Shown piece after piece: positions 1 to 64,000 of a stretch of 64,000 bases of DNA. The notes below the pieces were generated by a model, which saw only the letters and a list, made by a program, of their open reading frames with translations, searched no databases and was not told the DNA's origin. The DNA is taken from the IMG/VR virus record IMGVR_UViG_3300044614_002195, positions 96,001 through 160,000 of that record; one strand, given 5' to 3'. Source of the stretch: a virus. A program made the translations under genes and the position numbers. Every line of letters starts with the position of its first letter. Positions within the stretch are counted from its first letter, which is position 1.

Positions 1-548
1 GCCTTAAAACAAAAACATCTGGGCTGTATCTGTTCAGCGGGCCTCCAGGTACAGGCAAATCATCTTACATCAAATATCTCACAACCTGCGATATCGGACG
101 TAAGATAGTATACATCCCAGGAGGGATGATTGAACAGCTTGTATCTCCTGAGATGGTTCCGCTACTGGTCGAGAACAAGAATATTATTCTGGTAATCGAG
201 GATGCTGAGAAAGCTTTAATCTCTAGAGAAGTATCAGCAAACACAGACATGGTACAGACTGTACTCAACCTTACATCAGGCTTCCTTGGCGATGCGGCTA
301 ATGTTTCTATCATTGCCACATTCAATACATCCAAGGATAACATTGATTCTGCGCTACTACGTAAAGGTCGATTGAAGCTTAGTTATGAGTTTGATAAGCT
401 CTCATTAGCGGACACTATCAATTTGGCTGAATCTCTAGGATTAAATACCTCCAAAATTACTGAAGGTATGACTCTTGCAGATATCTACCATATGGAAGAG
501 CAGCCAGGCTATGAGAAGCCAGAAGAAAAGCGCGTAGGCTTTTTCTAA
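1..548 (+). CDS. AAA+ ATPase, 5'-truncated by window edge
   Basis: Frame is open from position 3: LYLFSGPPGTGKSS (Walker A), ILVIEDAE (Walker B), ATFN..IDSALLRKGRL (second region of homology). The track ORF 126..548 is only the C-terminal part. Confidence 0.85.
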   Translation, partial: LKTKTSGLYLFSGPPGTGKSSYIKYLTTCDIGRKIVYIPGGMIEQLVSPEMVPLLVENKNIILVIEDAEKALISREVSANTDMVQTVLNLTSGFLGDAANVSIIATFNTSKDNIDSALLRKGRLKLSYEFDKLSLADTINLAESLGLNTSKITEGMTLADIYHMEEQPGYEKPEEKRVGFF

Positions 549-552
549 GATA

Positions 553-2268
553 CTAGCTCTCCCTGCCGGCGCTACTGCTAGGTCCTGTAAGGCTTGAGTC
601 GCCTATTACCATATAGGCAGCACATACCGCAAATACAAGGCTATGCATAGCGTCGTCAGGCTGCTTGGGGTGGTGATCGTAGATTAGCTCCTGTCCATAC
701 AAACCGTCTTTGACTTCAATGTATATGTTCAAGAGATCTTGCATATATTCCGAAACTTCGCCCCAAGAAGGAAAAAGTATCTTGCCTGCTTTAATTTGCC
801 TGATAACTAGAGATATCACATCAGATCTATGTAGAACCCATCTGTTCTGCCTCCAGTCGTACACACCCGGCTCAAAGTGCTGAATCATTTTTGTTCTTCT
901 ATAGGCAGCCATTTGAGATCTGTTAGGGTCTGTAAGTTCACATAGTTTAATTCCCCTGATAGGATCAGGACCTGAGTCAGATACGCAAAAGGCGTTTACA
1001 CTATTAGCGTGATCAGCTATGGCTCTAATGTGTGCCTCGTAATCAAACCCACGATATATTTTAGCAGAAATTATTTCGTAAACTCCATCTGAGCGTATTC
1101 CGCCCAGTGTAGCTACCGTTCTAGACTGCGCCATACTCACACCCCAATCCACCCCCATAGTATATGCAGTGTACCTAGCCTTATTTTTATTTAAGATAGC
1201 AAAATTATACTCATTACCGTCTACGTACTGTGATCCTAGCAAACATACTTTAACAAGTTCTTCTTGTGTGATTGGTTTTGACCCTATGTCATATGACAGC
1301 CCTAGAGTTTCATTCATAACCACTCTAAGCTCGTTTTTACCGCTATGTACTTTTTGATAAATTTCTTTCCACTCTTTAGGGTCCTCGTTGAAGTGAGGCA
1401 AGAGAGGCTGAGCTAGATGATAGCCGGTGATTAGATAATCGCTAGGGTTCATGCTCACCCATTCACCATCTCGAGAGTTTAATACTTTTGAACACTTCGA
1501 ACAGCTGAAACCGTGAGGCTGAATCATCTTCAGAGGATCATTTCCTTCTGTAAGAGAATTCCAATGATTACAGCCTGTACACTTCATCATCCATTCAAGC
1601 TGATTGGATGTTTTCCACATTCTATGAATAGTATTTGTAGAATCAAGAGGTGTACCGGCAAAAATTTCCCTTTTATAAGGGCTCATGGCCATAGTTTCCT
1701 GAATAATAGGAATCTGGTCGTGCTGGATATCCTGGACTTCATCATACACAACACAATCTATAGCAGGTCCACGAGTTCTGGTAGCATCGTCACTCACATA
1801 GCGAAACAAAACGCTGCTGTGCGTGTCATCCAATATCTTCTCAAACACATCATTCTTAAACCATCCTTTTACTAATAAATTTTTAATTTTTGGGCTCTCG
1901 AATCTTGGAGGAATATAGTTACTTGAAAAATACTTAGTAGTAAGCTCCTGAGGGCCGACATACATCATCTTGAAATAGTTCCAACGTATCAAATTAAGAC
2001 AAATAAAATTACTTAAAAGTGTAGACTTAAGAGTCTTACGGCTGCACTTTAATAAAAGTTTTTGAGGCATATTGTCATAAATATGCTTCAACATCGGGAA
2101 AGCATCTAGTTTCTGCAGCCGCCCTTCATTATCGTACAGATAATTCTCGACAAAATGTGAAGGCGGAAGTACCGAAAATATTAATTGTCGAGCAATAAAC
2201 GCTGACTTCGCATTGTTTTTGCGTAGCAGCTTTTCCACAGTGTCCTTAATTGTAACATGATACGACAT
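553..2268 (-). CDS. terL: Terminase large subunit (GpA-like)
   Basis: 571 aa. Walker A-like KCSRKTLKST, VVYDEVQD (Walker B), AGTP motif, CxxC..CxxC Zn motif (CTGC/CSKC), RNase H-like nuclease MGVDWG...PDDAMH. Confidence 0.88.
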   Translation of the reverse strand: MSYHVTIKDTVEKLLRKNNAKSAFIARQLIFSVLPPSHFVENYLYDNEGRLQKLDAFPMLKHIYDNMPQKLLLKCSRKTLKSTLLSNFICLNLIRWNYFKMMYVGPQELTTKYFSSNYIPPRFESPKIKNLLVKGWFKNDVFEKILDDTHSSVLFRYVSDDATRTRGPAIDCVVYDEVQDIQHDQIPIIQETMAMSPYKREIFAGTPLDSTNTIHRMWKTSNQLEWMMKCTGCNHWNSLTEGNDPLKMIQPHGFSCSKCSKVLNSRDGEWVSMNPSDYLITGYHLAQPLLPHFNEDPKEWKEIYQKVHSGKNELRVVMNETLGLSYDIGSKPITQEELVKVCLLGSQYVDGNEYNFAILNKNKARYTAYTMGVDWGVSMAQSRTVATLGGIRSDGVYEIISAKIYRGFDYEAHIRAIADHANSVNAFCVSDSGPDPIRGIKLCELTDPNRSQMAAYRRTKMIQHFEPGVYDWRQNRWVLHRSDVISLVIRQIKAGKILFPSWGEVSEYMQDLLNIYIEVKDGLYGQELIYDHHPKQPDDAMHSLVFAVCAAYMVIGDSSLTGPSSSAGRES

Positions 2269-2418
2269 AAACGTAATAATAAAAGCAAACCCAGAAAAGC
2301 CAAAAATGTAACAGAAGAGGTATTTAAAGTTGTAGAATCGTCTTTCGACGCATTTCTCAGTATCTTCAATGGCGGCAATTCTGACAAGAAAAAATATTAT
2401 AGAGTCTACAAAGATTGA

Positions 2419-2440
2419 CCTGCTATGCTATAATAGCAGG
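2419..2440 (+). promoter_or_regulatory. Extended -10 element (TGcTATAAT) inside an inverted repeat
   Basis: CCTGCTA-TGCTATAA-TAGCAGG in the divergent gap between terL and the plus-strand block; GCTATGCTATAAT recurs at 51050-51062. Confidence 0.5.
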
Positions 2441-2444
2441 TGTT

Positions 2445-2612
2445 ATGAGTAGAACTATTAGAAAATATCAGGTCAGAGATAAACGAAATCGGTATAAGCA
2501 GATCGAACGTCAAAAGCTGGAAGACCAGTATTATACAGATGTAGCAAAATCGCATGACAGAAAAATCCGTAAAAAGGGTCTTCGAGAAGAAGAATCCGAC
2601 GAACAGCAGTGA
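2445..2612 (+). CDS. Small basic hypothetical protein
   Basis: ATG at 2445 (MSRTIRK...), 55 aa, just downstream of the putative promoter. Confidence 0.5.
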   Translation: MSRTIRKYQVRDKRNRYKQIERQKLEDQYYTDVAKSHDRKIRKKGLREEESDEQQ

Positions 2613-3144
2613 TATAAGTAATATAAAAAGAGGGCGAGGAAGACCAAAGGGCGCCAAAAATAAACCAAAAGTTGAATCTGTTCCGACTGTAGCTAAAAAA
2701 AGAGGTCGGCCTAAGGGTTCAAAGAACAAAGTTAAAACAAGCAGTTATCAGGAAATTCAAGTAAAAGGTAAGTACCTTAACCCTATAGCTTCGGCTAAAC
2801 CTGAAATAGCTCGCATTCCTAAACCTCCAGGTAAAAGAGGAAGACCTAGGAAAAACGATAACCCACTAGCTGCGTCTTCAGTTAAAAAAGAAGAGCAGAA
2901 GGCTGAACTACCTACAACATCAGGTAATCATCCCTTATTTCCAGCCGTAGCCTGGCTTGAAAAAAATATGCATCACAACGAGCTGCAATACTATCGCAGT
3001 CGTGCGCACAAAATAGGCTCAACCATACAGGTAGCCATAGCTTCAGACATCCTGGGTTTCTTTAATGTTCAGGATGCGGAGATATGCAAACAAATCAAGA
3101 AAAACACATTCATCGCAAGCGTAACAAAACATGAACTGCATTAA
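2554..3144 (+). CDS. AT-hook DNA-binding protein
   Basis: Three AT-hooks: KRGRGRPKG, KKRGRPKG, GKRGRPRK; small helical C-terminal domain. Start uncertain. Confidence 0.75.
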   Translation: MTEKSVKRVFEKKNPTNSSDISNIKRGRGRPKGAKNKPKVESVPTVAKKRGRPKGSKNKVKTSSYQEIQVKGKYLNPIASAKPEIARIPKPPGKRGRPRKNDNPLAASSVKKEEQKAELPTTSGNHPLFPAVAWLEKNMHHNELQYYRSRAHKIGSTIQVAIASDILGFFNVQDAEICKQIKKNTFIASVTKHELH

Positions 3145-4720
3145 TAAAATCAAAAACTATCAAAGAGCCGGCTATTCTGGTGTATTCGTACTAACTCACG
3201 AAGAAGCCAGATTCATGCTCGAGCTTACAACTCTAAGCAACTTAGAGTATAATGCTCTCAACATTGTCGAATGGGACACACAGAAAGGCCTTCTATTCCG
3301 ATCAGGAAAAACTAAAATAGGGTTTCAAGAGGACACTACTAAAAACACTAGCGATCTACTGGAATATATTCAAAATTATTCGCAGACCAATACAATCTTT
3401 GTGTTGAAAGATTTTCATCTGCATTTTGATAAAATTCTCAATATTCGTCTATTGAGGAACGCTTGGAATAACCTAAAGCGAATGGGTAATATGATTGTTT
3501 TTGTAGGGCATAAATACGCAGTACCCGGCGAGCTCCAAAAGGAGGTACAGCTACTAGACTATGACCTTCCAAATATAGAAGCACTTACCGAGAGGTTGAT
3601 GTATATCAAAAGCTCGATTGATAAAGGCAGAGAAGAGGCAGGTAAGGCGCCTACTGAGCTTGATAACAGTATTATAGAGGCAGCAACGGAAGCTGCGAGA
3701 GGCATGACCAGCCTTGAGGCTGAGAACGCTTTTGCTTCCGCCTGGACAGAAACCGGAAAGTTTAATAGCGTTTTTGTTGAAGCAGTATTTAAAGAAAAAA
3801 TTGCGCAGCTTAAAAAGAACGGATTGTTGACCTACATGGAGCCAAACATCAGCTTTGATAATGTTGGCGGCATGCAAGGCCTAAAAACCTGGCTAACTAC
3901 TAGGAAAAAAGCGTACGCTAAAGAAGCTAGAGCATACAATCTACCTTTACCTAAGGGTATGCTATTGGCCAGTGTGCCAGGTACTGGGAAAAGTCTGATT
4001 TGTAAGGCAATTGCTAAAGAGTTTGACTGCCCGCTGTTTGCTCTGGATATTGGTAGCGTATTTGATTCGCTTGTTGGTAGCAGCGAAAAGAATATGCGAG
4101 AGATCATTAAAACTGTTGAAAGCGTGGGTAAGTGTGTGATCTTGATTGACGAGATCGAGAAAAGCTTGAGTAACAGCGCAGTCAGTGGCTCTGGAGACAG
4201 TGGCGTAGGCAGCCGTATCTTCGGTACTTTCCTGAGCTGGCTAAATGACCGCACAAATCCTGCGTTCATTGTTGCCACCACGAACAACCACACACTGTTG
4301 CCTGCAGCATTGATCCGCAAGGGTCGTTTTGATCAACTGTTCTGGGTAGACCTACCTACAGCAGAAGAGCGTAAAGAAATCTTCACTGTCGTGATTAATA
4401 AGTATAATAGAGATCCAAAAAACTTCTCTATTAAAACTTTAGTAAACGGCTCTGAAAACTTTACAGGCGCCGAGATTGAAGAAGTGTTTAAAGACGCGCT
4501 ATACAAAGCGTTTGATGCTGGTGAAGAAATTAATGATAGCCATGTTATGGAGGTACTGTCGGAGTTTATTCCGTTCGCAGTGTCACATGAAGAAGATCTA
4601 AAGACGATGCGCAAGCAAGCGCAAGGTAAGCTAGTTATGGTAAACAGTAAAGGTGATCCTATTGCTGACGTTCAGAAAAACATGAGAAAGCTGAGTATTG
4701 CAATCGGGGTAGAAGAGTAA
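3131..4720 (+). CDS. Ycf46-like AAA+ ATPase (degenerate N-terminal AAA plus active AAA)
   Basis: 529 aa. FVLKDFH in the N-domain, FDNVGG, SVPGTGKS Walker A, ILIDEIEK Walker B, ATTN..LPAALIRKGRFD, FTGAEIE. Confidence 0.88.
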   Translation: MNCINKIKNYQRAGYSGVFVLTHEEARFMLELTTLSNLEYNALNIVEWDTQKGLLFRSGKTKIGFQEDTTKNTSDLLEYIQNYSQTNTIFVLKDFHLHFDKILNIRLLRNAWNNLKRMGNMIVFVGHKYAVPGELQKEVQLLDYDLPNIEALTERLMYIKSSIDKGREEAGKAPTELDNSIIEAATEAARGMTSLEAENAFASAWTETGKFNSVFVEAVFKEKIAQLKKNGLLTYMEPNISFDNVGGMQGLKTWLTTRKKAYAKEARAYNLPLPKGMLLASVPGTGKSLICKAIAKEFDCPLFALDIGSVFDSLVGSSEKNMREIIKTVESVGKCVILIDEIEKSLSNSAVSGSGDSGVGSRIFGTFLSWLNDRTNPAFIVATTNNHTLLPAALIRKGRFDQLFWVDLPTAEERKEIFTVVINKYNRDPKNFSIKTLVNGSENFTGAEIEEVFKDALYKAFDAGEEINDSHVMEVLSEFIPFAVSHEEDLKTMRKQAQGKLVMVNSKGDPIADVQKNMRKLSIAIGVEE

Positions 4721-4751
4721 ACAATAAACAAACAATTAAACAATAAATTAT

Positions 4752-5753
4752 ATGACAAACGAATATCAAGTAACTGAAACATTGCAGAAATATTATGACA
4801 AAGTTTTCCAAGACGGAAAGCTTGTAAATATTCACATCGGTATGTGGGGAATGAGTTATAACCTCACAGAAGAGGACATTAAGCTCGATAACAAGCTACC
4901 AGATACTATCAAGCTGGGTAAGAAAATGCTTATCAAGCCTGCAGTATACAACAAGTTCAAGAACATTGAGCAAAAGATCCGTAAATATCTTTACGTTAAT
5001 TCTTTTGATTTCCCTCTAGTAAGTCAGGCGCATTTTGTACCTAAGGCAAAGTATCTAGAGGTTTACACGACGCTAGATAAGATGCGCGTTGAATTCATGC
5101 AGATGGTTGACGAGTTCGTAGAAAAATACGAAGACTATAAGAAGGAGGCTATCGCATATTACCAAGAGCATAAGGATACGGTTAGTGTAGACGATTTAGA
5201 AAAATACTATCCAGCTGCAGCTAATGTACGAAGCAAGTTTTACTTCGACATTGTATCTTTTGAAATTGCACTACCTGCTGAGTTTAAAGAACTCAATTTG
5301 CAGGATGAGATCAATCGAGAAATTGCTGGAAAAGAGGCTAAGTCAAAGGCGCTTGAGAACTATAAAACTGAGTATGGTAAGCAGATCAGTACGCACATGG
5401 CAAAGATCAACGACTTTGTGGGTGAAGTCACAGCCACATTGCGTTCAAAGATCGTTGAGCATTGCTCTAAAGCCCTGGATAAAATAAACAAGAAAGAAGT
5501 TGTGTCTGAGTCTAGCATCAAGACATTGCTTAAGCATATTCAAGAGTTCAGAGATATGAACTTTGTTGACGACAAGGCCGTTGAGGCTGAGTTGGCTAAA
5601 GTTGAGCGTTTACTTGTAGGTAACCACGACTTTGATAAAGACAAGGACGCCATGGGTCTACTTCAGCAGCATCTGAACACTCTTGTAAAAGAGGCTGAGA
5701 GTCTGTCTGACGTAGCAAACGTTTCAGGTGAATATTTCAGGAAACTTGCATAA
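4752..5753 (+). CDS. DUF3150-like protein
   Basis: 333 aa helical protein; LVNIHIGMW...KLGKK pattern and context next to the Ycf46-like AAA. Confidence 0.55.
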   Translation: MTNEYQVTETLQKYYDKVFQDGKLVNIHIGMWGMSYNLTEEDIKLDNKLPDTIKLGKKMLIKPAVYNKFKNIEQKIRKYLYVNSFDFPLVSQAHFVPKAKYLEVYTTLDKMRVEFMQMVDEFVEKYEDYKKEAIAYYQEHKDTVSVDDLEKYYPAAANVRSKFYFDIVSFEIALPAEFKELNLQDEINREIAGKEAKSKALENYKTEYGKQISTHMAKINDFVGEVTATLRSKIVEHCSKALDKINKKEVVSESSIKTLLKHIQEFRDMNFVDDKAVEAELAKVERLLVGNHDFDKDKDAMGLLQQHLNTLVKEAESLSDVANVSGEYFRKLA

Positions 5754-5756
5754 CCG

Positions 5757-6059
5757 ATGTATCCAGGAGACGATCAAAACGAAACAACTGACCCTCCATA
5801 TTTTGACACCCTAACTGTCAAGTTTAGGGGAGACAATTATGAGGTTGCATTACCATATTGCGAAGTAGCCAATGGCGAGATCACCGAGATAAATGACAAG
5901 GCTGTTAAGATAGCTTATTTAAAAGATGGAGTGAAAGATACTCTGGTAATGTCACATCCTGATTTTGTCACAGTTATTGAAAAAGCATTCGATATCAAAG
6001 AAATCACAAAGCTGAGCATACAGCGCGCCAACAGCTACGACACAATAAAAATATTATGA
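5757..6059 (+). CDS. Hypothetical protein
   Basis: 100 aa, tightly packed in the operon. Confidence 0.6.
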   Translation: MYPGDDQNETTDPPYFDTLTVKFRGDNYEVALPYCEVANGEITEINDKAVKIAYLKDGVKDTLVMSHPDFVTVIEKAFDIKEITKLSIQRANSYDTIKIL

Positions 6060-6445
6060 GTCATTCAGTAGACATCAAAACACAGTTCAAAAATACCAAT
6101 AATCTACTTGCGCAGTTTAAAGCGCTTGGGTGGAGGATTGAAATGAATACGAAGTGTACAACATATCCTAGCGATCCTCGCCGTGGAGAGATACACAAGT
6201 ATGTAGCAAAAAACCCCAGTTCTGTAGGATACGATGTGGGAGTTAACCTAGATAATGAGGGTAACGCCTACTTTGTGTGCGACTTCTATGATCGTAGCAT
6301 CGAGCAGAGCTTGGGTAAAAACCTGCAGAAAGTCAAACAGGGCTATGCACTCAGCGAAATCAAAAAGCGCTTGCGTGAAGAAGACCTGGAATATAAGGTA
6401 AGCGAACTACCTACAGGCGAGCTAATCGTGGTTGCTGAAAAATAA
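6056..6445 (+). CDS. DUF1257 (Ycf35-like) protein
   Basis: MSH...IKTQFKN...L..LG, YDVG, CDFY, QGYA pattern typical of DUF1257. Confidence 0.8.
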   Translation: MSHSVDIKTQFKNTNNLLAQFKALGWRIEMNTKCTTYPSDPRRGEIHKYVAKNPSSVGYDVGVNLDNEGNAYFVCDFYDRSIEQSLGKNLQKVKQGYALSEIKKRLREEDLEYKVSELPTGELIVVAEK

Positions 6446-6446
6446 T

Positions 6447-6647
6447 ATGTCTAAAAAAATAGTATTTAAAATTACTAAAGATGGCGATGTTGTAGTTGAT
6501 AAAGTTGAAGGCTACGGATCGTCATGTCTTGAGGCTACCAAGTTCATAGAAAAAGCCTTGGGTAAAGCAGATGAGTCTACTCGCAGAATGACTGAGGAAT
6601 ACGAAGAACCTATAAAGGTAGATAATTCTGAGCGTATACGCAATTGA
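6447..6647 (+). CDS. DUF2997 protein
   Basis: MSKKIVFKITKDGDVVVDKVEGYGSSCLEATKFIEKALG...TEEY; follows DUF1257. Confidence 0.8.
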   Translation: MSKKIVFKITKDGDVVVDKVEGYGSSCLEATKFIEKALGKADESTRRMTEEYEEPIKVDNSERIRN

Positions 6648-6907
6648 TGAAAACAGTCATATACGTAGACAAAGATGGCAACGTCAGCGGACTGGCTGAC
6701 GATGTTATAGATAGATTGACTTCTCTAGGTAACAAGCAAGTAACCCGAGTATCTAATGTGGAATTTGACCATACAACACAGTTATGGTCAGCCACAGATC
6801 TCGATGGAGCAGTCATAGCTACCAGTCCAATCAGGAGCGAGGTAATCAATATGGAACGAGATTACCTAAATAAAAAAATAGAAGAGAGCTTCGCAGCTTC
6901 CCTCTAA
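6647..6907 (+). CDS. Hypothetical protein
   Basis: 86 aa, translationally coupled (TGATG) to DUF2997. Confidence 0.65.
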   Translation: MKTVIYVDKDGNVSGLADDVIDRLTSLGNKQVTRVSNVEFDHTTQLWSATDLDGAVIATSPIRSEVINMERDYLNKKIEESFAASL

Positions 6908-6956
6908 ACCCACATCAACCCTTCAGGTCCGATCCCTGTCGGGTTGAACACTTTAT

Positions 6957-7343
6957 ATGCAAAGACTATTAATTGAAATAATGTGCTGTGACAGCAATCA
7001 TGGCAGACATGCAGGAAAGGTAGTTATAGTAGAGTTAAACTTTGATGATGAAATCTACAGAGTATTGACTCACAGCGTCAGAACTAATCCTCAAAAGCAT
7101 CAGAGGAAAAAAATATCTAGCAGAATACGATTACAGACAGAACACCAGGAAGCAGCACTCAGTATGCATAAGGCTATTCTGAGGGAGAAACAAAAAGCGG
7201 GATTTAGGTTTTTAAGAAATGGAGAAAAGATAGCCGTACCAAACTTTAAAGATATTTTTAAACCTACTTTAAAAGCAAGAAAGGCTAAGCCTAAGACTAG
7301 AGAAGTAAAACCAGAAGAACCAGCGTATAGAAAACTATCATAA
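6957..7343 (+). CDS. WGR-like domain protein
   Basis: Beta-rich N-terminus, then A...ILREKQKAGF resembling the WGR K.KKGY helix; basic tail. Confidence 0.4.
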   Translation: MQRLLIEIMCCDSNHGRHAGKVVIVELNFDDEIYRVLTHSVRTNPQKHQRKKISSRIRLQTEHQEAALSMHKAILREKQKAGFRFLRNGEKIAVPNFKDIFKPTLKARKAKPKTREVKPEEPAYRKLS

Positions 7344-7348
7344 CTAAT

Positions 7349-7540
7349 ATGAGAAAATCAGGAAACAGAACATTTGCAAAAAATTTAAAACGCTTAAAGA
7401 GTAAAGGAGCGATGGCTGTGAAGTCGAATGGTACTCCTTTATTTTTGGGGTCGATAAGTAATATACCTAAAGGATTTTCGGCCGAATATACAGTAAAAAT
7501 TAAATCAAGGGTAAATAAATATGAAATTTCTAGCATTTAG
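7349..7540 (+). CDS. Small basic hypothetical protein
   Basis: 63 aa filling the gap before sbcD. Confidence 0.5.
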   Translation: MRKSGNRTFAKNLKRLKSKGAMAVKSNGTPLFLGSISNIPKGFSAEYTVKIKSRVNKYEISSI

Positions 7541-8627
7541 CGACCAGCATCTAGAGAGTAAACTCTATAACATCCCTGAACTCGAGCAGGACAATCGAGA
7601 GTTGTTTAAGATGGTTGTGGATAAAGCTATGGAGCTTGGCGTAGACTATCTTATTAGCGTCGGTGACCTATTTGATAACAACAGACCAAATAGCGAAACA
7701 ATACGCTTCGTAAGCGAAGAATTATCCAGACTCAGTGCAGATGTAACGCCTCTGGCAATAGCTGGTGACCATAGTAAACCAGTAAACGGTGCCACCTGGG
7801 AGCATGTGTGCGGGTTTCACAGTGTTAATAACTTCGATAGTTTTGTAGGTGTAGACTATAATGATAACCCTGCTGACGTAATTGCTCTAATTAACCATGA
7901 GCTGAATAAGCGAGCCAAAGACACTGTTAGGTGGATATTCATGCACCAGCAGATTCCTGAGTTATGGCCGTTCTGTGAAGAGAAGAAAAAGATTAGTATC
8001 AAAGATCTAGACCTGTCTAACCAGTGTGGAAGCATTGAGGGAATATTATTGGGCGACATTCATATCCGTAGGGAGATGCGCTACTTCGACAATATCTGCA
8101 ATAAGGAGTTGTTTGTAGGATATTGTGGCAGTCTTGGTGTCACAGCAGCCAACGAGACCTCTAAGCCTGGTTTGTACTATTATGATGGACAAAAGCTTTC
8201 CACCATAGAGTACACCTTACCAAGAAAGTACATAACCATTGAGATTCATGACCATGTGGCTCCTGAGAGCGATTACCTGGTTGAGCTAAAGAAGAAATAT
8301 GAGGTGTACAAGCAAGAAGCTAAACGACCTGTATTTCTGGTAAAGATCTACAAAGGCTCAGAAGTAGGTAATAACCTGAATTTCCTCTATGATATTGGCT
8401 ATGTACGCATGACCAAGGTTAAAGAGGACAAGGAGGGCAATGAAGAGATGGTCAACATTAGGTCAGAGCTTAAAACAATGGATAGGATTGAGGCTGTACT
8501 CAAGCAGATGACATCCTCATTGGAAAACGCTGATCTTGTGTTTGACCTAGCTAGCAAGCTTCTGACAGAAGCAGATCCTAAGATGGTATTAGATAACTAC
8601 AAAGCAACAATATATGGAACCGTATAA
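7521..8627 (+). CDS. sbcD: Mre11/SbcD-like nuclease (T4 gp47-like)
   Basis: FSDQHL, GDLFD, AGDH, MHQ, LGDIH, YCGS metallophosphoesterase motifs. Confidence 0.88.
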   Translation: MKFLAFSDQHLESKLYNIPELEQDNRELFKMVVDKAMELGVDYLISVGDLFDNNRPNSETIRFVSEELSRLSADVTPLAIAGDHSKPVNGATWEHVCGFHSVNNFDSFVGVDYNDNPADVIALINHELNKRAKDTVRWIFMHQQIPELWPFCEEKKKISIKDLDLSNQCGSIEGILLGDIHIRREMRYFDNICNKELFVGYCGSLGVTAANETSKPGLYYYDGQKLSTIEYTLPRKYITIEIHDHVAPESDYLVELKKKYEVYKQEAKRPVFLVKIYKGSEVGNNLNFLYDIGYVRMTKVKEDKEGNEEMVNIRSELKTMDRIEAVLKQMTSSLENADLVFDLASKLLTEADPKMVLDNYKATIYGTV

Positions 8628-8721
8628 GCTTGCATCCTTAAACAAGCTACCAACGCCACTGGTACTAACAATAGTAATATTTGCCCTAGTGGCTTTTGCA
8701 ATTCACTATAACGTAGACTAG
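8614..8721 (+). CDS. 35-aa single-TM micro-protein
   Basis: MEPYKLASLNKLPTPLVLTIVIFALVAFAIHYNVD, translated by hand; fills the gap exactly. Confidence 0.55.
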   Translation: MEPYKLASLNKLPTPLVLTIVIFALVAFAIHYNVD

Positions 8722-8722
8722 T

Positions 8723-8914
8723 ATGACCTACATATTAAATATATACATAAAAGACAAGCGCACCAAAAGCGGCAAAAGGATAGTCGGCTCGTATGAGTAC
8801 GATAGGAAAGACATGGAAAGCATGCTCCGAGAAGTAAAAGCATTGTATCCTACTTATAAATCAGAAGACGGTTACATGTTTGAAATAGTAGAACCAGATG
8901 GACACAATATTTAG
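8723..8914 (+). CDS. Hypothetical protein
   Basis: 63 aa, accessory array. Confidence 0.6.
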   Translation: MTYILNIYIKDKRTKSGKRIVGSYEYDRKDMESMLREVKALYPTYKSEDGYMFEIVEPDGHNI

Positions 8915-9263
8915 CGGGTACGTTAAGTTTCCAGCCGATGAAGAGGCCGATCTAGCTACCCTAGATAGGCTTTATCGGCTGTTAGGCTCAGTAGAAGAGG
9001 TTGAAAAAGCTTTCAACATCGAGTTCTCTTGTGGAGATGGAAAATACATCTCTGATATGGAAGACGACTCTAGTGAGCTAGATAAATACGATGGTAACGT
9101 ATGTTTAAACTCTCCGCCAAGGGAAAGCAATGACGGCAAAGAGTTCGAGCTAGGCAAAGACTATCTGTTTGAAATAATGAGAAAAGGTGACAGCGAACCT
9201 TATGAGTGGAGGTTCTATATCGACGAGAAAGAAACAACCAGAAGAATAGGAAGATTAAAATGA
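8898..9263 (+). CDS. Acidic hypothetical protein
   Basis: 121 aa. Confidence 0.6.
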   Translation: MDTIFSGYVKFPADEEADLATLDRLYRLLGSVEEVEKAFNIEFSCGDGKYISDMEDDSSELDKYDGNVCLNSPPRESNDGKEFELGKDYLFEIMRKGDSEPYEWRFYIDEKETTRRIGRLK

Positions 9264-9865
9264 GTGCTAACAGCAGTTTTCTAAAAGAATTAGAAAAAAA
9301 CCACAGAGAAGCCATCAAGTCAATCAAACGTATGATTGACGTTGAGGCTAGAAAATATCCTGAGTACAAGGCAGCAGCAACACTGTGTAAGTTTCTCTTC
9401 GATAGCGAAGATAGGTACTCAATGATAGTAGAACGTGAAAGGTTTAAAGGTTTTCACGACAATGCTCAAGCCTTTAATATTTTATGTAATAATATATATC
9501 ACTCACTGACCGACGATGGAGATATTGCTTTTGTGCAGATAAACAACCATTGTCCAGCTATCGTGTTTCAGTCTCGCTGGGAGATTAATGTCGACGATCT
9601 CATGTCTAAAAGTGAAAAAGAATTATATGAAAGATTAAATGCTTTTAAACAAGAAAGAGGCATGCTTCCTCTTCACGAGAATAAGATGGTAATTTTTAAT
9701 AACGCTTATGAGTATATCGAAGCAGTTAAACAATACCGTATAGATTCAGAAATTCAGATCAACAGACTTGAAGAATGGAAAAGACTGACTCTTAGACTGG
9801 CAGGCAGACCGCAAGCTAATCTAGATGAAGTTGACTTTGGAGCACCACATTTAAAAGAAGAATAA
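9260..9865 (+). CDS. Hypothetical protein
   Basis: Likely start at ATGA overlap 9260 (MSANSSF). Confidence 0.65.
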   Translation: MSANSSFLKELEKNHREAIKSIKRMIDVEARKYPEYKAAATLCKFLFDSEDRYSMIVERERFKGFHDNAQAFNILCNNIYHSLTDDGDIAFVQINNHCPAIVFQSRWEINVDDLMSKSEKELYERLNAFKQERGMLPLHENKMVIFNNAYEYIEAVKQYRIDSEIQINRLEEWKRLTLRLAGRPQANLDEVDFGAPHLKEE

Positions 9866-10013
9866 TATGAGCATGCCAATCCCGCAGCAGATTAAAAAAG
9901 AGATTTGCGAGAACCCTGAAAACTATTTATTTGGATTCTTTCTTCTAGGTTTTAATATTGGTGGGCTATTGTTTTGGTATATAGCTTGACTACGTCACAT
10001 TTAAAAGAAGAAT
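9846..10013 (+). repeat. 18-nt direct repeat pair CACATTTAAAAGAAGAAT
   Basis: Copies at 9846-9863 and 9996-10013. Confidence 0.85.
9867..9989 (+). CDS. 40-aa membrane micro-protein
   Basis: MSMPIPQQIKKEICENPENYLFGFFLLGFNIGGLLFWYIA between the direct repeats. Confidence 0.55.
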   Translation: MSMPIPQQIKKEICENPENYLFGFFLLGFNIGGLLFWYIA

Positions 10014-10293
10014 GAAAATCGATAAATCTATATTAAAAAGCATCTATCCAAATCACGGCAGACTATCAGTTAAACTAATCGAAAACCTAGGTATTGAAAT
10101 TATATCCTTCAATGAGTATCGCATCACCAACGCTGATGCTTTTATCAAAAACTTTTGGAGTAAACTTAGTGAAGAGCAAAAAGTCAGTTTGTTTTTGACT
10201 CAGCTGGTCGAATATGACGAGAGCATCGATGAACTTAAGAACAGCCTAAGAACAATAGAAGACAGATTAGATAATCTAAAAATTACGTATTAA
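10012..10293 (+). CDS. Hypothetical protein
   Basis: 93 aa, coiled-coil C-terminus. Confidence 0.6.
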   Translation: MKIDKSILKSIYPNHGRLSVKLIENLGIEIISFNEYRITNADAFIKNFWSKLSEEQKVSLFLTQLVEYDESIDELKNSLRTIEDRLDNLKITY

Positions 10294-10294
10294 T

Positions 10295-10525
10295 ATGACA
10301 ACTATCCAAGAACTTAAAGATTTTTTCTTCAACGAATTAAATGTTCCAGAACATGAAAAGAAAAATAAGTGTAGAGTACTCGAAAGGTTAGCAAAAGAAA
10401 TTTTATTGAGAAACGAGACAATCATCCTTAATGGTAAAGTAACATGGTTTGCTATTCGTAAGATTGGATTGGGTGTTTGTGAGGTTTCTTTAAACGATAA
10501 AAAAGTTACTTGCATGGTTGAATAA
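10295..10525 (+). CDS. Hypothetical protein
   Basis: 76 aa, TAAT-ATG junction. Confidence 0.6.
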   Translation: MTTIQELKDFFFNELNVPEHEKKNKCRVLERLAKEILLRNETIILNGKVTWFAIRKIGLGVCEVSLNDKKVTCMVE

Positions 10526-10526
10526 T

Positions 10527-10757
10527 ATGAAAGAGAAATGTTTTGCTTATCAGAATAAAAAAACTCTAGAGTGGTTAAAAATATATACTTATTGGAATGG
10601 TGTTTTTGAATTTTGTGATTCATTTGATAAATCTGTACTGTATTCTGCTAGGAACATTATTGAAGAAGATTTCTATAGAATTAAATTAGAAGACAGAGAA
10701 GATTGGCAGTTAATGAAAGTGGAGATTGAGTATAAATTTAACAAAGCGGAAATTTAG
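10527..10757 (+). CDS. Hypothetical protein
   Basis: Start at 10527 (MKEKC), TAAT-ATG junction. Confidence 0.6.
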   Translation: MKEKCFAYQNKKTLEWLKIYTYWNGVFEFCDSFDKSVLYSARNIIEEDFYRIKLEDREDWQLMKVEIEYKFNKAEI

Positions 10758-10763
10758 ATTAGT

Positions 10764-11021
10764 ATGAATTACAAATTTGAATCAAAAAAAGACCAGGTGT
10801 ACTTTACAAACTACACATCTCTGAAAAAAGCTATAGAGGATGCAGCAGGTGATGGAGATAGACTGATTGCAGACTATGAGGGATTACTGGACATACTGGC
10901 CAGAAACGAGATCATGTTGAACCCTCAGTATACTGGAAAAAGAGGAGCAGTAGATATAGCAGATATCTATCTACGGCATGTAGAAAATATACTGGAAAAA
11001 GATAAGCAGTATACGCAATGA
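10764..11021 (+). CDS. Hypothetical protein
   Basis: 85 aa. Confidence 0.6.
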   Translation: MNYKFESKKDQVYFTNYTSLKKAIEDAAGDGDRLIADYEGLLDILARNEIMLNPQYTGKRGAVDIADIYLRHVENILEKDKQYTQ

Positions 11022-11054
11022 TGTCTATCTACGGTACCTAAAAAATAAATTAAT

Positions 11055-11273
11055 ATGAATACACCTACACTAGAAGAGAAGGTGACTCAATATGAGCAGT
11101 TTTTACACAACATCAATATGATGCTAGTCTCTGGAAACAATGAAGGAGTAAAGAGGCTGGTAAACAACGCAGACAGTTGGAGCTACGCTCATCGTGTTGG
11201 TAACGGTGAGCTTACTGAAGAACAACAACAAGAAATTATTAATCGTAACTTCTGGAACCTAAATAACCTATGA
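11055..11273 (+). CDS. Hypothetical protein
   Basis: 72 aa. Confidence 0.6.
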   Translation: MNTPTLEEKVTQYEQFLHNINMMLVSGNNEGVKRLVNNADSWSYAHRVGNGELTEEQQQEIINRNFWNLNNL

Positions 11274-11782
11274 TAAACGAAGACGAATTAGAAGTTTTAA
11301 GACTCCTTAACGAGCGATATGCAGCCCAGAGTGAAGTGAAGCGGTTAAAAGCAAGAATAGAGATACAAGAAGGCATCTCTAGAGATCTACTCTTGCAGCG
11401 TGGAGAATTGCTAACTGAGTTGAATGTATTGAAGGCAGAACGTGATCTTTCGCAACAAATAAATTGTGACAGCGATCACAAAGAAGCATTGCTGGAGGCT
11501 GAGGATAAGATTGAAGAATTAAAAGATCAGCGAGATCGTTGGTTTAATATGGCGCAGAATGAAAGTGAGAATCGCATGAGGGCTCTCGCTGAATTAAAGC
11601 AGCTAAAGGATCATATTCCTGACGTCACGAAAATGATCAAACCATTGCCGTCTAGACTAGAGATTGCAGCCATGTTTAAAGCAGCATGGTTCGCAAACTC
11701 AGACTATAATTCCTCAGATGCTTGCGACGATGGTTGGTGGATCGAGCAGGCAGATAAACTCATAGAAGCAAATAAAAAATAA
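11270..11782 (+). CDS. Coiled-coil hypothetical protein
   Basis: 170 aa, heptad-rich. Confidence 0.65.
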   Translation: MINEDELEVLRLLNERYAAQSEVKRLKARIEIQEGISRDLLLQRGELLTELNVLKAERDLSQQINCDSDHKEALLEAEDKIEELKDQRDRWFNMAQNESENRMRALAELKQLKDHIPDVTKMIKPLPSRLEIAAMFKAAWFANSDYNSSDACDDGWWIEQADKLIEANKK

Positions 11783-11783
11783 T

Positions 11784-11930
11784 ATGAGATTCTTAAACAT
11801 TGGCGAAACAATAAAAAAGACAGACGAAGTAAACATTCAGTTATCTTATCTTCCACCAATTTGGGAAAAGGTTACTTGTTTTGTTGGATGGAAAGTGACC
11901 GAAAACACATATGGAAAATACAGGAGATAA
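11784..11930 (+). CDS. 48-aa hypothetical protein
   Basis: MRFLNIGETIKKTDEV...YGKYRR, translated by hand; TAAT-ATG junctions on both sides. Confidence 0.6.
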   Translation: MRFLNIGETIKKTDEVNIQLSYLPPIWEKVTCFVGWKVTENTYGKYRR

Positions 11931-11931
11931 T

Positions 11932-12132
11932 ATGGGACACTCAAACTACAAACTATCAGACGAACAAAAGAAAGAATTAGATATTCTTGCAGAAGAAATA
12001 ATCAAAGAAATTGAATATAAACTGAGTGGAAATTATGTTGGTATTCTAGACCCTTATGATGGACGTAAATTAGACAACAATAAACTTACTGCCATGATAT
12101 GGTATGTTGGAGATCAAATAGCTTCTTGTTAA
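11932..12132 (+). CDS. Hypothetical protein
   Basis: Likely start at 11932 (MGHSNY). Confidence 0.55.
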   Translation: MGHSNYKLSDEQKKELDILAEEIIKEIEYKLSGNYVGILDPYDGRKLDNNKLTAMIWYVGDQIASC

Positions 12133-12133
12133 T

Positions 12134-12499
12134 ATGAGAACAATTAAATTTAGAATGTGGAGTAAAGAAGCAAAAAAATTCTTTTACGATCCAGAAAATG
12201 TGTACGTCTGCCTCAAGTGGAGACAAACCGATAAGGATTTGTTTAACGATATGGTGTGGCAACAATTCACAGGGCTTGTTGATAAAAATGGTAAAGAGAT
12301 ATATGAAGGAGATCTGTTAGAATTTGCTTATACCGATAATAAAAAGTTTGTCGGTAAAGTTGAGTACGAGGAAAAGTTCGCCTGTTTTGTTGTAGCAACA
12401 GGAAATGCTTTTGAGACTTTTTCTGATCTAGCTGACTATACTTCGTCTTTTAAAGTAGTAGGAAATATTTTTGAAAATGCGACGCAATCTTATGAGTGA
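12134..12499 (+). CDS. YopX family protein
   Basis: MRTIKFRMW...QFTGLVDKNGKEIYEGD...VVGNIFEN. Confidence 0.9.
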   Translation: MRTIKFRMWSKEAKKFFYDPENVYVCLKWRQTDKDLFNDMVWQQFTGLVDKNGKEIYEGDLLEFAYTDNKKFVGKVEYEEKFACFVVATGNAFETFSDLADYTSSFKVVGNIFENATQSYE

Positions 12500-12845
12500 A
12501 CTAACAGAAGGTATTGAGGTTTTATCTGAAAAGAGAAACATGACTATGGGGCAACTTACTAAAGACTATGCCGCCATCATCGACAAGCAGCGAGAAGAGA
12601 TTAGAGGACTTCATGCTGAATTAGAGTATTATAGAGGATTTGCAGAACAACTGGGAGCTAAAAAAGCTGTCTCTGAAAAAGAACAATGGGAGGCTTGTGC
12701 TGATGGTTTAATTGACTATGCTCATGAGTTTGTACATCAATTATCCTTATGGGGTAAAGGATACGATAGAAATGATAGGCAGATCAAGCACGCAGAAGAT
12801 GCTATTGAAGAATACCTGAAACTTAAAAATAAAAACACACAGTAA
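12492..12845 (+). CDS. Hypothetical protein
   Basis: Likely start at 12492 (MSELTEG). Confidence 0.6.
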   Translation: MSELTEGIEVLSEKRNMTMGQLTKDYAAIIDKQREEIRGLHAELEYYRGFAEQLGAKKAVSEKEQWEACADGLIDYAHEFVHQLSLWGKGYDRNDRQIKHAEDAIEEYLKLKNKNTQ

Positions 12846-12847
12846 CT

Positions 12848-13054
12848 ATGGCTAATACAACAGTAAAAGACTTCGTAAATCAAATTGAAAGCCTCCTAAG
12901 TAATATTCTAGAAGCACATGACTATGCTATAGAGAAAATGCAGGATGAATTAGATGAAAAGACAGACCTGCTAGAGAGAATGCAGGAAGAGCTAGATCAA
13001 AAGACAGACTTACTAGATAAGTATGTCTCTGAAAACGAGAGTGACGATGTATGA
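12848..13054 (+). CDS. Coiled-coil hypothetical protein with internal repeat
   Basis: EKMQDELDEKTDLL / ERMQEELDQKTDLL tandem 14-aa repeat. Confidence 0.65.
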   Translation: MANTTVKDFVNQIESLLSNILEAHDYAIEKMQDELDEKTDLLERMQEELDQKTDLLDKYVSENESDDV

Positions 13055-13662
13055 AAACACCAATACCTGAACCTGGAAGTAAAGTAAGGTTTAAGAGTGT
13101 AGAACTCTTTTGGTATTTGGAAGCCAGCAAAGCAGCAGGCAAACTGTTGAAGTCTGGTGAGGAATATACCGTAGCCTACACAATCACTAATTCTAGTTGG
13201 ACAGCAGTAGTTTTAAAAGAATTTCCAGCACATAGGTTTAGTTTAAGTTGGTTTGAAATACCCGAGACTATGGAAAAGAACGACAAATTCAAAGTAAAAG
13301 TCATTAGAGAGCAAGTTATCAAGAATCAGGCTGCTAGCGACAAACTATATAATGAACTCGCAGAGAGCCTAGGCGTAGACGAAGACGACCAGGAAGCGCA
13401 CGACTATCTTCACGACGCTATATTCAACAGCAGCAATGAAGAAGACTTCAACTACGCTATCAACTGGTTCGATATTAAGATCAAGGAAGCCAGACAGCGT
13501 AAATTAGAAAAACAATTGAAAGAAAGCTCTCTGAGAGTTTGGCAAGCACTGTCACACATCAATAAGCCATACTCCAGGCTGGAAATACTTGATATGTGGC
13601 TTTCTGGTAAGTTCAATGCAGAGCTGTTACTGCACCACGCACTCTTAGAACTAGCAAAATAA
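13051..13662 (+). CDS. Hypothetical multidomain protein
   Basis: 203 aa; C-terminal LSGKFNAELL motif shared with 18110..18328. Confidence 0.65.
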   Translation: MKTPIPEPGSKVRFKSVELFWYLEASKAAGKLLKSGEEYTVAYTITNSSWTAVVLKEFPAHRFSLSWFEIPETMEKNDKFKVKVIREQVIKNQAASDKLYNELAESLGVDEDDQEAHDYLHDAIFNSSNEEDFNYAINWFDIKIKEARQRKLEKQLKESSLRVWQALSHINKPYSRLEILDMWLSGKFNAELLLHHALLELAK

Positions 13663-13685
13663 ATCATTATTTAAAGTTAATAATT

Positions 13686-13877
13686 ATGACAATACAACAA
13701 ATTACAGATAACGTACAACGCAGAATTAACTCTCTAAACAAGCTGTTTAGTGCTCAGGAGATTACAGTATCAGAATACGTCGAGATTACGCACGGCGTTC
13801 TTGATTATTGGACGAGCATTGTACGCGAAAGGAATCACGAGCTAACAAAATATTATGCAGCACAAGATAGCCTATAA
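13686..13877 (+). CDS. Hypothetical protein
   Basis: 63 aa. Confidence 0.55.
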   Translation: MTIQQITDNVQRRINSLNKLFSAQEITVSEYVEITHGVLDYWTSIVRERNHELTKYYAAQDSL

Positions 13878-14064
13878 GCACTACTCTTATGAGTGTGGAG
13901 ATGGTTGTTGCGTTGAGAATGGCTATGATTGGTATGTAGACGGAGAGTTTATTCTTCGTTCTGCATGCGAAGATAGCGGCTGGATGGCAGTAATACGGAA
14001 ATTGGGAATTGACGCCAAGCTGGTAGGATTAGATGAAAACGATGAAGAAATCTGGGAATTATGA
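13855..14064 (+). CDS. Hypothetical protein
   Basis: 69 aa, YECGDGCC motif. Confidence 0.6.
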   Translation: MQHKIAYKHYSYECGDGCCVENGYDWYVDGEFILRSACEDSGWMAVIRKLGIDAKLVGLDENDEEIWEL

Positions 14065-14261
14065 GTGACATCAACTGGAGACTTATTAGTGAAGACCAAA
14101 GCCTGTTTGAAAAGAAAAACAGGAATCGAGAAATCTTGATTGAGACATCTGATAATCATAGTATGCATTTTAGTAAGGCTAGCTACGTTCAATCCTATCC
14201 ATATCCATACATGGATCGCAGCATTCAACAGCCTGTAGCTCGATACGCTTTTATTGATTAA
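14061..14261 (+). CDS. Hypothetical protein
   Basis: 66 aa. Confidence 0.55.
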   Translation: MSDINWRLISEDQSLFEKKNRNREILIETSDNHSMHFSKASYVQSYPYPYMDRSIQQPVARYAFID

Positions 14262-14262
14262 T

Positions 14263-14526
14263 ATGATTAAAGATGGCTGGATAAAGATTCGTTACGAGCA
14301 CAGACTCGCAGAAGATCTAGGTACTTTAAGAAAAGGGATAACACTACACAGTCTATCAACTCATGATAAACTGCCACACTACTCAGCTTGGAATGGGGTT
14401 AGTTTCATCACCATCCCTTCAGAGAAAGTTAGAGTGTATCAAGTAACAACCAAACACACAGTAGAAGAAACACTTGTAAACCATGACATACGAAAATCTA
14501 ATAAAAAAATATCCGTTACTGTTTGA
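14263..14526 (+). CDS. Hypothetical protein
   Basis: Likely start at 14263. Confidence 0.5.
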   Translation: MIKDGWIKIRYEHRLAEDLGTLRKGITLHSLSTHDKLPHYSAWNGVSFITIPSEKVRVYQVTTKHTVEETLVNHDIRKSNKKISVTV

Positions 14527-15058
14527 AAACTCCCAAGATTCAAATACACCCTTTGCTCACTTTGGGTTTGAGTGCAATGACGGCTGGTACAACATCATTG
14601 ATGGTTTGTGTAAATCTCTGTATAGAAACTACAGAATCACAAATCAAAGGCTAGAATTTGTAGAGTCAAGTCTGAAGGATCTGGATAGATACATTCAGTA
14701 CAGAAAAGATCTCACAAAAGAGCAGGCGCTTCAGAATCTTGAAAAAGAAAAAAGCGAGCTATTAGTTGAGCTGGAAGAAGCTAAGCGAGGCGTACCTATA
14801 GTCTCACAGATCAAAGAAAAGTTCGGCACTCTAAGATTCTATGTAGATTTTAGAGAAGGCGTTTCAGCCTGCAGCACAAGCAGAGTATATGCTCTTGTAG
14901 ATTTTGCAGAGCACATGACCGAGCTGACCTGTGAAGTGTGCGGAAACAAAGGAGAAACATACGAAATGGGCTGGCATAAAACACTATGCCCAACACATGC
15001 AATGAACAAGTACGGAATAGAAAAAGTAGCAGAATATCACAAAGCAAAAAACGAATAA
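14483..15058 (+). CDS. Conserved phage protein with Zn-ribbon
   Basis: FECNDGW, QIKEKFGTLRFY, CEVCG...TLC..H motifs of a widespread phage family. Confidence 0.7.
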   Translation: MTYENLIKKYPLLFENSQDSNTPFAHFGFECNDGWYNIIDGLCKSLYRNYRITNQRLEFVESSLKDLDRYIQYRKDLTKEQALQNLEKEKSELLVELEEAKRGVPIVSQIKEKFGTLRFYVDFREGVSACSTSRVYALVDFAEHMTELTCEVCGNKGETYEMGWHKTLCPTHAMNKYGIEKVAEYHKAKNE

Positions 15059-15063
15059 CTATT

Positions 15064-15420
15064 ATGAAATATCACATCAGAAAAACAGAATCAGCCAGGG
15101 TCGCATATGCAAACAAGCCAATTGAATTAGATCCTGAAGAGTTCAAGAATCTAGAAAACAATCCCTATACAGGAAGCGAGCCTCACGAGTTCCTAGAGTA
15201 TATCTATAGCCTTCGCTGGGATGTAGAGGCAGGTGATTTTCCAGAAGACCTGGATTTTGAGACACAGCAAAAGCTTGAAGAGCTATTTCAAGGCGAAATG
15301 AAAGAGATCTACAACTCTGCATCAGATGTAGATGAAAGTTTCCTAGAATTAGGTGAGCCTGACGAGAAATACAGAAAGACCGGGGGGTTTGACGTTCACG
15401 TTCGCACCGAGAAAAACTAA
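15064..15420 (+). CDS. Acidic hypothetical protein
   Basis: Likely start at 15064 (MKYHIR). Confidence 0.6.
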   Translation: MKYHIRKTESARVAYANKPIELDPEEFKNLENNPYTGSEPHEFLEYIYSLRWDVEAGDFPEDLDFETQQKLEELFQGEMKEIYNSASDVDESFLELGEPDEKYRKTGGFDVHVRTEKN

Positions 15421-15421
15421 T

Positions 15422-15622
15422 ATGATATCCACAGGCTTTCCAGGAGATAGTGATCCTAGAGACGAAGAACCAGAAGCTGACATTTGTGAGTTCTGCAATG
15501 AATTCATGGAGTGGGAGGATGATGCTGAGTATGATCCTGAGGCAGGGAGAGTAGTGTATGCAGGAGGAAGCTTCTGCTGCAACAACAAGCAATGCTCAGG
15601 CAAAAACAATAAACTAAATTAA
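15422..15622 (+). CDS. Small Cys-containing protein
   Basis: CEFC...CC...C; start at 15422. Confidence 0.55.
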   Translation: MISTGFPGDSDPRDEEPEADICEFCNEFMEWEDDAEYDPEAGRVVYAGGSFCCNNKQCSGKNNKLN

Positions 15623-15623
15623 A

Positions 15624-15815
15624 ATGGCTATACTAAGTAAAAATGGTGTGCTTCCAGAAATGGAATTTAAGTGCACTGACTGTGGAGATATCACTACTGG
15701 TTTGGATATTGCTAACGGAACCTATCTGTACATTATCCAAAGAAACAAAGAAAACCCTGAAAAATCGCTCTGGCGGTGTGAGTGCTGCCAGGACGACCAA
15801 GACGACAGAGACTAA
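15624..15815 (+). CDS. Small Zn-finger protein
   Basis: CTDC...CECC. Confidence 0.6.
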   Translation: MAILSKNGVLPEMEFKCTDCGDITTGLDIANGTYLYIIQRNKENPEKSLWRCECCQDDQDDRD

Positions 15816-15819
15816 ACTT

Positions 15820-16293
15820 ATGCCAAATTGGTGCGAAAACTATGCGAAAGTAAGTCATCCAGACAAAGGAAAGATCAATAAACTTCTAGAAGCCTGCAGA
15901 GAAGAGAGAATGTTTGAGCACATTCTTCCTTTCTCTAAAGGTGAATGGAGCCACGACGAGGCAGTAGATTTGTGGGGCACAAAGTGGGAAACCGCCGACG
16001 CCAAAAATTCTATAAACATGGTAGACGATAATACTTTTACAGTAATGTTTTCTACCGCCTGGTCTCCTCCTCTAGGAGTGTACGCCGAAATGTCAGATCA
16101 AGGCTTCTATGTAGAGGCGCATTATCTGGAGCTAGGTAACCTTGTGGCAGGATCATACAAAAATGGCTTGAGTATAGACTATGAGCTGTTTGACTCTGAT
16201 CTTGCGGAAGTTAAAGAACAACTACCTGAAGAATATCTAAAAATATTCGGTGGAGCGATTGAAGACTTCATTGAATCACCATCAGAATTATAA
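15820..16293 (+). CDS. DUF1281/YubB-like ferredoxin-fold protein
   Basis: MPNWCEN start, WGTKW, FSTAWSPP motifs. Confidence 0.8.
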   Translation: MPNWCENYAKVSHPDKGKINKLLEACREERMFEHILPFSKGEWSHDEAVDLWGTKWETADAKNSINMVDDNTFTVMFSTAWSPPLGVYAEMSDQGFYVEAHYLELGNLVAGSYKNGLSIDYELFDSDLAEVKEQLPEEYLKIFGGAIEDFIESPSEL

Positions 16294-16295
16294 TT

Positions 16296-16481
16296 ATGTT
16301 GTGCGACGAAATTGAGCAAAAGCTGCGAAAGCAACTCGCAGATATAAAAGTGTGGGCTACTCATTTGATAGAGAATAGTCGACCACCAGCAAACCCTGCA
16401 GGAGAGTCTAGCTACTATTGCGCTAAGGCTTTTCTGACAGAAGAGTTGAAAAAAATTGTAACAGAAGAAACACATAAATGA
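16296..16481 (+). CDS. Hypothetical protein
   Basis: 61 aa. Confidence 0.55.
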   Translation: MLCDEIEQKLRKQLADIKVWATHLIENSRPPANPAGESSYYCAKAFLTEELKKIVTEETHK

Positions 16482-17368
16482 TTAAACGAGGCGTTTGCTG
16501 TATTGTGCTGGCTCTAGAGCCTTTGAAGTTCAGAACTATCACATACAAAAGCTTCAGCTCTCTACCAAGGGAGCTGGGGCTGGCAAAGCTAGGCGAAATC
16601 ATCGAGCACAACCTCGATGTTACCGCGCGAGCTATAGCTTATTGTGGAGAGCATAATCTAAACTACAGATTGAGCTCCAGCCTGTTTCCGCTTATTACAT
16701 ATGATAAGGCGGAGGTAAAGATGAGGGATTTGCCTAATTTTTTCCAGATATTGGCAAAAATTCAATACGTCAAAGATACTAGAGAAAAGTTCCCTGATGC
16801 GAGGCTGAGCATACATCCTGATCAGTTCAATGTTCTAGCCAGCGAAAATCAAGACGCTGTAATTAGAACAATCAGAGAGCTAGATTTCTATTCAGACTTT
16901 ATGAACGATATTGGCTGCTATGATATCATTATGAATCCTATCAATATTCATATGAATGCTAACGGAGACTGGGATAAGATTGCAGACAAGTTTGTAGAAA
17001 ACTATTCTAGATTGAAACTGCATACCAGAATGCGTCTTGTGTTGGAGAATGACGACAAGGTTTCAGGCTGGAGTGTTAAGAAACTAGATCAGTATATGAA
17101 GCCTAGAGGAGGTTTTCCTATCACCTTCGACTATCTGCATCATAAGTGCCACCCTGATGGGCTCTCTGAAGAAGAGGCATTTAACATTGCCTACGAATCG
17201 TGGGGACCAATAATTAGACCATTGTTTCACTATAGTGAATCAGCTCCAGATCAAAACAACCCTCGTAAACACGCAGACTATGCTACAAGGTTGCCAGATA
17301 CGTATGGTAAGTCTATAGACCTAGACTTCGAGTTTAAGCTGAAAGAAAAGTCATTTGAGAATCTATGA
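16478..17368 (+). CDS. uvsE: UV damage endonuclease
   Basis: YRLSSSLFP, SIHPDQF, INIH, LVLENDD, FDYLHH, LFHYSES, KHAD, EFKLKE. Confidence 0.93.
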   Translation: MIKRGVCCIVLALEPLKFRTITYKSFSSLPRELGLAKLGEIIEHNLDVTARAIAYCGEHNLNYRLSSSLFPLITYDKAEVKMRDLPNFFQILAKIQYVKDTREKFPDARLSIHPDQFNVLASENQDAVIRTIRELDFYSDFMNDIGCYDIIMNPINIHMNANGDWDKIADKFVENYSRLKLHTRMRLVLENDDKVSGWSVKKLDQYMKPRGGFPITFDYLHHKCHPDGLSEEEAFNIAYESWGPIIRPLFHYSESAPDQNNPRKHADYATRLPDTYGKSIDLDFEFKLKEKSFENL

Positions 17369-17547
17369 AAATATCAGAACTAATTGAAGAGTTAGAAGTT
17401 CTTAAAGTTGAACATGGAGACCTTATTGTAATTGCAGTAGATGAAGAAGGCAAATACGAAATCGGTAATACTCATGTAAGTGATTATGAGGTATACAACG
17501 GTAAAGGAGCATACGATACGCAACTAGCCATAAGACTTTGTCCATAA
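17365..17547 (+). CDS. Hypothetical protein
   Basis: MKISELIEEL...HGDL, a common phage small-protein start. Confidence 0.6.
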   Translation: MKISELIEELEVLKVEHGDLIVIAVDEEGKYEIGNTHVSDYEVYNGKGAYDTQLAIRLCP

Positions 17548-17558
17548 AGTTTATTAAT

Positions 17559-17873
17559 ATGAAAATTCTAGATACAGAAGAACAGTATAAGCCTAGAACA
17601 GATTTTGCCGCTATGGCGACATACGATATAACTCTAGGTGAGCGAGTATTGACCAAGCTAGAGCTATTCTCAAAAGAGAAAAACATTCAATTAGACAAAG
17701 AAGAGTGTAAAGCCTTACTAGAAGCTCTAAATGGTGGAGGTTGGCTGATACGTAAGTACCTAAACCGAGACGAATATCAACCGTACAGCGTAATGTCAGG
17801 GTCGCTAGATGGCAGCTCGTCCGAATGTGAGTTGTCTGTATTCGATAGCGACGCAATAGCAGAAATAAAATAA
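17559..17873 (+). CDS. Hypothetical protein
   Basis: Likely start at 17559. Confidence 0.55.
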   Translation: MKILDTEEQYKPRTDFAAMATYDITLGERVLTKLELFSKEKNIQLDKEECKALLEALNGGGWLIRKYLNRDEYQPYSVMSGSLDGSSSECELSVFDSDAIAEIK

Positions 17874-17877
17874 AACT

Positions 17878-18108
17878 ATGAAACTATACAGACTAGAAGT
17901 AAGTGCGACAGTGCTAGTATTAGCCAACTCTGCGTCAGATGCAGAGAAGCAGGCAATCAGTGGAGTATCAGATAAGAATGTAAATGCGCATGCATATGCG
18001 TACGAGATTAAAGCGTTAGAGGACTTGCCATACAACATGGACAGATATTCTACACCTTTAAACTCAGACAAGACGGTAAAGGATATATTGCAGCTAGCCA
18101 TGAAGTAA
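17878..18108 (+). CDS. Hypothetical protein
   Basis: 76 aa. Confidence 0.6.
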   Translation: MKLYRLEVSATVLVLANSASDAEKQAISGVSDKNVNAHAYAYEIKALEDLPYNMDRYSTPLNSDKTVKDILQLAMK

Positions 18109-18109
18109 T

Positions 18110-18328
18110 ATGCCTGCTGAAAAGTTGGAAAGCATTCCAGAAGAAGGCCTGGAGATACTAAAAAGTCTAACCACATTTTTAGACGACCAGGAGCAAGTCA
18201 AAGTAGAGTTGGCACACATAACCAAAGTGTACAGTGCTCCAGAGATACGAAACATGTATTTGAGTGGAAATTATAACGCAGAGCTGCTAGTGCAGCACTG
18301 TCTACTACATCTGGACGAAAGAAATTAA
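18110..18328 (+). CDS. Hypothetical protein
   Basis: 72 aa; LSGNYNAELL motif shared with 13051..13662. Confidence 0.65.
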   Translation: MPAEKLESIPEEGLEILKSLTTFLDDQEQVKVELAHITKVYSAPEIRNMYLSGNYNAELLVQHCLLHLDERN

Positions 18329-18329
18329 C

Positions 18330-20387
18330 ATGGAACTCAAAAAACTAATACTTAAAAACTTCAGGAGTCACAAAAATCTGACTCTTGATTTTAATTCTGG
18401 AGTAACCGGTATTGTTGGCGGCAACGGTACCGGCAAGTCGAGTATTGTCGAAGCTATAATCTTCCTCCTTACGGGGGAGGGTTATGGTAAGACTAAGGCA
18501 GATATGCTTACTGTAGGACAGGTCTCTGGTCATGTGGTTGGGCATATGCTGATAGACGGCAAGGAAGCCATCCTGGAGCGGCACACGGATACCGCAAAGG
18601 TAAACCTTAAATACGATGGCAAGGTTTACAAGAAGAGCAGTGAAGTAAACGAGCTATGGGACCAACTGTTCCAGATCGACAAGCATCTGGTGCAGAATGT
18701 AATTGTCTCAAATCAGGGAGAGATAGCATTACTGTTCAACGGAGACAACAGCACTAAAGAGAAACTCTTCCAGAAGATCTTCATGGTACCTAACACAACC
18801 AAGCTTAGAGATACGGTTTGGAATGGTTATATAAAGACTGCCCCTCCAGAGTACCCTGTAAAGAACTTGGATGAGCTTAAAAACGACCAGCAGCTTCTAG
18901 AGCAGATTATTCTGATGACATCAGAGCAGCTGGCTACGCTGGATGCTCCTAAGCTACAGATTGATTACAACAGGCTTACCTCCCGTAAGACTGAGCTAGA
19001 GAAAGTCATCAGCGACGAGCGGGTATCGTCAGGGCTTAGCGACAAGCTTACTAGTCTTCTAGGTGAGCTGGCAGATATCTCAAGCAAGGTAGTACGTATA
19101 GAAAATAACCTGAGTAACATCAACTATGATGAAATTATAGGGGCTATTGCTGAGATGGACGCAGTAGAGCGCCAGGTAGCCCAGAAGACCAGACTGAGCG
19201 CAGAATTAGCGCAGCTTAAGCAGCCTGCAGTTAATGTTACAAAAGACGAGCTCGATAATCTATCTGCAGACATTGCCCAACAGGAAGGCAAACTTAAGGA
19301 GAAAAGAGATACGCTTGCAGGATTAAACGACAAGCTAAAATCCTACGAGCAGAAGGGTCTGTCTTCTGAGACTACCACATGTCCCACATGCGGCTCAGAG
19401 CTGAAGGATACTGCTCAGGTTATAGCACATATTCAAGCAGAAGTGGATATGGTTATTTTTGAGGGAATTAAACTCAAAGATAAACTGACCGCCCTGCAGA
19501 AGGATAAAGAAATTAAGCAAGAAGAGTACAAACTGGTTGAGGAGTATCAAAAAGCTAGAGATACACTTGATCTTAAGCTAGATGCTATAGGCGAGCTTGA
19601 TTATAATCCAGAAGATCATGGTTTATATAAAATAATAGCAGAGAAATACAAGAACGATAAGTCCACGGTATCAGCGCTAAAGATCACAGAGAGTCAAAAA
19701 CTACAGGATGTTAACAGCGTAAGGTTGGCTATTGCCGCCCAGCGTGTATATGATGGAGCACATCCTGTAGGAGCAGAGGCTGAGCTTAGTGAGGTTGACA
19801 CAAACCTGGCATCTGTATCCCGAGGTATACAAGCAGCCAAACAGCTAGAGATAGACCTGGCTGTAAAGACACAAGAGCTTAAAACTCGCCTAGAAGATAT
19901 TAGGGAAAATCAGGAGTATATTGAAAAGAATAAAAAGCGTGAAGAGTATACAAGTACCCTAGACGCTATTTATGACATTTTCCATCCTTCCAAATTTCCA
20001 AGAGCCTTGATCCAAACCTACAGTTCTACTGTAACTGAGTATATGAATGAGGTATTGGCTTCATTTGATTTCCCATACACAGCCAAAGTAAACGAAACTT
20101 TCGGAATTGATATATTCAACGAAGAAGGTTTACAGCTGCCTGCTGTATCAGGCGGTCAGCAGGTTATGGTCGGCTTTAGCTTACGTCTAGCGCTACATAA
20201 CATGTTCGTAGGAGCATTCCCGTTCATGATTGTGGACGAGGGCAGCTATGGACTGAACGCAGAAAACAGCAAGAAATACTTCGAGATTATTCGAAGCCTG
20301 AACAAAACAAGCAAGTTCAAACAGGTGATCGTCATCGACCATCACCCTGAGTTGAGCGATTACGTAGACAACACTATTAACTTATGA
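18330..20387 (+). CDS. sbcC: Rad50/SbcC ATPase (T4 gp46-like)
   Basis: GGNGTGKSS Walker A, long coiled coil with CPTC zinc hook, VSGGQ signature, IVDEG Walker B, IDH. Confidence 0.93.
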   Translation: MELKKLILKNFRSHKNLTLDFNSGVTGIVGGNGTGKSSIVEAIIFLLTGEGYGKTKADMLTVGQVSGHVVGHMLIDGKEAILERHTDTAKVNLKYDGKVYKKSSEVNELWDQLFQIDKHLVQNVIVSNQGEIALLFNGDNSTKEKLFQKIFMVPNTTKLRDTVWNGYIKTAPPEYPVKNLDELKNDQQLLEQIILMTSEQLATLDAPKLQIDYNRLTSRKTELEKVISDERVSSGLSDKLTSLLGELADISSKVVRIENNLSNINYDEIIGAIAEMDAVERQVAQKTRLSAELAQLKQPAVNVTKDELDNLSADIAQQEGKLKEKRDTLAGLNDKLKSYEQKGLSSETTTCPTCGSELKDTAQVIAHIQAEVDMVIFEGIKLKDKLTALQKDKEIKQEEYKLVEEYQKARDTLDLKLDAIGELDYNPEDHGLYKIIAEKYKNDKSTVSALKITESQKLQDVNSVRLAIAAQRVYDGAHPVGAEAELSEVDTNLASVSRGIQAAKQLEIDLAVKTQELKTRLEDIRENQEYIEKNKKREEYTSTLDAIYDIFHPSKFPRALIQTYSSTVTEYMNEVLASFDFPYTAKVNETFGIDIFNEEGLQLPAVSGGQQVMVGFSLRLALHNMFVGAFPFMIVDEGSYGLNAENSKKYFEIIRSLNKTSKFKQVIVIDHHPELSDYVDNTINL

Positions 20388-20482
20388 GTACGAGAACACA
20401 AACAAGAACAAGAAGCGTCACCAGAGGAAACGTAACGATTCGTAAAACAGTAACAATCAGTAGAACAGTAAAGCGTAAATAA
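20384..20482 (+). CDS. 32-aa Arg/Thr-rich micro-protein
   Basis: MSTRTQTRTRSVTRGNVTIRKTVTISRTVKRK; ATGA overlap upstream and TAATG overlap downstream. Confidence 0.6.
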   Translation: MSTRTQTRTRSVTRGNVTIRKTVTISRTVKRK

Positions 20483-20703
20483 TGAGTGATACTAAAAGAC
20501 CCTGGACAATAACTATGGATAAAACCAGAATGACTGAGCCACCGCCGCTAGGTCCTGGTTTCTCTATAGATGAGGCTGAAATTGCAGACTCGATGAGTAT
20601 AACGTTTTCAGCCTTTAATGATCCTGGTGACGATTACACTATCTTCAATTTACACGCTAAAGATGGCTCAGTTGTAGCAACAAGAAAAATTAACGGATAT
20701 TAA
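20482..20703 (+). CDS. Hypothetical protein
   Basis: 73 aa. Confidence 0.6.
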   Translation: MSDTKRPWTITMDKTRMTEPPPLGPGFSIDEAEIADSMSITFSAFNDPGDDYTIFNLHAKDGSVVATRKINGY

Positions 20704-20705
20704 GC

Positions 20706-20861
20706 ATGAAACATATAACTGACGAGATTGACAAAGCAATAGCTGAATTGCTAGTCTCTACCAAAAATAACGCAAAGCAGATAGCGAAAAAGACGCTGCT
20801 TAAAGTACTAGCGGATTCTCCGCCAAAAAGCAGTAAAAAGAAAAAGCACAAGCTTATCTAG
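20706..20861 (+). CDS. 51-aa basic hypothetical protein
   Basis: MKHITDEIDK...SSKKKKHKLI, translated by hand; fills the gap. Confidence 0.55.
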   Translation: MKHITDEIDKAIAELLVSTKNNAKQIAKKTLLKVLADSPPKSSKKKKHKLI

Positions 20862-20865
20862 TAGC

Positions 20866-22323
20866 ATGAACATAAAGATCGTTCGATTTGATGGCGGGCT
20901 AAAAATAAACCCATGTCCTGCATACGTTTCAAAGTTTCTCAAGTATCATCATAGAGAAATGAAGAGTATTGGGTACCAGCGGCAATGCGTGTTTGTTGAA
21001 AAATTACTATACGCTACAGATCAGGACGGCTCTATATATACGCTACCAGGTTTTTATCACAGCCTGGTAGCGTTAATAGGTAAGCAGATGGATACTGTAG
21101 AGACGGAAGATCTCAGGACACCCATGCCTGACCCTGATTGGGCTAGCGTTAAAAAGATAAAGCTTAGAGACTACCAAAAAGAACCCACCTTAGATCTGAT
21201 ATTCAAAGGAATGGAAGACAGTGGGGTAATTAATGCTACTGGGGGGTTTGGGAAGACACACATCCAAGCTATCACTTACGCAGCGTGGAATGGTCTGAAT
21301 ACAATTCTAGCCATACCTCTAAAGCAGGTGGTCCTGCAGACGTATGAAAAGTTTAAGCAATTTTTCCCTGATAAACATATAGGTATAGTTGGCGACGGTA
21401 AACATGATATAAGTAATGATATTACTATAACTACGTTTAGGTCTTTACCCAGCTGCGCACTAGAGAAATGTCAATTGCTTCTAGTTGATGAAATGCAGTC
21501 TGCAGGTCAAGAGACTTTTCAAAACGCGCTAAAACAAATGAAGCCTTACAGGGTGTTCGGCTTTTCAGCTACCACGGAAGGTATATTCAACAACACAGAC
21601 AAGCTGTTAAAGGGCCTGTTTGGTGATGACCTGATATACTTCCCATACGAGGACGCTGAGGAGGCCGGCGCGGTTGTGCCTGGTATGGTGTACATGGTCA
21701 ACATGCCTGAAGACTTATTTATTGAAAATTATAATAATTTTGAAAGCAAGTTAAAGTACGGAATTAAAAGGTGTGATAAGCGCAACGAGATCATAGGACG
21801 AGTATGCTCCTTGATTCCAAAAGAGTGGCAGACTATTGTATTTATTGATCATGTTAAAGATCATCTGATTCCTATGTACAAGTATATGCCTAAAGAGACA
21901 AAATACCTGCATAGGGAGACCAGCAAGAAAAACGTAGGCGCGTTTGCACTGACGCCGAAGCAGCAAAATAAAACAATCGAAGAATTCAGTAATAACGAGT
22001 TTCAAACATTGATAGCTAGCGATGCGTTTAGAGCAGGTGTAGATATTCCTAACTGTCGTGTAGTCATTCAGGCTAGCGGCGGAAGCAGTAAAGTAGAAGT
22101 ATTGCAGGAAGCTTACAGGGGAAGCCGAATACTTACGAAAGAACAGCGTGATAAATTTGGTCTTTCAGAAAAAACGCATTTTGTGCTTGTAGATTTTATG
22201 GACAACCATGATCCTACACTAGAGGCAATGGCGAAAAAGCGGAAAAAGTATTATGAAGAGCAAGGATGGACAATCACTACAGTTGATCGCCCCGAAGACA
22301 TAACATGGAATAGACAAAAATAA
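20866..22323 (+). CDS. Superfamily 2 helicase (UvsW-like)
   Basis: LRDYQ, ATGGFGKT, LVDEMQ, FSAT, AGVDIP, QEAYRGSR. Confidence 0.9.
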   Translation: MNIKIVRFDGGLKINPCPAYVSKFLKYHHREMKSIGYQRQCVFVEKLLYATDQDGSIYTLPGFYHSLVALIGKQMDTVETEDLRTPMPDPDWASVKKIKLRDYQKEPTLDLIFKGMEDSGVINATGGFGKTHIQAITYAAWNGLNTILAIPLKQVVLQTYEKFKQFFPDKHIGIVGDGKHDISNDITITTFRSLPSCALEKCQLLLVDEMQSAGQETFQNALKQMKPYRVFGFSATTEGIFNNTDKLLKGLFGDDLIYFPYEDAEEAGAVVPGMVYMVNMPEDLFIENYNNFESKLKYGIKRCDKRNEIIGRVCSLIPKEWQTIVFIDHVKDHLIPMYKYMPKETKYLHRETSKKNVGAFALTPKQQNKTIEEFSNNEFQTLIASDAFRAGVDIPNCRVVIQASGGSSKVEVLQEAYRGSRILTKEQRDKFGLSEKTHFVLVDFMDNHDPTLEAMAKKRKKYYEEQGWTITTVDRPEDITWNRQK

Positions 22324-22344
22324 CGTATGAATGGAGTATGAGAT

Positions 22345-22617
22345 ATGACATACGAAGAAAAAAATAAACTACAGCGTGAAAAAGACATAGAGCGCGTAAA
22401 GGAAGCGCTTATTGTACTGCAGGCTTATTGGCTAGAAAGACCATATCTTAGGCTAGGTCAGCTAGTTATGAACGCCTTTCATGTTCTGCCGGAATACACT
22501 AAAAATCCTGAACCTGAAACTGCTGATGTGTTCTATTTACCGGACAATAGGCTGCTGGAAGGTTTATCCAAACTAGTAGAACAAGAACGTGAATCAAAGA
22601 GTAAAAGAACTACTTAA
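22345..22617 (+). CDS. Hypothetical protein
   Basis: W...P.LRLGQL motif common in phage small proteins. Confidence 0.65.
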   Translation: MTYEEKNKLQREKDIERVKEALIVLQAYWLERPYLRLGQLVMNAFHVLPEYTKNPEPETADVFYLPDNRLLEGLSKLVEQERESKSKRTT

Positions 22618-23521
22618 GCTAAAGTTCGGAAAAGTAAAAAGCGTGTCGGGAGGCAGTTATAGAATTGCTTGCCCGACATGCGATCCGAAGAACAGCAAGA
22701 AGATGAAGAGGTACATCAACCCTGGATGGACCCAGAGTAGGTGTTTTATCTGTGAAGAGGCTATCCCTATACAAGAACTCCTTGGTGAAAATATAGTACT
22801 AGAAAGGGCTACGGAAAACGAAGAAGAGACCGAGTATAAGTATGCCAAGATATTGCCGTACGAAAGTGCTGTAAAGCTCAGTGACATGAGTAAGGCTTCG
22901 CCCGTAATAGATTTCTTTTATAAAGACTATCTATTTAACTTTGCGTATTACGACAGTCTAGGTATCAGATACATTCCAGCCGGCTGCGGTAAAAATATCA
23001 GTTTCGATAGCGGGTTTACAGTTAACACTAGCGAAAGCTTGTTCTTTCCTGTATTTGCTAAAGATAACTCGTATGCAGGCTGGCAGTTAAGATTTATACC
23101 TGGTACATGGAATGGAGACAGATTCCAATTCATGCGATACATGCACCTGTTTCCGAAGGGTAACTATTTATTCAACTATGCTGTTGCTAAGCAGTATAAA
23201 GATGTAGTAGTTGTGGAGGGAGTAAAAAAAGCATTGAAACTTGGTAACGCTGTAGCTACTTTGGGTAAAGGTATATCGATAGCTCAAAAGCAGCTAATCC
23301 AAGAGTGGAAAACAATAACGCTAATACTAGACGGAGAAGATAATACGCAGGAGCTTGCTAGAGAAATTCAATCAGAGTTTATCAGCAACGGTAGAAAATG
23401 CGTGAATATTGATCTTAGAGACTATGGCTTTGAATCACCTGACGACGCAACATCCGAGCAGCTTCAGTATATTATTCAGAAAGAACATGAACGACAAAGA
23501 CCCAGATCCTCAGTTGGTTAA
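22589..23521 (+). CDS. DNA primase (Zn-binding plus TOPRIM)
   Basis: CPTC..CFIC, VVVVEG, LILDGED; precedes DnaB. Confidence 0.8.
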   Translation: MNQRVKELLKLKFGKVKSVSGGSYRIACPTCDPKNSKKMKRYINPGWTQSRCFICEEAIPIQELLGENIVLERATENEEETEYKYAKILPYESAVKLSDMSKASPVIDFFYKDYLFNFAYYDSLGIRYIPAGCGKNISFDSGFTVNTSESLFFPVFAKDNSYAGWQLRFIPGTWNGDRFQFMRYMHLFPKGNYLFNYAVAKQYKDVVVVEGVKKALKLGNAVATLGKGISIAQKQLIQEWKTITLILDGEDNTQELAREIQSEFISNGRKCVNIDLRDYGFESPDDATSEQLQYIIQKEHERQRPRSSVG

Positions 23522-24050
23522 TGATCTTATTTTCTACTATGAAGAAAAAAAGAGAATAAGTACAAAACACTTCAAGTACATCCCAAGCGACAAGTACGAC
23601 AAATACTTCAAGGAAGCTGCGGTGTTGTGTGAGCAGCTCAGCCTGCATCCCGCTCAATTCGTACAGCATATGTATGACAGAATGCATGATAAGAAAAACT
23701 TCTTTTCTCCTATGCATTTACGGGGGCAGGGAGTTATACAGTACGTACAAGGATTAGCCGACACTTCTACCACCTACGAAGTAAGTATCACTAACGCCAC
23801 ATTAAGCTATGCTGACGTGTGGGCGCAGCAATTGAACCTTGCTATGAGGTTTATTCGTAGAGGAGAACCTGTAGAGGATGTGCTGCTGGACTCTGGTCTA
23901 AAATTCTTTGCATGGTTTAGAATTCTAGCCACACCGGATAGAAGTGCAGCAATTATTGATAAGTACAAAAAAATAGCTAAGAAAGAGTTAACACCTGAGT
24001 TAACAAAATTCATAAAAGAGGAAAAACTAGATATAGACAGACTATTATGA
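23487..24050 (+). CDS. Hypothetical protein (possible helicase loader)
   Basis: Likely start at 23487; lies between primase and helicase. Function is positional inference only. Confidence 0.55.
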   Translation: MNDKDPDPQLVNDLIFYYEEKKRISTKHFKYIPSDKYDKYFKEAAVLCEQLSLHPAQFVQHMYDRMHDKKNFFSPMHLRGQGVIQYVQGLADTSTTYEVSITNATLSYADVWAQQLNLAMRFIRRGEPVEDVLLDSGLKFFAWFRILATPDRSAAIIDKYKKIAKKELTPELTKFIKEEKLDIDRLL

Positions 24051-25462
24051 GCGATATTTACAACGACGCAGATTACATAGAGCTAACAATCAAAAGCCTA
24101 TTCAGAGACAGGCAGGTTTTACAGAAAGCCATAGACCTGAAAGTCACTCCTTCAGACTTTGGAACGCTGAATATCTATAATGCTTTTGCTGACACTGCAC
24201 TAAGCATAGGCGCTTCTGGTCCTGGTCCGATAGGTCAGCAGTTATGCTTGTCCTATCTAAAAACAAAGCTCAAACAGTATAATATTCTTAACACGGATAT
24301 GGATACAGTTATGGACTTCTGTGAGTTTGTGTACAACGAAGAAGTTCTAAATAGTGAGTATATTCTTAAGAACTTCGCAGACTTCATAAAGTTTAGAAGA
24401 TACCAGACACTTAAGGCGGACAAGAGCGCTACGCCCGAGCTACTCGTGCAAGAGGCCACCAAGTTGGTTTCTGACATCAATTTACAGGACAGTGCAGGTG
24501 TAGTTAGAGCGTTTGACCCGTTTGAGAATCTTGTTCTGGTAGAGCATAAAGAAAGTTTAATGACAGGATTTCCTGCAGTAGATGCTGCAGCCAGAGGACT
24601 CAATTACCAGGAATTTGGGTTAATTCTAGGGCATAGCGGCTCTGGCAAAACGGCGATGGCTGTGTACTCAGCTATACAAAACGCTAAAGATAATAGAAAA
24701 GTATTATACTTATCTCTGGAAGAGCCTGCTGAAAATATTTGCTGTCGCTTGTACAGTAACATTTTCAGGATACCTTATACAGACCTACACAAAGGGTCTG
24801 TACTTATGCAGCATGATCTGCGTGAGTCTTTTCAAAATATGTGCGAAAGAGACAAGGTTGCTCTTAAGAATCTAAAAATACACGATTTGAGAGATGTCAC
24901 GCCTATCACCTGTGGATATATCCAGAACTATTTGGATAAGCTATATGCAGATACAGGATATCATCCTGACCTAGTGTACATAGACCAGCTAGACTATCTG
25001 ACTACATCTGAAAAATATGATGCCGAATGGCAGAAATATGGTAAGGTGTCGTTTGAGGTGGATGACTTATCTAATCATCTTATAGGTGGAAAACATATGT
25101 TCAGCGTATGGCTACTTCACCAGGCTAGCGGTAAGATGACAAAGAGATTCAGTAATGCGGAGATTTCAGGGTTTAAAGGTGTAATCAAGCCTACCGATAT
25201 GGCGCTGGCTATAGGTAGAGATTCTTCCCAGGATCAGACCGTGAGTATTTTTTCATTGAAGTCTAGACATGCTAAGAATTTTCAGTTTGATTATCTGGCT
25301 GAGCTTGAATTCATGAACTTTGAGCAGCTAGATAAAGCCGCACAAGACAGAGCTGAAGAAGAGAAGAAGGATAAGAAAAAACTGAATAAAGGTAACTTCG
25401 AAAACATTCCCAGGAAAGCCGCACTACTGCCTCCAGCTGGAACAGGATTCATGGCTTCATAA
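24047..25462 (+). CDS. dnaB: Replicative DnaB-like helicase
   Basis: TGFP.VD, GHSGSGKT, YLSLEE, YIDQLD, LHQ, KSRH. Confidence 0.9.
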   Translation: MSDIYNDADYIELTIKSLFRDRQVLQKAIDLKVTPSDFGTLNIYNAFADTALSIGASGPGPIGQQLCLSYLKTKLKQYNILNTDMDTVMDFCEFVYNEEVLNSEYILKNFADFIKFRRYQTLKADKSATPELLVQEATKLVSDINLQDSAGVVRAFDPFENLVLVEHKESLMTGFPAVDAAARGLNYQEFGLILGHSGSGKTAMAVYSAIQNAKDNRKVLYLSLEEPAENICCRLYSNIFRIPYTDLHKGSVLMQHDLRESFQNMCERDKVALKNLKIHDLRDVTPITCGYIQNYLDKLYADTGYHPDLVYIDQLDYLTTSEKYDAEWQKYGKVSFEVDDLSNHLIGGKHMFSVWLLHQASGKMTKRFSNAEISGFKGVIKPTDMALAIGRDSSQDQTVSIFSLKSRHAKNFQFDYLAELEFMNFEQLDKAAQDRAEEEKKDKKKLNKGNFENIPRKAALLPPAGTGFMAS

Positions 25463-25472
25463 CAATATAAAA

Positions 25473-28172
25473 ATGAGCGATAAAAAAGAAAAAATAGAGG
25501 TACAGCCTACCTATAAAGAAAACAGTCAGCCTGAACTAATGATTATTTTTTCTCACCCAGGGAAAGATGATCTAGAAGAAAGGGCGTTCGGTAAAAAAGG
25601 TATGGCTGAAGAGGTATTGTCTGCGCTAAATGCTGCAGATATACCTCTTGATAAAGTGTACTTTACAGGAATGGTGAGGTATGGAATTGGTAATAAGCCT
25701 AAGCCGTCAGCAGAGGATATAGAATATTGGTCAGCCAAGCTGGACGAAGAAATTGCTGCAGTTAAACCTAAACTCATCATGCCTTTGGGTGCTGAAGTAT
25801 TCAAACGCATCATGCGTACAAATATTAAAATGGGTGATTATGTAGGCGAGATCACTGATACACCCTACGGTAAAGTTCTGGCAAACTATGCTCCTGGGAT
25901 GATCGTAGTGATGGATCCTACTAAGCGTCCTGAGTTCAGGGAGATATTCGTATTGGCTAAAAAGGCGTTAGATAACAATTTAAACTATAGAGAGTTTAAG
26001 TATGTGATCATAGACGATCCTAAAGACAATATCGAGATATTGAACAACTACATTGCCCGAGGTGAGTTTAAAATAGGCTATGACGCTGAATGGTACGGAG
26101 ATAAGTTTACAGACGACGAGGTAATGTATGAGTTTCAATATAGCTGCCAAAGAGATTTTGCAGTGATCTTGAATATCTCTAAAGACGGCTCCACAGAAAA
26201 CCGAGAGCTTCTAGATACGATGAAGATCATGCTAGAGCACCCTAAAGCCCAGCGTATGGGCTGGAACATAAGGGCTGACGATTTACGCTTGAGGCATAGA
26301 GGATTTAATTTACCTGACGAAACGCTAGCGTTTGACGGTATGAAGGCTGTGGCTTTCTTTGACTCTAGGCTCAGTAAGGGGCTAGAAACGGGGATTAAGC
26401 ACTTTACCGATTATGCTCCATACTATACAGCATTAAACAGAAAGGTTAAGGAGCATAAGCTTGGTAAAGCAGAAATGGCTAAGCTTAAGTTTTTGGAGCC
26501 TGACATATACCATCACTATTGTGCTGGTGACGCTGTGAGTCATCGTGAGGCCTGTCTGAGGATGATGGAGATTTTTCCGGAAAAACTCAAAGATCTATAC
26601 TACAACGTATATTTGCCATTAACCCATTACTTTACAGATATGGAGTTAACAGGTATTGCTGTTGATAAGCAGGTGCTAGAAGATCTTACTGATAAGTATC
26701 TAGAAAAATATAACGCACTCAAAGATGAGCTTGTTGTCTTTCTAAAAGATGAGTTTGGTGTAGAAGAATTTAATCCTAATTCTGCTCCACAGAAAAAATC
26801 TTTGCTTTTTGAGACACTACGCGTAACTCCAGCCTACTATACAAAGTCAGGCAAATCTCCAAAGTCTAAGGCGTGGTACGATAAACAGAAGCCACAGACT
26901 CAAAAAATGTACGAGCCCAGTACAAACGGCAAGAGTCTATCTACAATAAAATTCCAGCTTGAAGAGGCGCTAGATAAATACCCAAACGACCCTGATATCA
27001 TGAGGGTGCATAAAGCAATTACTCTACTGCTTAGCGTAAGTCGTGTAGGCGTATTTGCTACAAAGTTTTTATCTAAAAAAGGTGTAGTGCTCGACCCTGA
27101 GTCAGAGCTAGATGAAGATATTGATGAACCCTTGAAGCAAAGCTATTGGGCAGCTATCTGTAATGATGGTCGCGTTCATGCTAGCTTCTTTGAATGCTTA
27201 AAGAACTTCAGAGCTAGTAGTAGTCCTAATGTTCAGAATCCCGCTTCAAAGGTTTTAGCGTATATTCCAGATATATTCGTTCCAGGGTATAGCAAACTGA
27301 GCAGCGAAGAACAGCAATCGTGCAGCAAAATGCTACCTAAAAACATTAGGAATATTTTCTGTACAGGCAACCCTGACTATTATTGGACAGAGCTTGACGT
27401 AGCTGGGGCAGATTTGGCTATTATGGCCTTTTTGTCTAGAGACGAAGACTTTATTCACGATATCAGAGCAGGCAATTTCCATCAAACAAAGATGCGAGAA
27501 TACTTCAATGACGCTACCCTCACAAAGAAAGATGTGAGTAAGTATGTGATCGCCAAGAGTATTACTTTTCGAGTCTCGTACACAGCCGGGCTAAAATTCG
27601 CAGCAATGCCCATTCAAGCTGATATTTATGCTGAGAATGGCTTGCATGTAGGATTACATACTTTAGAGTATGCGCTTGAGACTTGGGAGAGATATCGCAA
27701 GTACATGGCCTACAGAGACAGATGTACTGACGAAGTTAAAAACCATAAGCGTATCACGAACGCCAGAGGGTTGGTTTTAAACTACGAAGAAACAGATAAT
27801 TTCGGTATTCTTGCCGGTTGGATGAATGAAAGCTTGGCTTTTCCCGTGGCCAGCGAGCTTGCATGGTTTATGTGGGAGTGTTCTGTAAATCTAAAAAACC
27901 TTCTAAAGAAAGAAGGCTTATGGATGAAGTACATATACCCAGTAAATACTGTGCATGATGCAGGCTATTGGGCTGTGCACAAAGATTTGGTAAATGATAA
28001 TTATATCCAGGAAGTTCTCAAATATGTATTCTGCCACCATACAAAGCTAGCCACCGGAGATAATGTAGGTTGCGAGCTGGCCATCATGGATAGATGGAAA
28101 GGTAAAGAAAAAGTATTTGAGAGAGAAACAGCCTGGAACTTTGAAAAGAACACATGGGAATGGAAAAAGTAA
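25473..28172 (+). CDS. polA: Family A DNA polymerase with UDG-like N-domain and 3'-5' exonuclease
   Basis: N-terminus with family-4 UDG-like layout (HPG, KPKLIMPLG); exonuclease YDAE / NIRAD / YCAGD; polymerase motif A LDVAGADL, motif B KSITFRVSY, motif C VHDA. Confidence 0.88.
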   Translation: MSDKKEKIEVQPTYKENSQPELMIIFSHPGKDDLEERAFGKKGMAEEVLSALNAADIPLDKVYFTGMVRYGIGNKPKPSAEDIEYWSAKLDEEIAAVKPKLIMPLGAEVFKRIMRTNIKMGDYVGEITDTPYGKVLANYAPGMIVVMDPTKRPEFREIFVLAKKALDNNLNYREFKYVIIDDPKDNIEILNNYIARGEFKIGYDAEWYGDKFTDDEVMYEFQYSCQRDFAVILNISKDGSTENRELLDTMKIMLEHPKAQRMGWNIRADDLRLRHRGFNLPDETLAFDGMKAVAFFDSRLSKGLETGIKHFTDYAPYYTALNRKVKEHKLGKAEMAKLKFLEPDIYHHYCAGDAVSHREACLRMMEIFPEKLKDLYYNVYLPLTHYFTDMELTGIAVDKQVLEDLTDKYLEKYNALKDELVVFLKDEFGVEEFNPNSAPQKKSLLFETLRVTPAYYTKSGKSPKSKAWYDKQKPQTQKMYEPSTNGKSLSTIKFQLEEALDKYPNDPDIMRVHKAITLLLSVSRVGVFATKFLSKKGVVLDPESELDEDIDEPLKQSYWAAICNDGRVHASFFECLKNFRASSSPNVQNPASKVLAYIPDIFVPGYSKLSSEEQQSCSKMLPKNIRNIFCTGNPDYYWTELDVAGADLAIMAFLSRDEDFIHDIRAGNFHQTKMREYFNDATLTKKDVSKYVIAKSITFRVSYTAGLKFAAMPIQADIYAENGLHVGLHTLEYALETWERYRKYMAYRDRCTDEVKNHKRITNARGLVLNYEETDNFGILAGWMNESLAFPVASELAWFMWECSVNLKNLLKKEGLWMKYIYPVNTVHDAGYWAVHKDLVNDNYIQEVLKYVFCHHTKLATGDNVGCELAIMDRWKGKEKVFERETAWNFEKNTWEWKK

Positions 28173-28732
28173 AATATATAAAACTAGGTAGCAATGGTCA
28201 TATAGCTATAGTAGATGCTGAAGACTACGATGATCTTGTTAAACATAAGTGGGGAGTTAAAAAAGGAAAATCCACTGCATACGCAGTTAGACATAAAAAG
28301 AAAAACGAAGTACTAATAGCGGCTAAAAAGGTCCGTATGCATAGAGAGATATTATCAAAAATATCTGAGATACCAGAAAAAATGGTTATAGATCATATAA
28401 ACCATAACGGTCTAGACAATAGAAAAGCTAACTTACGAGTATGCACTGTTTCTGAAAATGTCAGGAACAGTAGAACGTTTAAAAATAAAAAAGTTAAATA
28501 CAAAGGTGTTTTTATGGATCTAAGCAGCGCTAAAAACCCGTACAGGGCCTGTATCAGAGTTGACGGCAAACGTATAAGTCTGGGACAATATCCTACACCA
28601 GAAAAAGCAGCTAGAGCTTATAATGCCGCAGCTGTGAAATACTTTGGAGCTTTTGCCTACTTAAACGATGTGCCTGATACAGACGAAGAAGACTCAAAAG
28701 AGTTGACGCAATCTGAGCTTGAGCTGTCATGA
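28154..28732 (+). CDS. HNH-AP2 free-standing homing endonuclease
   Basis: MHREI, IDHINHNGLDNRKANLR, then AP2 domain YKGV...YRACI...LGQY.T.EKAARAYN.AA.KYFG.FA.LN. Confidence 0.92.
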   Translation: MGMEKVKYIKLGSNGHIAIVDAEDYDDLVKHKWGVKKGKSTAYAVRHKKKNEVLIAAKKVRMHREILSKISEIPEKMVIDHINHNGLDNRKANLRVCTVSENVRNSRTFKNKKVKYKGVFMDLSSAKNPYRACIRVDGKRISLGQYPTPEKAARAYNAAAVKYFGAFAYLNDVPDTDEEDSKELTQSELELS

Positions 28733-29451
28733 CTAGGTTTAAATTGACCAACAACAGCAAAGTCAGATTTAAAGCTAATCACTATAATACGTTTAGCCTG
28801 ACGCAAGGAGATCCTAAAGAAGGAGGCACATGCCCTGGTATGACAGAAGGACCAGGAGGATGTGCCGAGAAATGCTACGATAAAAATCTAAGAAAGTTAT
28901 ATAAAGCATACGCTAGTGTTGAAGATCACAATACTTCACTAGTAGTAGATAAATCTCCTGTAGATATGTATGAGACTATCAAGAATTCTGTAATGTACTG
29001 GTTGTTAAGTGGAGGCAATAGTACTCCCTACTTCCGCATACATACAGGAGGAGATTTTTATAACGAGGAGTATGCGAAAGCATGGGTCAAGGTAATGCAA
29101 GAGTACCCAGGAATAAATTTCTGGGCATACACCAGATCATTGTTCTGTGTTCCTATTCTTGCAGAAGTTAAAAATTTAACCTTGTATCTAAGCTGCGATC
29201 CAGTTAACAAAGACAAAGTACTGAAAGTATATTCAGGCTATAGAAATTATCCCAACGTAGCAATAGCTTGGATGGGTAATGAAATTCCTGAAAATTTATT
29301 TTCAGACAAAGCTTTTTTAGTTTGCCCTGAAGTTACGGGTAAGCTAAAAAATACAAAGACGGAAGGCGCTTGCTCTAGATGTAGAGCTTGCGTTGACCGT
29401 AAACTAAAAAACGGAAAAACAAGACACATACAGTTTCCTATCCACAGGTAA
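28729..29451 (+). CDS. Gp88-like Cys-rich protein (possible Fe-S/radical-SAM-like)
   Basis: TCPG...GCAEKCY, FRIHTGGDF, WAYTRS, LYLSCD, CPE...CSRCRAC. Confidence 0.7.
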   Translation: MTRFKLTNNSKVRFKANHYNTFSLTQGDPKEGGTCPGMTEGPGGCAEKCYDKNLRKLYKAYASVEDHNTSLVVDKSPVDMYETIKNSVMYWLLSGGNSTPYFRIHTGGDFYNEEYAKAWVKVMQEYPGINFWAYTRSLFCVPILAEVKNLTLYLSCDPVNKDKVLKVYSGYRNYPNVAIAWMGNEIPENLFSDKAFLVCPEVTGKLKNTKTEGACSRCRACVDRKLKNGKTRHIQFPIHR

Positions 29452-29496
29452 TAGTCTGCAAAGGTGACTGTATTAACAAACAAAAAAATAAATAGT

Positions 29497-29790
29497 ATGA
29501 CCAAGAAATCATCAATCAAGAACAAGTCCTGCAAAACAGCCAAGTGCACCACAACAAAAACAAACACTTACAATGTTTATGCAGAAGAATTCAATGACGG
29601 TACGGTTGCTCGTTATGTTCGACTGAACAACAGCAAGCATTATTTCATCTCTGACCTAGTCGGCCATTGGGGTCGTGGATTTGTGGACAGCGTAAAAAAC
29701 ATTATCAAGCTCCGCATTAAACACAACAACAACAGTCAAGAGCGTCGTCTTGTGCGTGCGTCAGAATTACGCACACTCAAGTTGGCATAG
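29497..29790 (+). CDS. Basic hypothetical protein (possible DNA-binding)
   Basis: Likely start at 29497 after an A-rich leader. Confidence 0.55.
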   Translation: MTKKSSIKNKSCKTAKCTTTKTNTYNVYAEEFNDGTVARYVRLNNSKHYFISDLVGHWGRGFVDSVKNIIKLRIKHNNNSQERRLVRASELRTLKLA

Positions 29791-29869
29791 TTTCCCTCCA
29801 AATGTTCCCCCCAGAACATTTGGTCGCAGAAAAACAACAACACACAACTCAGTAAACACTAATATTATT

Positions 29870-30130
29870 ATGAATACATACAAAATCGAAATCGCAGACA
29901 AGACCGGACACACAACTGTAGCTGACCTGACGCTAGATCAGGCAGTAGACGGAATTCTGGAGCACGCCGAGAACAATGCCCGCTGGGTATTCATTAACGG
30001 CGAAAAGTTTGAGTTCCAAGGAACCAACTATCGTGCAGAAGAGAACCTCCAAAAGCTTCGCGGCAAACTCGAGGCAGTGCAGGATCCTGCTGTGCTCCTG
30101 ACCGGTATTCTGATCGGCGGCCACAAGTAA
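29870..30130 (+). CDS. Ubiquitin-like (beta-grasp) protein with C-terminal GG-HK
   Basis: 86 aa from ATG 29870; beta-beta-helix-beta pattern ending VLLTGILIGGHK; clustered with JAB and ThiF genes. Confidence 0.72.
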   Translation: MNTYKIEIADKTGHTTVADLTLDQAVDGILEHAENNARWVFINGEKFEFQGTNYRAEENLQKLRGKLEAVQDPAVLLTGILIGGHK

Positions 30131-30152
30131 ATCAGACAGGTCAATCAAAATC

Positions 30153-30190
30153 AAACCCCCTGGTGAGCAATCATCAGGGGGTTTCTTTTT
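30153..30190 (+). terminator. Intrinsic terminator after the Ubl gene
   Basis: AAACCCCCTGGTGA-GCAA-TCATCAGGGGGTTT followed by CTTTTT. Confidence 0.8.
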
Positions 30191-30234
30191 ACCCTTCGGG
30201 GGAGACACATACCACTTATAAAATAATAAATACT

Positions 30235-32334
30235 ATGGACCTACCTTATAAATCTTTTTTAAAAATAGCCAAACAAACACAAACATTAAGCAAGTACGTC
30301 AAGACAATGGACGTAAGCATCGATAAATCTACTGAATATGTGGATAATCAATATGTACCTACAGTAAAATTAGCTTACACAAGTCTACACTTCGATACGG
30401 TGGCAGACATGCATGCCTACTCCAAGTATCTACCTATACCCACACATAAGCTTAAAATAGGTGAAGACATCAGATACCAAGATCTTCAAGCAAACATAGC
30501 TCAACGTGGCGGATGGGACAATACGCACGTTATGCAATTTTTAAGACAGGATAGCTCTAAGGGCGAGCCTTCCGTAAAGCTTATCCCTGAAGAAACAGCG
30601 TATGCTTTTCGCCCTAATATAATCAAGCTCGCTCCTATCGAGTATACAGAAGGAGACTATACATACAGAATCCTTACAAACCAGAGTAGTAAAAACTATA
30701 CCGCTCGTATTCGAGTTATAGCTAGAAACGATGAGCCTATTTACGATTACCTGGATAAAGGGTTTTTCGTAATGACTGTTAATGAAAAATCTGACGAATT
30801 AACTAAGCCTTCGTTTGTTGTGTCAGATAGCTATGATGTGAATACTGCACACATTTTTATGATGTGTAAGCTACAGCATAACCTAATCAGTATGCTGAAA
30901 GACGAATGCTTTGTGAGTAAGTATGACGCAGAAATGCTTAAACTTAAAATGCTCAGAAAGCTAACTCCTGAAGCTAAAGCGTCATACTTGAAGCATTCGA
31001 AGGCGATTGATGAAGACTATCGTAAGAATACTACACTGGTAGTAGTTGGGAAATTGCTTAGCGGCGAAATTAAAAAAACGACTATTAGAGAAGTAGAGTT
31101 TTCAGCTACAACAGCAAAGTATGAGAATACTGAAATTGAAGCTGAGGATCTCATGACTGTACTGTCAAGAGACCTTGATTTTAATAGCGAGTTTGACATC
31201 TATGCTGTGGCTCAACTGTATGCCAATTATGCTGAAAAGTGCTTGGACGCTAAAGGCTGGAGTTACACAGAAATTGATGACATCAATGCTGGTGCAAATG
31301 AGCTCAAAAAGAAGAGTCTGCCTACGTTTAAAATAAACGGAATCAGTATATCTGCGGCAGTTTCTTATACAGGACAAAGGTACTTAAACGACACCAGGAT
31401 TAATCAGGACGAGGTGGCAAAGGCCATATACCGCGCTTCCTGCTATAGGTCAGCTGAAGACTATAATTTGTTCCTAAAGAGTATCAGCCGCATGAGTATC
31501 AAGAGACATGATATTATTGCAAATGGCCTGCAGGTAAAGATTCACGCAGGTATGACCATAGAAGAATTCAGGGAATCTACTCCTGGTGTAAATGCTCCTG
31601 CCCTTAAATTTGTGATTGATAAGCAAGATAAGCGTATCAAGCTGTATATTGATGAAAATCGACAAGTGCCTGTAGATATCAGCGGGCTGATCAAGAAGGT
31701 ACAAACGATCAACTCAAAAACAAACAATAGATCGTTTTACGATAGGTCAGACAATGCGTACAACTATATCAACAGAGATCATATTTGGGCAGCTGCGGAG
31801 CTTACAAAAGCCCTGATTGAGTTCACTACGTTCCCTGTAAAGTTTAAGAATCTGGAAGATGGTACGGTAATAGAAAAAGACCAGGTACTGATATCTAAAG
31901 ATGACGTTGCTAAACTGTTGAAAGTAGTTGATGAGCAGAACAAAGCTAAAATCGAAAGATCTAAGCAGTTCTTGAGTACTGCAGTAAAGCTTACAGGAGC
32001 TGAAGAAATTGAGTTCTTGGGACAAAAGGCTTATAGGGTAAAGGGTAGCCTTAGAGAATATGCTATAGTCATCAGTAACGCCAAGGTCTACGATTATGAG
32101 ACAAAACAATATCGCTGCATTGTTAATGACAGGCACTATAAAGGTGCAGGTTATGACGACGTGGCCAGCAGACTATTGGCTCTCAAGAACGACTCGGTAA
32201 TGCAAGATCATATCGGCACATTACGAGGGCAGGCTCAGCCAGGAGCTGAAAACGCTCACAATGATTACAGACCTGAACGTGACGTGCAGGACGTAATTAG
32301 CCCGATTGTAGATAAAGCATTCGAGAAAGTATAA
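30235..32334 (+). CDS. Large hypothetical protein with candidate E2-like C-terminal domain
   Basis: Likely start at 30235 (699 aa). C-terminal beta-meander, then AKVYDYETKQYRCIV (Cys628), then helix DDVASRLLALKND. Confidence 0.5.
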   Translation: MDLPYKSFLKIAKQTQTLSKYVKTMDVSIDKSTEYVDNQYVPTVKLAYTSLHFDTVADMHAYSKYLPIPTHKLKIGEDIRYQDLQANIAQRGGWDNTHVMQFLRQDSSKGEPSVKLIPEETAYAFRPNIIKLAPIEYTEGDYTYRILTNQSSKNYTARIRVIARNDEPIYDYLDKGFFVMTVNEKSDELTKPSFVVSDSYDVNTAHIFMMCKLQHNLISMLKDECFVSKYDAEMLKLKMLRKLTPEAKASYLKHSKAIDEDYRKNTTLVVVGKLLSGEIKKTTIREVEFSATTAKYENTEIEAEDLMTVLSRDLDFNSEFDIYAVAQLYANYAEKCLDAKGWSYTEIDDINAGANELKKKSLPTFKINGISISAAVSYTGQRYLNDTRINQDEVAKAIYRASCYRSAEDYNLFLKSISRMSIKRHDIIANGLQVKIHAGMTIEEFRESTPGVNAPALKFVIDKQDKRIKLYIDENRQVPVDISGLIKKVQTINSKTNNRSFYDRSDNAYNYINRDHIWAAAELTKALIEFTTFPVKFKNLEDGTVIEKDQVLISKDDVAKLLKVVDEQNKAKIERSKQFLSTAVKLTGAEEIEFLGQKAYRVKGSLREYAIVISNAKVYDYETKQYRCIVNDRHYKGAGYDDVASRLLALKNDSVMQDHIGTLRGQAQPGAENAHNDYRPERDVQDVISPIVDKAFEKV

Positions 32335-32336
32335 TT

Positions 32337-32771
32337 ATGTATATATTCAGATACGGTATAGAATCGTTCCTTAAAGCCATGATTGGTGCTTCTCTAGAGT
32401 GTACAAGCACCAAAGAGGAGGAAGGCGGTATTATCATGGAAAAAGATGCAGTGTATGAGTTCGTAAGAGTTAAAAATGTTTACGAAGGCACAGACAGAGC
32501 CTCAGGATTATATGAGACAGATCAAGAAGAGTTGTCTCAATTGATATTCTCCAGAGTCTGTAAAGGCTGGAAAATGCATGCCAGCTTTCATACGCATCCA
32601 TCGTTCAGTCCTACTCCTAGCAGCCTTGATTTGGATAAACTATTTCAAGGCTTTAGATACAACATCATATGGTCACCAACGCACAGAACATTCTCCTATT
32701 CAGCATGGATGGGTGAAGACTCGTATGTGACATACCTACCTATTAATACAATCGAGAAATTAATTAAATAA
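32337..32771 (+). CDS. JAB/MPN+ metallo-isopeptidase
   Basis: EEEGG catalytic Glu and exact HxH-x7-S-x2-D motif (HTHPSFSPTPSSLD). Confidence 0.9.
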   Translation: MYIFRYGIESFLKAMIGASLECTSTKEEEGGIIMEKDAVYEFVRVKNVYEGTDRASGLYETDQEELSQLIFSRVCKGWKMHASFHTHPSFSPTPSSLDLDKLFQGFRYNIIWSPTHRTFSYSAWMGEDSYVTYLPINTIEKLIK

Positions 32772-32772
32772 T

Positions 32773-33369
32773 ATGAAACTAGACAAAATTGCTATTGCAG
32801 GTGCAGGTGGAATCGGTTCTAACCTGTTGAGTATACTGTTTGACTACGGCTACAACAGAAAGCAGTTCAGCTATATGGATGTCGAGGTTGACATCTATGA
32901 CGATGATACTGTAGATATTAAAAACCTACTGCATCAAAACTTTAAAATTGATGACGTAGGCAAGCATAAAGTTAAAGTGCTAGAAGAAAAATACATTGCG
33001 CAAGGCATTGCTCGTCGGATGACTGAGGATGACTTCAGTAAATACAACGTGATCTTTAGCTGCGTGGACAGTATGTCGTTCAGGAAGAGCCTGTATGAGT
33101 ATGGCTGGAAAGTAGGAAACGATGAGTTATTCTGGGTTGACGGCAGGTGCACTAGCAGGCAAGGTGCATTGTTTACATCCGACATGCTTAAACCTGCGCT
33201 AGAGCCGTTTATTAATGACTCGCAAGAAGAGGGCGGTTGCCTTCTAGCCTACGAGAAAGAGCAGAACATCAGTCATACTCTACCTACAGTGGTAGCAGCT
33301 ATGATGGTTCAAGCATTCCTTAACAAGCTAAGGGGTCAGCAAACATTCAAGTCTGTATTCATGGTGTAA
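32773..33369 (+). CDS. ThiF/E1-like adenylyltransferase
   Basis: IAGAGGIGS, YDDDTVDIKNLLHQNF, GKHKV, SCVDS..FRK, WVDGR; no Zn CxxC pairs; extra Cys in EGGCL. Confidence 0.9.
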   Translation: MKLDKIAIAGAGGIGSNLLSILFDYGYNRKQFSYMDVEVDIYDDDTVDIKNLLHQNFKIDDVGKHKVKVLEEKYIAQGIARRMTEDDFSKYNVIFSCVDSMSFRKSLYEYGWKVGNDELFWVDGRCTSRQGALFTSDMLKPALEPFINDSQEEGGCLLAYEKEQNISHTLPTVVAAMMVQAFLNKLRGQQTFKSVFMV

Positions 33370-33650
33370 TGGCGGACTTAAATGACAAACAGCAGCAGAC
33401 AATAACAGCTGAAAAATATCTTCTAGGTATCCTTGACAAGATCTGCCTAACCGTAGATCTTCGTAGGGATGAGTGGGAGTTAAACAAAGATTTGCTTATA
33501 GCCATAAGTAAAAGCTATAAGACAAAAAAGAAAAAAGATACCGCATTGTTCTATAGCTATGATCAATGCTTCAATATGCTAAAAAAACTAAATATAAAGA
33601 TATCGTCAAAGTTCAAATGGTTCACAAATCTGGAAGAACACGTAAAGTAA
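33369..33650 (+). CDS. Hypothetical protein coupled to E1
   Basis: 93 aa, TAATG overlap. Confidence 0.6.
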   Translation: MADLNDKQQQTITAEKYLLGILDKICLTVDLRRDEWELNKDLLIAISKSYKTKKKKDTALFYSYDQCFNMLKKLNIKISSKFKWFTNLEEHVK

Positions 33651-33696
33651 ATCGCAGTAAAACAAACAAACACTAACTACTAAATAAATAAACTAT

Positions 33697-34767
33697 ATGG
33701 CAATCATCAAACCATCACTAAAATTCGAAGGCTCAGAACTCAATCTTACGGTATCTGCCGCTCCATACATTCAAGAATCTGTCCGCAGGGCAGTGTTCAA
33801 CAAAACAAACAACCAAGAGGGCGCTTACCTGTATTTCTTGCCTGCTTACAAGGCAGACTCATCAGGTAACGGTATCTGGTACAAGAAGATCGCAGTTCGT
33901 GACAACTTTGGCACTAACTTCAAAGAAAAATACTACGTAGCTAATAGGGCTAACGACCCAGCCGAATACTTCGCAAACAACTTCAAGATCTTGTATCCTG
34001 AGGAAGCAAAGGTTACAGACACTGAAGTTAACGGTAGGAAGTTCAAGAAGTATCCAAACTTTGGTCGCGTTACTGAACGTGTTGTATACAACGTGGCTTT
34101 TGCTCAAAGCTTGTCTACAGGCGCGCATGTGCTAGATCTGCCGCTCAGGAATGGCGCAGACAACCTGATGAACTGGCTTGAGGGTAAGGATATGACTGGC
34201 AACAGGCGTAATCCTATCAATGATCCTGATCGTTGTGTACCTGTGTTTGTTAAGCTCAAGGAAAACAGCGCCAACCCTTGGATGATTCAGATTGAAAATA
34301 ATTCTCCAGTACAGTTGCCAGAGCAGCTTGCTGACAGTGATTATCTTTACAATCTAGATGAAATCTTCATAAATAAGCCTAAAGAAGAAATCATTGCAAA
34401 GCTGCGTGAGATGTATTCTGCGGATGTATTTGAGGATTGCATGAACGGTTACCCTGGGTTAACCAAGTCTAACACAGCAAGCTTCAATGTTACAGCCAAG
34501 CAGGTTACGCAGCCTGCTGTAGAATTACCTCCAGCTAGACCTCAAATGGAGATAGCTAAGGCTGTAATTAGTAGCGCTCCTGTCGCAGTGCCGGCAATAG
34601 AAATACCTAGAGCAGCGTTGACTGCCCCAGCGGTTGCCGTTAATGTTCCTATAGTGGCAAACATCTCTGATGCTCCTGCCGCTGTAGATATATCTTCCCT
34701 GCCACCAAATCCGATGGCAGGCAAGATTAGCCGCGCAGATGCGCTTAAGTTCATCAACCAAGACTAA
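33697..34767 (+). CDS. Probable single-stranded DNA-binding protein (gp32-like)
   Basis: YFLP, aromatic-rich beta core, YNV motif, Ala/Pro low-complexity tail; immediately upstream of recA. Confidence 0.55.
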   Translation: MAIIKPSLKFEGSELNLTVSAAPYIQESVRRAVFNKTNNQEGAYLYFLPAYKADSSGNGIWYKKIAVRDNFGTNFKEKYYVANRANDPAEYFANNFKILYPEEAKVTDTEVNGRKFKKYPNFGRVTERVVYNVAFAQSLSTGAHVLDLPLRNGADNLMNWLEGKDMTGNRRNPINDPDRCVPVFVKLKENSANPWMIQIENNSPVQLPEQLADSDYLYNLDEIFINKPKEEIIAKLREMYSADVFEDCMNGYPGLTKSNTASFNVTAKQVTQPAVELPPARPQMEIAKAVISSAPVAVPAIEIPRAALTAPAVAVNVPIVANISDAPAAVDISSLPPNPMAGKISRADALKFINQD

Positions 34768-34774
34768 ATAGACC

Positions 34775-35977
34775 ATGGATATAGACACATACCTGAACTC
34801 AATCAAGAAAAACTTCGGCAAGACCTTCAAGTCTGAAGCTGTTAATCTTGAACTGAATACGGCAGATAAAGAACTCCCGCCTACAGGCATTGTGTTGGAT
34901 AACCCGTTGTTAGAGTACGCATTCGACCGTAGGTTTATGGCCTACGGTCGGTGCTATCTACTCTACGGCAAGAAGGGCTGCTCCAAGACAACGCTATTGT
35001 TTGACCTGGCTAAAGTATTCCAGAAAGCTGGAGGAAAAATGTTTTGGATCGAGACCGAGAACGCTCCTGACTTCAGATATATGGAGTTACAGGGAGTAGA
35101 TCCGAAGCATGTAATCTACCACAACCCTAAAAGCCTGGAAGAGGCTCTTACGTTGTGCAAGATCATCATTCAAAACTATGCTAAGCATAGCGACGGCAAA
35201 ACACCTATCCTTATCGCACTAGACAGTATTGCAGGTGCTAGTACTGACTATGAGCGTGACCAAGATGTGATTGGTCAAACCAAAGTTGGCGAGCACGCAA
35301 AACTGATGAGTGCATTCTATAGGAATATTATTCCGTATCTAGAGTGTGAAAACATGGTGTTTGTTGCTACCAATCAGCTCAAAGAGCAGATTGGCGGAAT
35401 GACAGGCTTCGGTACAGAAAAGCCAGAAGCATTGATTGGTGGTGAAGCTCAGCGCTTTAACTCTACTTATCAATTCAAAGTGGCTCGAATCAAGGATAAT
35501 CTTGAAGAAGATCATATGGGAGTAAAGCGCAAGTCAGGCTCTACTCACACCCTGACAGTAAAGCGTAATAAGCTTGGTCGTGAGGGTAATAGCCAGAAGA
35601 TTGAATTCGATATCCATATCAATGGAGGTATTGATTGGTACTCTCCTCTAGTACGTATGCTGGGTGAAAATTATCCTGCATTGGTCGGTAAAACTGGAGG
35701 CTGGTATACCTGGAAAACTCCAGAAGTGCCATTCACTATTGATGTTGAAGGAGAACAGCAAACCCATAAAATTGACACAGAAAAGAAATTCCGTGAGCAA
35801 GATCTAGGGTTTGTAATCCAGAATAGTAGTGCAGCCAAAGAGATAGTGCGCAAAGCATTCGGTATTCCTGATATGCCTGCCCCTGAACTTGAGATGGAAA
35901 TCGAAAAAGTTAACAAGACAAAACGTAAAAGAGTAAGTGAATTAGAAGTTGAACCACTGGTCGAAAGCTATGAGTAA
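34775..35977 (+). CDS. recA: RecA/UvsX-like recombinase
   Basis: YGKKGCSKTT Walker A, IETE, LDSIAG, TNQLKE, GGEAQRF, KRNKLG, GIDW. Confidence 0.92.
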   Translation: MDIDTYLNSIKKNFGKTFKSEAVNLELNTADKELPPTGIVLDNPLLEYAFDRRFMAYGRCYLLYGKKGCSKTTLLFDLAKVFQKAGGKMFWIETENAPDFRYMELQGVDPKHVIYHNPKSLEEALTLCKIIIQNYAKHSDGKTPILIALDSIAGASTDYERDQDVIGQTKVGEHAKLMSAFYRNIIPYLECENMVFVATNQLKEQIGGMTGFGTEKPEALIGGEAQRFNSTYQFKVARIKDNLEEDHMGVKRKSGSTHTLTVKRNKLGREGNSQKIEFDIHINGGIDWYSPLVRMLGENYPALVGKTGGWYTWKTPEVPFTIDVEGEQQTHKIDTEKKFREQDLGFVIQNSSAAKEIVRKAFGIPDMPAPELEMEIEKVNKTKRKRVSELEVEPLVESYE

Positions 35978-36443
35978 AAAGGAAATTGCTTGGTACAGTA
36001 CAGTATTTGACGAGCAAAGTAATCGCTTTGTCAAAACTGATAAAGTTACAGGAAAGTCGTGGTCTTGGCCTTACAAGGAAAGACCTTCACGTAAAACTCA
36101 CACAGTAAGCAGCAATGGCGTCACTATAGATAAACTGACAGCCGCTGGGTTTAAAGTTAGAATAAGACATCTCAGGTATGCGCTGTATATTCCTAATGAT
36201 TCTTTCATAGGATTGTATATAGGCGTGAGGGAGATTGTCGTACCTTCTACTTTTAGACACAGCCCTCATTACAAGCTGCAGCCTAAAGGAGGGTTTACAC
36301 ATATTACGATCAATATGAAAGACCAAGACTATATCTGTCTATCAAGTGAATGCTCTAAAAAAGATCCCTTCTGCTATAACGTGGGGATTGCTACAGCATT
36401 ATCTCGGCTCACTGCCGGAGACTTAAGTCGGTTGGGTTTGTAA
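35970..36443 (+). CDS. Hypothetical protein
   Basis: Likely start at 35970; C-terminal G.T...S.CS.KD.F...VG...AL.R motif common in phages. Confidence 0.65.
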   Translation: MSKKEIAWYSTVFDEQSNRFVKTDKVTGKSWSWPYKERPSRKTHTVSSNGVTIDKLTAAGFKVRIRHLRYALYIPNDSFIGLYIGVREIVVPSTFRHSPHYKLQPKGGFTHITINMKDQDYICLSSECSKKDPFCYNVGIATALSRLTAGDLSRLGL

Positions 36444-36450
36444 TGTTAAG

Positions 36451-36639
36451 ATGACTAATAGTTACTTACAGAAGCTAGCGGAAATAGAAAAGCTGATAGC
36501 AAAGATGGATCTTCCTGCTTATCGGAAAACTGTGAAGCATAATGATGACGCCAGGTGGTTGAAGAACAATCTAGCGGTCAGAAATGCAAATCACAAAAAT
36601 TACGATAAAGTAATGGAACTTCTGGACAGTTTGGTCTGA
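36451..36639 (+). CDS. Hypothetical protein
   Basis: 62 aa. Confidence 0.6.
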   Translation: MTNSYLQKLAEIEKLIAKMDLPAYRKTVKHNDDARWLKNNLAVRNANHKNYDKVMELLDSLV

Positions 36640-36694
36640 GTTGTGTACATATGCTAGATAGAGGTCCAACCCCTCTACCTAGCAAAACATTTTT

Positions 36695-37198
36695 ATGATA
36701 TTTATTGGATTCGACAACGGAGTAACCAGTCAAGGCATCGGTGTAGTGACTAGCGATAGGCACGCCGAGCTCATTAAGCTACCCATTAAAAAAGAGTTGA
36801 GCTATACCAAGGAGGCTAAAAATATTTCAAGAATAGATTTTTCCGCCTTGTGCGAAATATTTGAAAAGCTGCAGGCTAAGTATCTGGGAGATAAGTTTCT
36901 TGTAGGACTTGAAAGGCCTATGATTAACAGCACCAGGTTCAACGCCTCACTTTCAGCAATACGTGCGCTAGAGTCTACACTTATAGCTATCGAGCAGCAC
37001 TCTTTAAGATACGAATATGTAGATAGTAAAGAATGGCAGAAGGTATTGCTTCCTAAGAATATCAAAGGAAGCGACGAACTGAAGAGAGCCAGCCTCGATA
37101 TAGGTAAAAGGTTATTTCCAGAACTGGATATCAAAAAAGACGCAGACGGACTTCTGATCGCAGAGTTTCTAAGAAGAAGAGAAATTAATCAATTATAA
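36695..37198 (+). CDS. ruvC: RuvC-like Holliday junction resolvase
   Basis: IGFDNG, GLERP, W.K, DADGLLIA. Confidence 0.85.
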   Translation: MIFIGFDNGVTSQGIGVVTSDRHAELIKLPIKKELSYTKEAKNISRIDFSALCEIFEKLQAKYLGDKFLVGLERPMINSTRFNASLSAIRALESTLIAIEQHSLRYEYVDSKEWQKVLLPKNIKGSDELKRASLDIGKRLFPELDIKKDADGLLIAEFLRRREINQL

Positions 37199-37216
37199 AC
37201 TTAATGCAAACAACTG

Positions 37217-37972
37217 ATGCAGCTTAATTTTTTGTCGGGTTATGAAAACCATCAAATTAAGCTAGAAAAAACTCAAGCTCAATTTTGGGACACAAACTTC
37301 AATATAATCTCTCCACCGAAAAGAACTCCGGAATACTCTAAAGTTGAAAAGTTCTTTTTGTACTTAGATTATACTAAAGTACAGCAGTACAAAGAATACT
37401 GGCAGCAGGTAGCTCCTGATAATGATAGCGAAGTATTCCAAAGATGGCTGTTCGCGTTCATGAGTGTGCACACTTCATGGAAATCTAATATAGCAGGCTA
37501 CCAAGCAATTAAAGATTGGTGGGCATGGTTGAACAAAAGTGAAGATCTCCTAGATAAGCTTGAAAAAAGCAGGGTAGGTATGCAGTTTAATAGAGTAAAA
37601 TTCATAAATGAGTTTGCTCAAAAATTCTGGCAAAATCCTTCTGGGTATAAAAAATCATCCGCAGAAACTTGGGTGAGCTATAGAGATAGGATAAAAGAAA
37701 ATACTCTAGGCTTAGGTTCAGCAAAAACAAGTTTCGCCATAGAAATGTGCTATCCTAATAAAGCAAAAATTGTATGTCTTGACACACACATGTTTCAGGC
37801 TTACGGTCTAGATCAAACCAGGGATGCCAGATATTATAAAGATATCGAACAGCACTGGGTAGATATGTGTATCATGTGGAATGTCCCCTCGTACATAGCT
37901 AGATGCTTGTATTGGGACGATAAACAAGGATATAATGACAGCCGCTATTGGAGCCATGTACTAGAAAAATAA
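37217..37972 (+). CDS. HhH-GPD DNA glycosylase/AP lyase-like protein
   Basis: GLGSAKTSF (HhH with Lys) and VCLDTHM (catalytic Asp). Confidence 0.75.
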   Translation: MQLNFLSGYENHQIKLEKTQAQFWDTNFNIISPPKRTPEYSKVEKFFLYLDYTKVQQYKEYWQQVAPDNDSEVFQRWLFAFMSVHTSWKSNIAGYQAIKDWWAWLNKSEDLLDKLEKSRVGMQFNRVKFINEFAQKFWQNPSGYKKSSAETWVSYRDRIKENTLGLGSAKTSFAIEMCYPNKAKIVCLDTHMFQAYGLDQTRDARYYKDIEQHWVDMCIMWNVPSYIARCLYWDDKQGYNDSRYWSHVLEK

Positions 37973-37973
37973 T

Positions 37974-38258
37974 ATGCACGAACAAGATCACAATGATTGG
38001 AATGGAGACGAATACGACGACGATGAAGACTTCGATGATGGAGCTGAAAGCGAAAATCGTAGATTGCCTGAACTGCATCATAAAGCTATACAGCAGATGT
38101 TTGCAGACATGGAGAGGCGCGCCAAAAAGTCTATCCAATATCTAATTATGGAAGGTTTTGTTGTGCCTACTGAAACCCCTGGAGTTTATGAATATACGCC
38201 AGAGGGACTGGTGCTCGCTCAGCAAAAATACAAGAAAATGCTTGAAGATGAAGAATAA
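37974..38258 (+). CDS. Hypothetical protein with acidic N-terminus
   Basis: 94 aa. Confidence 0.6.
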   Translation: MHEQDHNDWNGDEYDDDEDFDDGAESENRRLPELHHKAIQQMFADMERRAKKSIQYLIMEGFVVPTETPGVYEYTPEGLVLAQQKYKKMLEDEE

Positions 38259-38275
38259 TTAAACGAAAGTTAGAT

Positions 38276-38518
38276 ATGAATAAAACAACAGAAGAAATCA
38301 AACTTGAAATACTAAGCATTGCCAGAGAAGACCTAATGTATAGGTTTAATCAATTACTGGAAACGTTTAGAGTGACGGCTGGCGAAAACAATAAGGAAGC
38401 TTTGTTTGAAGCTCAGTTTGAGCTCATTAGGGACGGGTATCCTACAGCTGAAGAAATCAAAGAAAGAGCTGAAGCGCTATACTTGTTTGTAGCTGGAGGT
38501 GAAGTAATTTCTCAGTAA
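38276..38518 (+). CDS. Hypothetical protein
   Basis: 80 aa, YPTAEEI..RAE.LY.FV motif. Confidence 0.65.
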   Translation: MNKTTEEIKLEILSIAREDLMYRFNQLLETFRVTAGENNKEALFEAQFELIRDGYPTAEEIKERAEALYLFVAGGEVISQ

Positions 38519-38586
38519 CCACGAACCCAATGGTAGTAGGTTGGGCTGTAATTGGAATGTAGCAGCCTGTGAATCCTGCTGAGATT

Positions 38587-38671
38587 GCGACACATGCCAC
38601 TCTGGATAGCTCGGGGTGTTTGGACTGGGAATTCTCAGTCGACTAAGTTGTGTGACACTGGGAGAGACTAG
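38587..38671 (+). ncRNA. Structured RNA motif, copy 1 (family unassigned)
   Basis: GCG-ACACA ... TGTGT-GACA-CTGG(GAGAGA)CTAG with internal hairpins; ends 10 nt before the tmRNA. Confidence 0.55.
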
Positions 38672-38681
38672 ACAATTTTAA

Positions 38682-39072
38682 GGGGGTGATTTGGTTTCGA
38701 CTAGATATGAGCCCTTATAGATGCATGTAGAGGAAGCCTGGTAGGCCTCTTAAAAAATCTAGGCAAAATAAACGCAGAGTCCTTTGACTACGCTCCCTCA
38801 GTAGCAGAAGCAGACGCATTCCTCGAAGCCACTGGCTTCGTTGGTGCTGAGCTCCTCGCTGCATAAGGTACAGGCCGGATGCTATTAAAAGCCTGTAAAC
38901 GTTAGTAGCTAGTGCTTGAAATTAGGACTGTTATTCAAGCAGAACAAGAACGGTTCAAAAGAAATTATATAGTTTGATTGTTGACGCTATAATTTCTTGC
39001 AAAAAACAATCTAAGCATGTAGATTCTATAAGATAAGTATTTAGGACAGGGGTTCAACTCCCCTCACCTCCA
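38682..39072 (+). ncRNA. ssrA: tmRNA; tag ORF 38774-38866 AESFDYAPSVAEADAFLEATGFVGAELLAA
   Basis: 5' GGGGGTG pairs with 3' CACCTCC-A including G3.U; TTCGAC; T-arm GACAGGGGTTCAACTCCCCT; pk1 AGAGG/CCTCT plus CCTGG/CTAGG; tag ends in LAA. CCA is not encoded. Confidence 0.95.
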
Positions 39073-39080
39073 CTTTTAAT

Positions 39081-39154
39081 CGCGGGATAGTGAAGTGGCA
39101 AAACAGGAGTCTCATAAGCTCCAGTCCCAGGTTCGATTCCTGGTCCCGCAACCA
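39081..39154 (+). tRNA. tRNA-Met(CAT) with initiator-type acceptor stem
   Basis: CGCGGGA/TCCCGCA with C1xA72, loop CTCATAA, CCA encoded. Confidence 0.9.
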
Positions 39155-39158
39155 ATTT

Positions 39159-39243
39159 GGGTAGTTCGCATAGCGGCTATTGCAGGAGACTGTAAATCTC
39201 CCCTCTTCGGAGACCGATGGTTCGAGTCCATCACTGCCCACCA
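39159..39243 (+). tRNA. tRNA-Tyr(GTA)
   Basis: GGGTAGT/ACTGCCC, loop CTGTAAA, long variable arm, CCA. Confidence 0.93.
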
Positions 39244-39244
39244 G

Positions 39245-39319
39245 GCCAGCATAGCTCAGTGGTAGAGCATTGGTTTTGTAAACCAACGGTCGTCGGTTCA
39301 ATCCCGACTGCTGGCTCCA
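39245..39319 (+). tRNA. tRNA-Thr(TGT)
   Basis: GCCAGCA/TGCTGGC, loop TTTGTAA, CCA. Confidence 0.93.
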
Positions 39320-39341
39320 TATTTTCTCCTCCAATTGGAGA

Positions 39342-39427
39342 GCGACACCTGCTGGTGGCTCAGTGCCATCAAGCCCTGATTGGGTCCATCCCTATTTGGG
39401 AAGTGGTGTGACACTGGGAGAGACCAG
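39342..39427 (+). ncRNA. Structured RNA motif, copy 2
   Basis: GCG-ACACC ... GGTGT-GACA-CTGG(GAGAGA)CCAG; ends 6 nt before tRNA-Asn. Confidence 0.55.
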
Positions 39428-39433
39428 GCATAC

Positions 39434-39508
39434 TCCTAGATAGCTCAATGGTAGAGCATTCGGCTGTTAACCGAACGGTTCCTGGTTCGAGTCCAGGTCT
39501 AGGAGCCA
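39434..39508 (+). tRNA. tRNA-Asn(GTT)
   Basis: TCCTAGA/TCTAGGA, loop CTGTTAA, CCA. Confidence 0.93.
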
Positions 39509-39519
39509 TTTTTTTAAAT

Positions 39520-39753
39520 ATGACAGATTGGATTACTACATTTTTATCTGTATTTTTCACAGATATCTTCTACACATACTATTTAAAAGCTGTACAAGAA
39601 AGCCATGCGCTTAAAGCTAGCTTTTGGGCTTCGGTTGTTTTTTGTATTGCTTGCGTCGCAGTTATAAACTATACGTCTAATCATGCCTTGCTTTTACCTG
39701 CGGCTCTCGGAGCCTTCCTGGGTACATATGTAGGTATAAAGTTAAAACAATGA
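39520..39753 (+). CDS. Small multi-TM membrane protein
   Basis: Start at 39520 (MTDWIT), 77 aa hydrophobic, GAFLGTY motif. Confidence 0.7.
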   Translation: MTDWITTFLSVFFTDIFYTYYLKAVQESHALKASFWASVVFCIACVAVINYTSNHALLLPAALGAFLGTYVGIKLKQ

Positions 39754-39968
39754 AACCAACTATAGGTAAATATTATTATATAAATTACGTAGATAAACAA
39801 CAGCCTGAAGGTTCTTATGCAGGAATCGCCAGGTGCGTTGCAAAGTATGAGCGAGATGAGTGGGGCAATAACTTAAAAGAAGTTTTCTATGAATTTGAGC
39901 ATCCTCAAGACGAACAGATGGTAAGGAGTCTATACACAGATAATGAAATACTCATGGAGGCAAAATGA
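39750..39968 (+). CDS. Hypothetical protein
   Basis: 72 aa. Confidence 0.6.
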   Translation: MKPTIGKYYYINYVDKQQPEGSYAGIARCVAKYERDEWGNNLKEVFYEFEHPQDEQMVRSLYTDNEILMEAK

Positions 39969-40018
39969 TTGTACTTTTATTTCTTTTTATACTTATTTTA
40001 ATAGCAAATAGAGACTAA

Positions 40019-40555
40019 ATGATGAAAACTTTTGATATAGGATTAATAGGGCTAGCTGGCAGCGGTAAAGATACTGTTGCAGATATTATTTGTGCTGAAC
40101 TAAATTACAAGCGAGCCAGCTTTGCTACCGCCCTAAAAAATCTATGCTTTAGTATGGGGTGGAACGGGCATAAAGACGCTAGAGGCAGAAAGCTGTTGCA
40201 AGATGTGGGTATGGCGTTCAGGGAATACGATAAAGATATATGGGTGGATAAAACTGCCAGCTCTATACTGAATAACCACAAATATGTGTTCACCGACGTA
40301 AGGTTCTCAAACGAGGCCCATTATATAAAGCACTCTAGAAATGGTATAATTATTAGAGTAGTAAGGCCTGATTTAGAAATAGGTCTGGCGCATCAACATG
40401 TTAGCGAAAAAGGACAGCGCGAAATAGACGTAGCCTACACTATAATGAATCACGGCACTATCGACGATTTAAAACTATTAGTCATGGGTCTTATGCTTAG
40501 AATAGCTGAAGAAAAAGGAGAATCATCATGCCTGCAACCTATCAAAACATTATAA
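40019..40555 (+). CDS. Deoxynucleoside monophosphate kinase
   Basis: GLAGSGKDT, SFA.ALK, GRKLLQDVG, DVRFSNE, HVSE. Confidence 0.88.
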   Translation: MMKTFDIGLIGLAGSGKDTVADIICAELNYKRASFATALKNLCFSMGWNGHKDARGRKLLQDVGMAFREYDKDIWVDKTASSILNNHKYVFTDVRFSNEAHYIKHSRNGIIIRVVRPDLEIGLAHQHVSEKGQREIDVAYTIMNHGTIDDLKLLVMGLMLRIAEEKGESSCLQPIKTL

Positions 40556-40944
40556 TAACAGAGGAAATATTGAACAGCGAGCCCAACGCATTCTTTGTTT
40601 ACGGAGATAACGTAAAAAGAATAGGTCTTGGAGGAGCCGCAAAGCTTCGTAATCACCCTAGAGCTGTAGGGTTTGTGACAAAGAAAGAGCCTACAAATAA
40701 CCAGGGAGCGTGTTTCACACCTGAAGAATATGCCAAGCCCTTCTTTGATCAGCTGGATCAATTATCCGCGCACATCAAAAACAGCCCTAATAACAAGTTC
40801 TATGTATCTAAGCTAGGCTCAGGGTTAGCCAACAGATACTGGATATGGGAAAGAGTTATCAGTCACAATTTACAAGATGAACTTGGAGGATATGATAATG
40901 TTGTATTCTGCTGGGATCAAGATGACGAAAACTTTAATAAATAG
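40528..40944 (+). CDS. Conserved phage protein, possibly macrodomain-like
   Basis: FVYGDN...GLGGAA, VTKK.P, LGSGLA. Fold assignment uncertain. Confidence 0.45.
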   Translation: MPATYQNIIITEEILNSEPNAFFVYGDNVKRIGLGGAAKLRNHPRAVGFVTKKEPTNNQGACFTPEEYAKPFFDQLDQLSAHIKNSPNNKFYVSKLGSGLANRYWIWERVISHNLQDELGGYDNVVFCWDQDDENFNK

Positions 40945-40946
40945 TT

Positions 40947-41966
40947 ATGGAAAAATATGCAGTAGTGGCAAAAATACTAGAGCTTAACCCTATCGAGGGA
41001 GCTGATCGTATCGAGGTGGCCACAGTTTTGGGTTGGAATGTTGTTACACAAAAGCATCTCCATAAAGTAGGAGATCTTGTTGTGATGATATTTCCTGACA
41101 CACTAGTACCTAAAAAATTCCTAGACGGAGCCTACCAGGGAGATGAAAAAGTGCGGTTAAAAACTGTAAAACTGAAAGGACAGTATAGTGCAGGACTATT
41201 ACTACCTATGAGTGTTGTGGGTAGCACCTTTAGTGAGGGAGATGAAGTCAGTGAACTCTTAGGTATTGAGAAGTGGATTGCGCCTGCGGCAGCTTCTATC
41301 TCGGGTGATGCAGTAGGTAATTTTCCAACAGGGGTTATTTCAAAAACAGATGAGTTTAATGCTAGGTCAGAACCAAATGCACTGAACGAGGCGCGCTTAT
41401 CTCCACTTGTAGGCCATGAGTTTGTTGTTACACTTAAATGTGACGGCAGCAGCGGTACATTTATATCAAAAGACGGGAAGCTTCGCGTATGCTCAAGAAA
41501 CCTTGAGCTAAAAGAGACAGAGGGAAATGCTTTCTGGCAGGTAGCTAAAAAGTATAACCTGCACGAGAAGCTCTTAAAATTTGGTGATGCTGTCGCCTTG
41601 CAGGGAGAAGTTTGTGGTCCAGGTATTCAGGGTAATCCCATGAAGCTTACTGAACTCACATTCTTCGCATTCCTGATGAAGGACATTAGACACGACGCAT
41701 GGTTAAGCTGGGGCACACTAAAGGCCTTTTGTGAAGAGTATCAAATTCCTCATGTAGAAGAGCTGAAGGTATTTAAATTCACTGAAACATCTCCTACACT
41801 AGAAGAACTGCAAGAGATGGCAAATAATGCGAAATACGATCATGGTCGTACTAATGCAGAAGGTATTGTTATCAGACCTGTAGCACCAATCAGATCATTA
41901 GTATTACAGAAGCCCTGGTGGAGCCTGAAAGTAATGAATCAACCGTACGACATGAAGAAAGGTTAA
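40947..41966 (+). CDS. RNA ligase (DRB0094/Rnl2-like) with N-terminal OB-fold
   Basis: PIEGADRIE, LKCDGSS (motif I), CSRN, QGEVCGPGIQGN, EGIVIR, LKV.N..Y. Confidence 0.9.
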   Translation: MEKYAVVAKILELNPIEGADRIEVATVLGWNVVTQKHLHKVGDLVVMIFPDTLVPKKFLDGAYQGDEKVRLKTVKLKGQYSAGLLLPMSVVGSTFSEGDEVSELLGIEKWIAPAAASISGDAVGNFPTGVISKTDEFNARSEPNALNEARLSPLVGHEFVVTLKCDGSSGTFISKDGKLRVCSRNLELKETEGNAFWQVAKKYNLHEKLLKFGDAVALQGEVCGPGIQGNPMKLTELTFFAFLMKDIRHDAWLSWGTLKAFCEEYQIPHVEELKVFKFTETSPTLEELQEMANNAKYDHGRTNAEGIVIRPVAPIRSLVLQKPWWSLKVMNQPYDMKKG

Positions 41967-42626
41967 ATGAAAAATACAGTAGAACTAATCGGATATTATG
42001 GTAATGATATGCTCCATGCCTGTAGCGCCTGGACCAGTACAAGTAGAAGTTTATCAGAGGAAAAGAAGGCTAGAATTCCTAAGATGTTAAAGGATCTTGC
42101 TAGCGCAGGACACCACACACCTTTCGAGAAAAGCAGCCTTCATTTCCTGGTAGATTGCGACATAGCAAGCCATATCCATCTACTCAAACACAGGGTAGGT
42201 GTTTCATTGAATGCTGAGTCAGCCAGGTATAAAGAGTTAAAAGAAGATAAGTTCTATATTCCTGAGGAATTCTATAGTACTCCTATAGATGCCCAGCATG
42301 GGCTGCATCCCTACGATAACTGGGGAGATTTGCTTAATGATAAATCTCAGGAAATGAACATGCTTTATCATGCAGCGTTAACAGATGTTGAAAAAGCCTA
42401 CGGACGTAAGAGAGCCAAAGAAAGCGCGAGATTCTTCAAAATGTATAATAGTCAGATTGAATCTGATGTTATGTTTAATTGGAGGTCCTTCCAGCACTTC
42501 CAAAAGCTCAGGAACAGTCCGGACGCACAGAAAGAGATACGAGAAATTGCTGAAAAAATGCTTTCTTTAGTAAAGGAAATCGAAGAATCTCCTTTTAAGC
42601 ATACAATAGCCGCATTTGAACTATAA
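41967..42626 (+). CDS. thyX: Flavin-dependent thymidylate synthase
   Basis: GHHTPFE, HLLKHRVGVSLNAESARY, NWRSF..F.KLR...AQKEIR. Confidence 0.93.
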   Translation: MKNTVELIGYYGNDMLHACSAWTSTSRSLSEEKKARIPKMLKDLASAGHHTPFEKSSLHFLVDCDIASHIHLLKHRVGVSLNAESARYKELKEDKFYIPEEFYSTPIDAQHGLHPYDNWGDLLNDKSQEMNMLYHAALTDVEKAYGRKRAKESARFFKMYNSQIESDVMFNWRSFQHFQKLRNSPDAQKEIREIAEKMLSLVKEIEESPFKHTIAAFEL

Positions 42627-42627
42627 T

Positions 42628-42852
42628 ATGATTCTTAAACTCATTAAATACACTAGTAGACCTAACGACGAGGACTATATCTATTTAGCTTCTGATAAAA
42701 TTTATATTATGGAAGAAATCTATACTATAGATAAAAAAACTGAAAGCTTTAAGTTTTCTCATACAGCTATTGATATAGGCTTTGACGAATATGTCGTTAA
42801 AGTCAGAAATCCTGCAGAAGAAATTTGCAAGATGATTAGAGGTAAAAAATAA
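42628..42852 (+). CDS. Hypothetical protein
   Basis: Likely start at 42628. Confidence 0.55.
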   Translation: MILKLIKYTSRPNDEDYIYLASDKIYIMEEIYTIDKKTESFKFSHTAIDIGFDEYVVKVRNPAEEICKMIRGKK

Positions 42853-42854
42853 CT

Positions 42855-43037
42855 ATGAGCTTAGACGACAAGAAAGCTAAAAACTTTTTTAATACAAAAA
42901 TAAAAAAAAGTGAAATAGAGTCTATCAAAGCAAAAAAAATTGCAGAAGCTGTAACCAGACATATCGAGAAAAGTAAAAACAAACTAGACGATAAGCTATT
43001 AGACATAATGAAAGACGTACCGGATAGATTAAATTAA
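42855..43037 (+). CDS. Hypothetical protein
   Basis: 60 aa. Confidence 0.5.
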   Translation: MSLDDKKAKNFFNTKIKKSEIESIKAKKIAEAVTRHIEKSKNKLDDKLLDIMKDVPDRLN

Positions 43038-43045
43038 ATAAAATT

Positions 43046-43345
43046 ATGCAGATAACAAAAAGATCTCCATTCACAAATAAACTAAACACTGTAGACGTTC
43101 CTATCACTCAAGAGCAGTATATTACATACAAAGAAGGAATTAGTGCGGAGCTTGTTTTTCCTGAGCTATCGCGAGAGTATATGCTATTTATCAAGTATGG
43201 AATTTCTCCAAGTGAGCATGCTAATTTAGTTAAAACTTACGTGGAAGCTAACCAAGTGGCCTTTGATAGCCTACACAATAAAAAAGTCGCAATAGACGTT
43301 AAGCCTGAAATAGAAACAACCGAAGGAATTGTGTTCCCAAACTAA
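43046..43345 (+). CDS. Conserved phage small protein, paralog A
   Basis: ITKRSPFT..NTVDVPIT...FPELS...FIKYGI. Confidence 0.7.
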   Translation: MQITKRSPFTNKLNTVDVPITQEQYITYKEGISAELVFPELSREYMLFIKYGISPSEHANLVKTYVEANQVAFDSLHNKKVAIDVKPEIETTEGIVFPN

Positions 43346-43351
43346 ACTATT

Positions 43352-43561
43352 ATGACTATTACAAGAACATCACCAATCACAGGCATCACACACACTGTCG
43401 ATTTGCCTGTTACAGAAGAGCAGCTTATGAGTTATCAGCAGGGTGCGCTCCTGCAGAATGCCTTCCCTAACCTGTCAGCAGGAGACAGAGAATTCATCAA
43501 GTCTGGAATCACTGATGCTGAATGGCAATCGCTTTTCGGTCCAGAGGCTGAGGAAGAATAG
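43352..43561 (+). CDS. Conserved phage small protein, paralog B
   Basis: ITRTSPIT..HTVDLPVT...FPNLS...REFIKSGIT..EW. Confidence 0.75.
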   Translation: MTITRTSPITGITHTVDLPVTEEQLMSYQQGALLQNAFPNLSAGDREFIKSGITDAEWQSLFGPEAEEE

Positions 43562-43584
43562 CAACTAACCAGTAACACCTAATC

Positions 43585-43616
43585 ACCCAGCACTCTAACA
43601 GGTGCTGGGTTTTTTT
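43585..43616 (+). terminator. Intrinsic terminator
   Basis: ACCCAGCAC / GTGCTGGGT followed by a T run. Confidence 0.8.
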
Positions 43617-44156
43617 ATGCAATACTTTTGGGGTAACAACAAGACAGCGGAAGTTTGGTTTAGAAATAAACGTAAACCTCCAGAGCAAAATCATAAATTA
43701 ATAACCGACAACTATGCGCCAACGGCTATTTTGTTTGGGTCCAGCTTATGTAGGGAGCTGTTTAATGCAGATGCGCCCACAGTCAATAGGTTTGCAATAC
43801 TTAGACTAGTGAGGCTAGACGGAGGCTATAGCGCTTCTGGGAGTATATTTGTGAATGACAGCCTGACAATGAGTAAAATAAAGCGCTATGACTATGTTGA
43901 GCGTAGAGAAATTGAAGGGCAAGGTATCTATAGAATCGCAGATGTCAGCTTCCACACGTTGACATGTACATATGAGGTAAAGCTGCTAGGAAACTCTGAG
44001 TCTTCCAGGCTAGCTAAAAATAAAGAAATGTTTCAAGCCATGAGGTCAAATCTAGATAGATCTACATTAAACATATATGTAGAGCTGATGATGGACTTGC
44101 CAAACATGGCTGAGGAGCTTTTTCACGTAATACCAGAGGTTAAAAGAAAAAAATGA
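43617..44156 (+). CDS. Hypothetical protein
   Basis: Likely start at 43617 (MQYFW). Confidence 0.6.
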   Translation: MQYFWGNNKTAEVWFRNKRKPPEQNHKLITDNYAPTAILFGSSLCRELFNADAPTVNRFAILRLVRLDGGYSASGSIFVNDSLTMSKIKRYDYVERREIEGQGIYRIADVSFHTLTCTYEVKLLGNSESSRLAKNKEMFQAMRSNLDRSTLNIYVELMMDLPNMAEELFHVIPEVKRKK

Positions 44157-44794
44157 ACACTAACATACCTGAAGATAAGTTTAATGAAATATACAAAAAA
44201 TATTTTGAAAAAATTCGCTGTTATATTAACGCATTTATTTATGATGTAGGCGTCTCAGAAGATTTGGCACAACAAACATTTTTGAAGTTTTTGAAATCTG
44301 ATTTTGCAGGTTTTGAAGATGAACAATATGTAGTAGCGTTCTTAAAAGCTATAGCTAAAAACTGCTTTAAAAATCACCTAAGGCACAGGCATGTAGCTGG
44401 GCGAAATTTTTTACTAGTTGATGATTACAACGTAAAAATAATCTTTAAAGCTAAAAAAGGGAAAGTAGCTAACTCTGAAGATGCCGAGACTACGATGGAA
44501 AGATATAATTATATAGGGTTAGCAAACAAGCTTGATACATTTTCTGCTGAAGATGAGTATGAAAGAATTAGGAAAGAGGTGGCATTCGAAGAGCTTGTTA
44601 GCAAAATAAGACAACTTGTCGAAGCGATGCCTCCAAAGCAAAAAGAGGCTATGCTTGAGGTTTATTTCAATGGGCTGAAACCTAGAGAGGCAGCAAAAAA
44701 ACTTAAAAGCACAGCTAACCGTATTTCATTTCTAACCTACAAAGGAAGAGAACAACTAATAAATAAAGTAAAATATGTTCAAAATCTATTTTAA
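44153..44794 (+). CDS. Sigma-70 family (ECF-like) sigma factor
   Basis: Region 2 SEDLAQQTFLK..IAKN..KN; region 4 MPPKQKEAM...GLKPREAA.KL. Confidence 0.85.
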   Translation: MNTNIPEDKFNEIYKKYFEKIRCYINAFIYDVGVSEDLAQQTFLKFLKSDFAGFEDEQYVVAFLKAIAKNCFKNHLRHRHVAGRNFLLVDDYNVKIIFKAKKGKVANSEDAETTMERYNYIGLANKLDTFSAEDEYERIRKEVAFEELVSKIRQLVEAMPPKQKEAMLEVYFNGLKPREAAKKLKSTANRISFLTYKGREQLINKVKYVQNLF

Positions 44795-45227
44795 AAATAA
44801 AGGATGTACCAGGAAGCTGAGCATGACTAACAGGCTTAACTGTGAACCGCAGGAGCTTACCCCTGAATTTTGGGGAGCTCAAGAAGGCCAGCTGGTGTGC
44901 TTCATAGACCCTGTACACGAAGATAAAAAGTATTGGAGAGCAAATATGCAGATAATCGATTCCAAAAAAATAAGCTATCAGACGTACACGCTTTCTGATG
45001 GTCAAAGAAGGGTCTCAGGCTATTGGAGCCCTGTGGCATATCTTGAGTTAGATAAATATAAAGCCTTTTTTACAGAGCGGGTAGGTGTTGCTCTGCACGA
45101 TGTTAGAAATAGTCCTGCCGCTCATGAAGCATGGGAGCATCTGTGTGCTATTCCCCATATATTTAGGGCAGCAGTGGATGAATTCCACGAATGGTTTCCA
45201 AACACAAACAACGTAAACAAACAATGA
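44775..45227 (+). CDS. Hypothetical protein
   Basis: 150 aa; start uncertain. Confidence 0.55.
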   Translation: MFKIYFKNKGCTRKLSMTNRLNCEPQELTPEFWGAQEGQLVCFIDPVHEDKKYWRANMQIIDSKKISYQTYTLSDGQRRVSGYWSPVAYLELDKYKAFFTERVGVALHDVRNSPAAHEAWEHLCAIPHIFRAAVDEFHEWFPNTNNVNKQ

Positions 45228-45427
45228 ATCAACTACAAGTAGGAGTAAGTATGAGTGTAGAAGACGCTGCAGAATATCTTGAATCTGTTGGCGAATGGCA
45301 TACTATCCGTAATGTGCCCAGAGATGCGATGATCAAATGGGCTGAATACCTTAAACAACATGAAATATCTAGTAATTCCGGACGTACACCAAAAACTGGA
45401 CAAAGTAAAAAGAATAATAGAGAATAA
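45224..45427 (+). CDS. Hypothetical protein
   Basis: ATGA overlap at 45224. Confidence 0.45.
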   Translation: MNQLQVGVSMSVEDAAEYLESVGEWHTIRNVPRDAMIKWAEYLKQHEISSNSGRTPKTGQSKKNNRE

Positions 45428-46178
45428 TGATTTTGATAAACTGATCTCTCTAGGAGACTGGTTTGACAACTTTCATGATTCTCCTGAAGACAGCATGCGT
45501 ACAGCCATGTATATTTTGGATTTGTACGAAAGGCTAGAAGACGATTTTATATGGCTCATGGGTAACCATGATATTCCATATTTGTTTCCTGAGACATACG
45601 ATATACTCAGATGCAGCGGAAATACTTTCGATAAACTCACAATTATTCAAAAGGTGTTCAAAGATAAGCTGCAACGGGCTAGATTGATGTTGGCCTACAG
45701 AATTAAATACGCAAAAAAGAAAGATATCATCCTTTCGCATGCAGGAGTGAGTAGATATCACTTTGCCAAACATTCTGGCAATATTTCTTCTAAACGTGTT
45801 TTAGACCTATGTCATGAAACAATGGGAACCTTATTCCGCATGGAAGGAGATCCTATGGTCGAGGGGTACCTGCCTATTCTAAAGGCAGGTAGAGCTAGGA
45901 GAGGGGATATGCCTGTAGGAGGCATAACCTGGCAGGACTGGAACCTTGAGTTTCGACCTCACCCTCAGATAAGTCAGATTGTAGGACATACTCCTACTCA
46001 GAATCCTCAAATCATGGATGGTAATGGCTCAGCCATAGCCCCTGATAAGGGCACTCTGGAGACAGGGCTAGAGTATCATCTAGCTCCAGGCGTAAGCTAT
46101 AACTTCAACATAGATACGCACCTAAACCATTACATCATAATTGAAAACGGAAAAATAACAATTCACAGAAATGAATAA
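45360..46178 (+). CDS. Calcineurin-like metallophosphoesterase
   Basis: PDVH, GDWFD, GNHD, SHAG, VGHT. Confidence 0.9.
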   Translation: MKYLVIPDVHQKLDKVKRIIENNDFDKLISLGDWFDNFHDSPEDSMRTAMYILDLYERLEDDFIWLMGNHDIPYLFPETYDILRCSGNTFDKLTIIQKVFKDKLQRARLMLAYRIKYAKKKDIILSHAGVSRYHFAKHSGNISSKRVLDLCHETMGTLFRMEGDPMVEGYLPILKAGRARRGDMPVGGITWQDWNLEFRPHPQISQIVGHTPTQNPQIMDGNGSAIAPDKGTLETGLEYHLAPGVSYNFNIDTHLNHYIIIENGKITIHRNE

Positions 46179-47301
46179 ACTCGCAACACTGTATAAGCTG
46201 ACATCGACAGGAGCCACGCAAGAATGGACTATCTTCTCTGAGGATGGTTCTTTCTGGACTGTAAGCGGCCAGACGGACGGTAAGAAAGTTACTAGCGCAA
46301 AAACAAATTGTGCTGGCAAAAACGTAGGCAGAAAGAATGCCACTACTCCCAATGAGCAAGCATTAAGAGAGGCACAGGCTAGATGGCAAAAGAAGAAAGA
46401 TGAAGGTTATGTAGAGGACATCAAAGATATTGATGTGGTGGATGACAGGGTTGATCCTATGCTCGCGAAGAACTATGAAGATTATAGTTCAGAGTTAGAG
46501 TTTCCTGTGTACTCTCAACCTAAGCTTGACGGCTTGCGTTGTATCGTTACAAGGCAGGGAGCGTTCAGTCGCAAATGGAAGCCATTTACAACGCTTCAAC
46601 ATATCAGAGACGCTTTGCAGCCTATCTTTGATAAGTATCCAATGGTGCAGGCGTTTGACGGTGAGATGTACTCGCATGCTCTAAATGATAACTTTGAGGA
46701 GATTGTAAGTATCGTCAAGCAACCTAAAGCTACAGCTGAAGACATTGAAAAATGTAAGCGGATGGTGCAGTATCATGTCTATGACTATGTACCATCCAAC
46801 GATCTTGCTGACCTCATATTTAAAACGAGAGATCTTGATCTAAGTGTGATGATTCCTAAAGATAGTGAGCATCTGAAGCTAGTCAAAACCAAAATGATTT
46901 GGAATAGGGAAGAGCTAGATGAAGAGTATCAATGGTATATGGTTGACGGATACGAAGGCCAGATGATCAGAGCAGATGCTCCATACCAACAGAAGAGAAC
47001 AAAGTATCTACTAAAGCGCAAAGACTTTGTAGATGAGGAGTTCTTGATTGTCGGATATAAAGAGGGTAAAGGTAATAGAGAAGGCTGCATTACACTCAGA
47101 TTGTCTACCAAAGATGGTAAAGAATTTGACTCTGTTCCTGTAGGTGGAGTTGAATACCTTCAGCATCTGTGGGAAAAGCGTATACTACTTCCAGGGTTGT
47201 ACGCTACTGTGAAGTATCAAAACCTCAGTACTGATGGAATACCGAGGTTCAACAATACCATCAAATTCAGAAACGCAATTGGAGAAGACGTAGTAATATG
47301 A
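46171..47301 (+). CDS. lig: ATP-dependent DNA ligase with WGR-like N-domain
   Basis: PMLA, QPKLDGLRC, FDGEMY, YHVYD, YEGQMIR, LLKRK; C-terminal OB-fold. Confidence 0.92.
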   Translation: MNKLATLYKLTSTGATQEWTIFSEDGSFWTVSGQTDGKKVTSAKTNCAGKNVGRKNATTPNEQALREAQARWQKKKDEGYVEDIKDIDVVDDRVDPMLAKNYEDYSSELEFPVYSQPKLDGLRCIVTRQGAFSRKWKPFTTLQHIRDALQPIFDKYPMVQAFDGEMYSHALNDNFEEIVSIVKQPKATAEDIEKCKRMVQYHVYDYVPSNDLADLIFKTRDLDLSVMIPKDSEHLKLVKTKMIWNREELDEEYQWYMVDGYEGQMIRADAPYQQKRTKYLLKRKDFVDEEFLIVGYKEGKGNREGCITLRLSTKDGKEFDSVPVGGVEYLQHLWEKRILLPGLYATVKYQNLSTDGIPRFNNTIKFRNAIGEDVVI

Positions 47302-48158
47302 GTAAAATTATTGTATTAAGAGGACTACCGGCCTCAGGTAAAAGCACCTGGGCCAAAGACTATATCAGTAGGAACCCTAAGACCTCTAGGGTAAATAAAG
47401 ATGATTTGAGAGCAATGCTCCATAATAGTCAGTGGAGTCAAGAAAACGAAGAGCTAGTACTAGATATTCGTGACAGTATCATCATATCAACGCTTAATCA
47501 TAATTATGATGTCATTGTGGATGATACTAACTTTGCTGCAAAGCACGTAACCACCATTCAAGAGCTGGCAGGAGATTGGAATGCGGAATTTGAGGTTAAG
47601 GACTTTGATGTTCCTCTTGATGTATGTCTTGAGAGAAACAGAAAGAGAGACAGCAGCGTACCAGACAAAGTTATCATTGATATGTACGAAAAATACGTAC
47701 TACCAAAGAAAGAAAAGGTGGTGCAGACACCTGGTAAAACAAAATGTGTGATCGTGGACCTTGACGGCACACTAGCTATACATAATAGAGACCCGTTTGA
47801 TATTGGAAAGTGCGGAACGGATAAACCTAACGCACCTGTGCTTAATGCTATAAAAGCACTAAGTCAGTTTGGATACAGGCTAATCTTTTTAACAGGGAGA
47901 GAAAATTCTTTCAGACCGCAAACAGAGAAGTGGCTAAAAGAAGTCTGCCAAGTAGACTTGTTTGCTCCGTGGTATATGCTATATATGCGCCCTACGGGTG
48001 ACAATCGCAAAGACAGTTTAGTTAAAGAAGAAATTCTAAGAAATGAAATTCTCCCTAATTACTACGTCGAGTTTGCGCTAGACGATAGACAGCAAGTGGT
48101 AGACCATCTCAGAGGGATGGGACTTACCGTATTTCAAGTAGCACCAGGAAATTATTAA
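47298..48158 (+). CDS. pseT: Polynucleotide 5'-kinase/3'-phosphatase (T4 PseT-like)
   Basis: GLPASGKST, KDDLR, VDDTN; HAD domain DLDGT, TGR, D..VK, DDR. Confidence 0.93.
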   Translation: MSKIIVLRGLPASGKSTWAKDYISRNPKTSRVNKDDLRAMLHNSQWSQENEELVLDIRDSIIISTLNHNYDVIVDDTNFAAKHVTTIQELAGDWNAEFEVKDFDVPLDVCLERNRKRDSSVPDKVIIDMYEKYVLPKKEKVVQTPGKTKCVIVDLDGTLAIHNRDPFDIGKCGTDKPNAPVLNAIKALSQFGYRLIFLTGRENSFRPQTEKWLKEVCQVDLFAPWYMLYMRPTGDNRKDSLVKEEILRNEILPNYYVEFALDDRQQVVDHLRGMGLTVFQVAPGNY

Positions 48159-48159
48159 T

Positions 48160-48756
48160 ATGGGAATGTTCGACACACTGTTAGTTCATAAAAGCATAAT
48201 TTTTCCCTTGTTGGAGGGAGAAGAGCTATTGAAAGAAAATTGGCGTGCAGACGTAGAAGATTGTCTGCATTTTCAGACTAAAGATCTGGAAAACTTTATG
48301 TGGTTATACAAGATAGGAGAAGACCACAAAGTATGGCGAGAGGTGCACGAATACATTGAAGATCCAGAGTGCAAATTTGGTATGCGTCACGAAAGGCTAC
48401 CTGATGAGCGCTGCGAAAAGCTAAATGCTTACATCAATTTCTATGACATGATTCGCCATATTGGCGAAGATGAAGTATGGATTGAGTTTGAAGGGCATAT
48501 ATTGAATGGGCAGCTAGCCGAAGTTTCTTTAGTAAAATTAGAGAAAACAAACATGGCTTATAAGGAAGCTGAAATACAAAAGCAGCAGTTACGCTGGGAC
48601 AAGATTAGAAACACATATAGTTGGAGAGCGTTCTCAGCTATAAGTAACTTTGAGTGGAAGTTGCGTAGGTTAGTTAGACCTGTATTTAATAAGTACGAAA
48701 ACTTCCTGGATAAATTAAGAAAAGACGCAGAAAATCAATACCCACCCGAAGAATGA
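48160..48756 (+). CDS. Hypothetical protein
   Basis: MGMFD...FQTKDL motif common in phages. Confidence 0.7.
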   Translation: MGMFDTLLVHKSIIFPLLEGEELLKENWRADVEDCLHFQTKDLENFMWLYKIGEDHKVWREVHEYIEDPECKFGMRHERLPDERCEKLNAYINFYDMIRHIGEDEVWIEFEGHILNGQLAEVSLVKLEKTNMAYKEAEIQKQQLRWDKIRNTYSWRAFSAISNFEWKLRRLVRPVFNKYENFLDKLRKDAENQYPPEE

Positions 48757-49187
48757 CACTAGTACAAGTAAGAGTTTGTGAAGCATTGGCGAAACACTAT
48801 CGAGTTAAAAAGCAGGTAGTGTCGGACAGTATTAAAGAATACCTGAAAGATCTTGGTGAAGAGCATCCAGTGATAGAGGCTAGCGTAAAGGATGCTTCCT
48901 TTCGGATAGGTACGACTAAAGATACTGTAGCCTTAGGCAAGCTGTTCTTCTATAGACTGTTTATCAAGACAGACCTGTATTCAAATGCTGTAATGCTATT
49001 TGAAAACGAAGATGTAGAATGCGTGGCGTTCTATTCTGGAGGAGCATTAATGGCTATATCTGAAGCCTCGCAATATGATGGCGAAGGTGGAGTATTGCTG
49101 AGAGATTCAGACAAAACATTAGGTTATGCTATAGAGCCGATGGCTCATTACTTGAAGAGAACAAGCCCAGTATATTTTGAGGAATAA
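48753..49187 (+). CDS. Hypothetical protein
   Basis: 144 aa. Confidence 0.6.
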   Translation: MTLVQVRVCEALAKHYRVKKQVVSDSIKEYLKDLGEEHPVIEASVKDASFRIGTTKDTVALGKLFFYRLFIKTDLYSNAVMLFENEDVECVAFYSGGALMAISEASQYDGEGGVLLRDSDKTLGYAIEPMAHYLKRTSPVYFEE

Positions 49188-49204
49188 TTGGTATAATATA
49201 TTGA
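49188..49204 (+). promoter_or_regulatory. Promoter motif TTGGTATAATATATTGA
   Basis: Extended -10 (TGnTATAAT); identical 17-mer at 61281-61297. Confidence 0.65.
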
Positions 49205-49256
49205 GATACTTTGCTTTCGCAAGGTCTTAATAAATAAAACCCAAAAAAACTCAAAA

Positions 49257-50195
49257 ATGGTTAAAATCCAAATACCTGAAGCGTTAGAAAAATCGATAGT
49301 CAATGTTAGCGAGCAGCCTGCGCAGTCGCTTGATGCAGATAAACAGAAAGCGTATTGTGAGGCGTTGTGTGTAGATATAGCGCCAATGATAATAGAAAGA
49401 ATGGGTCAATTGCCTAAGGCGATAGACGCCGCTTTCATTATGCGCTGCACTGAAAATGAAATTCAGCGCCGCAAGACCAGCTACAGCCAGACCAACGAAG
49501 CTGAATTCAAATCCTCCATAGATAGACCTGATGTGGGTGTCATTGACCCTGCAGGAAAATTTGTGGAAAGCTATGAGCAGTTTAGGGGAATGGTTGAAGC
49601 GTTGGGACCACTTAAAGAAGTGGCCTATAATGGCCACGACAAGAGTGATGTTATCTTGCTGCAGGCTAGATTGCCGAAAAATTATGTAGGCTCTGTTGCA
49701 TGGGTGCAAAGAAGACACATCCCGCAGTTTGCCTTTGATGCGGACATGCTAGTCGAAAAAAGACTGATCAGTGGAGCTAAAGAAACATATATGTCTCTAT
49801 GCCGCAGAATTAATCCGGCTCGAACAAATCTTGATTATTACAAGATCAACAAATCTGAAATATGGAAAACATATGGGTTTGTGAACTTCAAAATCAAGAA
49901 ATCGAGCCAGACAGTAATGTCGTGGTTTTGTGGCTTGGATATCGACTCAGCTCAACCTTCCGCAGCATCTCATGGATTTGTTCTCGTGGGCGCGCATTGG
50001 AAGAAAGAAAAGACACACAAAAAACACGCTATAAAGCCTGAGGCTGTTGAAACCCAATCTGCAGTCGAAGATGTGCAGCCTGTTATTATTGAAGAGAAAA
50101 TTGAGTCAAAACCTACAAAAATTAAGTTAAAAGCCAGAAGCCAGAAAAAGAAGATCGCTAAACCGGCCAACCCGTTTGAAATGATCTTTGGGTAA
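49257..50195 (+). CDS. Hypothetical protein
   Basis: 312 aa with basic C-terminal tail. Confidence 0.7.
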   Translation: MVKIQIPEALEKSIVNVSEQPAQSLDADKQKAYCEALCVDIAPMIIERMGQLPKAIDAAFIMRCTENEIQRRKTSYSQTNEAEFKSSIDRPDVGVIDPAGKFVESYEQFRGMVEALGPLKEVAYNGHDKSDVILLQARLPKNYVGSVAWVQRRHIPQFAFDADMLVEKRLISGAKETYMSLCRRINPARTNLDYYKINKSEIWKTYGFVNFKIKKSSQTVMSWFCGLDIDSAQPSAASHGFVLVGAHWKKEKTHKKHAIKPEAVETQSAVEDVQPVIIEEKIESKPTKIKLKARSQKKKIAKPANPFEMIFG

Positions 50196-50251
50196 TATTA
50201 TAAGCCGAACTGGGGTCCAATCCCCCATTCGGTAAACATCAATAAACACTC

Positions 50252-50578
50252 ATGAAATTAAGCATAACCATAGGAAGTTTATTTTTAGCTACGCTAGGTA
50301 TAATAGGGCAAGTTACAGGCAATTCAGTAGTAAGTTTAACGTATAGTTTATTAACATGCTCGTCATTACTAGTAGTGGGTGTTGGTGGTATTGTGAGCTA
50401 TCGCAATAACGCTGACATAAGAGATATTTATAGGGAAAAAGACTTAATCCAGAAAGATAAGATTCAGAATCTTACAGAAAAACTAATTGGACTCGAAAAA
50501 GAATTAATTCTACGTGGAAAAGAAGAAAACACACAAAATATCGCCATTAATACTAGCGCTTGGAGACAAGAAAACTAG
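50252..50578 (+). CDS. Membrane protein (2 TM plus coiled coil)
   Basis: Hydrophobic N-terminal half. Confidence 0.6.
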   Translation: MKLSITIGSLFLATLGIIGQVTGNSVVSLTYSLLTCSSLLVVGVGGIVSYRNNADIRDIYREKDLIQKDKIQNLTEKLIGLEKELILRGKEENTQNIAINTSAWRQEN

Positions 50579-50984
50579 GAATTTTGCAATAACTGCAGTA
50601 GTAGCTAAAAAGCTAAGTGAAAAATACGTATATAATGCAGATTATTTTGGTGACTTTATAAAGTTTAATTTCGGAAACAGAAAAAATTGCAAAAAAGTTT
50701 ATGCTCATGTGAACCCAGCCGATCCTCCTATGAGTGAAAGGGACAGGTTTATCATGCTGTATAGAAAACTTAAAAATTACAACACAGATGAGATATATTC
50801 AAAACTGGGGTTGGAGCAAACGTCTACCAATAAAAATGCCCCTATTGAAACTAAATGGGCTTTTGAGTACAGAAAGAAATACAAGTCATTATTGTACAAA
50901 AAAAATAACGTAATCAGCAATGAGAGAATACTCACTCCTTTGAAGTCCTTGAAAGACAAAAAGAGGTATGCTGATATGTTTTAA
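50514..50984 (+). CDS. Basic hypothetical protein
   Basis: 156 aa; start uncertain. Confidence 0.55.
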   Translation: MEKKKTHKISPLILALGDKKTRNFAITAVVAKKLSEKYVYNADYFGDFIKFNFGNRKNCKKVYAHVNPADPPMSERDRFIMLYRKLKNYNTDEIYSKLGLEQTSTNKNAPIETKWAFEYRKKYKSLLYKKNNVISNERILTPLKSLKDKKRYADMF

Positions 50985-51005
50985 ATCGTAAATACAATAG
51001 CCATT

Positions 51006-51041
51006 AAAAAGGAAAATCCTTGGTGGGTTTTCCTTTTTTTT
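51006..51041 (+). terminator. Intrinsic terminator
   Basis: AAAAAGGAAAATCC / GGGTTTTCCTTTTT plus T run. Confidence 0.8.
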
Positions 51042-51071
51042 AGCTATCAGCTATGCTATAATTTTAATTAT

Positions 51072-51353
51072 ATGGAACAAGATCAAAACTCCCGAGGTTT
51101 CACTATACCAAAAAGTTTCTTAACTCAGCTAAGTGAATACACCCGAGGGTATATGCTCTTAGTTTGTAACGAAAAAGGTGAATTGTTTGCTCACGAAACA
51201 TATGACAACCCTGTGATTAAACTAGGCATAGTCAATTTTGCTGAATTACACGTAGACGCAATTCAGAAGCACATGAAGAATATTGCTCTGAAAGAAGAAG
51301 AAAGCTTCAACATCGAGGACGGCGAAGAAGGTGACGATATTGATGAAGAATAG
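51072..51353 (+). CDS. Conserved hypothetical protein with acidic tail
   Basis: F.IP.SFL.QL.E...GY; last plus-strand gene before the convergent lysis block. Confidence 0.65.
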   Translation: MEQDQNSRGFTIPKSFLTQLSEYTRGYMLLVCNEKGELFAHETYDNPVIKLGIVNFAELHVDAIQKHMKNIALKEEESFNIEDGEEGDDIDEE

Positions 51354-51956
51354 CTAGGCTGACTTAAGTATCAACTCAGCCTCTCTATCTCTACGCCCTA
51401 CGAGTCCGCTTGTTTTGTCCCAGAGTCTTTTCATGCTCTTGAATTGAGCTGCCATTTTGTCATAGTCTTTTGACGAGGCTATAATATTTTTAAGCTCCAG
51501 CATTTCTACTCTAGATGTACCCTTGAAAGACGTTCCACGGTTAAACACTAGAGACACTATAGCGGCCTGGGCATTTTCATGCAACTCTACTACTCCAGGG
51601 AAAGCTCTTTCTGTAAGCTTTGTAAACTTAGGGAGAATAAATTCTTTAAATGTTTGAATAGCCTCTTCCCATGTAAAAGTTATACCCTTAAGCTTCACAG
51701 TATATTCTTTTGCACTAATACCTTTTAAGCCTCTGCCTCCACGTATTAAAGATAGCTCAGTGTTGTCAGTTAATGGTTTAAAAATCTTATCGACCTCTTC
51801 CTCAGTATAATAGCCAATATCAATACCCACCATGGCTGTCGGACCAGATGCTCCTCCTGGCCAGGTAAAAGTGCTCTTATATACCTTTTCATAGTAGGCT
51901 CTCCCACCTGTTTCCTCATTAACAATAAACTCAATACCTTTGTCATTTAGTTTCAT
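51354..51956 (-). CDS. Endolysin (lysozyme-like, pesticin-type muramidase)
   Basis: Start at 51956 (MKLNDKG); E-ETGG, WPGGASGPT..GIDIGY, SLVFNRG, GLV.RR..EA. Confidence 0.82.
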   Translation of the reverse strand: MKLNDKGIEFIVNEETGGRAYYEKVYKSTFTWPGGASGPTAMVGIDIGYYTEEEVDKIFKPLTDNTELSLIRGGRGLKGISAKEYTVKLKGITFTWEEAIQTFKEFILPKFTKLTERAFPGVVELHENAQAAIVSLVFNRGTSFKGTSRVEMLELKNIIASSKDYDKMAAQFKSMKRLWDKTSGLVGRRDREAELILKSA

Positions 51957-52383
51957 CTTCAATCTCCAGTGTATAGTCGCCTTCTTTTTCGTTTGTAATC
52001 TTACGTTCAGTAATATCCACAACTTCAACTTTAGCCTCCAAAGAAGCGTTGCTGGTACTATTGTACTTAACGTCCACAATAGCCTGACCTCCCAGGTAGA
52101 CAGCCATTATCGCCGCGAACACCTCAACTGTTTTTGTAAATATGGTCGGGTATACTGCTAGTAACGCAGGATTATGTTCTAAAAGAAACAGTAACCCTAT
52201 GCTGGAGATATAGAATATCGCCAGAATAATGAAACCAGAAAAAGCTGCAAAAAACTTTTTACTCGTTAAGTGGTTGGTGTTGGCGATGTCAGGATTCTGT
52301 TCTGGACAAACTCCTGGAGGTGTAACACCATTCTGCAGAAATGCTGCAGCGTTTTTAGTTATATTAAGTAATGATTTAAACAT
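51943..52383 (-). CDS. Putative holin
   Basis: Start at 52383 (MFKSL); two TM segments and a charged C-terminus; adjacent to endolysin. Confidence 0.6.
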   Translation of the reverse strand: MFKSLLNITKNAAAFLQNGVTPPGVCPEQNPDIANTNHLTSKKFFAAFSGFIILAIFYISSIGLLFLLEHNPALLAVYPTIFTKTVEVFAAIMAVYLGGQAIVDVKYNSTSNASLEAKVEVVDITERKITNEKEGDYTLEIEDETK

Positions 52384-52384
52384 A

Positions 52385-52903
52385 TTAAAAATAAAATTTA
52401 ATAAACATGTACCCTGCCGTGAAAGCCCCGAAGGGTCCAAGTAGATGTACAATTGGCCCCCAAGGACCTGCAACGGCTAACATTGAGGTTACCGAAGAGC
52501 CAAATTTAATATATAGCAAAGCTAGAAAGGCCCCAGCCAGATAACCCATAATAGCTTTAATTCTATCATACTTATCAGCTGTTTTTTGATGGGCCGTTTT
52601 TTCATTAACAACACGCTGCTCTGCGCTAGATAATAAACTGCGTATCTCTGTATTTTCTTCGTATATATGAATCTTCTCTGTTTGCTGATTCAACGCCCAG
52701 TCTTCTAGGTCTTTAAAAGACTGCTCTATAGCTTGCTTGTCTTTACGTAATTGAATAATTCTAGCGCTAGCCTGCGTTAACTCTCCTCTTAGCTCAAGCA
52801 ACTCTGCAGTTATAGATGTTTTCTGTAGCACTGGCTCCGCTGCTTTTGCTTTAAAAGATAGAATGAATAAAGCTGTAATTATAAAATATCTAATATTCAT
52901 CAT
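52385..52903 (-). CDS. Putative inner spanin or lysis membrane protein
   Basis: N-terminal signal/TM, long coiled coil, C-terminal hydrophobic segments. Confidence 0.45.
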   Translation of the reverse strand: MMNIRYFIITALFILSFKAKAAEPVLQKTSITAELLELRGELTQASARIIQLRKDKQAIEQSFKDLEDWALNQQTEKIHIYEENTEIRSLLSSAEQRVVNEKTAHQKTADKYDRIKAIMGYLAGAFLALLYIKFGSSVTSMLAVAGPWGPIVHLLGPFGAFTAGYMFIKFYF

Positions 52904-53100
52904 TTACCTCCTAATTCCGCAATAATTCTATCTATTCTAGATAAAGACTTATTCATTACATTGTCGAGCTCGTCAATATTTTTACCCAAAGAACCTGATG
53001 AGCCTTTTGGCGGAGTTTGCAAAGTTGGCGCGCTTCTGGGTGGCAGCGAGCTTGCGCACCCAGTTAAAAATAAAAACATTAATATGTATACTTTACCCAT
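52900..53100 (-). CDS. Lipoprotein (putative outer spanin)
   Basis: Start at 53100; lipobox FLTG-C, Pro-rich linker, short helix. Confidence 0.6.
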   Translation of the reverse strand: MGKVYILMFLFLTGCASSLPPRSAPTLQTPPKGSSGSLGKNIDELDNVMNKSLSRIDRIIAELGGK

Positions 53101-53145
53101 TACCGAACGGTAGCATAAAACTTTAAAATTGTCCAGTGTATACAA

Positions 53146-53172
53146 AAAAACCCGATCGGTAAGATCGGGTTA
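53146..53172. terminator. Hairpin terminator (T run on the minus strand)
   Basis: AACCCGATC / GATCGGGTT flanked by an A run. Confidence 0.65.
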
Positions 53173-53195
53173 TGTTTTTAATGATTTATTAGAGG

Positions 53196-53708
53196 CTATT
53201 TTGTCTGTTTATTACTCTCTTGCTGTTTATCTATATAGATTAAAACTTTGTTAAGGTCTTCTTTTAAGCTTTGCTGTTGTTGATGCTGACCTGAAAAATA
53301 CCAAACAGCTCCTGCGAACTGAGCCAACAAGCCTATGGCTGCAGTTGCAAAAAATTTAATAACTAGATCGCGCATTTCCATATAGCTGTCTGCTGTTCGA
53401 CGTAAAAAACTAAATTCTTTAACTAGTACATTTACTTGCTCAGATAATGTGGCTATAGAGCCTCTTAAACCGTTTTTACCGTCAACGCCTACGCTTATAT
53501 GCATCGCGTCCCTAGCCATGTCTCTTATAGCCGCAACGGAGGTTTCAAGAGATTTAATACTTTCCCCTGTGTCATCTGAAATGTTGGATATTCTATGCTT
53601 TATAGCCTCGATTTCAGCATCTCTAACAAGTTTTTGTTGCTGCAATTGTATGATCGCAGCAACTGTATTAAATTCTTGATGACTTAAATCTTCTAAATAT
53701 TCCGACAT
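53196..53708 (-). CDS. Coiled-coil protein with C-terminal TM
   Basis: 170 aa; GxDGKNGLRG motif and one TM; holin/hemolysin-like layout. Confidence 0.6.
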   Translation of the reverse strand: MSEYLEDLSHQEFNTVAAIIQLQQQKLVRDAEIEAIKHRISNISDDTGESIKSLETSVAAIRDMARDAMHISVGVDGKNGLRGSIATLSEQVNVLVKEFSFLRRTADSYMEMRDLVIKFFATAAIGLLAQFAGAVWYFSGQHQQQQSLKEDLNKVLIYIDKQQESNKQTK

Positions 53709-53734
53709 AATCTTTACATCTATTATATTAGAAT

Positions 53735-54109
53735 TTAAGGATTTTGTCGTTTAATTATTTCAATTTTTTCTTCAGGATCCACGATTTCTTCGTCAGATAT
53801 GTAGTAGTTTAACTCCTTATTGTCATAAGCAGACTTTTCAGGGATATCGTCATCCTCCTCTTGTTCTTGAGATGCCTCTTTCCTGGCACCTCTAAAAACA
53901 GACCTTACAGAGTCATCGTAGACCTTGTCTACTAGAAGAAGCTCGCTTGTACCTACCTCTCCAAGGAAAAGTCCCTGCTTTGGTTTTGTTAGGGAATGCT
54001 CAACGCATGTCCAGAGATGCTCTGGTGTTCCCAGCATTTTTAGAGCCTCCACTCTGTCTTTTGGTATTGTTTTACCACTAACTACACATTTATAGCTTTT
54101 ATTGCTCAT
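53735..54109 (-). CDS. TraR/DksA C4-type Zn-finger-like protein
   Basis: YKCVVSGKTIPKDRVEAL...TCVEH. Confidence 0.65.
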   Translation of the reverse strand: MSNKSYKCVVSGKTIPKDRVEALKMLGTPEHLWTCVEHSLTKPKQGLFLGEVGTSELLLVDKVYDDSVRSVFRGARKEASQEQEEDDDIPEKSAYDNKELNYYISDEEIVDPEEKIEIIKRQNP

Positions 54110-54112
54110 ATA

Positions 54113-55879
54113 TTATTGCTGTGGTGCTCCTGCGGCTTGTTGTTTTGCTCCTTGTAATCCTTGTGATCTAGATTGCGAGGTCATTTGCTCAAGCTGTGAT
54201 TTTACCTGAGCATACAGCTCCTGATCTTGCGCCTTAATCTGCTGTAATTGCGCTCTTCTTTGTGCTCCATCTAAGGGAAATAGCTGCTGTGCGATCTGCT
54301 GCGCCTGCTGCAGTGCATCCTGTGGCGTCATTGCCTGCTGACCTCCTGCTGCTCCAGCTCCTCCTTGTTGTTGACCTCCCTGAAGCATTTGCATCAGAGA
54401 TTGATTTGTGGAATCAGCGATTTGCTGGCGCTCTTGCTCTTCCTTCTGAAGATCTTGAGTGATCTTATCTTCTTCCATCTTTTTCTTAACCTGATCCGAA
54501 TAATCGAAGTTGTAGAGCTTGAGCAATTCGCTTCTCGCAATAGCGTTGGCTGAAACAAGCTGACCAACAATACCCTTGCGTTCAATATCATCAGAAAAGG
54601 TGATAGGGATGAGAGATATTTTGGCTTTTGGTAAGCCTAAAATATTACTTATAACTTCTCCAATATGGTTTAACAGGATATTGTAATTGCTTGGGACGAC
54701 ACTCCAGGCATTCTCAAACATCCTAAGCATAGGCCCTGCGGCTTGCTGCTGGAAACTCATCTGGAACATTTCCACAGGTACATCCAGTGCATTTAGAATA
54801 GCATTTCTTGCGTTTTCCATCATCTCTACAGGGGCCAGTTTTGTTCCTTCGCCTCCTAGTTGCTGGTAGTTAATCGGAAAAGCAAATTTGTGGTATGAAC
54901 CAGGATCTCTCCTGTGTTCATCAATCATATTATCCACAGCATTACTCCAAACAGCCCCGTTCTGGTTTAATAGAGGGTTGGCCGCAGGGTTGTTAGAGTC
55001 TCCCATAGATATCACCCTAAATGGAGCAATGTCTTCAAAACAAATTACCTCGTTATAGCGTTTCAAAGTTTGAAGCATGAATAAATCTTCAAATATAAAC
55101 ATGCTTGGAGGAATAGCCTTACCGTCGGTTCTGATGGTGCTAGGGGTATCCAGCTTCAAATGCACAAAGTTTTTAGTGTTAAACGCCAGCATTGTCTTGT
55201 TAAAGACGCAGTCGAAGACTACTTTTGGCGTTTTCTTGCTATAAAACTTATTGTTTTTTGTAATTACTTTTTTAGCGTATTGCTGAGGGATATCCCAGAA
55301 ATATTCAGATTCTCCAGTAGTTTCTTCGTATCTAATTTTTATTTCTTTGGCAGGCCAGTGTACAACATGAATTTTTTCTATGTCATTCGCAGGTTTATCT
55401 ACACATTTATGCTCACCTTTATAGTTGCACTTGAGACAAGCCATCATATACTTGCCTTTATTGAACTCAAAGTTGTTAAGTTTATCTATATTAGAGGTCT
55501 TGTTACAGTTAGGGCAGGATAGATAGCGATGAAACCCTTGGTTAACAGTCACGAACTCATTACCATAAGCCAGTAAGTTTAAACCAGCCTTAGAGCATAT
55601 CTTTTTCCACTGAAGCTTATCTAAAGTTTCTTGATAAGTTTTCTTTGCTTCTTCGTCATCGCATTCAATGGTGAGAGAAGTAATAAAATAGTTAGCAATT
55701 CTATTAAGTGCCTGCTTATAGAATCCATTTCTGAAAAGAAAGTGCTCTGCCCACAAAAGCATCCCCTCGATGTTCATCGGAAGATACTGCAGCGGCACAT
55801 TATAGAATGGGTTGGAATAACGGTCTCTACCGTTGTCTCCCACTTTGAAATAACTTTGAGGATCGTCTGGCGTAGTCAT
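54113..55879 (-). CDS. Putative portal protein
   Basis: 588 aa; helical N-region ALNRIANYF, GLNLLAYGNEFV, VHWP..I, HLK, Q-rich tail; size and context fit a portal. Confidence 0.6.
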   Translation of the reverse strand: MTTPDDPQSYFKVGDNGRDRYSNPFYNVPLQYLPMNIEGMLLWAEHFLFRNGFYKQALNRIANYFITSLTIECDDEEAKKTYQETLDKLQWKKICSKAGLNLLAYGNEFVTVNQGFHRYLSCPNCNKTSNIDKLNNFEFNKGKYMMACLKCNYKGEHKCVDKPANDIEKIHVVHWPAKEIKIRYEETTGESEYFWDIPQQYAKKVITKNNKFYSKKTPKVVFDCVFNKTMLAFNTKNFVHLKLDTPSTIRTDGKAIPPSMFIFEDLFMLQTLKRYNEVICFEDIAPFRVISMGDSNNPAANPLLNQNGAVWSNAVDNMIDEHRRDPGSYHKFAFPINYQQLGGEGTKLAPVEMMENARNAILNALDVPVEMFQMSFQQQAAGPMLRMFENAWSVVPSNYNILLNHIGEVISNILGLPKAKISLIPITFSDDIERKGIVGQLVSANAIARSELLKLYNFDYSDQVKKKMEEDKITQDLQKEEQERQQIADSTNQSLMQMLQGGQQQGGAGAAGGQQAMTPQDALQQAQQIAQQLFPLDGAQRRAQLQQIKAQDQELYAQVKSQLEQMTSQSRSQGLQGAKQQAAGAPQQ

Positions 55880-56041
55880 TTATTTTTCTTGTTTCAAATT
55901 CTCTATTGCTTGAGGATTTTTAAGTTTTTCTTTGTTTTTGTCGTCAGCAACTAAAAAACCGTCCTTGTCATACCATTCAGCTTTTTTGGTGTTGTCAAAG
56001 TCACTTAGAGACTTGTCTGTGAGCATTCCATTTTTTTCCAT
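55880..56041 (-). CDS. 53-aa hypothetical protein
   Basis: MEKNGMLTDKS...LKQEK, translated by hand; TAA abuts the portal ATG. Confidence 0.6.
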   Translation of the reverse strand: MEKNGMLTDKSLSDFDNTKKAEWYDKDGFLVADDKNKEKLKNPQAIENLKQEK

Positions 56042-56045
56042 AATA

Positions 56046-56651
56046 TTATTCTTGATTTTCTGTAGGTATTTTAAATAGAATCATAATCTTTTTAACCGAA
56101 TCTGGCCAGTCAAAAGTCACCCCAGGGTAATACACGTCATGTTTGCGCTTGTACTGATCATATAACGCTAGAGTTTCTCCTATCTTAGGCTCAAAAACTA
56201 CGTCATCTTCGTTTTTAAATACAAGCATGAAGGCTTGCTCATGTTCCACCAAGCTTTCTACCTTTGCTTTCATCTTACCGAAGGCATTTTCAAACTGTAT
56301 GGTGACTAGCTGCACTTCGGGCGGTGGAATAAATTGCTCTTGAGAATAAAAAGAATCCGCAGTCTCAGCTAATTTACGCTTAGACCATGAATTTTCTGAA
56401 GTTTTTTTAATTTCTTTTTTCTTTGCTGATTTATTGCCTGGTGACTGTACCTTTTTTCCTCCGTTCCTGGTAAGAGACTGCATGATTTCTTGCTGCTGAG
56501 CTTCAAGATCTGCCTCGGATCCGTAAATAAATGTACCTGCACTGTTTATTTTAGCTCCTGTAGCAGAATAAACAGATTTACTTGGATCTGAAGAACCTAT
56601 AACTAAATCTCCGGTTCTAAACATATCTGAATTGTTGTATTGCATAGCCAT
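56046..56651 (-). CDS. Hypothetical protein
   Basis: 201 aa with a C-terminal beta domain. Confidence 0.65.
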   Translation of the reverse strand: MAMQYNNSDMFRTGDLVIGSSDPSKSVYSATGAKINSAGTFIYGSEADLEAQQQEIMQSLTRNGGKKVQSPGNKSAKKKEIKKTSENSWSKRKLAETADSFYSQEQFIPPPEVQLVTIQFENAFGKMKAKVESLVEHEQAFMLVFKNEDDVVFEPKIGETLALYDQYKRKHDVYYPGVTFDWPDSVKKIMILFKIPTENQE

Positions 56652-56726
56652 ATTTTTATTAATTTTGCTCTTAGGACAACTTAATGTATAATAACTAGAT
56701 AAAATGGCAACATCTTTGTACTTAAA

Positions 56727-57992
56727 ATGAGAAAAAGCATCCAGATATCTAAGCGGAGCACAATCTATATACCCGACATATCATCTTTTAAGCTGGTCGT
56801 AGAGACTTTGAACGCTGAGAATATGTCGGACAAAATTTTTGTCAACCAGAGAATAAGAAATTTTGCGAAAGAGCAGTTCGATGACACCTTTGTTGCTGTT
56901 TGCACCCCTGTACAATTAGAGGATTTTGCAGAAGATTCACCAGAAGAGGACACATCTTTCTACAGAACAAACAGCATTGAGCTTATAGGTAGAACTCCAG
57001 AATATTTACAGACAGTTTTTGAATCTTTGGTGTATGAAGTTAAAAAATTGGTACTGGATTTAGAGCAGTTAGACTCTTTAAGTGAGGCTGAGATTTATAC
57101 TATTACTTCAGAAGAAGAAATTTTGATGACTCCTAGTGCTCCAACCATAACAGCCGCAGAAGGCGGCAATGGAGAAATCGCAGTGTATTTTACACCTCCA
57201 GAAAGCAATGGAGGATCTGTAATAATTAACTACGAATATACTTTAAATGACGGTTTTTCTTGGGTCAGTAGATCTCCTGTGAGTGTTTCCTCTCCATTGA
57301 AAATTTATGGACTAGAAAATAACAGTATATACAGAATAAAACTCAGAGCAGCAAACAAAACAGGCGCAGGACTATCTTCTGCAAAAGTTTATGCAGCGCC
57401 CACTTTACCAGGCGTGCCGAATTCTCCTGTAATAATTGGTGTGTATACTGATGTTGACGACAGTTTAGCTATAGAATTTAACCGACCTATAAGTACCGGA
57501 GGAAGCACTATCACTGGCTATCAGTATAGTCTTGATGCTGGAGATACATGGCAGGAAGGCTCTAGCGCACTTAAAATTAATGTAACAAACATCGTATTAA
57601 ACCAAACGTACTATGTAAGTGTGCGAGCTAAAACAAGCACAATTGGGGTATATGGAGCAAAATCAACGCCAGTACAGTACGAAAAACGAGGTATAGTGGG
57701 TAGCTTGTTTACAGGCAGCGAAGATAGCAATTGGAGTAATTTAAACAACTGGACTTCTCAATCAGGTGCAGCCGCTTCAAGTTATCCTCAATCTACTACC
57801 GCTGTAACGTTAGATGCAGATTGTGTTGTAGATGTGGATGCGCAGTCATGGATCGAGCCAGCGGCAATAACTATCGGGGAATATAACATAGTATTTAATT
57901 CCTCGCTTGAGCCCCATCCTATTATTTCATGCGATATAACCGCCACTACAGGAACTGTAACATTTAATGGAGTAGATTACGGAGCACTATGA
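56727..57992 (+). CDS. Virion-type protein with two fibronectin type III domains
   Basis: APTIT..GNG..V.FTPP.SNGGS.I.NYEY...GLEN...Y.I.LRA.N..G, twice; C-terminal G...NWSNLNNW motif. Confidence 0.8.
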   Translation: MRKSIQISKRSTIYIPDISSFKLVVETLNAENMSDKIFVNQRIRNFAKEQFDDTFVAVCTPVQLEDFAEDSPEEDTSFYRTNSIELIGRTPEYLQTVFESLVYEVKKLVLDLEQLDSLSEAEIYTITSEEEILMTPSAPTITAAEGGNGEIAVYFTPPESNGGSVIINYEYTLNDGFSWVSRSPVSVSSPLKIYGLENNSIYRIKLRAANKTGAGLSSAKVYAAPTLPGVPNSPVIIGVYTDVDDSLAIEFNRPISTGGSTITGYQYSLDAGDTWQEGSSALKINVTNIVLNQTYYVSVRAKTSTIGVYGAKSTPVQYEKRGIVGSLFTGSEDSNWSNLNNWTSQSGAAASSYPQSTTAVTLDADCVVDVDAQSWIEPAAITIGEYNIVFNSSLEPHPIISCDITATTGTVTFNGVDYGAL

Positions 57993-59215
57993 GTACAATA
58001 ATAGGAAACACAGAGTTTAATAACAGCAATAACAATGGCGCTGTGACGGGCGAGGCAGTCTTTAACGGTGACAGTACAAACGTAGGTATTGTAGTGGGAG
58101 ACGCTTATTTTTCAGATACATCGACTAACACAGGCACAATTGACGGCAATGCTGCTTTTTATGATACAGCTGTAAACAGCGGTGAGGTAATAGAAGCTGC
58201 TGCATTTTTGGGTGAAGCTCAAAATAATGGTGAGATAGGACAGACCATGACTGAGCCGGAGATTACAGCGCAACCCCAGACTGTAAAAAAATTATCTGGC
58301 ACAGGAAATGCGGAATTTTCAATTTCTGGTGAAGGCGCAATGTTAAATTGTAACTGGACAAATGGTTCTTGCGGTGGGCCTTACGGTAAATATGCAGAAT
58401 ATAGGGTAATTACAATAGACGATCCAGGCCAGGGCCAATCAAGGGCTTGCGATGTGCTTTGCAAACTTGAAAATCCTGCAGGTCAAACTACAGGAAACCT
58501 GGCTTTATGTATTTTTGGTGTTTTTCCTAGCGTGGATTTCACGCAGAACCCAGGAAACATAACTGTAGATGAATATACTGATGTGACTTTGAATTTAAAT
58601 GGCACAAGCAATGACGATAAAGTATTATTAACTCTGGTAAACGCCGGAAATAACGCGATAATTACGTCAGGCACAGAAATTAGTGTTACAAATGGAAGTT
58701 ACAACGTACAAAACGTAGTAGTTGCCGCACAAGTACCCTTCTCTGCAAATAATACTAGCGTTAGAGTTAGAGTATCTGATTCTTTTGGTGAAAACTATTC
58801 ACAGCCATTTATGTTGTTTGTAAACGACATGACGTTTGATCCACAAATAATTCAACAGCCTCAAAGTGTAGAGGCTTATCCAGGGCAAACAGTATCATTT
58901 ACAATTGTAGCAAGCGACGCTGTAGATTTCTATAAATGGTTGCTGTTTAATGCGAACAACCCACCTTTAAATTTGATGGAGCTCTCTATCCCCGCAGCAT
59001 GGAGTCCTGTTGGAGAAAATACATCCACACTCACAGTCACAATACCTGAAGGTTTACCTCTAGGCTATTACGACCCTAACAATATAGGAGGTTTATGTTT
59101 TCATTGCTTTATCTCGCATCCAGACTCACCGGGAGACGGGACTGGTGCAAAAATACCGCTCATGTCATATCCTGCATGTATGACTATCATTGAGCCTCCT
59201 CAACCGCCGGAATAA
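57989..59215 (+). CDS. Beta-helix repeat plus Ig-like domain protein (adhesin or tail accessory)
   Basis: Five ~16-aa repeats VxGxAxFxxxSxNxG; ITAQPQ and IIQQPQSV...G.TVSFTI.A...YKW Ig motifs. Confidence 0.7.
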   Translation: MSTIIGNTEFNNSNNNGAVTGEAVFNGDSTNVGIVVGDAYFSDTSTNTGTIDGNAAFYDTAVNSGEVIEAAAFLGEAQNNGEIGQTMTEPEITAQPQTVKKLSGTGNAEFSISGEGAMLNCNWTNGSCGGPYGKYAEYRVITIDDPGQGQSRACDVLCKLENPAGQTTGNLALCIFGVFPSVDFTQNPGNITVDEYTDVTLNLNGTSNDDKVLLTLVNAGNNAIITSGTEISVTNGSYNVQNVVVAAQVPFSANNTSVRVRVSDSFGENYSQPFMLFVNDMTFDPQIIQQPQSVEAYPGQTVSFTIVASDAVDFYKWLLFNANNPPLNLMELSIPAAWSPVGENTSTLTVTIPEGLPLGYYDPNNIGGLCFHCFISHPDSPGDGTGAKIPLMSYPACMTIIEPPQPPE

Positions 59216-59373
59216 CGTAAAAAGTCTTTGCACAATTCAAATAGTTGGTTATATTTCTGGATACAGCGAACACAGTGTTTGACTGTACAAGAGGTGTACA
59301 AATTGTATATCTCTTGAAATTAAGTAATTACGCAAATTTCTGAAAAAAATCAGTTGTTTGCAAAAATAAAAAA

Positions 59374-60870
59374 ATGACCAGAACAACACTAATCAAGCAT
59401 TGTCTAAAGCTGCAAAAACAAAAAAAAGGTGTAGCTTCGTATTTAAAAACACAGGGATACAGTAGTAGAGAAATTGCTGATATTCAAAGAGATATGCAAG
59501 GAAAGCGGAAAGAAGTTAAGACAAAAGCAGCCAATATTGAGTTAGAGGATGACAAGTCCTGGAAGACCGGGCTAAAGTTCACAAAGAAGTACGTTTACAA
59601 CAAAGAAGACGACAAGTATGTCATGTATCTTAAGGCAGCCAACAACAACATAGTGTTACCTGGAGATACTGTTAGGGGAATTGTGAAGAACTACTCTAAT
59701 TGGTGTGGCAAAGAAAACAGCATCAACGAGCTTTGTCGTAACTACAAAATACCTAGAGCCTATTTTAATGAACTAAGAGATATTCTTGAAATCACTCACG
59801 ACTCAGAACCTATAACAAAAGAAGAACTGCAAGAGCGTGATGTAGATGAAATTGCTGAAGATTTGCTGCAGCAAAAAAGATTTCAGCTGCATCAAGAATT
59901 CCAGAAGCGTAGCTGGGAACAGACTGAAGAAGCTGCGTCTAAATGGTTCAAGATGCAGGAAGGCGTATATAACCCGTTCACGAATTTCCTTAACTCATGG
60001 AAGCCTCAAAAATATACACCTGTTAAATACTCTGGACCTGTTAAAAAAAATAAGCCTAGTAAGAAAGCATTGATTGTGGGACTCAGTGACGTCCATTTTG
60101 GGGCAAAATCAAATCCTAAAGATTCTTATAGGAACAAAGGTTATAGTACACAAGAAGCAGTCGAATGCTTGGATGTTTACGCTAAAGGTATTAAAGATAT
60201 TGTAGAAGAAAGGAATTACACATTTGATGAATGTGTGCTTACTTCACTAGGAGATATCCTCCATACCACAGGTTCAGGCTTCACAACAAAAGGAACAATG
60301 CTTGTACATGACTGCGTTAAAGAAGAGCAATTTAATGCTGCTTTTGAGAGTATTTCAAAGCTAATCATGAATTTGCTTTCCTTATTTCCGAAAGTACATG
60401 TGAAGAGTGTAAAGGGTAACCATAATGACTTTGGTGACTATGTTTTATTTAAGGCTCTTGAATGTTATTTCAGAGCAGAGAAGCGTATCACTTTCGATGT
60501 GTTCCAGTCTGACCACGGGCTGTTTAAAATTAACAAATGCTTGTTTATTATTTCCCATGGATACAGTGCAGAATATAAAGGGCGAATTCCTGCTCAGGGA
60601 AAAGCTAGAGAAAGCTATATTGCCAATCTATTCCTGAGTAAGCCTGAAACATTGTTAGATGTAAGCCAGAAAGTACTTCTCACTGCAGATCAGCATCATC
60701 TTGAAATGCGTGAGTATAGCGAGTTCGAGCACTATATGCTTTCTACTACAGTTAGAGGAGACAAGCATAGCGAAGCTATGGGTCTCAATAATAAACCAAG
60801 ACAATCTTGTTTTGTTGTAGACAACGACGGCATTAAAGAGATAGTTTATTGCTATGGTAAAGGTAATTAA
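59374..60870 (+). CDS. Metallophosphoesterase with long N-terminal extension
   Basis: LSDVHFG, GDIL, GNHND, SHG, DQHH. Confidence 0.82.
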   Translation: MTRTTLIKHCLKLQKQKKGVASYLKTQGYSSREIADIQRDMQGKRKEVKTKAANIELEDDKSWKTGLKFTKKYVYNKEDDKYVMYLKAANNNIVLPGDTVRGIVKNYSNWCGKENSINELCRNYKIPRAYFNELRDILEITHDSEPITKEELQERDVDEIAEDLLQQKRFQLHQEFQKRSWEQTEEAASKWFKMQEGVYNPFTNFLNSWKPQKYTPVKYSGPVKKNKPSKKALIVGLSDVHFGAKSNPKDSYRNKGYSTQEAVECLDVYAKGIKDIVEERNYTFDECVLTSLGDILHTTGSGFTTKGTMLVHDCVKEEQFNAAFESISKLIMNLLSLFPKVHVKSVKGNHNDFGDYVLFKALECYFRAEKRITFDVFQSDHGLFKINKCLFIISHGYSAEYKGRIPAQGKARESYIANLFLSKPETLLDVSQKVLLTADQHHLEMREYSEFEHYMLSTTVRGDKHSEAMGLNNKPRQSCFVVDNDGIKEIVYCYGKGN

Positions 60871-61255
60871 ACTATCGCTAATCCTATTAGCGGTAACGTG
60901 CTTAGGACTTACACTGAATCAAGATTACCACATCACAGACAACTCTGGTGTGGTAATTCCTGGTCAACTTGTATATGCCGCCACAGGAGCTACAGTAACG
61001 ATAAGAAGAACAGATGGTTTTCTGTATGTAGGTAAAATTACAGAAGTACAAGAATCAGCTGAAGGCTTTAAGGTTTACGGTCAAATTGACAATGTGGACG
61101 ACAGCTTCTTCGGTTTTTCCATATCAAAAGGCGGAGTATTTGCGGGCGCAATTGTAGAAAGATCAGCTAATAAAACTTATGTGCTAGAGTTTAGCTTAGA
61201 ACATAAAGGTTATATCTTTTTAAGAACGCTGAAGTACGACAAAACTTTCGCATAG
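60854..61255 (+). CDS. Secreted hypothetical protein
   Basis: Signal peptide followed by a beta-rich domain. Confidence 0.6.
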   Translation: MVKVIKLSLILLAVTCLGLTLNQDYHITDNSGVVIPGQLVYAATGATVTIRRTDGFLYVGKITEVQESAEGFKVYGQIDNVDDSFFGFSISKGGVFAGAIVERSANKTYVLEFSLEHKGYIFLRTLKYDKTFA

Positions 61256-61280
61256 AGGACAAAATTATTTTGTTCTTTTT

Positions 61281-61297
61281 TTGGTATAATATATTGA
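61281..61297 (+). promoter_or_regulatory. Promoter motif TTGGTATAATATATTGA
   Basis: Upstream of the second tRNA cluster; identical to 49188-49204. Confidence 0.65.
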
Positions 61298-61320
61298 TAG
61301 AGCAATCTATTAAAGCTTTC

Positions 61321-61396
61321 GGGATTGTAGCTCAATGGTCAGAGCAGGCGACTCATAATCGCTTGGTTGGGGGTTCGAATCCCTCCAGTCCCACCA
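61321..61396 (+). tRNA. tRNA-Ile2(CAT, lysidine type)
   Basis: Anticodon arm AGAGCAGGCGACTCATAATCGCTTGGT as in bacterial tRNA-Ile2; paired G1-C72; CCA. Confidence 0.85.
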
Positions 61397-61407
61397 TTTT
61401 TTGATTA

Positions 61408-61495
61408 GGCTAAGTGGCGAAATGGCAGACGCAACGGACTTAAAATCCGTTGAGGAGCAATCCTCGTGAGGGTTCGAGTCCCTCCTTAGCTACCA
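61408..61495 (+). tRNA. tRNA-Leu(TAA)
   Basis: GGCTAAG/CTTAGCT, loop CTTAAAA, long variable arm, CCA. Confidence 0.93.
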
Positions 61496-61504
61496 TTTTA
61501 ATAT

Positions 61505-61564
61505 ATGTATTTACTCGTAATAGCCGCCATAGCCGTAACAATTTTCAACATCAGTAAGAAATAA
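61505..61564 (+). CDS. 19-aa hydrophobic micro-ORF between tRNAs
   Basis: MYLLVIAAIAVTIFNISKK. Confidence 0.35.
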   Translation: MYLLVIAAIAVTIFNISKK

Positions 61565-61570
61565 CTTTCT

Positions 61571-61647
61571 GTGCCTGTAGCTCAGCTGGATAGAGCAACG
61601 GATTTCTAATCCGTTGGTCGCAGGTTCAAATCCTGCCAGGCACGCCA
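61571..61647 (+). tRNA. tRNA-Arg(TCT)
   Basis: GTGCCTG/CAGGCAC, loop TTTCTAA, CCA. Confidence 0.93.
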
Positions 61648-61652
61648 TTTTT

Positions 61653-61880
61653 ATGAATATCATCATATCTTTGATTATATTGACCGTATTTGGTCTTACT
61701 ATAATATTTGCGCCATTTGCTCTGGTATGGGCAATCAATGTTCTATTCGATCTGCACAACGAATATAATGTTGTTTCGTGGTTGGCTAGTGTTGTGCTGA
61801 TCGTAACAATGTTAGGAATATTCAAACCCACAAATGCAGAAAAACATCACCGAATCTCAGGAAAAGATTCAGACCCATAA
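61653..61880 (+). CDS. Small membrane protein
   Basis: Start at 61653; two TM segments. Confidence 0.6.
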   Translation: MNIIISLIILTVFGLTIIFAPFALVWAINVLFDLHNEYNVVSWLASVVLIVTMLGIFKPTNAEKHHRISGKDSDP

Positions 61881-62487
61881 ACAAATCAATAAATTTCTTT
61901 TTCCCTGGATTGATCACAACAGGGGTAAAGCTCAAAGCCAAGTGATCACAATGCCTGCCAACTCTGGCAGGCACGAGAACCAGATTCTAGAGTATCTCAA
62001 TCAAGAAAAGTCGAACACGGTGTTAAGGACGTTCGACAAAGACTTTTCTTCAGCCGAGACAGGAATCAATATAAAAGGTAAGTGGGAGCACTACCGAGGC
62101 GATATATTCAGATCGCTGGAAAAAATAAACCCAGCTCCGCAACCAACGGCCGCATGGTTTGATTTCTGTGGAGGACTCACTGAAGACAATAAGATCGGGA
62201 TAGTCCAATCTATAGATAAATTTTTTACGCATGGATCATTGTTGTTTGTAACTTTAGCTGTGAATGCTATTCGCAGTCTTGGCAACAACTCAACAACCCG
62301 TGAGGTATACGAATGTGCCAGCAGTAGCTACGGTAAAATGATCTTAACAGATCAGTTACTTAGGCAAATGGTGGCGAGAACAGGAAAGAAAATAAACCCA
62401 ATAACCGAAACATACACATATAGACGAATGGCGACTACCTTTGCGGTATATAGCTATATAGTCGAATCAACAACACACATCATATGA
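61834..62487 (+). CDS. Hypothetical protein, possible SAM-methyltransferase fold
   Basis: WFDFCGG...GSLLFVT pattern; weak. Confidence 0.4.
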   Translation: MQKNITESQEKIQTHKQINKFLFPWIDHNRGKAQSQVITMPANSGRHENQILEYLNQEKSNTVLRTFDKDFSSAETGINIKGKWEHYRGDIFRSLEKINPAPQPTAAWFDFCGGLTEDNKIGIVQSIDKFFTHGSLLFVTLAVNAIRSLGNNSTTREVYECASSSYGKMILTDQLLRQMVARTGKKINPITETYTYRRMATTFAVYSYIVESTTHII

Positions 62488-63179
62488 AAGAAACATTCAA
62501 CAGCAGAAGTAAGGTAATCTACGCAAAAGCATTGGAGGTAGCCGCAGAAGAGGTGGCTTTCTATCAGAGTAAACTTGAAAAGTCGAAAGAGCTATTCTCA
62601 CTTTGCGAGAGGCTTCTAGGAGGGTTAGATGAGAAAAGGCCGATATTCTACAGAAAGCCTATATCGAAAGATTTTGACATCAAACTAGAGTTTAATAAAG
62701 GGTTTGAAGACGCAATCAACCGTGCAGGTGGAAGAGAAAAGATAGAAAAGGAAATGGCAAAACAGGCCGCTAAATCTCCAATTGTTAGCGGAATATTTCC
62801 TTTTATGTCTCAAGGCGGAGCGTTTACTACAACAGAGCTGGCAGAGAAGACAGGACTATCCAAAAAGTCTGTGCAGAATTGGCTATGCGCCAATAAAAAC
62901 ATGCTTGAGGTTGAGCTGGTTCCTGGTCAGCTTGTTCGTAAACAATATAAACTAGTTAAAAAAAATCTGCCGAGTGCGGAAAAGATTACTGCTTTTGATC
63001 TAATAGAAAAATCCGTTAGCAGCAAACCTTTATCCGTAAAAGAAATTACACATGTTTCAGGAGTAAGTAGTGCAACAGTATTTAGGTGGTTACGACTAAA
63101 TAAAAAACATATTGAGACAGGCAGCAAGCCCTGCGACGGTCGTAAGGGTTGGAGTACACCTACATATAAATTAAAATAA
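62484..63179 (+). CDS. Protein with two HTH domains
   Basis: FTTTELAEKTGLSKKSVQNWL and LSVKEITHVSGVSSATVFRWL. Confidence 0.75.
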   Translation: MKETFNSRSKVIYAKALEVAAEEVAFYQSKLEKSKELFSLCERLLGGLDEKRPIFYRKPISKDFDIKLEFNKGFEDAINRAGGREKIEKEMAKQAAKSPIVSGIFPFMSQGGAFTTTELAEKTGLSKKSVQNWLCANKNMLEVELVPGQLVRKQYKLVKKNLPSAEKITAFDLIEKSVSSKPLSVKEITHVSGVSSATVFRWLRLNKKHIETGSKPCDGRKGWSTPTYKLK

Positions 63180-63180
63180 C

Positions 63181-63456
63181 ATGAGGAATATAGTCGCATC
63201 AGTAGCTATTATTATCTGCCTTTCTCTTGGAGTATGGCAGATAAAAACGGAAGGCCACAAAGAGCAGCAGCCTAGCACCACTGTAACTGAAAGAACAGGC
63301 ATGCAGTGTCCTGCGCTTTACGGTGTGCCTGGAGCTACAGTAGATCAGGATCTTCCCAGCTCAATAAAGCATTGCAAATGTGAGATCGGCGCAATGCTAG
63401 AGCAAAAGGATGGTTCGTTCAGATGTTCGTATTGCGGTAAAACCGAAAACGAATAA
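63181..63456 (+). CDS. Membrane-anchored Cys-rich protein
   Basis: N-terminal TM; C..., CKC, CSYC. Confidence 0.6.
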   Translation: MRNIVASVAIIICLSLGVWQIKTEGHKEQQPSTTVTERTGMQCPALYGVPGATVDQDLPSSIKHCKCEIGAMLEQKDGSFRCSYCGKTENE

Positions 63457-63465
63457 TCAAAAAAT

Positions 63466-63510
63466 GTCCCCACGGGCCTCACTCTCCTTATGGAGGGTGG
63501 GGCTTTTTTT
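63466..63510 (+). terminator. Intrinsic terminator
   Basis: CACTCTCC-TTAT-GGAGGGTG core with flanking GC pairs and a T7 run. Confidence 0.7.
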
Positions 63511-63850
63511 AGCTATCAGGCCCCCTAATGTAATATACGATATCCTGGTATAGTAATTTGATGAATAATACATACATTATGCTTGGTTGTAGTCTGCTAG
63601 GATTTATTGATATGGAAATATACAAAAAAGTACAATATCAACCCGAAGCGCCGCTGTGGGTGGGTTTGATAGCTGTTAGTACCATTGTATTTGTATCTTC
63701 CGTATTCAATATACTAGAAAACCAAGACTAGCGTACCCCTCCCCCTACCCCCCCACCTAAAATAGGGGGTTTAGAGGTATATTATATTGAACGGGCTTGA
63801 TTAGTTTTTCAAGTCCACAAAAAAACCCAAAAACAAAACAAAACAAAAAT

Positions 63851-64000
63851 ATGTCTGAACCAGTAACAACAACAACAGCGTCAGTGTTTATGCCATCGCC
63901 AATCCAATGCGTAATTGCCGGAGTGGCGCTAGGGTTTGGCGCAACCCTAGGCTATAAGTTTGCCTGCGCCTCATCAGAAGCAGTAAGCGAAGGGCTACAA
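63851..64000 (+). CDS. Membrane protein, 3'-truncated by window edge
   Basis: MSEPVTTTTASVFMPSPIQCVIAGVALGFGATLGYKF...; A-rich leader. Confidence 0.55.
   Translation, partial: MSEPVTTTTASVFMPSPIQCVIAGVALGFGATLGYKFACASSEAVSEGLQ

Follow-up and report, generated by a model that had tools for sequence, protein, structure and literature searches.

A candidate phage-encoded ubiquitin-like protein-tagging cassette among the DNA replication genes of a freshwater phage

Work on the conjugation of ubiquitin-like (Ubl) proteins in prokaryotes has centered on cells, where such systems (Bil, Bub, and CBASS Cap2/Cap3) have recently drawn attention mainly as defenses against phages; a full and well-conserved kit carried by phages would reverse this picture. 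Does a phage that carries a Ubl protein, an E1 enzyme, a protease, and a large partner protein use them to tag proteins itself? The question is raised by IMG/VR virus record IMGVR_UViG_3300044614_002195, a complete 198-kb freshwater phage genome that holds these genes, and was addressed in a window of 64,000 nucleotides (positions 96,001 to 160,000 of the record). The initial annotation, made from the letters of the window alone, had proposed a conjugation cassette of Ubl, E2-like, JAB, and E1 proteins followed by a small coupled open reading frame (ORF). We favor, with moderate confidence, the reading that the cassette is a Ubl protein-tagging (conjugation) system encoded by the phage, and we regard the interpretation in the initial annotation as partly supported.

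Gene order and genome setting

All five plus-strand genes were found where the initial annotation had placed them (Table 1), and the motifs that it named are present and conserved. The reality of the cassette is confirmed: it lies far beyond chance, and the gene set recurs in relatives. The genes from the large protein to the 93-aa ORF are separated by 2, 1, and -1 nt, indicating that these four genes are translationally coupled. The hairpin that follows the Ubl gene combines a 14-bp stem, in which 7 of the pairs are GC, with a T-run (-28 kcal/mol; z = -5.4 relative to shuffled sequences). An alternative GTG start at 30163 would extend the large protein to 723 aa and lies inside this hairpin; the ATG is favored as the start because of this overlap. 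The start of the 93-aa ORF overlaps the E1 stop codon (TAATG), in agreement with the coupling that had been described. Homologs of this ORF follow the E1 gene in relatives L009, L020, and L010 at 22 to 41% identity, with W36, N39, Y64, and a K-L-x-x-K stretch invariant in that comparison; no family in Pfam, PHROGs, PADLOC, or NCBIfam matched it.

Table 1. Features of the cassette (positions in the window)
Feature	Position	Strand	Remarks
Ubl precursor	29870..30130	+	86 aa, C terminus ...LLTGILIGG-HK
Intrinsic-terminator-like hairpin and U-run	30153..30184	+	Separates the Ubl gene from the enzyme genes
Large partner protein	30235..32334	+	699 aa from ATG; unannotated, apparently phage-borne family
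C-terminal Cys domain of the 699-aa protein	31921..32223	+	Residues ~563-663; candidate Ubl-carrier (E2-like) module
Cys628 codon of the 699-aa protein	32116-32118	+	Inside the C-terminal Cys domain
JAMM/MPN+ metallopeptidase (JAB)	32337..32771	+	144 aa
Minimal ThiF/E1 adenylation domain	32773..33369	+	198 aa
E1 Cys156 codon	33238-33240	+	Sequence context EGGC156LL
Coupled 93-aa ORF	33369..33650	+	Position after E1 conserved

The cassette lies between PolA and a RecA-like gene, among DNA replication genes. Neither a megablast search with the cassette nor a tblastn search with the large protein gave a match in 50,697 phage records, and all relatives of the phage's PolA were less than 25% identical. 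The linkage of the genes is directly supported by other genomes. Synteny extends to relatives at 47% identity (L009), which have the same gene set in the same order; much more distant phage contigs carry the same set with the order rearranged; and the Ubl, the Cys-domain protein, and the E1 (with or without the JAB) occur together in phages of several unrelated lineages, with three or more distinct genome backgrounds. Shorter forms of the set are found on metagenome-assembled genome (MAG) contigs and in Poseidoniales loci. When 185,579 species genomes were scanned with patterns from the alignment of the large protein, no relative was confirmed; a later scan with the E1 alignment found two MAG contigs carrying the large protein, so the first blank is attributable to the patterns used. 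Among cultured phages, Flavobacterium psychrophilum phage FpV4 and its relatives have an analogous Ubl-fusion/JAB/ThiF cluster. Two proteins of ~420 aa beside the FpV4 ThiF were considered as homologs of the large protein and rejected (hhalign with the family profile, probability of <1%).

In the better-annotated loci, the gene set sits in or beside DNA replication and nucleotide metabolism genes. A role in the phage's own infection program is favored over dispensable counter-defense because the conserved set has this location. A purely counter-defensive cassette would mimic or strip host Ubl immunity (Bil, Bub, or CBASS Cap2/Cap3), with the JAB deconjugating, the Ubl acting as a decoy, and no targets of its own. 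Ubl systems of hosts are indeed directed at phage components or prime cGAS-like enzymes, and the PADLOC Cap2 and Cap3 models match the E1 and the JAB. These matches are weak, however, and concern generic domains only (JAB, E ≥ 1e-4; E1-E2, E ≥ 2e-5). Stripping would need the JAB alone, whereas all of the genes are inherited as a unit with strong conservation (E1 homologs form 313 clusters at E ≤ 1e-5, and the best 120 of the 313 are 62 to 100% identical), and it occupies a core replication module rather than a variable accessory region. We regard pure counter-defense as highly improbable.

The Ubl protein, its peptidase, and the E1 enzyme

The 86-aa protein is predicted to adopt a beta-grasp fold, and the structural neighbors of the model are Ubl proteins only, as expected from the earlier reading of this small ORF. 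Its Gly-Gly is conserved as well: G83 and G84 are invariant in 31 close homologs, where they are followed by 0 to >40 residues, and in distant systems the fusions past the Gly-Gly measure 95 aa and 197 aa (L010 and L016). The Ubl fold class and the conserved Gly-Gly are directly supported. The predicted fold and a C-terminal Gly-Gly, either free or masked by a tail, make the protein a candidate beta-grasp modifier, and PHROGs and PADLOC returned no family for it.

The JAB belongs to the JAMM/MPN+ peptidases by its match to Pfam Prok-JAB (PF14464; 30.7 bits, cutoff of 25; E = 3e-7). The catalytic motif that had been reported as intact is exact (E27...H85-x-H87-x7-S95-x2-D98), and all five residues are invariant in five diverse homologs. 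Among PDB sequences the JAB matches Pyrococcus JAMM1 best (5lda, E = 0.01), and among NCBIfam models desampylase, far under the cutoff of that model. The one PHROG match is a tail-protein family; a tail-assembly role of the TAPI/TAPK type was considered on this account and rejected, given the presence of an E1 and the location of the genes within the replication module. A JAB is present in all five loci whose Ubl has a tail, and within the available locus sequence none was seen in three of the four loci whose Ubl lacks one. Some relatives whose Ubl already ends in Gly-Gly nonetheless keep the JAB, indicating that trimming of the HK dipeptide is not its sole job.

The E1 belongs to Pfam ThiF (PF00899; 62.6 bits, cutoff of 28.1; E = 4e-17). 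Its Rossmann motif is GAGGIGS, and its ribose Asp, Lys, and Mg-binding Asp (D43, K66, and D99) align with those of UBA3. These residues, together with G10, G12, G13, and C156, are invariant, including in L014 and L016, which are 31 to 35% identical; the catalytic motifs of the JAB and the E1 are both intact and conserved into distant relatives. The initial annotation had described a GxGxxG motif, an absence of zinc CxxC pairs, and a Cys156 in the context EGGCL. All three hold: cysteines occur only at positions 97, 126, and 156, and the 198 residues contain no CxxC pair, two of which would mark the MoeB/ThiF type. The Arg of the NLxRQ motif is absent, the E1 having NLLHQ and L014 and L016 having NLGYQ and NILYQ; in the UBA3 alignment an R stands opposite the H of the E1. 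The protein begins 4 residues ahead of the Rossmann strand and, judged by eye, lacks the N-terminal segment with the trans Arg finger of MoeB/ThiF. These two departures count against the tagging reading. In a profile search of the PDB, UBA3 came first (E = 3e-6), followed by SAE2, MccB, Cap2, Uba1, and ThiF. An MccB-like peptide-adenylating role was considered and rejected, as the substrate here is a folded beta-grasp protein ending in Gly-Gly.

The same three proteins could form a sulfur-carrier triad of the ThiS/MoaD/CysO/QbsE type, in which the JAB unmasks the Gly-Gly, the E1 adenylates it, and the Ubl thiocarboxylate serves a phage-specific product (a modified nucleotide, a tRNA base, or a cofactor), with the large protein as the sulfur user. 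Ubl, E1, and JAB are the layout of several bacterial sulfur assimilation clusters (Iyer et al. 2006, PMC1779556), and the E1 matches ThiF models too. C156 is, by eye, at the conserved-Cys site of MoeB (C187) and ThiF (C184), beyond the PDB alignments, which end at about profile residue 106, and a sulfur-transfer E1 would be just as likely to conserve Cys156. However, the profile search of the PDB ranks conjugating E1s of the Ub/NEDD8/SUMO kind, UBA3 and SAE2, above MoeB and ThiF, and no fold or motif known for sulfur insertion was seen in the large protein. A search of the complete 198-kb genome found no PP-loop thiolase or ATPase (ATP_bind_3, PF01171) and no rhodanese (PF00581); sulfur chemistry could proceed despite the absent partner genes if host enzymes substituted for them. 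The Ubl-X fusions of 95 to 200 aa recall the Ubl-E2 precursor BubAB (PMC11601596), although Iyer et al. note ThiS/MoaD fusions as well. A sulfur-carrier function appears quite improbable.

The 699-aa partner and its Cys domain

The large protein has cysteines at positions 211, 225, 336, 403, and 628, and C628 lies within the C-terminal Cys domain that had been described. Its family comprises 74 clusters in a word search and 446 representatives at E ≤ 1e-3 in a profile search. Across 40 diverse members, Cys628 is invariant and C403 nearly so; H634, downstream of C628, is conserved in the close clade only, and no HPN motif occurs upstream of C628. The protein falls in no PHROGs or PADLOC family, no Pfam family reaches its cutoff, and neither Pfam nor NCBIfam matches it to an E2 family. 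A profile of the 40 members searched against PDB sequences to an E value of 10 gave chance matches only and no E2. The AF2 model (pLDDT of 83.6) had no Foldseek match in the PDB at E ≤ 1e-3, the top rows being unrelated large complexes. Three unnamed viral proteins in BFVD matched at E values of 1e-6 to 1e-4, and a feature search of the ESM Atlas with the C-terminal 145 residues gave no usable match. The predicted topology of the Cys domain is alpha-beta4-loop(Cys)-alpha, and among the top 50 VIA rows all five confined to residues 568 to 668 are UEV/E2 folds, which weakly suggests a fold of this kind. The earlier label "E2-like" has on its side the invariant Cys and the predicted alpha-beta4-loop(Cys)-alpha arrangement, whereas a sequence match to E2 proteins in Pfam, NCBIfam, or the PDB was not found, and the label is weakly supported.

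The Cys domain scores 18.9 to 22.1 bits against DUF7737 (PF24879), below the curated cutoff of 27 for membership, and 16 of the 40 family members have such subthreshold matches. In a true DUF7737 member (L081, the one member inspected), the same motifs align by eye, with Ser at the position of the Cys; there the domain closes a 1717-aa open frame from a genome of the Bacteroidota. The weak relationship to this family counts against the tagging reading. DUF7737 searches gave no match in 5 bacterial genomes and one match in 81 Bacteroidota genomes. By sequence, the relation is probably one of distant homology rather than membership.

An E2 is dispensable in some prokaryotic systems, as SAMP/UbaA and Thermus TtuB conjugate without one. 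The phage could likewise conjugate with the E1 only, in the style of archaeal SAMPylation or Thermus TtuB/TtuC, with the 699-aa protein as the main substrate, a scaffold, or a regulator and its conserved cysteines serving otherwise. The lack of an E2 family match, the weak evidence for an E2 fold, and the archaeal desampylase and JAMM1 as nearest NCBIfam and PDB relatives of the JAB would all fit. The distribution of the Cys motif fits less well. In Poseidoniales archaea it is found with E1 and Ubl genes related to those of the phage as neighbors, and in the shorter partners of L022, L039, and the Poseidoniales loci the Cys628 motif is the sole part in common with the large protein; invariance so far out suits a catalytic module better than a substrate. 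In L010, moreover, the Cys domain is duplicated onto the JAB as a fusion. E1-only conjugation is, in our judgment, rather unlikely.

Proposed pathway and comparison with known systems

In the tagging system that we favor, the chemical steps, the E2-like role of the large protein, and transfer of protein rather than of sulfur are what we infer from the comparisons above. The Ubl would come from a transcript of its own, probably an abundant one, that terminates at the hairpin just behind the gene. The JAMM peptidase would cut off the two residues past the Gly-Gly, or the far longer C-terminal fusions of relatives, and would probably also strip conjugates. The minimal E1 would adenylate the exposed C-terminal Gly and probably load the Ubl onto Cys156, a residue whose conservation, like that of the JAMM residues, the E1 nucleotide-binding residues, and Cys628, is directly supported. 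From there the Ubl would pass to Cys628 in the Cys domain of the 699-aa protein, whose N-terminal ~560 aa may choose the targets; host defense or ribosomal proteins are the candidates named in the initial annotation. If so, phages would do their own protein tagging, much as viruses of eukaryotes make use of ubiquitin, with the running or protection of replication as the most likely purpose.

More speculatively, the Cys domain (C-I-V...G-D...A-L-x-N-D...T-L, distantly DUF7737-like) may be an unrecognized Ubl-carrier (E2-type) class common to many uncultured phages, Flavobacteriia-associated contigs, and Ubl/E1 loci of marine Poseidoniales. Large phages would then run essential tagging in replication, and several "E2-less" cassettes would have a carrier after all; we put this forward as a tentative proposal, with more doubt than belief. 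The partner family of 446 clusters is without annotation, and its Cys domain, found beside E1 and Ubl genes in archaea and bacteria, may supply the missing carrier for a group of cassettes. The tagging idea is directly testable, as the proteins are small enough to express and the FpV4 group is cultured.

We found no description of a phage-encoded Ubl/E1 system in the literature, including Hor et al. The one phage-borne pairing of a Ub-like protein with a JAB found there is TAPI (Ub-like) and TAPK (JAB plus NlpC) of lambdoid/T1 tail assembly; Iyer et al. (2006, PMC1779556) predict that this JAB cleaves behind the final Gly of a Ubl whose C terminus bears a further domain. Unlike the cassette, the pair lies in the tail module, has no E1 and no carrier, and serves processing rather than activation. 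PRTRC ThiF (TIGR03736; plasmids and ICEs; operon class 6d of Iyer et al. 2006) belongs, as here, to a mobile-element cassette with a ThiF-type E1. It is the top NCBIfam match of the phage E1 (E = 1.9e-12), which is not a member because it scores 47 bits against a cutoff of 144.75, and no other PRTRC protein model in NCBIfam matched any cassette gene.

The archaeal SAMP/UbaA/HvJAMM1 system and Pyrococcus JAMM1 resemble the cassette in having a small Ubl with Gly-Gly, just one E1, of the ThiF type, and a JAMM for taking the modifier off, and JAMM1 (5lda) and desampylase are the nearest named relatives of the JAB, all far below family cutoffs. The SAMP systems are not known to include a dedicated large partner with a Cys domain, and they also act as sulfur carriers.

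Compared with Bil (BilABCD, ISG15-like; 10.1101/2023.09.04.556158; PMC10557695), the cassette is phage encoded and lies within replication genes, its carrier candidate is a 699-aa protein without an E2 sequence match, and its E1 is a bare 198-aa adenylation domain. It is not host encoded beside defense genes, no Bil-type family model matched it, and PADLOC gave it weak generic JAB and E1-E2 matches only. As in Bub (Ye et al. 2024, PMC11601596), the Ubl precursor would be cut by an operon-encoded peptidase; Bub has its Ubl fused to the next protein (BubAB), and the distant relatives L010, L016, and FpV4 have Ubl-X fusions past the Gly-Gly. The cassette differs from Bub in that invariant cysteines are kept in both its E1 and its partner and that a JAMM, as a separate protein, serves as the peptidase.

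Genomic setting and layout of the cassette

The source virus record is 198,289 bp long and was rated complete by CheckV; the window covers its bases 96001-160000. Nearly every gene around the cassette lies on the plus strand, and these genes form a replication and recombination module. An ORF check of the window recovered the five cassette ORFs (Ubl, large protein, JAB, ThiF/E1, and a 93-aa ORF) as the initial annotation had described them. A GP88-family gene also precedes the cassette in the 47% identity relative L009 and in the loci L010 and L013. In two further loci, L014 and L016, it does not. The position of the 356-aa ORF is kept in L009, L010, and the locus L020, where the protein likewise begins MAIIKPS... 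and is rich in Ala and Pro over its C-terminal third; this ORF may encode a single-strand-binding or recombination accessory protein. No close catalogued phage was found: a collection of 50,697 phage records gave zero matches both to the cassette (megablast) and to the large protein (tblastn).

A strong terminator-like hairpin follows the Ubl gene, which therefore forms its own cistron with a terminator. The GTG start of a longer frame for the large protein falls within this hairpin, and the four genes 3' of it are spaced by 2, 1, and −1 nt. With a separate Ubl cistron and coupled enzyme genes, more tag than enzymes would be expected. A perfect inverted repeat lies on the other side of the Ubl gene, so that the gene is bracketed by hairpins.

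Coordinates and properties of features in the window and in compared loci
Feature	Locus	Position	Properties
Family-A DNA polymerase	window	25473-28172	distant tblastn matches to phage DNA polymerases
HNH/AP2-like ORF	window	28154-28732	overlaps end of polymerase gene
Cys-rich GP88-family protein	window	28729-29451	PF17338, E 6e-33; directly after HNH/AP2-like ORF
108-aa ORF	window		between GP88-family gene and cassette
Inverted repeat	window	29799-29826	10 bp, CCAAATGTTC...GAACATTTGG; ~45 nt upstream of Ubl start
Ubl	window	29870-30130	86 aa
Terminator-like hairpin	window	30153-30184	14-bp stem, −28 kcal/mol, z −5.4 vs shuffles, then U-run
Large protein	window	from 30235 (ATG)	699 aa; longer GTG frame begins at 30163
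356-aa ORF	window	33697-34767	between cassette and RecA-like gene; no family match
RecA/UvsX-like recombinase	window		after 356-aa ORF
Ubl fusion	L010	5375-5923	post-GG domain without Cys or family match; ends in Lys/Ala-rich basic stretch
Ubl fusion	L016	9351-10169	post-GG domain without Cys or family match
JAB	L010	8070-8903	277 aa; N-terminal ~100 residues are a second Cys-domain copy, Cys kept (hmmsearch 1e-9)
121-126-aa ORF	L012	2141-2506	directly upstream of large protein
121-126-aa ORF	L014	6640-7020	directly upstream of large protein
121-126-aa ORF	L016	6617-6982	directly upstream of large protein
Four-gene cluster	phage FpV4 (KT876724.1)	2532-6543	amid toprim and uracil-DNA-glycosylase genes

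The Ubl tag and its predicted activating and processing enzymes

The Ubl ends in LLTGILIGG-HK. A word-index search returned 54 homologues, every one metagenomic, and in an alignment of 31 of these the two glycines and the preceding L-T-G-x-L are invariant. The initial annotation had made its reading of this protein as a tag depend on a beta-grasp fold and a constant GG; both points were examined, and the tag held up on each. In the same alignment the tail after the glycines is absent (P0112, P0125), one to two residues long (most sequences), or longer than 40 residues. Among distant loci, it reaches 95 residues in L010 and 197 in L016 and ends AGG-CRR in L013, while the Ubls of L014, L023, and L028 end exactly at GG.

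Within the cassette, the E1 gene is the most strongly conserved. Its product exceeds the ThiF cut-off (62.6 versus 28.1 bits), contains GAGGIGS, lacks any CxxC pair, and has its Cys156 within EGGCLL. A search at E <= 1e-5 gave 313 clusters, of which the best 120 are 62 to 100% identical and nearly all 197 to 198 aa. Invariant residues, in an alignment that takes in the 31 to 35% identical enzymes of L014 and L016, are G10/G12/G13, D43, D45, N51, Q55, K66, D99, R104, D123, R125, and C156. The enzyme lacks two canonical features. Where the NLxRQ motif has Arg, His stands in the window and Tyr in the L014 and L016 enzymes. Because the chain opens with the Rossmann strand, it also lacks the N-terminal stretch that supplies the trans Arg in MoeB/ThiF. 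Cys156 was placed by eye at the conserved Cys of MoeB/ThiF, a region that the printed alignments stop short of. Against the PDB, a profile of this E1 alignment ranked conjugating E1s highest, with UBA3 in first place (3e-6), followed by SAE2, a ThiF-type protein, MccB, Cap2, Uba1, and ThiF. The top NCBIfam model was PRTRC_ThiF at 47 bits; its cut-off is 144.75, so the enzyme is related to that family but not a member.

The JAB likewise scores above its Pfam cut-off and has the exact motif E27...H85-x-H87-x7-S95-x2-D98, all five residues of which are invariant among five homologues down to 21% identity. Among named families, the closest in sequence are Pyrococcus JAMM1 (5lda, E 0.01) and, with 20 bits and thus far under cut-off, the desampylase model from haloarchaea. 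A JAB is encoded in all five loci with a tailed Ubl (window, L009, L010, L013, and L016), and the JAMM motif was not found within the available contig DNA of three of the four tail-less loci (L014/L015, L023, and L028); these nine loci are a small sample in which some contigs end close to the cassette. In L020/L021, the JAB is kept although the Ubl ends at GG. Judged from sequence, this pattern fits a JAB that would be needed for processing and would have another task besides, for which deconjugation is the simplest candidate. The Ubl-E1-JAB triad is very probably real and conserved.

A Ubl, an E1, and a JAB might also serve sulfur carriage. The complete genome contains one ThiF and one JAB and no rhodanese or PP-loop ATPase, which only lowers the standing of this reading because host enzymes could supply the sulfur; we regard it as improbable.

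The large protein and linkage of its Cys domain

A word search with the large protein found 74 clusters, all unannotated and many on 150- to 215-kb contigs. Among 1.84 billion representatives searched with a profile, 446 matched at E <= 1e-3, and none of these has a Pfam domain above cut-off. Its AlphaFold2 model is confident (pLDDT 83.6) and consists of several domains (pTM 0.52). Foldseek found no match to the model in the PDB and three unnamed viral proteins in BFVD (416 to 452 aa, E 1e-6 to 1e-4). Nine columns, including Cys628, L650, D653, T662, and L663, are invariant among 40 members down to 16% identity, and Cys403 is nearly so.

In the model, the Cys628 domain runs from a long helix (563-587) through four strands and the Cys loop to a second helix (640-651), a predicted order of elements that is that of the UBC/UEV fold. 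No E2 family sequence match to the large protein was found, and the HPN motif is absent. Sub-threshold matches to DUF7737 occur in 16 of the 40 members. In contig 23 of the Bacteroidota genome G052 (L081), a 1717-aa open frame ends with a true DUF7737 domain. By eye, this domain aligns with the phage Cys domain over KGxLxxY..., the strand that bears the Cys in the phage family, and the L-L-A-K-D-N helix, but it has Ser (YLSILP) at the position of the phage family's invariant Cys (YRCIVN).

Gene linkage is the strongest evidence that the cassette genes would work together. L009, a 189.6-kb contig, has an identical gene order from PolA to RecA. The order in L010 is DnaB, PolA, GP88, Ubl fusion, large protein, JAB, E1, small ORF, 339-aa ORF, RecA, and ligase. 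L016 comes from another type of phage, one that encodes a PolB exonuclease, RecU, ribonucleotide reductase, and a sigma factor, and its cassette reads large protein, Ubl fusion, 66-aa ORF, JAB, and E1. In L014, ribonucleotide reductase is followed by the large protein, the Ubl, and then E1. L023 and L028, binned as Micrarchaeota and Nanoarchaeia MAGs (DPANN), carry the large protein (E 1e-53), E1, and Ubl, and are either mis-binned viral contigs or viruses of those hosts. A 121- to 126-aa ORF (GLW[IL]S...S.L..IG.L), with no family match, is constant in the subclade with 778- to 792-aa large proteins.

E1-bearing loci were searched by regular expression and profile for C-I-[VD]...G-D...A-L-x-N-D...T-L, which occurs in shorter proteins adjoining related E1 and Ubl genes. 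These proteins are 454 aa long in L022, a contig from a MAG of Flavobacteriia (domain E 7e-7), 645 aa in locus L027, and 287 aa in locus L039, where the Ubl has the shared IEIADRTGHTT motif. Several Poseidoniales loci encode pairs of motif proteins of 554 to 590 aa (hhalign E 1e-3). Over seven Poseidoniales MAG/SAG contigs, the lengths run from 554 to 631 aa, and the genes adjoin a small Ubl-like ORF and a related E1 on the opposite strand; two paralogues are present in L029, L047, and L049-L051, and one was found in L037 and L044. These proteins may act as the carriers of a Ubl system in archaea. Only the Cys motif of the large protein is shared this widely, as would be expected of a catalytic module belonging with E1 and Ubl. 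The best single reading, which we somewhat favor, is that the cassette would attach the tag to proteins, the Cys628 domain serving as carrier. Conjugation independent of an E2 is an unlikely alternative, and a role purely in counter-defense is the least probable of the readings weighed.

Comparison with known systems

Among catalogued phages, the E1 matched only the ThiF genes of the FpV4 group, which infects Flavobacterium psychrophilum (29% identity). In FpV4, a cultured phage, an analogous cluster within the replication genes encodes a 289-aa protein whose first ~80 residues are Ubl-like and end ...VKSGG, followed by ~205 residues; a hypothetical 420-aa protein; a 423-aa protein that matches Prok-JAB weakly and contains HxHx7Sx2D exactly; and a 228-aa ThiF, the one gene not annotated as hypothetical. 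No homology was found between the 420-aa protein and the large protein, and the likeness is therefore one of layout only. The FpV4 cluster offers a laboratory system.

The literature outside subscription journals, Hor et al. included, yielded no account of a Ubl/E1 system encoded by a phage. The TAPI/TAPK tail-assembly pair is a phage-borne Ub-like/JAB pair without an E1 (Iyer et al. 2006, PMC1779556), and no other such pair was found in the literature. The cassette belongs to neither Bil nor Bub: no system model matches it, its candidate carrier represents a new family, and its genes are viral. Its gene content works like that of Bil (Ubl, E2, JAB, and E1), and, like Bub, it makes its tag as a precursor (PMC11601596).

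What the first reader, a model, noticed from the sequence alone, without database searches (positions are those of the whole stretch)
30235..32334. 699-aa protein with a candidate divergent E2 domain fused to a ~600-aa unknown region
Seen: the last ~100 aa read as a beta-meander (AYRVKG / EYAIVI / AKVYDY), then QYRC628IV, about 10 residues, and helix DDVASRLLALKND. Known: this layout mirrors the E2 core (HPNVY..G.ICL....helix..PN). Inference: it is an E2-like transferase whose large N-terminus selects substrates like a built-in E3. Alternative: from memory, the segment also resembles the C-terminal domain of DUF4132-type proteins, which would leave the cassette without a dedicated E2.
Basis: inference. 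Interest (0 to 1): 0.7.

Follow-up and report, generated by a model that had tools for sequence, protein, structure and literature searches.

The report
Phage cysteine domain carrying ubiquitin-like tag
A 699-residue protein of an uncultured 198-kb freshwater phage ends in a small, loosely E2-shaped domain with a never-changing cysteine, which is predicted to hold the Gly-Gly tail of the ubiquitin-like protein encoded next to it; it probably serves as the missing carrier step of a phage-encoded protein-tagging kit, but it is not a classical E2.

Summary
The ORF (30235-32334, +) is real and encodes 699 aa. Its last ~110 residues fold as helix, four-strand meander, Cys628 loop, helices. Cys628 is invariant in 138 homologues aligned here that fall to 17% identity; 317 representative clusters match in all.

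The gene sits in a conserved phage module: a Ubl precursor ending LIGG-HK, this protein, a JAB peptidase and a minimal 198-aa E1 with an invariant Cys156. Distant phages with different flanking genes keep the four together. No recognisable E2 occurs anywhere in the 198-kb genome.

The E2 reading is only partly supported:
- No UBC or Prok-E2 profile matches, and there is no HPN motif.
- Fold searches give only weak matches (Z up to 4.2), though these recur on UEV, E2, RWD and UFC1 folds.
- The only recurrent sequence signal is sub-threshold Pfam DUF7737 (13 of 24 domains, best 23.7 bits against a cut-off of 27).
- A controlled complex prediction places the Ubl Gly-Gly tail on the Cys628 loop (score 0.83; best control 0.00).

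A second near-invariant cysteine (Cys403) hints at a two-cysteine relay. My best reading is a non-canonical E2-like or E2/E3-hybrid Ubl carrier. This scan has reported the same module on other phage genomes. Thioester chemistry and targets are untested.

The parts
29870..30130 (+). Ubiquitin-like protein precursor (86 aa), ending ...GILIGG-HK
   Evidence: Translation. In 20+ homologues the GG is invariant and is followed by 0-10 variable residues; the extensions reach ~100 aa in L002 and ~40 aa in L029. Invariant positions are G13, H14, W39, G44, L63, G83, G84.
30153..30184 (+). Terminator-like hairpin (14 bp stem plus T-run) between the Ubl gene and the 699-aa gene
   Evidence: sequence. It contains the upstream GTG at 30163, so the ATG at 30235 is the start.
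30235..32334 (+). 699-aa protein (the finding), member of a phage-only family of about 620-790 aa
   Evidence: 317 representative clusters at E<=1e-3. AF2 model pLDDT 93.6. No Pfam or PHROG family apart from sub-threshold DUF7737.
31375..31554 (+). Conserved internal block (residues 381-440) with the second near-invariant cysteine, Cys403 (codon 31441-31443)
   Evidence: Conservation profile of 138 sequences: C403 99%; N385, E393, S421, G431 at 90% or more.
31897..32223 (+). C-terminal Cys domain (residues 555-663): long helix, four-strand meander, Cys628 loop (codon 32116-32118), helices. Loosely UBC/UEV-shaped and predicted to bind the Ubl.
   Evidence: models; fold matches, Z<=4.2, to UEV/E2/RWD/UFC1; DUF7737 in 13 of 24 domains, below cut-off; complex score 0.83 against controls 0.00; interface includes 628-641.
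32337..32771 (+). JAB/JAMM metallopeptidase (144 aa), candidate Ubl-trimming and deconjugating enzyme
   Evidence: Pfam Prok-JAB 3.1e-07. Intact H-T-H-x7-S-x2-D motif read from the translation. Starts 3 nt after the stop of the 699-aa gene.
32773..33369 (+). Minimal E1-like adenylating enzyme (198 aa)
   Evidence: Pfam ThiF 4.1e-17. Its profile hits NAE1/UBA3, SAE2, UBA1, MoeB, ThiF and Cap2 in the PDB. Invariant GxGGxG, D43, D45, N51, Q55, K66, D99, R104, D123, R125 and Cys156.
33369..33650 (+). 93-aa ORF overlapping the E1 stop codon; kept in the close lineage; its membership of the module is uncertain
   Evidence: No family hit. No homologue of it was detected in the distant loci L003, L029, L030 and L033.

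Best explanation
The 699-aa protein is the Ubl-accepting component of a phage-encoded ubiquitin-like conjugation module. It works as a non-canonical E2-like carrier and may be an E2/E3 hybrid.

Proposed sequence of events:
1. The JAB peptidase removes the two residues (HK) that cap the Ubl and exposes Gly-Gly.
2. The minimal E1 adenylates the Ubl C-terminus and probably carries it on its invariant Cys156.
3. The Ubl is handed to Cys628 in the C-terminal domain of the 699-aa protein. That domain binds the Ubl body with its first and second helices and lays the Gly-Gly tail along the Cys628 loop.
4. The ~550-residue N-terminal part, with the conserved block around Cys403, then chooses the target or relays the Ubl to it.

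Shown here: the gene order and its conservation, the invariant residues, the fold models and the in-silico docking. Inferred: every chemical step and the existence of a target.
For: 1. Cys628 is invariant in 138 homologues (identity to the query falls to 17%). Only Cys403 is comparably conserved among the five cysteines.

2. The gene travels with the other three components.
- All 25 IMG/VR loci with enough flank keep Ubl, the 699-aa gene, JAB and E1.
- Distant phages with different flanking genes still keep the protein within a few kb of JAB and ThiF. These are L003 and L030 (next to ribonucleotide reductase, and in L003 a sigma factor) and L033 (next to Ku). L003 and L033 also carry a GG-ended Ubl.

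3. The Ubl has an invariant GG followed by 0 to ~100 variable residues. This is the signature of a precursor that a peptidase must trim.

4. The E1 keeps all adenylation residues and an invariant Cys156.

5. No UQ_con or Prok-E2_A, B or E match exists anywhere in the 198-kb genome at E<=1, so the carrier slot is otherwise empty.

6. The order of secondary-structure elements equals the UBC layout: helix, four-strand meander, Cys loop, helices.
- In the whole-model search, 10 of the 11 listed rows that lie on residues ~553-670 are UEV, E2, RWD or Ubl-conjugation proteins (8 of them) or a Mediator subunit or a Bub complex chain whose fold class I did not check (2 of them).
- Examples: Vps23 UEV Z 4.2, 86 aligned, rmsd 4.0; a chain of the Bub complex 9eav Z 3.7; Cap2 E2 region Z 3.3; E2S Z 3.2; UbcH5c Z 3.2.
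- The second look lists TSG101 UEV Z 4.1, E2H 3.0, UFC1 2.7 and the Bil E2 chain 8tz0_C 2.3.

7. Complex prediction of residues 545-699 with the mature Ubl scored 0.83 (runs 0.70, 0.84, 0.83).
- The best of 3 controls scored 0.00. The mark was reached by 58 of 80 solved complexes and 2 of 110 mismatched pairs.
- The runs agree in at least 95% of contacts, and the partner pLDDT is at least 85.
- The interface covers 572-587, 628-641 and 644-663 on the protein, and 7, 9-14, 37-48 and 74-84 on the Ubl.
- It holds 6 of the 7 invariant Ubl positions, including G83 and G84, and it holds Cys628.
Against: - No sequence profile of any E2 family matches, and there is no HPN motif.
- All structural matches are weak. 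Z is 4.2 or below, Foldseek finds nothing at E<0.1 for the domain, and the tool's own note says Z below 8 can reflect a common arrangement only.
- The best fold match is to UEV domains, which are non-catalytic ubiquitin binders.
- The E1 lacks a ubiquitin-fold domain that would recruit an E2.
- The complex score is a model's confidence, not a measurement, and was obtained with my own alignments.
- No target, thioester or expression data exist.
Confidence: 0.55

Rival explanations
1. The 699-aa protein is not an enzyme of the cascade. It is the dedicated target or a non-catalytic Ubl receptor: its C-terminal domain binds the Ubl as UEV domains bind ubiquitin, and Cys628 has a structural or redox role.
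For: The best fold matches are UEV domains (Vps23 Z 4.2, TSG101 Z 4.1). The predicted interface is large and mostly non-covalent, with 118 contacts. Minimal E1 systems such as SAMP/TtuB, from established knowledge, conjugate without any E2.
Against: UEV domains lack the active-site cysteine, whereas Cys628 is invariant across 138 sequences and sits in the predicted interface beside the Gly-Gly tail. A mere target would not be expected to keep one loop cysteine at 17% identity.
Confidence: 0.17
2. The module is a sulfur-carrier pathway of the ThiS/MoaD/TtuB/CysO type. JAB uncaps the Ubl and E1 adenylates it. The Ubl becomes a thiocarboxylate, and the 699-aa protein uses its cysteines (C628, C403) as a persulfide relay or sulfur-inserting enzyme, perhaps for a nucleotide or nucleic-acid modification made by the neighbouring replication genes.
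For: A GG-ended beta-grasp protein with a short E1 and a JAB that removes a C-terminal cap is exactly the CysO/Mec+ and QbsE/QbsD layout (established knowledge; Iyer et al. 2006, PMC1779556). The E1 is MoeB/ThiF-sized and matches MoeB, ThiF and Uba4. The module lies among DNA-metabolism genes.
Against: Pfam found no rhodanese, cysteine desulfurase, PP-loop ATPase, ThiG, MoaE or CysM-type partner among the 20 flanking proteins scanned, nor in the 699-aa protein. The E1 profile scores best on conjugating E1s (UBA3, SAE2). The C-terminal domain resembles conjugation-type folds, not sulfurtransferases.
Confidence: 0.13
3. The C-terminal domain is simply a DUF7737-type domain with a function unrelated to Ubl handling. 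Its linkage to Ubl, JAB and E1 reflects shared timing of expression in the replication module and not a shared pathway.
For: DUF7737 is the only Pfam family that recurs (5 of 58 full-length members, 13 of 24 isolated domains). In the close lineage the whole replication region is syntenic, so that synteny alone is weak evidence.
Against: The linkage survives in phages whose flanking genes differ completely. The controlled complex prediction passes with invariant residues of both partners in the interface.
Confidence: 0.06

Closest known systems
Pfam DUF7737 (PF24879), a domain of unknown function. Earlier notes of this scan say it is the C-terminal domain of bacterial DUF4132 proteins; I did not verify that.
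   Same: It is the only sequence family that recurs. The match covers profile positions 5-63 of 103, aligned to residues 577-635, which is the meander plus the Cys628 loop. Thirteen of 24 diverse C-terminal domains hit it.
   Different: Every score is below Pfam's cut-off (best 23.7 bits against 27). The phage protein has no DUF4132 domain. E. coli YehI has DUF4132 but no DUF7737. I could not fetch any true DUF7737 member for a profile-profile test.
E2/UBC superfold: UBC enzymes, UEV domains (Vps23, TSG101), RWD domains, UFC1, and the bacterial E2s of Cap2, Bil and Bub
   Same: The same order of elements: N-terminal helix, four-strand antiparallel meander, a loop carrying the conserved cysteine, then helices. 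These are the recurrent best fold matches. The Ubl tail is predicted to lie on the cysteine loop.
   Different: There is no profile match and no HPN motif. The cysteine sits 8 residues after strand 4, against about 16 in UbcH5 (from memory). The first helix is very long (33 residues). Z is 4.2 or below. The domain is fused to a ~550-aa unknown region.
Bacterial Ubl-conjugation defence operons: Bil (BilABCD), type II CBASS (Cap2/Cap3) and Bub (PMC10557695, PMC10097602, PMC11601596)
   Same: A Ubl with a C-terminal glycine, an E1-like adenylating enzyme and a peptidase that trims or removes the Ubl, encoded together.
   Different: Here the module is carried by lytic-type phage genomes inside the replication and recombination gene block, not by bacterial defence islands. 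The E1 is a bare 198-aa adenylation domain. The E2 is replaced by the Cys domain of a 699-aa protein. No relative of that protein was found in one genome each of 185,579 prokaryote species with the close-relative patterns used.
Large E2/E3 hybrid ligases of eukaryotes (UBE2O, BIRC6) and two-cysteine relay ligases (HECT, RBR, RCR). This is an analogy from established knowledge only.
   Same: A carrier-type cysteine domain fused to a large region that could select substrates, plus a second conserved cysteine (Cys403) that could relay the Ubl.
   Different: No sequence or fold relationship was detected. The relay is pure inference.

Membership tests
E2/UBC (Pfam UQ_con PF00179; Prok-E2_A PF14457, Prok-E2_B PF14461, Prok-E2_E PF14462) | Significant match to a family profile | tested here: not met
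   The Pfam scan of the protein gives only DUF7737. Six-frame searches of the whole 198-kb genome with the four profiles give no match at E<=1. Prok-E2_C and Prok-E2_D were not searched.
E2/UBC | UBC fold: N-terminal helix, four-strand antiparallel meander, active-site loop, C-terminal helices | tested here: inconclusive
   The DSSP order of elements agrees. VIA-align matches to UEV, E2, RWD and UFC1 recur but are weak: Z 2.3-4.2, 80-93 residues aligned, rmsd 3.5-4.7. Foldseek finds nothing at E<0.1.
E2/UBC | Conserved catalytic cysteine in the loop after strand 4 | tested here: met
   Cys628 lies 8 residues after strand 618-620 and is invariant in 138 sequences.
E2/UBC | HPN (His-Pro-Asn) motif upstream of the cysteine | tested here: not met
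   The sequence between strand 4 and the cysteine reads YETKQYR. No conserved His, Pro or Asn lies there. Near-invariant N652 and D653 follow the next helix instead.
E2/UBC | Binds its Ubl with the C-terminal glycine at the catalytic cysteine | tested here: met
   In silico only. Complex score 0.83 against a best control of 0.00 (the mark was reached by 58 of 80 solved and 2 of 110 mismatched pairs). Ubl residues 78-84 touch residues 628-632 and 644-649.
E2/UBC | Forms a Ubl thioester received from E1 | not testable with these tools
   Needs biochemistry.
Pfam DUF7737 (PF24879) | Score at or above the curated cut-off (27 bits) | tested here: not met
   18.9 bits for the full protein, 22.1 bits in the genome search, 23.7 bits for the isolated domain.
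Pfam DUF7737 (PF24879) | Homology shown by recurrent or profile-profile similarity | tested here: inconclusive
   13 of 24 diverse domains hit it at E<=0.1, while every other family is hit by 2 or fewer. No profile-profile test was possible because no true member could be fetched.
Bil / type II CBASS / Bub Ubl-conjugation operons | Ubl with C-terminal glycine, an E1 adenylation domain and a Ubl peptidase in one gene cluster | tested here: met
   Ubl GG; ThiF 4.1e-17 and PDB E1 hits; Prok-JAB with an intact JAMM motif.
Bil / type II CBASS / Bub Ubl-conjugation operons | Recognisable E2 (or an E1-E2 fusion) and a bacterial defence context | tested here: not met
   No E2 profile hit. PADLOC hits are limited to JAB models and the Rossmann part of E1-E2 models. 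The locus is a phage replication block: PolA-UDG, helicases, SbcC-like, RecA.
ThiS/MoaD-type sulfur-carrier systems | Associated sulfur donor or acceptor enzyme (rhodanese, cysteine desulfurase, ThiG, MoaE, CysM, PP-loop thiolase) | tested here: not met
   No such Pfam family among the 20 proteins scanned between 18330 and 42626. The rest of the genome was not scanned for these.

The most novel reading that the evidence does not exclude
Large freshwater phages carry their own complete protein-tagging system. In it a new, DUF7737-related cysteine domain replaces the classical E2 and works with a second cysteine (Cys403) of the same 699-aa protein as a two-step E2/E3 relay, tagging host or phage proteins during infection. 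This would give DUF7737 its first function and would show that Ubl conjugation is used by phages as well as against them.
Probability: 0.3. Interest if true: 0.8.

Novelty: new variant of a known kind. Interest (0 to 1): 0.65.

Why it matters
Ubiquitin-like conjugation in prokaryotes has so far been characterised as bacterial equipment: sulfur transfer, and the CBASS, Bil and Bub defences. Here the same logic (capped Ubl, trimming JAB, E1) sits in the replication block of a widespread group of uncultured phages. The family has 317 representative protein clusters, and this stretch occurs in lake and river metagenomes.

The carrier step appears to be done by a cysteine domain that no E2 profile recognises. 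If that holds, three things follow:
- It adds a new structural solution for the E2 step.
- It suggests a function for the DUF7737 domain.
- It raises the question of which host or phage proteins these phages tag.

It is directly testable with four recombinant proteins. The full-text searches I ran found no paper describing this module, which is not proof of absence. This scan has already reported the same module on other phage genomes, so this window is a further, independent instance, not a first sighting.

Tried and rejected
- Foldseek of the full model and of the domain model against the PDB gave nothing significant (best E 0.012 and 0.1, unrelated proteins).
- VIA-align wide search with the isolated domain was swamped by long-helix matches with Z up to 4.6. 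UEV domains were still at Z 4.2 and 3.8.
- BFVD gave three unnamed viral proteins of 416-452 aa (E 1.8e-06 to 2.6e-04) and no functional information.
- Sequence searches of the PDB with the protein and with the 138-row profile gave nothing meaningful.
- tblastn against 50,697 GenBank phage records gave no match.
- tblastn of the domain against plasmids gave only noise.
- PHROGs and PADLOC had no family for the protein.
- The ESM Atlas gave no usable hit in two tries.
- I tried to fetch true DUF7737 members for a profile-profile test. There were none in E. coli K-12, in five genomes reached through E1 loci, or in 500 genomes of two phyla. E. coli YehI carries DUF4132 but not DUF7737. The link between DUF7737 and DUF4132 therefore remains unverified by me.
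- I tried to fetch prokaryotic E2 members for hhalign. Prok-E2_B was not found in 251 genomes, so I abandoned this.
- A search for stand-alone copies of the C-terminal domain (61-228 aa) found hits only on contigs of 3.2 kb or less. The two I inspected begin at the contig edge and look like truncated genes.
- The 'longer' search returned only the same phage family.
- No relative of the 699-aa protein was found in genome contigs with close-relative patterns.
- Expression: no RNA holder was listed among the public runs, so this gives no information on expression.
- The 93-aa ORF after E1 and the 356-aa ORF were considered as module members. I set them aside because they are kept only in the nearer lineages (the close loci, and for p356 also L002 and L029) and were not detected in L003, L030 or L033.
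Full report
**What is there**

The window is bases 96001-160000 of a 198,289-bp IMG/VR virus record that CheckV rates complete. The same stretch occurs in lake and river metagenomes.

The finding's ORF is real. The frame is open from 30163. The GTG at 30163 lies inside a strong terminator-like hairpin at 30153-30184 that follows the upstream gene, and close homologues begin at the ATG. The gene is therefore 30235-32334, 699 aa.

The gene order around it is as follows:

| Window position | Product |
|---|---|
| 25473-28172 | PolA fused to a UDG-like domain |
| 28154-28732 | HNH-AP2 endonuclease |
| 28729-29451 | GP88-family protein |
| 29870-30130 | 86-aa protein ending GILIGG-HK |
| 30235-32334 | the 699-aa protein |
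| 32337-32771 | Prok-JAB peptidase |
| 32773-33369 | 198-aa ThiF/E1 |
| 33369-33650 | 93-aa ORF |
| 33697-34767 | 356-aa ORF |
| 34775-35977 | RecA |

The 699-aa gene, JAB, E1 and the 93-aa ORF are separated by 2, 1 and -1 bases. This indicates one translationally coupled unit behind the separately terminated Ubl gene.

**The family**

The protein has 74 close relatives and 317 representative clusters at E<=1e-3 in a 1.8-billion-protein library. Most are 620-790 aa. All contigs that I inspected looked like phage genomes, some 130-220 kb long. No relative was found in one genome each of 185,579 prokaryote species with the close-relative patterns used, or in GenBank phages.

In a 138-sequence alignment whose identity to the query falls to 17%, only six columns are invariant: R145, D174, G604, C628, D653 and T662. 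Of the five cysteines only C628 (100%) and C403 (99%) are conserved. Conservation peaks in two blocks, residues 381-440 and 561-663.

**The fold**

AlphaFold2 gives confident models: full length pLDDT 93.6 and residues 545-699 alone pLDDT 92.0. The C-terminal domain has these elements in order:
- helix 555-587
- strands 590-594, 597-603, 608-612 and 618-620
- a loop with Cys628
- helix 641-651, followed by short helices

This order of elements is that of the UBC/UEV/RWD superfold, but the quantitative support is weak.
- Foldseek finds nothing.
- In the whole-model VIA-align search, ten of the eleven listed rows that lie on residues ~553-670 are UEV, E2, RWD or Ubl-conjugation proteins (eight rows) or chains whose fold class I did not check (two rows: a Mediator subunit and a Bub complex chain). 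They are Vps23 UEV (Z 4.2, 86 aligned, rmsd 4.0), VPS37A, a chain of the Bub complex 9eav (Z 3.7), FANCL, the E2 region of Cap2 (Z 3.3), E2S and UbcH5c (Z 3.2), an RWD domain, Ctf19-Mcm21 and a Mediator subunit.
- The second look at Foldseek's candidates ranks TSG101 UEV first (Z 4.1, 90 aligned), then E2H (3.0), UFC1 (2.7), Spc24/25 (2.5) and the Bil E2 chain 8tz0_C (2.3).
- The tool warns that Z below 8 may be a common arrangement.

I therefore call the domain loosely E2-shaped, not a demonstrated UBC fold.

At the sequence level no E2 profile matches the protein or anything else in the genome, and there is no HPN motif.

The one recurrent sequence signal is Pfam DUF7737:
- 18.9 bits for the whole protein
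- 22.1 bits in the genome search
- 5 of 58 full-length members
- 13 of 24 isolated domains, best 23.7 bits

All of these are below the 27-bit cut-off. They align profile positions 5-63 to the meander plus cysteine loop. But DUF7737 has no known function, so it does not compete with an E2-like role. I could not obtain true DUF7737 sequences to test the relationship further.

**The module**

The upstream 86-aa protein belongs to a family with invariant G13, H14, W39, G44, L63 and a terminal G83-G84. After the GG come 0-10 unconserved residues (none, HK, RK, TKA, DKQSL, LLQELLSLE and others). Two distant phages have a ~40-aa or ~100-aa extension. This is the hallmark of a Ubl or sulfur-carrier precursor that a peptidase must uncap.

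The JAB keeps the JAMM motif H-x-H-x7-S-x2-D.

The E1 is a bare adenylation domain. It has invariant GxGGxG, D43, D45, N51, Q55, K66, D99, R104, D123, R125 and a single invariant Cys156. Its profile scores best on UBA3, SAE2 and UBA1, and also hits MoeB, ThiF and Cap2.

The four genes stay together in all 25 IMG/VR loci with enough flank. That lineage is syntenic throughout, so it counts as roughly one observation. More telling are distant relatives at about 20% identity in phages with different neighbours:
- L003 and L030 lie next to ribonucleotide reductase (L003 also a sigma factor).
- L033 lies next to Ku, and there the order is changed to ThiF, Ubl, JAB, 3 kb away.
- All three still keep JAB and ThiF nearby.
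- L003 (ending LVGG) and L033 (ending LVGG-Q) keep a recognisable Ubl.

**Docking test**

- The score was 0.83 (runs 0.70, 0.84, 0.83). The best of three controls was 0.00.
- The pass mark was reached by 58 of 80 solved complexes and 2 of 110 mismatched pairs in the tool's calibration.
- The runs agree in at least 95% of contacts, and the partner pLDDT is at least 85.
- The counts hold only roughly, because my own alignments were used. The score is the model's confidence, not a measurement.
- The interface comprises residues 572-587, 628-641 and 644-663 of the protein, and residues 7, 9-14, 37-48 and 74-84 of the Ubl.
- It therefore contains six of the seven invariant Ubl positions, including the Gly-Gly.
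- It also contains eight of the fifteen conserved positions of the domain: C628, V630, D641, R646, A649, N652, T662 and L663.
- Ubl L81 is predicted to touch 629-631. The tail thus runs along the cysteine loop, which is the geometry expected of a carrier that receives the C-terminus on that cysteine.

**Mechanism proposed**

1. JAB uncaps the Ubl.
2. E1 adenylates it and probably carries it on Cys156.
3. The Ubl passes to Cys628.
4. The N-terminal 550 residues select a target or relay the Ubl. These residues match no known domain and gave only weak PAS-like fold hits for residues 14-169. Cys403 may take part in the relay.

Only gene linkage, conservation, fold models and the in-silico docking are shown. 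All chemistry is inferred. I put this at about 0.55.

The rivals are:
- a non-catalytic Ubl receptor or dedicated target (0.17). The best fold match is UEV, but UEVs lack the cysteine.
- a sulfur-carrier pathway (0.13). The layout fits CysO/Mec+, but no sulfur enzyme is nearby.
- an unrelated DUF7737 function (0.06).

**Comparison and novelty**

In function the module resembles the Bil, type II CBASS and Bub conjugation systems (PMC10557695, PMC10097602, PMC11601596). It differs in four ways: it is phage-borne, it lies in a replication block, it has a minimal E1, and it has a non-UBC cysteine domain fused to a large unknown region. It is not a member of the E2 family by any sequence criterion tested.

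My literature searches found no description of it. Iyer et al. 2006 describe only the Ubl/JAB pair of lambda-type tail assembly.

Earlier notes of this scan describe the same module on other phage genomes and reach similar readings. I treated them as leads. On this genome I re-derived independently the invariant cysteines, the GG-capped Ubl, the sub-threshold DUF7737 signal and the docking result. Their claim that bacterial DUF4132/DUF7737 proteins pair with GG-ended Ubls I could not test. I confirmed only that the Deinococcus drA0165-drA0166 operon is DNA-damage-induced and that DRA0166 carries DUF4132 (PMC8533742).

**Verdict**

This is a new variant of a known kind. Interest is moderate to high, because the key claim can be tested with four proteins.

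Noticed in passing
window 31375-31554 (residues 381-440; Cys403 codon 31441-31443): A second near-invariant cysteine (99% of 138 sequences) sits at the end of a helix in the other highly conserved block of the protein (RINKDE...RASCY...FLKSISRMS...HD..ANG). It could be a second catalytic site.
   Followed up: partly
window 30153-30184: A strong terminator-like hairpin (14 bp stem, T-run) separates the Ubl gene from the tightly packed genes for the 699-aa protein, JAB and E1. This suggests the Ubl is made in excess over the enzymes.
   Followed up: partly
L002:5396-5944 and L029:4461-4910: In two distant phages the Ubl is followed, after its Gly-Gly, by a ~100-aa or ~40-aa extension in place of a 0-10-residue cap. 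The Ubl is therefore made as a fusion that must be cleaved.
   Followed up: no
L014:8157-8303 and L014:9458-9931: The E1 gene of one related phage matches in two pieces about 1.15 kb apart. This looks like an insertion (intron, intein or homing element) splitting the E1.
   Followed up: no
L003:5560-5988, L030:4617-4982, L032:2141-2506: In the distant subgroup a conserved 121-142-aa ORF (no family hit on record) lies immediately upstream of the large protein, where this window has the Ubl. Its role is unknown.
   Followed up: no
L035 and L040 (Poseidoniales archaeon MAG contigs): The nearest E1 relatives in cellular genome bins (26% identity, HMM E 1e-23 to 2e-25) are on short contigs binned with marine group II archaea. 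No homologue of the 699-aa protein lies beside them. They may be viral contigs.
   Followed up: partly
window 38682-39508 and 61321-61647: The phage encodes a tmRNA with a 30-residue tag (AESFDYAPSVAEADAFLEATGFVGAELLAA) followed by tRNA-Met, Tyr, Thr and Asn. A second cluster holds tRNA-Met, Leu and Arg.
   Followed up: no
window 25473-28732: The family A DNA polymerase carries an N-terminal UDG-superfamily domain. It overlaps at its 3' end an HNH-AP2 homing-endonuclease-like gene.
   Followed up: no
window 40947-42626: An RNA ligase with a PHA02142-type OB domain lies next to a ThyX thymidylate synthase.
   Followed up: no

Follow-up and report, generated by a model that had tools for sequence, protein, structure and literature searches.

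Introduction

The put RNAs of phage HK022, putL and putR, are protein-independent processive antiterminators that act through the RNA polymerase beta-prime zinc-binding domain. Each is made of two adjacent stem-loops, begins CGAACGGC and has AGGAUGA-type loops (PMC9378689). Phages also encode small self-cleaving ribozymes. These include the hammerhead, twister, twister-sister, pistol and hatchet classes, and the HDV-like theta ribozymes found next to phage tRNAs (PMC10879173). Theta ribozymes adopt a nested double-pseudoknot fold and their cleavage site abuts the tRNA 3' end. The abiF RNA motif (Rfam RF03085) is a short phage- or prophage-borne hairpin RNA that occurs in repeats and is an RNA antitoxin that binds AbiF (PMC12373285). 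In prophages, UG27 reverse transcriptases are accompanied by variable tandem arrays of structurally conserved, sequence-diverse RNA units (bioRxiv 10.64898/2026.09.22.753630). Finally, the T4 stable RNAs species 1 and 2 (rnaC and rnaD) are non-tRNA genes embedded in a phage tRNA cluster.

Here, we examined a 64,000 nt stretch of viral DNA, referred to as the window, corresponding to positions 96,001 to 160,000 of the 198-kb IMG/VR record IMGVR_UViG_3300044614_002195. A repeated, covarying RNA structure had been predicted, from sequence alone, immediately 5' of the tmRNA and of tRNA-Asn. We show that both repeats belong to a family of small folded RNAs that has no match in Rfam 15. The family recurs, almost unchanged, in phages and prophages of at least 14 bacterial phyla.

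Results

Two copies of an RNA module precede the tmRNA and tRNA-Asn

We first sought to confirm that the repeats are real. The sequence GTGTGACACTGGGAGAGAC lies at positions 38650-38668 and 39406-39424. Allowing three mismatches, these remain the only matches in the window, compared to 0.01 expected from 100 shuffles. The 19-mer also occurs only twice in the whole virus record. In each case, GCGACAC is found 63-64 nt upstream (38587-38593 and 39342-39348), and the 19-mer is in the 3' half of a roughly 90-nt element. Hence, the observation behind the original prediction is confirmed.

Copy 1 (38587-38675, + strand) begins with helix P1 (ACACA/UGUGU; 38590-94 with 38649-53). The P1 loop contains two insert hairpins, P1a (38598-605 with 38611-18) and P1b (38623-29 with 38634-40), creating a three-way junction. 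A GACA linker (38654-57) connects P1 to hairpin P2 (38658-61 with 38668-71), which has a GAGAGA loop (38662-67) and is followed by an ACAA tail. Copy 2 (39342-39431, + strand) has the same arrangement. P1 is ACACC/GGUGU (39345-49 with 39405-09) and the insert contains three hairpins, P1a (39353-59 with 39365-71), P1b (39373-76 with 39382-85) and P1c (39389-92 with 39398-401), creating a four-way junction. The GACA linker is at 39410-13 and P2 is at 39414-17 with 39424-27, with the GAGAGA loop at 39418-23. The P2 hairpin is CUGG-GAGAGA-CUAG in copy 1 and CUGG-GAGAGA-CCAG in copy 2, with G.U pairing in copy 1 versus G-C in copy 2. An additional hairpin, P0, precedes each copy. For copy 1, this is AGCAG/CUGCU with a 10-nt loop (38561-38580, +) and the same segment is conserved upstream of copy-1-type units in related contigs. 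For copy 2, P0 is CUCC-AAUU-GGAG (39329-39340, +) and relatives carry CCCC-AAUU-GGGG.

All of the interior hairpins in the original prediction fold as described. Single-sequence folding energies are not exceptional (z from -0.9 to -2.1), so support for the structure comes from comparative data. Using RNAalifold for copy 1, with 17 relatives, 11 of 23 predicted pairs showed compensatory changes. For copy 2, with 14 relatives, 8 of 19 pairs did so. These changes include the insert hairpins.

We used ARAGORN and Rfam to locate flanking genes. The tmRNA (38682-39075, +; RF00023, 148.6 bits) starts 10 nt after the P2 hairpin of copy 1. It encodes an unusually long 30-residue tag (AESFDYAPSVAEADAFLEATGFVGAELLAA; 38774-38866) compared to about 10 residues in typical bacteria. 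The genes for tRNA-Met, tRNA-Tyr and tRNA-Thr (39081-39319, +) follow. These are packed 1-7 nt apart, including the gap from tmRNA to tRNA-Met, and there is no module between them. The gene for tRNA-Asn (39434-39508, +) starts 6 nt after the P2 hairpin of copy 2 and is followed by a T-run. A listed 101-aa open reading frame (39448-39753) starts inside tRNA-Asn; its real start is probably the ATG near 39521, after the T-run. A second cluster (Met, Leu and Arg; 61321-61647) has no copy of the module. Thus, six of the eight tRNA/tmRNA genes in the window lack the element.

The module belongs to a large and widespread family

We next sought to understand how common the module is. An exact 16-mer from the 3' half occurs in 90 stretches of IMG/VR contigs, nearly all with the full architecture. 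Two looser patterns (GGTGTGAC or GGCGTGAC, 3-8 nt, GGAGAGAC) returned at least 120 and at least 117 viral stretches, and overall the pattern scans found the core in hundreds of uncultured viral contigs. A specific 20-nt variant was found in at least 120 stretches of bacterial contigs, in a set with one genome per species. The bacterial records span Alpha-, Beta- and Gammaproteobacteria, Bacillota, Planctomycetota, Cyanobacteriota, Bacteroidota, Verrucomicrobiota, Chloroflexota, Acidobacteriota, Gemmatimonadota, Myxococcota, Bdellovibrionota and Patescibacteria. Flanking genes in these genomes are typical of phages, for instance portal, capsid, terminase and Mu gp36.

A blastn search of GenBank phages with the window copies found nothing. 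Conversely, cultured carriers were identified when GC-rich family members were used as queries. These are E. coli lambdoid phage mEp390, Morganella IME1369_02, Providencia PSTRCR_117lys, Pseudomonas Itty13 and Medea1, Ralstonia Eline and relatives, Cronobacter CS01, Stenotrophomonas Pokken, and Planktothrix, Microcystis and Phaeobacter phages. In every case, the module lies where the records annotate nothing or only a doubtful small ORF. The phage represented by the window is distant from all cultured phages; its DNA polymerase is only about 23% identical to the nearest one.

The shared core is about 40 nt long. It consists of (G)-N-R, the P1 5' strand ACNNC, a loop or insert, the P1 3' strand GNNGU, an invariant GAC-A linker, P2 and then A(C). 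P1 is 5 bp in nearly all members. P2 is 4 bp (48%) or 5 bp (45%), counting an invariant G-C pair that closes the GAGAGA loop. About 16 positions are near-invariant across the phyla. The P1 loop is a permissive insertion site, ranging from 4 nt to about 100 nt, that can hold one to three hairpins. Some of these inserts form conserved sub-families.

P1 and P2 covary

Both helices covary strongly. For P2, we took 486 distinct sites without any pairing filter. The three stem positions next to the fixed G-C pair are paired in 96, 93 and 88% of sites, compared to 44, 64 and 43% after shuffling the arms, and all Watson-Crick pair types occur. For P1, a strict Watson-Crick complement of a site's own 3' strand lies within 140 nt upstream in 67% of 491 sites. 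This fell to 16% when the strand of another site was used. In a set of 114 short-loop units, P1 has 52 cells with changes on both sides, compared to 9.9 in shuffles (0 of 500 as high), and the signal collapses when the partner is slid. Note that this last set was chosen for pairing, so only its pair-type diversity counts as evidence.

The module matches no described RNA family in Rfam 15

A match to an Rfam family would have removed the novelty of the element. Hence, we compared it with the whole of Rfam 15, including tRNA, tmRNA, all ribozyme classes, and the manA, wcaG, glnA, c4 and RAGATH motifs. There was no hit on either copy at the gathering threshold or at E<=10. Similarly, there was no hit to the module in 25 diverse carrier loci (sets of 12 and 13), where the only signals were sub-threshold abiF-like hairpins lying between units and not on them. 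ARAGORN and the Rfam tRNA model (RF00005) call only the flanking genes; although copy 2 has a four-way junction, it lacks tRNA loop signatures. Searches of the literature by sequence and by keyword found no description of the family.

We built a covariance model of the core, R1, which recovers copy 1 (32.9 bits, E 8e-6) and copy 2 (28.2 bits, E 9e-5). With R1 there was no hit at the put sites of HK022, and nothing above noise (best 3.4 bits, E 1.8) in the T4 tRNA/rnaC/rnaD region with filters off, although rnaC and rnaD resemble the module in being non-tRNA elements embedded in a phage tRNA cluster. Like the put RNAs, the module is a cis-encoded phage RNA of about 40-90 nt with two adjacent stem-loops, a very short linker and a GAAC-like start. 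However, the loops and stem II differ. In addition, the module occurs in many phyla, in tandem arrays, next to tRNA 5' ends and start codons, and mostly without a nearby promoter. The module shares with small phage ribozymes its small size and about 16 near-invariant nucleotides flanked by covarying helices of fixed length. Both tolerate optional peripheral inserts, lie in phage or prophage intergenic regions with unrelated neighbouring genes, and sit next to tRNAs. Even so, no Rfam ribozyme model, including the HDV family, matches. Furthermore, whereas theta ribozymes abut tRNA 3' ends, the module is two consecutive hairpins found 5' of tRNAs. The module and the abiF motif are both short phage- or prophage-borne hairpin RNAs that occur in repeats, but the sequence and fold differ, and no abiF or other toxin gene is linked to the module. 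UG27 units, like the module, form variable tandem arrays of structurally conserved, sequence-diverse RNAs in phages, but they are about 150 nt long, carry AUCN7UANAG and UUYA motifs, and lie beside a reverse transcriptase and two accessory genes. No conserved neighbouring gene was found for the module. TIGR arrays, which also have different units and dedicated proteins, do not fit either.

Position of the module with respect to neighbouring genes

We next considered genomic context. Units are co-oriented with flanking genes (358 versus 105) and essentially fill intergenic gaps. In outline, they end 2-12 nt before tRNA or tmRNA 5' ends, or 3-30 nt before start codons. Of 341 viral units, 36 end 0-34 nt before a tRNA or tmRNA 5' end, 33 of them within 2-12 nt. 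A further 126 end within 60 nt of an ORF start, with peaks at 8-11 nt and 18 nt, and 72 are followed by another unit. Up to five units occur in a row, as in L112 (L numbers denote individual carrier loci). The upstream gene encodes a major capsid protein in at least 16 of 148 cases. Among 147 downstream genes we found 47 Pfam and 105 PHROG families, none in more than 3. Clustering of 6,060 neighbouring ORFs identified no protein family in more than about 10% of loci.

The original prediction was that the repeats are an unannotated ncRNA family, perhaps a processing element or ribozyme liberating tRNA 5' ends, a tRNA-protecting decoy or a protein-binding RNA. This interpretation is partly supported. 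That there is an unannotated ncRNA family is strongly supported by the absence of an Rfam 15 match, the hundreds of homologues and the covariation of both helices. The functional suggestions are neither shown nor excluded by our data. A role specific to tRNA is unlikely because only about 10% of units precede tRNA or tmRNA; most precede protein genes or another unit, and six of the eight tRNA/tmRNA genes in the window lack the element.

The diversity of downstream genes also bears on whether the module could be a ligand-sensing riboswitch aptamer with a shared expression platform. The small, highly conserved core, sometimes in tandem and just upstream of ORFs, would suit such a role. Conversely, there is no coherent regulon and the module often precedes tRNAs. 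We also considered alternative pairing, as in a terminator or riboswitch, between GUGU of the P1 3' strand and ACAC after P2, ahead of a U-run. This does not covary with P1: units with GGCGU carry no matching complement, and the U-run is missing in GC-rich members. Hence, we regard a riboswitch as very unlikely.

All 35 non-redundant ORFs starting less than 12 nt after P2 lack their own Shine-Dalgarno sequence, and many share the pattern hairpin-ACNNUUUU-AUG. The purine loop (GGAG) and U-rich spacer could, in principle, recruit or position the 30S subunit, and the anti-Shine-Dalgarno sequence is universal. However, GGAG lies 16-19 nt from the AUG, which is too long a spacing, and is inside a 6-nt loop. 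Furthermore, 108 of 341 units precede a tRNA, a tmRNA or another unit, and variants in mEp390 (GAAAGA and GAAGAGA loops) lack GGAG. A translation-initiation element is therefore an unlikely explanation. The loop is also a poor candidate RegB site because it does not fit the consensus GGAGRAYARAA. We rejected GTGACA as a sigma-70 -35 box, or as a T7/SP6-like promoter, since GC-rich members have no -10 element and stem covariation points to RNA. A CsrA sponge is unlikely because the module is abundant in Alphaproteobacteria and Cyanobacteria, which largely lack CsrA.

In cultured phages, the module lies in long untranslated gaps at operon junctions. It is ahead of the terminase (late) genes in CS01, Itty13, Eline and IME1369_02, and at the head of a tRNA cluster in Pokken. 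In Itty13 (NC_070969), an 880-nt gene-free region (2452-3335) starts with the module and contains a tRNA-like sequence (about 2568-2670) with a long insertion, ahead of the small terminase gene. In mEp390 (NC_019721), two variant copies lie 150-400 nt downstream of a near-consensus PL-type promoter, in a leader of about 670 nt. This leader is conserved and unannotated in 36 of 5,426 complete E. coli genomes. The hypothetical gene gp36 of mEp390 (3229-3471) overlaps a module copy (3257-3312). RefSeq annotates no gene in the homologous stretch of the 36 E. coli prophages, so this ORF is probably spurious.

The location in mEp390, where a put site would sit, and the late-operon positions would fit a put-like, protein-independent modifier of host RNA polymerase. 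In this view, the nascent two-helix RNA would bind elongating polymerase and suppress pausing and termination across long untranslated or terminator-containing stretches, such as tRNA/tmRNA arrays, long leaders and late operons. RNA polymerase is universal, which would explain sequence invariance across phyla. Conversely, simple scans, which are crude, showed no consistent promoter upstream or terminator downstream in the window, IME1369_02, CS01 or Medea1. In addition, tight spacing to start codons and tRNA ends, arrays of up to five units, and placement right after capsid genes are not expected for an antiterminator. We consider this reading possible but less likely than that described below.

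A tentative model for module function

Our analysis establishes a large, undescribed family of cis-encoded structured RNA modules carried by phages and prophages, together with its fold and distribution. Everything beyond the fold, including any cleavage, expression, polymerase modification or protein binding, is inference. Three facts constrain the mechanism. First, the sequence is near-invariant across phyla while no protein is linked, pointing to intrinsic activity or a universal host machine. Second, helix lengths are fixed around an invariant single-stranded linker. Third, the module sits tightly just upstream of functional 5' ends of both tRNAs and mRNAs, and just downstream of abundant mRNAs.

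The reading that covers most of this, to which we assign a probability of only about 0.3, is a portable transcript-punctuation or insulator module in polycistronic phage RNA. The RNA would be cut at or next to the GAC-A linker, either by the RNA itself or by a universally conserved host RNase. The P1 domain would then cap the 3' end of the upstream RNA, for example a capsid mRNA, and P2 would cap the 5' end of the downstream tRNA, tmRNA or short-leader mRNA. In the window, this would separate the tmRNA/tRNA block and tRNA-Asn from upstream RNA, leaving 6-10-nt leaders for RNase P. Co-orientation, the filling of intergenic gaps, the spacing to downstream 5' ends, the lack of Shine-Dalgarno sequences and the capsid genes upstream are consistent with punctuation. 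The model remains tentative because no known ribozyme model matches, and the minimal core has no evident pseudoknot or internal-loop active site beyond the linker and the loop. Moreover, most tRNA/tmRNA genes in the window do without the module, tandem arrays with nothing between the units are not obviously needed for punctuation, and the promoter-proximal copies in mEp390 better fit an antiterminator.

It is possible, though doubtful on present evidence, that the module is a new class of autonomous RNA device used by phages across the bacterial domain. This would be either a small self-cleaving ribozyme that punctuates polycistronic RNA and leaves hairpin-capped ends, or a protein-independent RNA that reprograms host RNA polymerase far beyond the lambdoid put elements. 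Structured RNA families that keep about 16 nucleotides invariant across a dozen or more phyla are rare, and those found so far have mostly turned out to be ribozymes, riboswitches or parts of core machinery. The family is also present in cultivable phage-host pairs (E. coli, Pseudomonas, Cronobacter, Morganella and Stenotrophomonas), making its function directly testable. If it processes or insulates transcripts, or acts on RNA polymerase, it would be a general principle of phage gene expression and a compact, portable part for synthetic biology.

Intergenic arrays contain other recurring hairpins

Tandem arrays of 2-5 units, with a constant handle and a variable insert, raise the possibility of a multivalent decoy or sponge for an RNA-binding protein, such as a host defence nuclease or toxin. 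Such a decoy would be made in bulk from late transcripts, and arrays sit directly after highly expressed capsid genes. Weak abiF-like hairpins (CC.G.CAAG ... CUCAAACCG.CGGG) are interleaved with the module in freshwater phage arrays, with no abiF gene nearby. These are found at L134 553-593 (23 bits against the Rfam cut-off of 37), at L112 about 900-948 (- strand), and upstream of units in L025, L034, L110, L137 and L142. They could be orphan antitoxin mimics. However, the resemblance is below the Rfam threshold, a decoy's partner would have to be conserved across at least 14 phyla, and no partner gene is linked to the module. Many phages, including that of the window, carry only single or well-separated copies. 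Hence, a decoy role is doubtful. A third recurring hairpin (GAGGUCAC-UAUG-GUGACUUC or similar) sits directly 5' of some units, at L112 about 770-820 (- strand) and upstream of type-A units in L010, L013, L042 and L051. This suggests that the intergenic arrays are mosaics of several small RNA modules.
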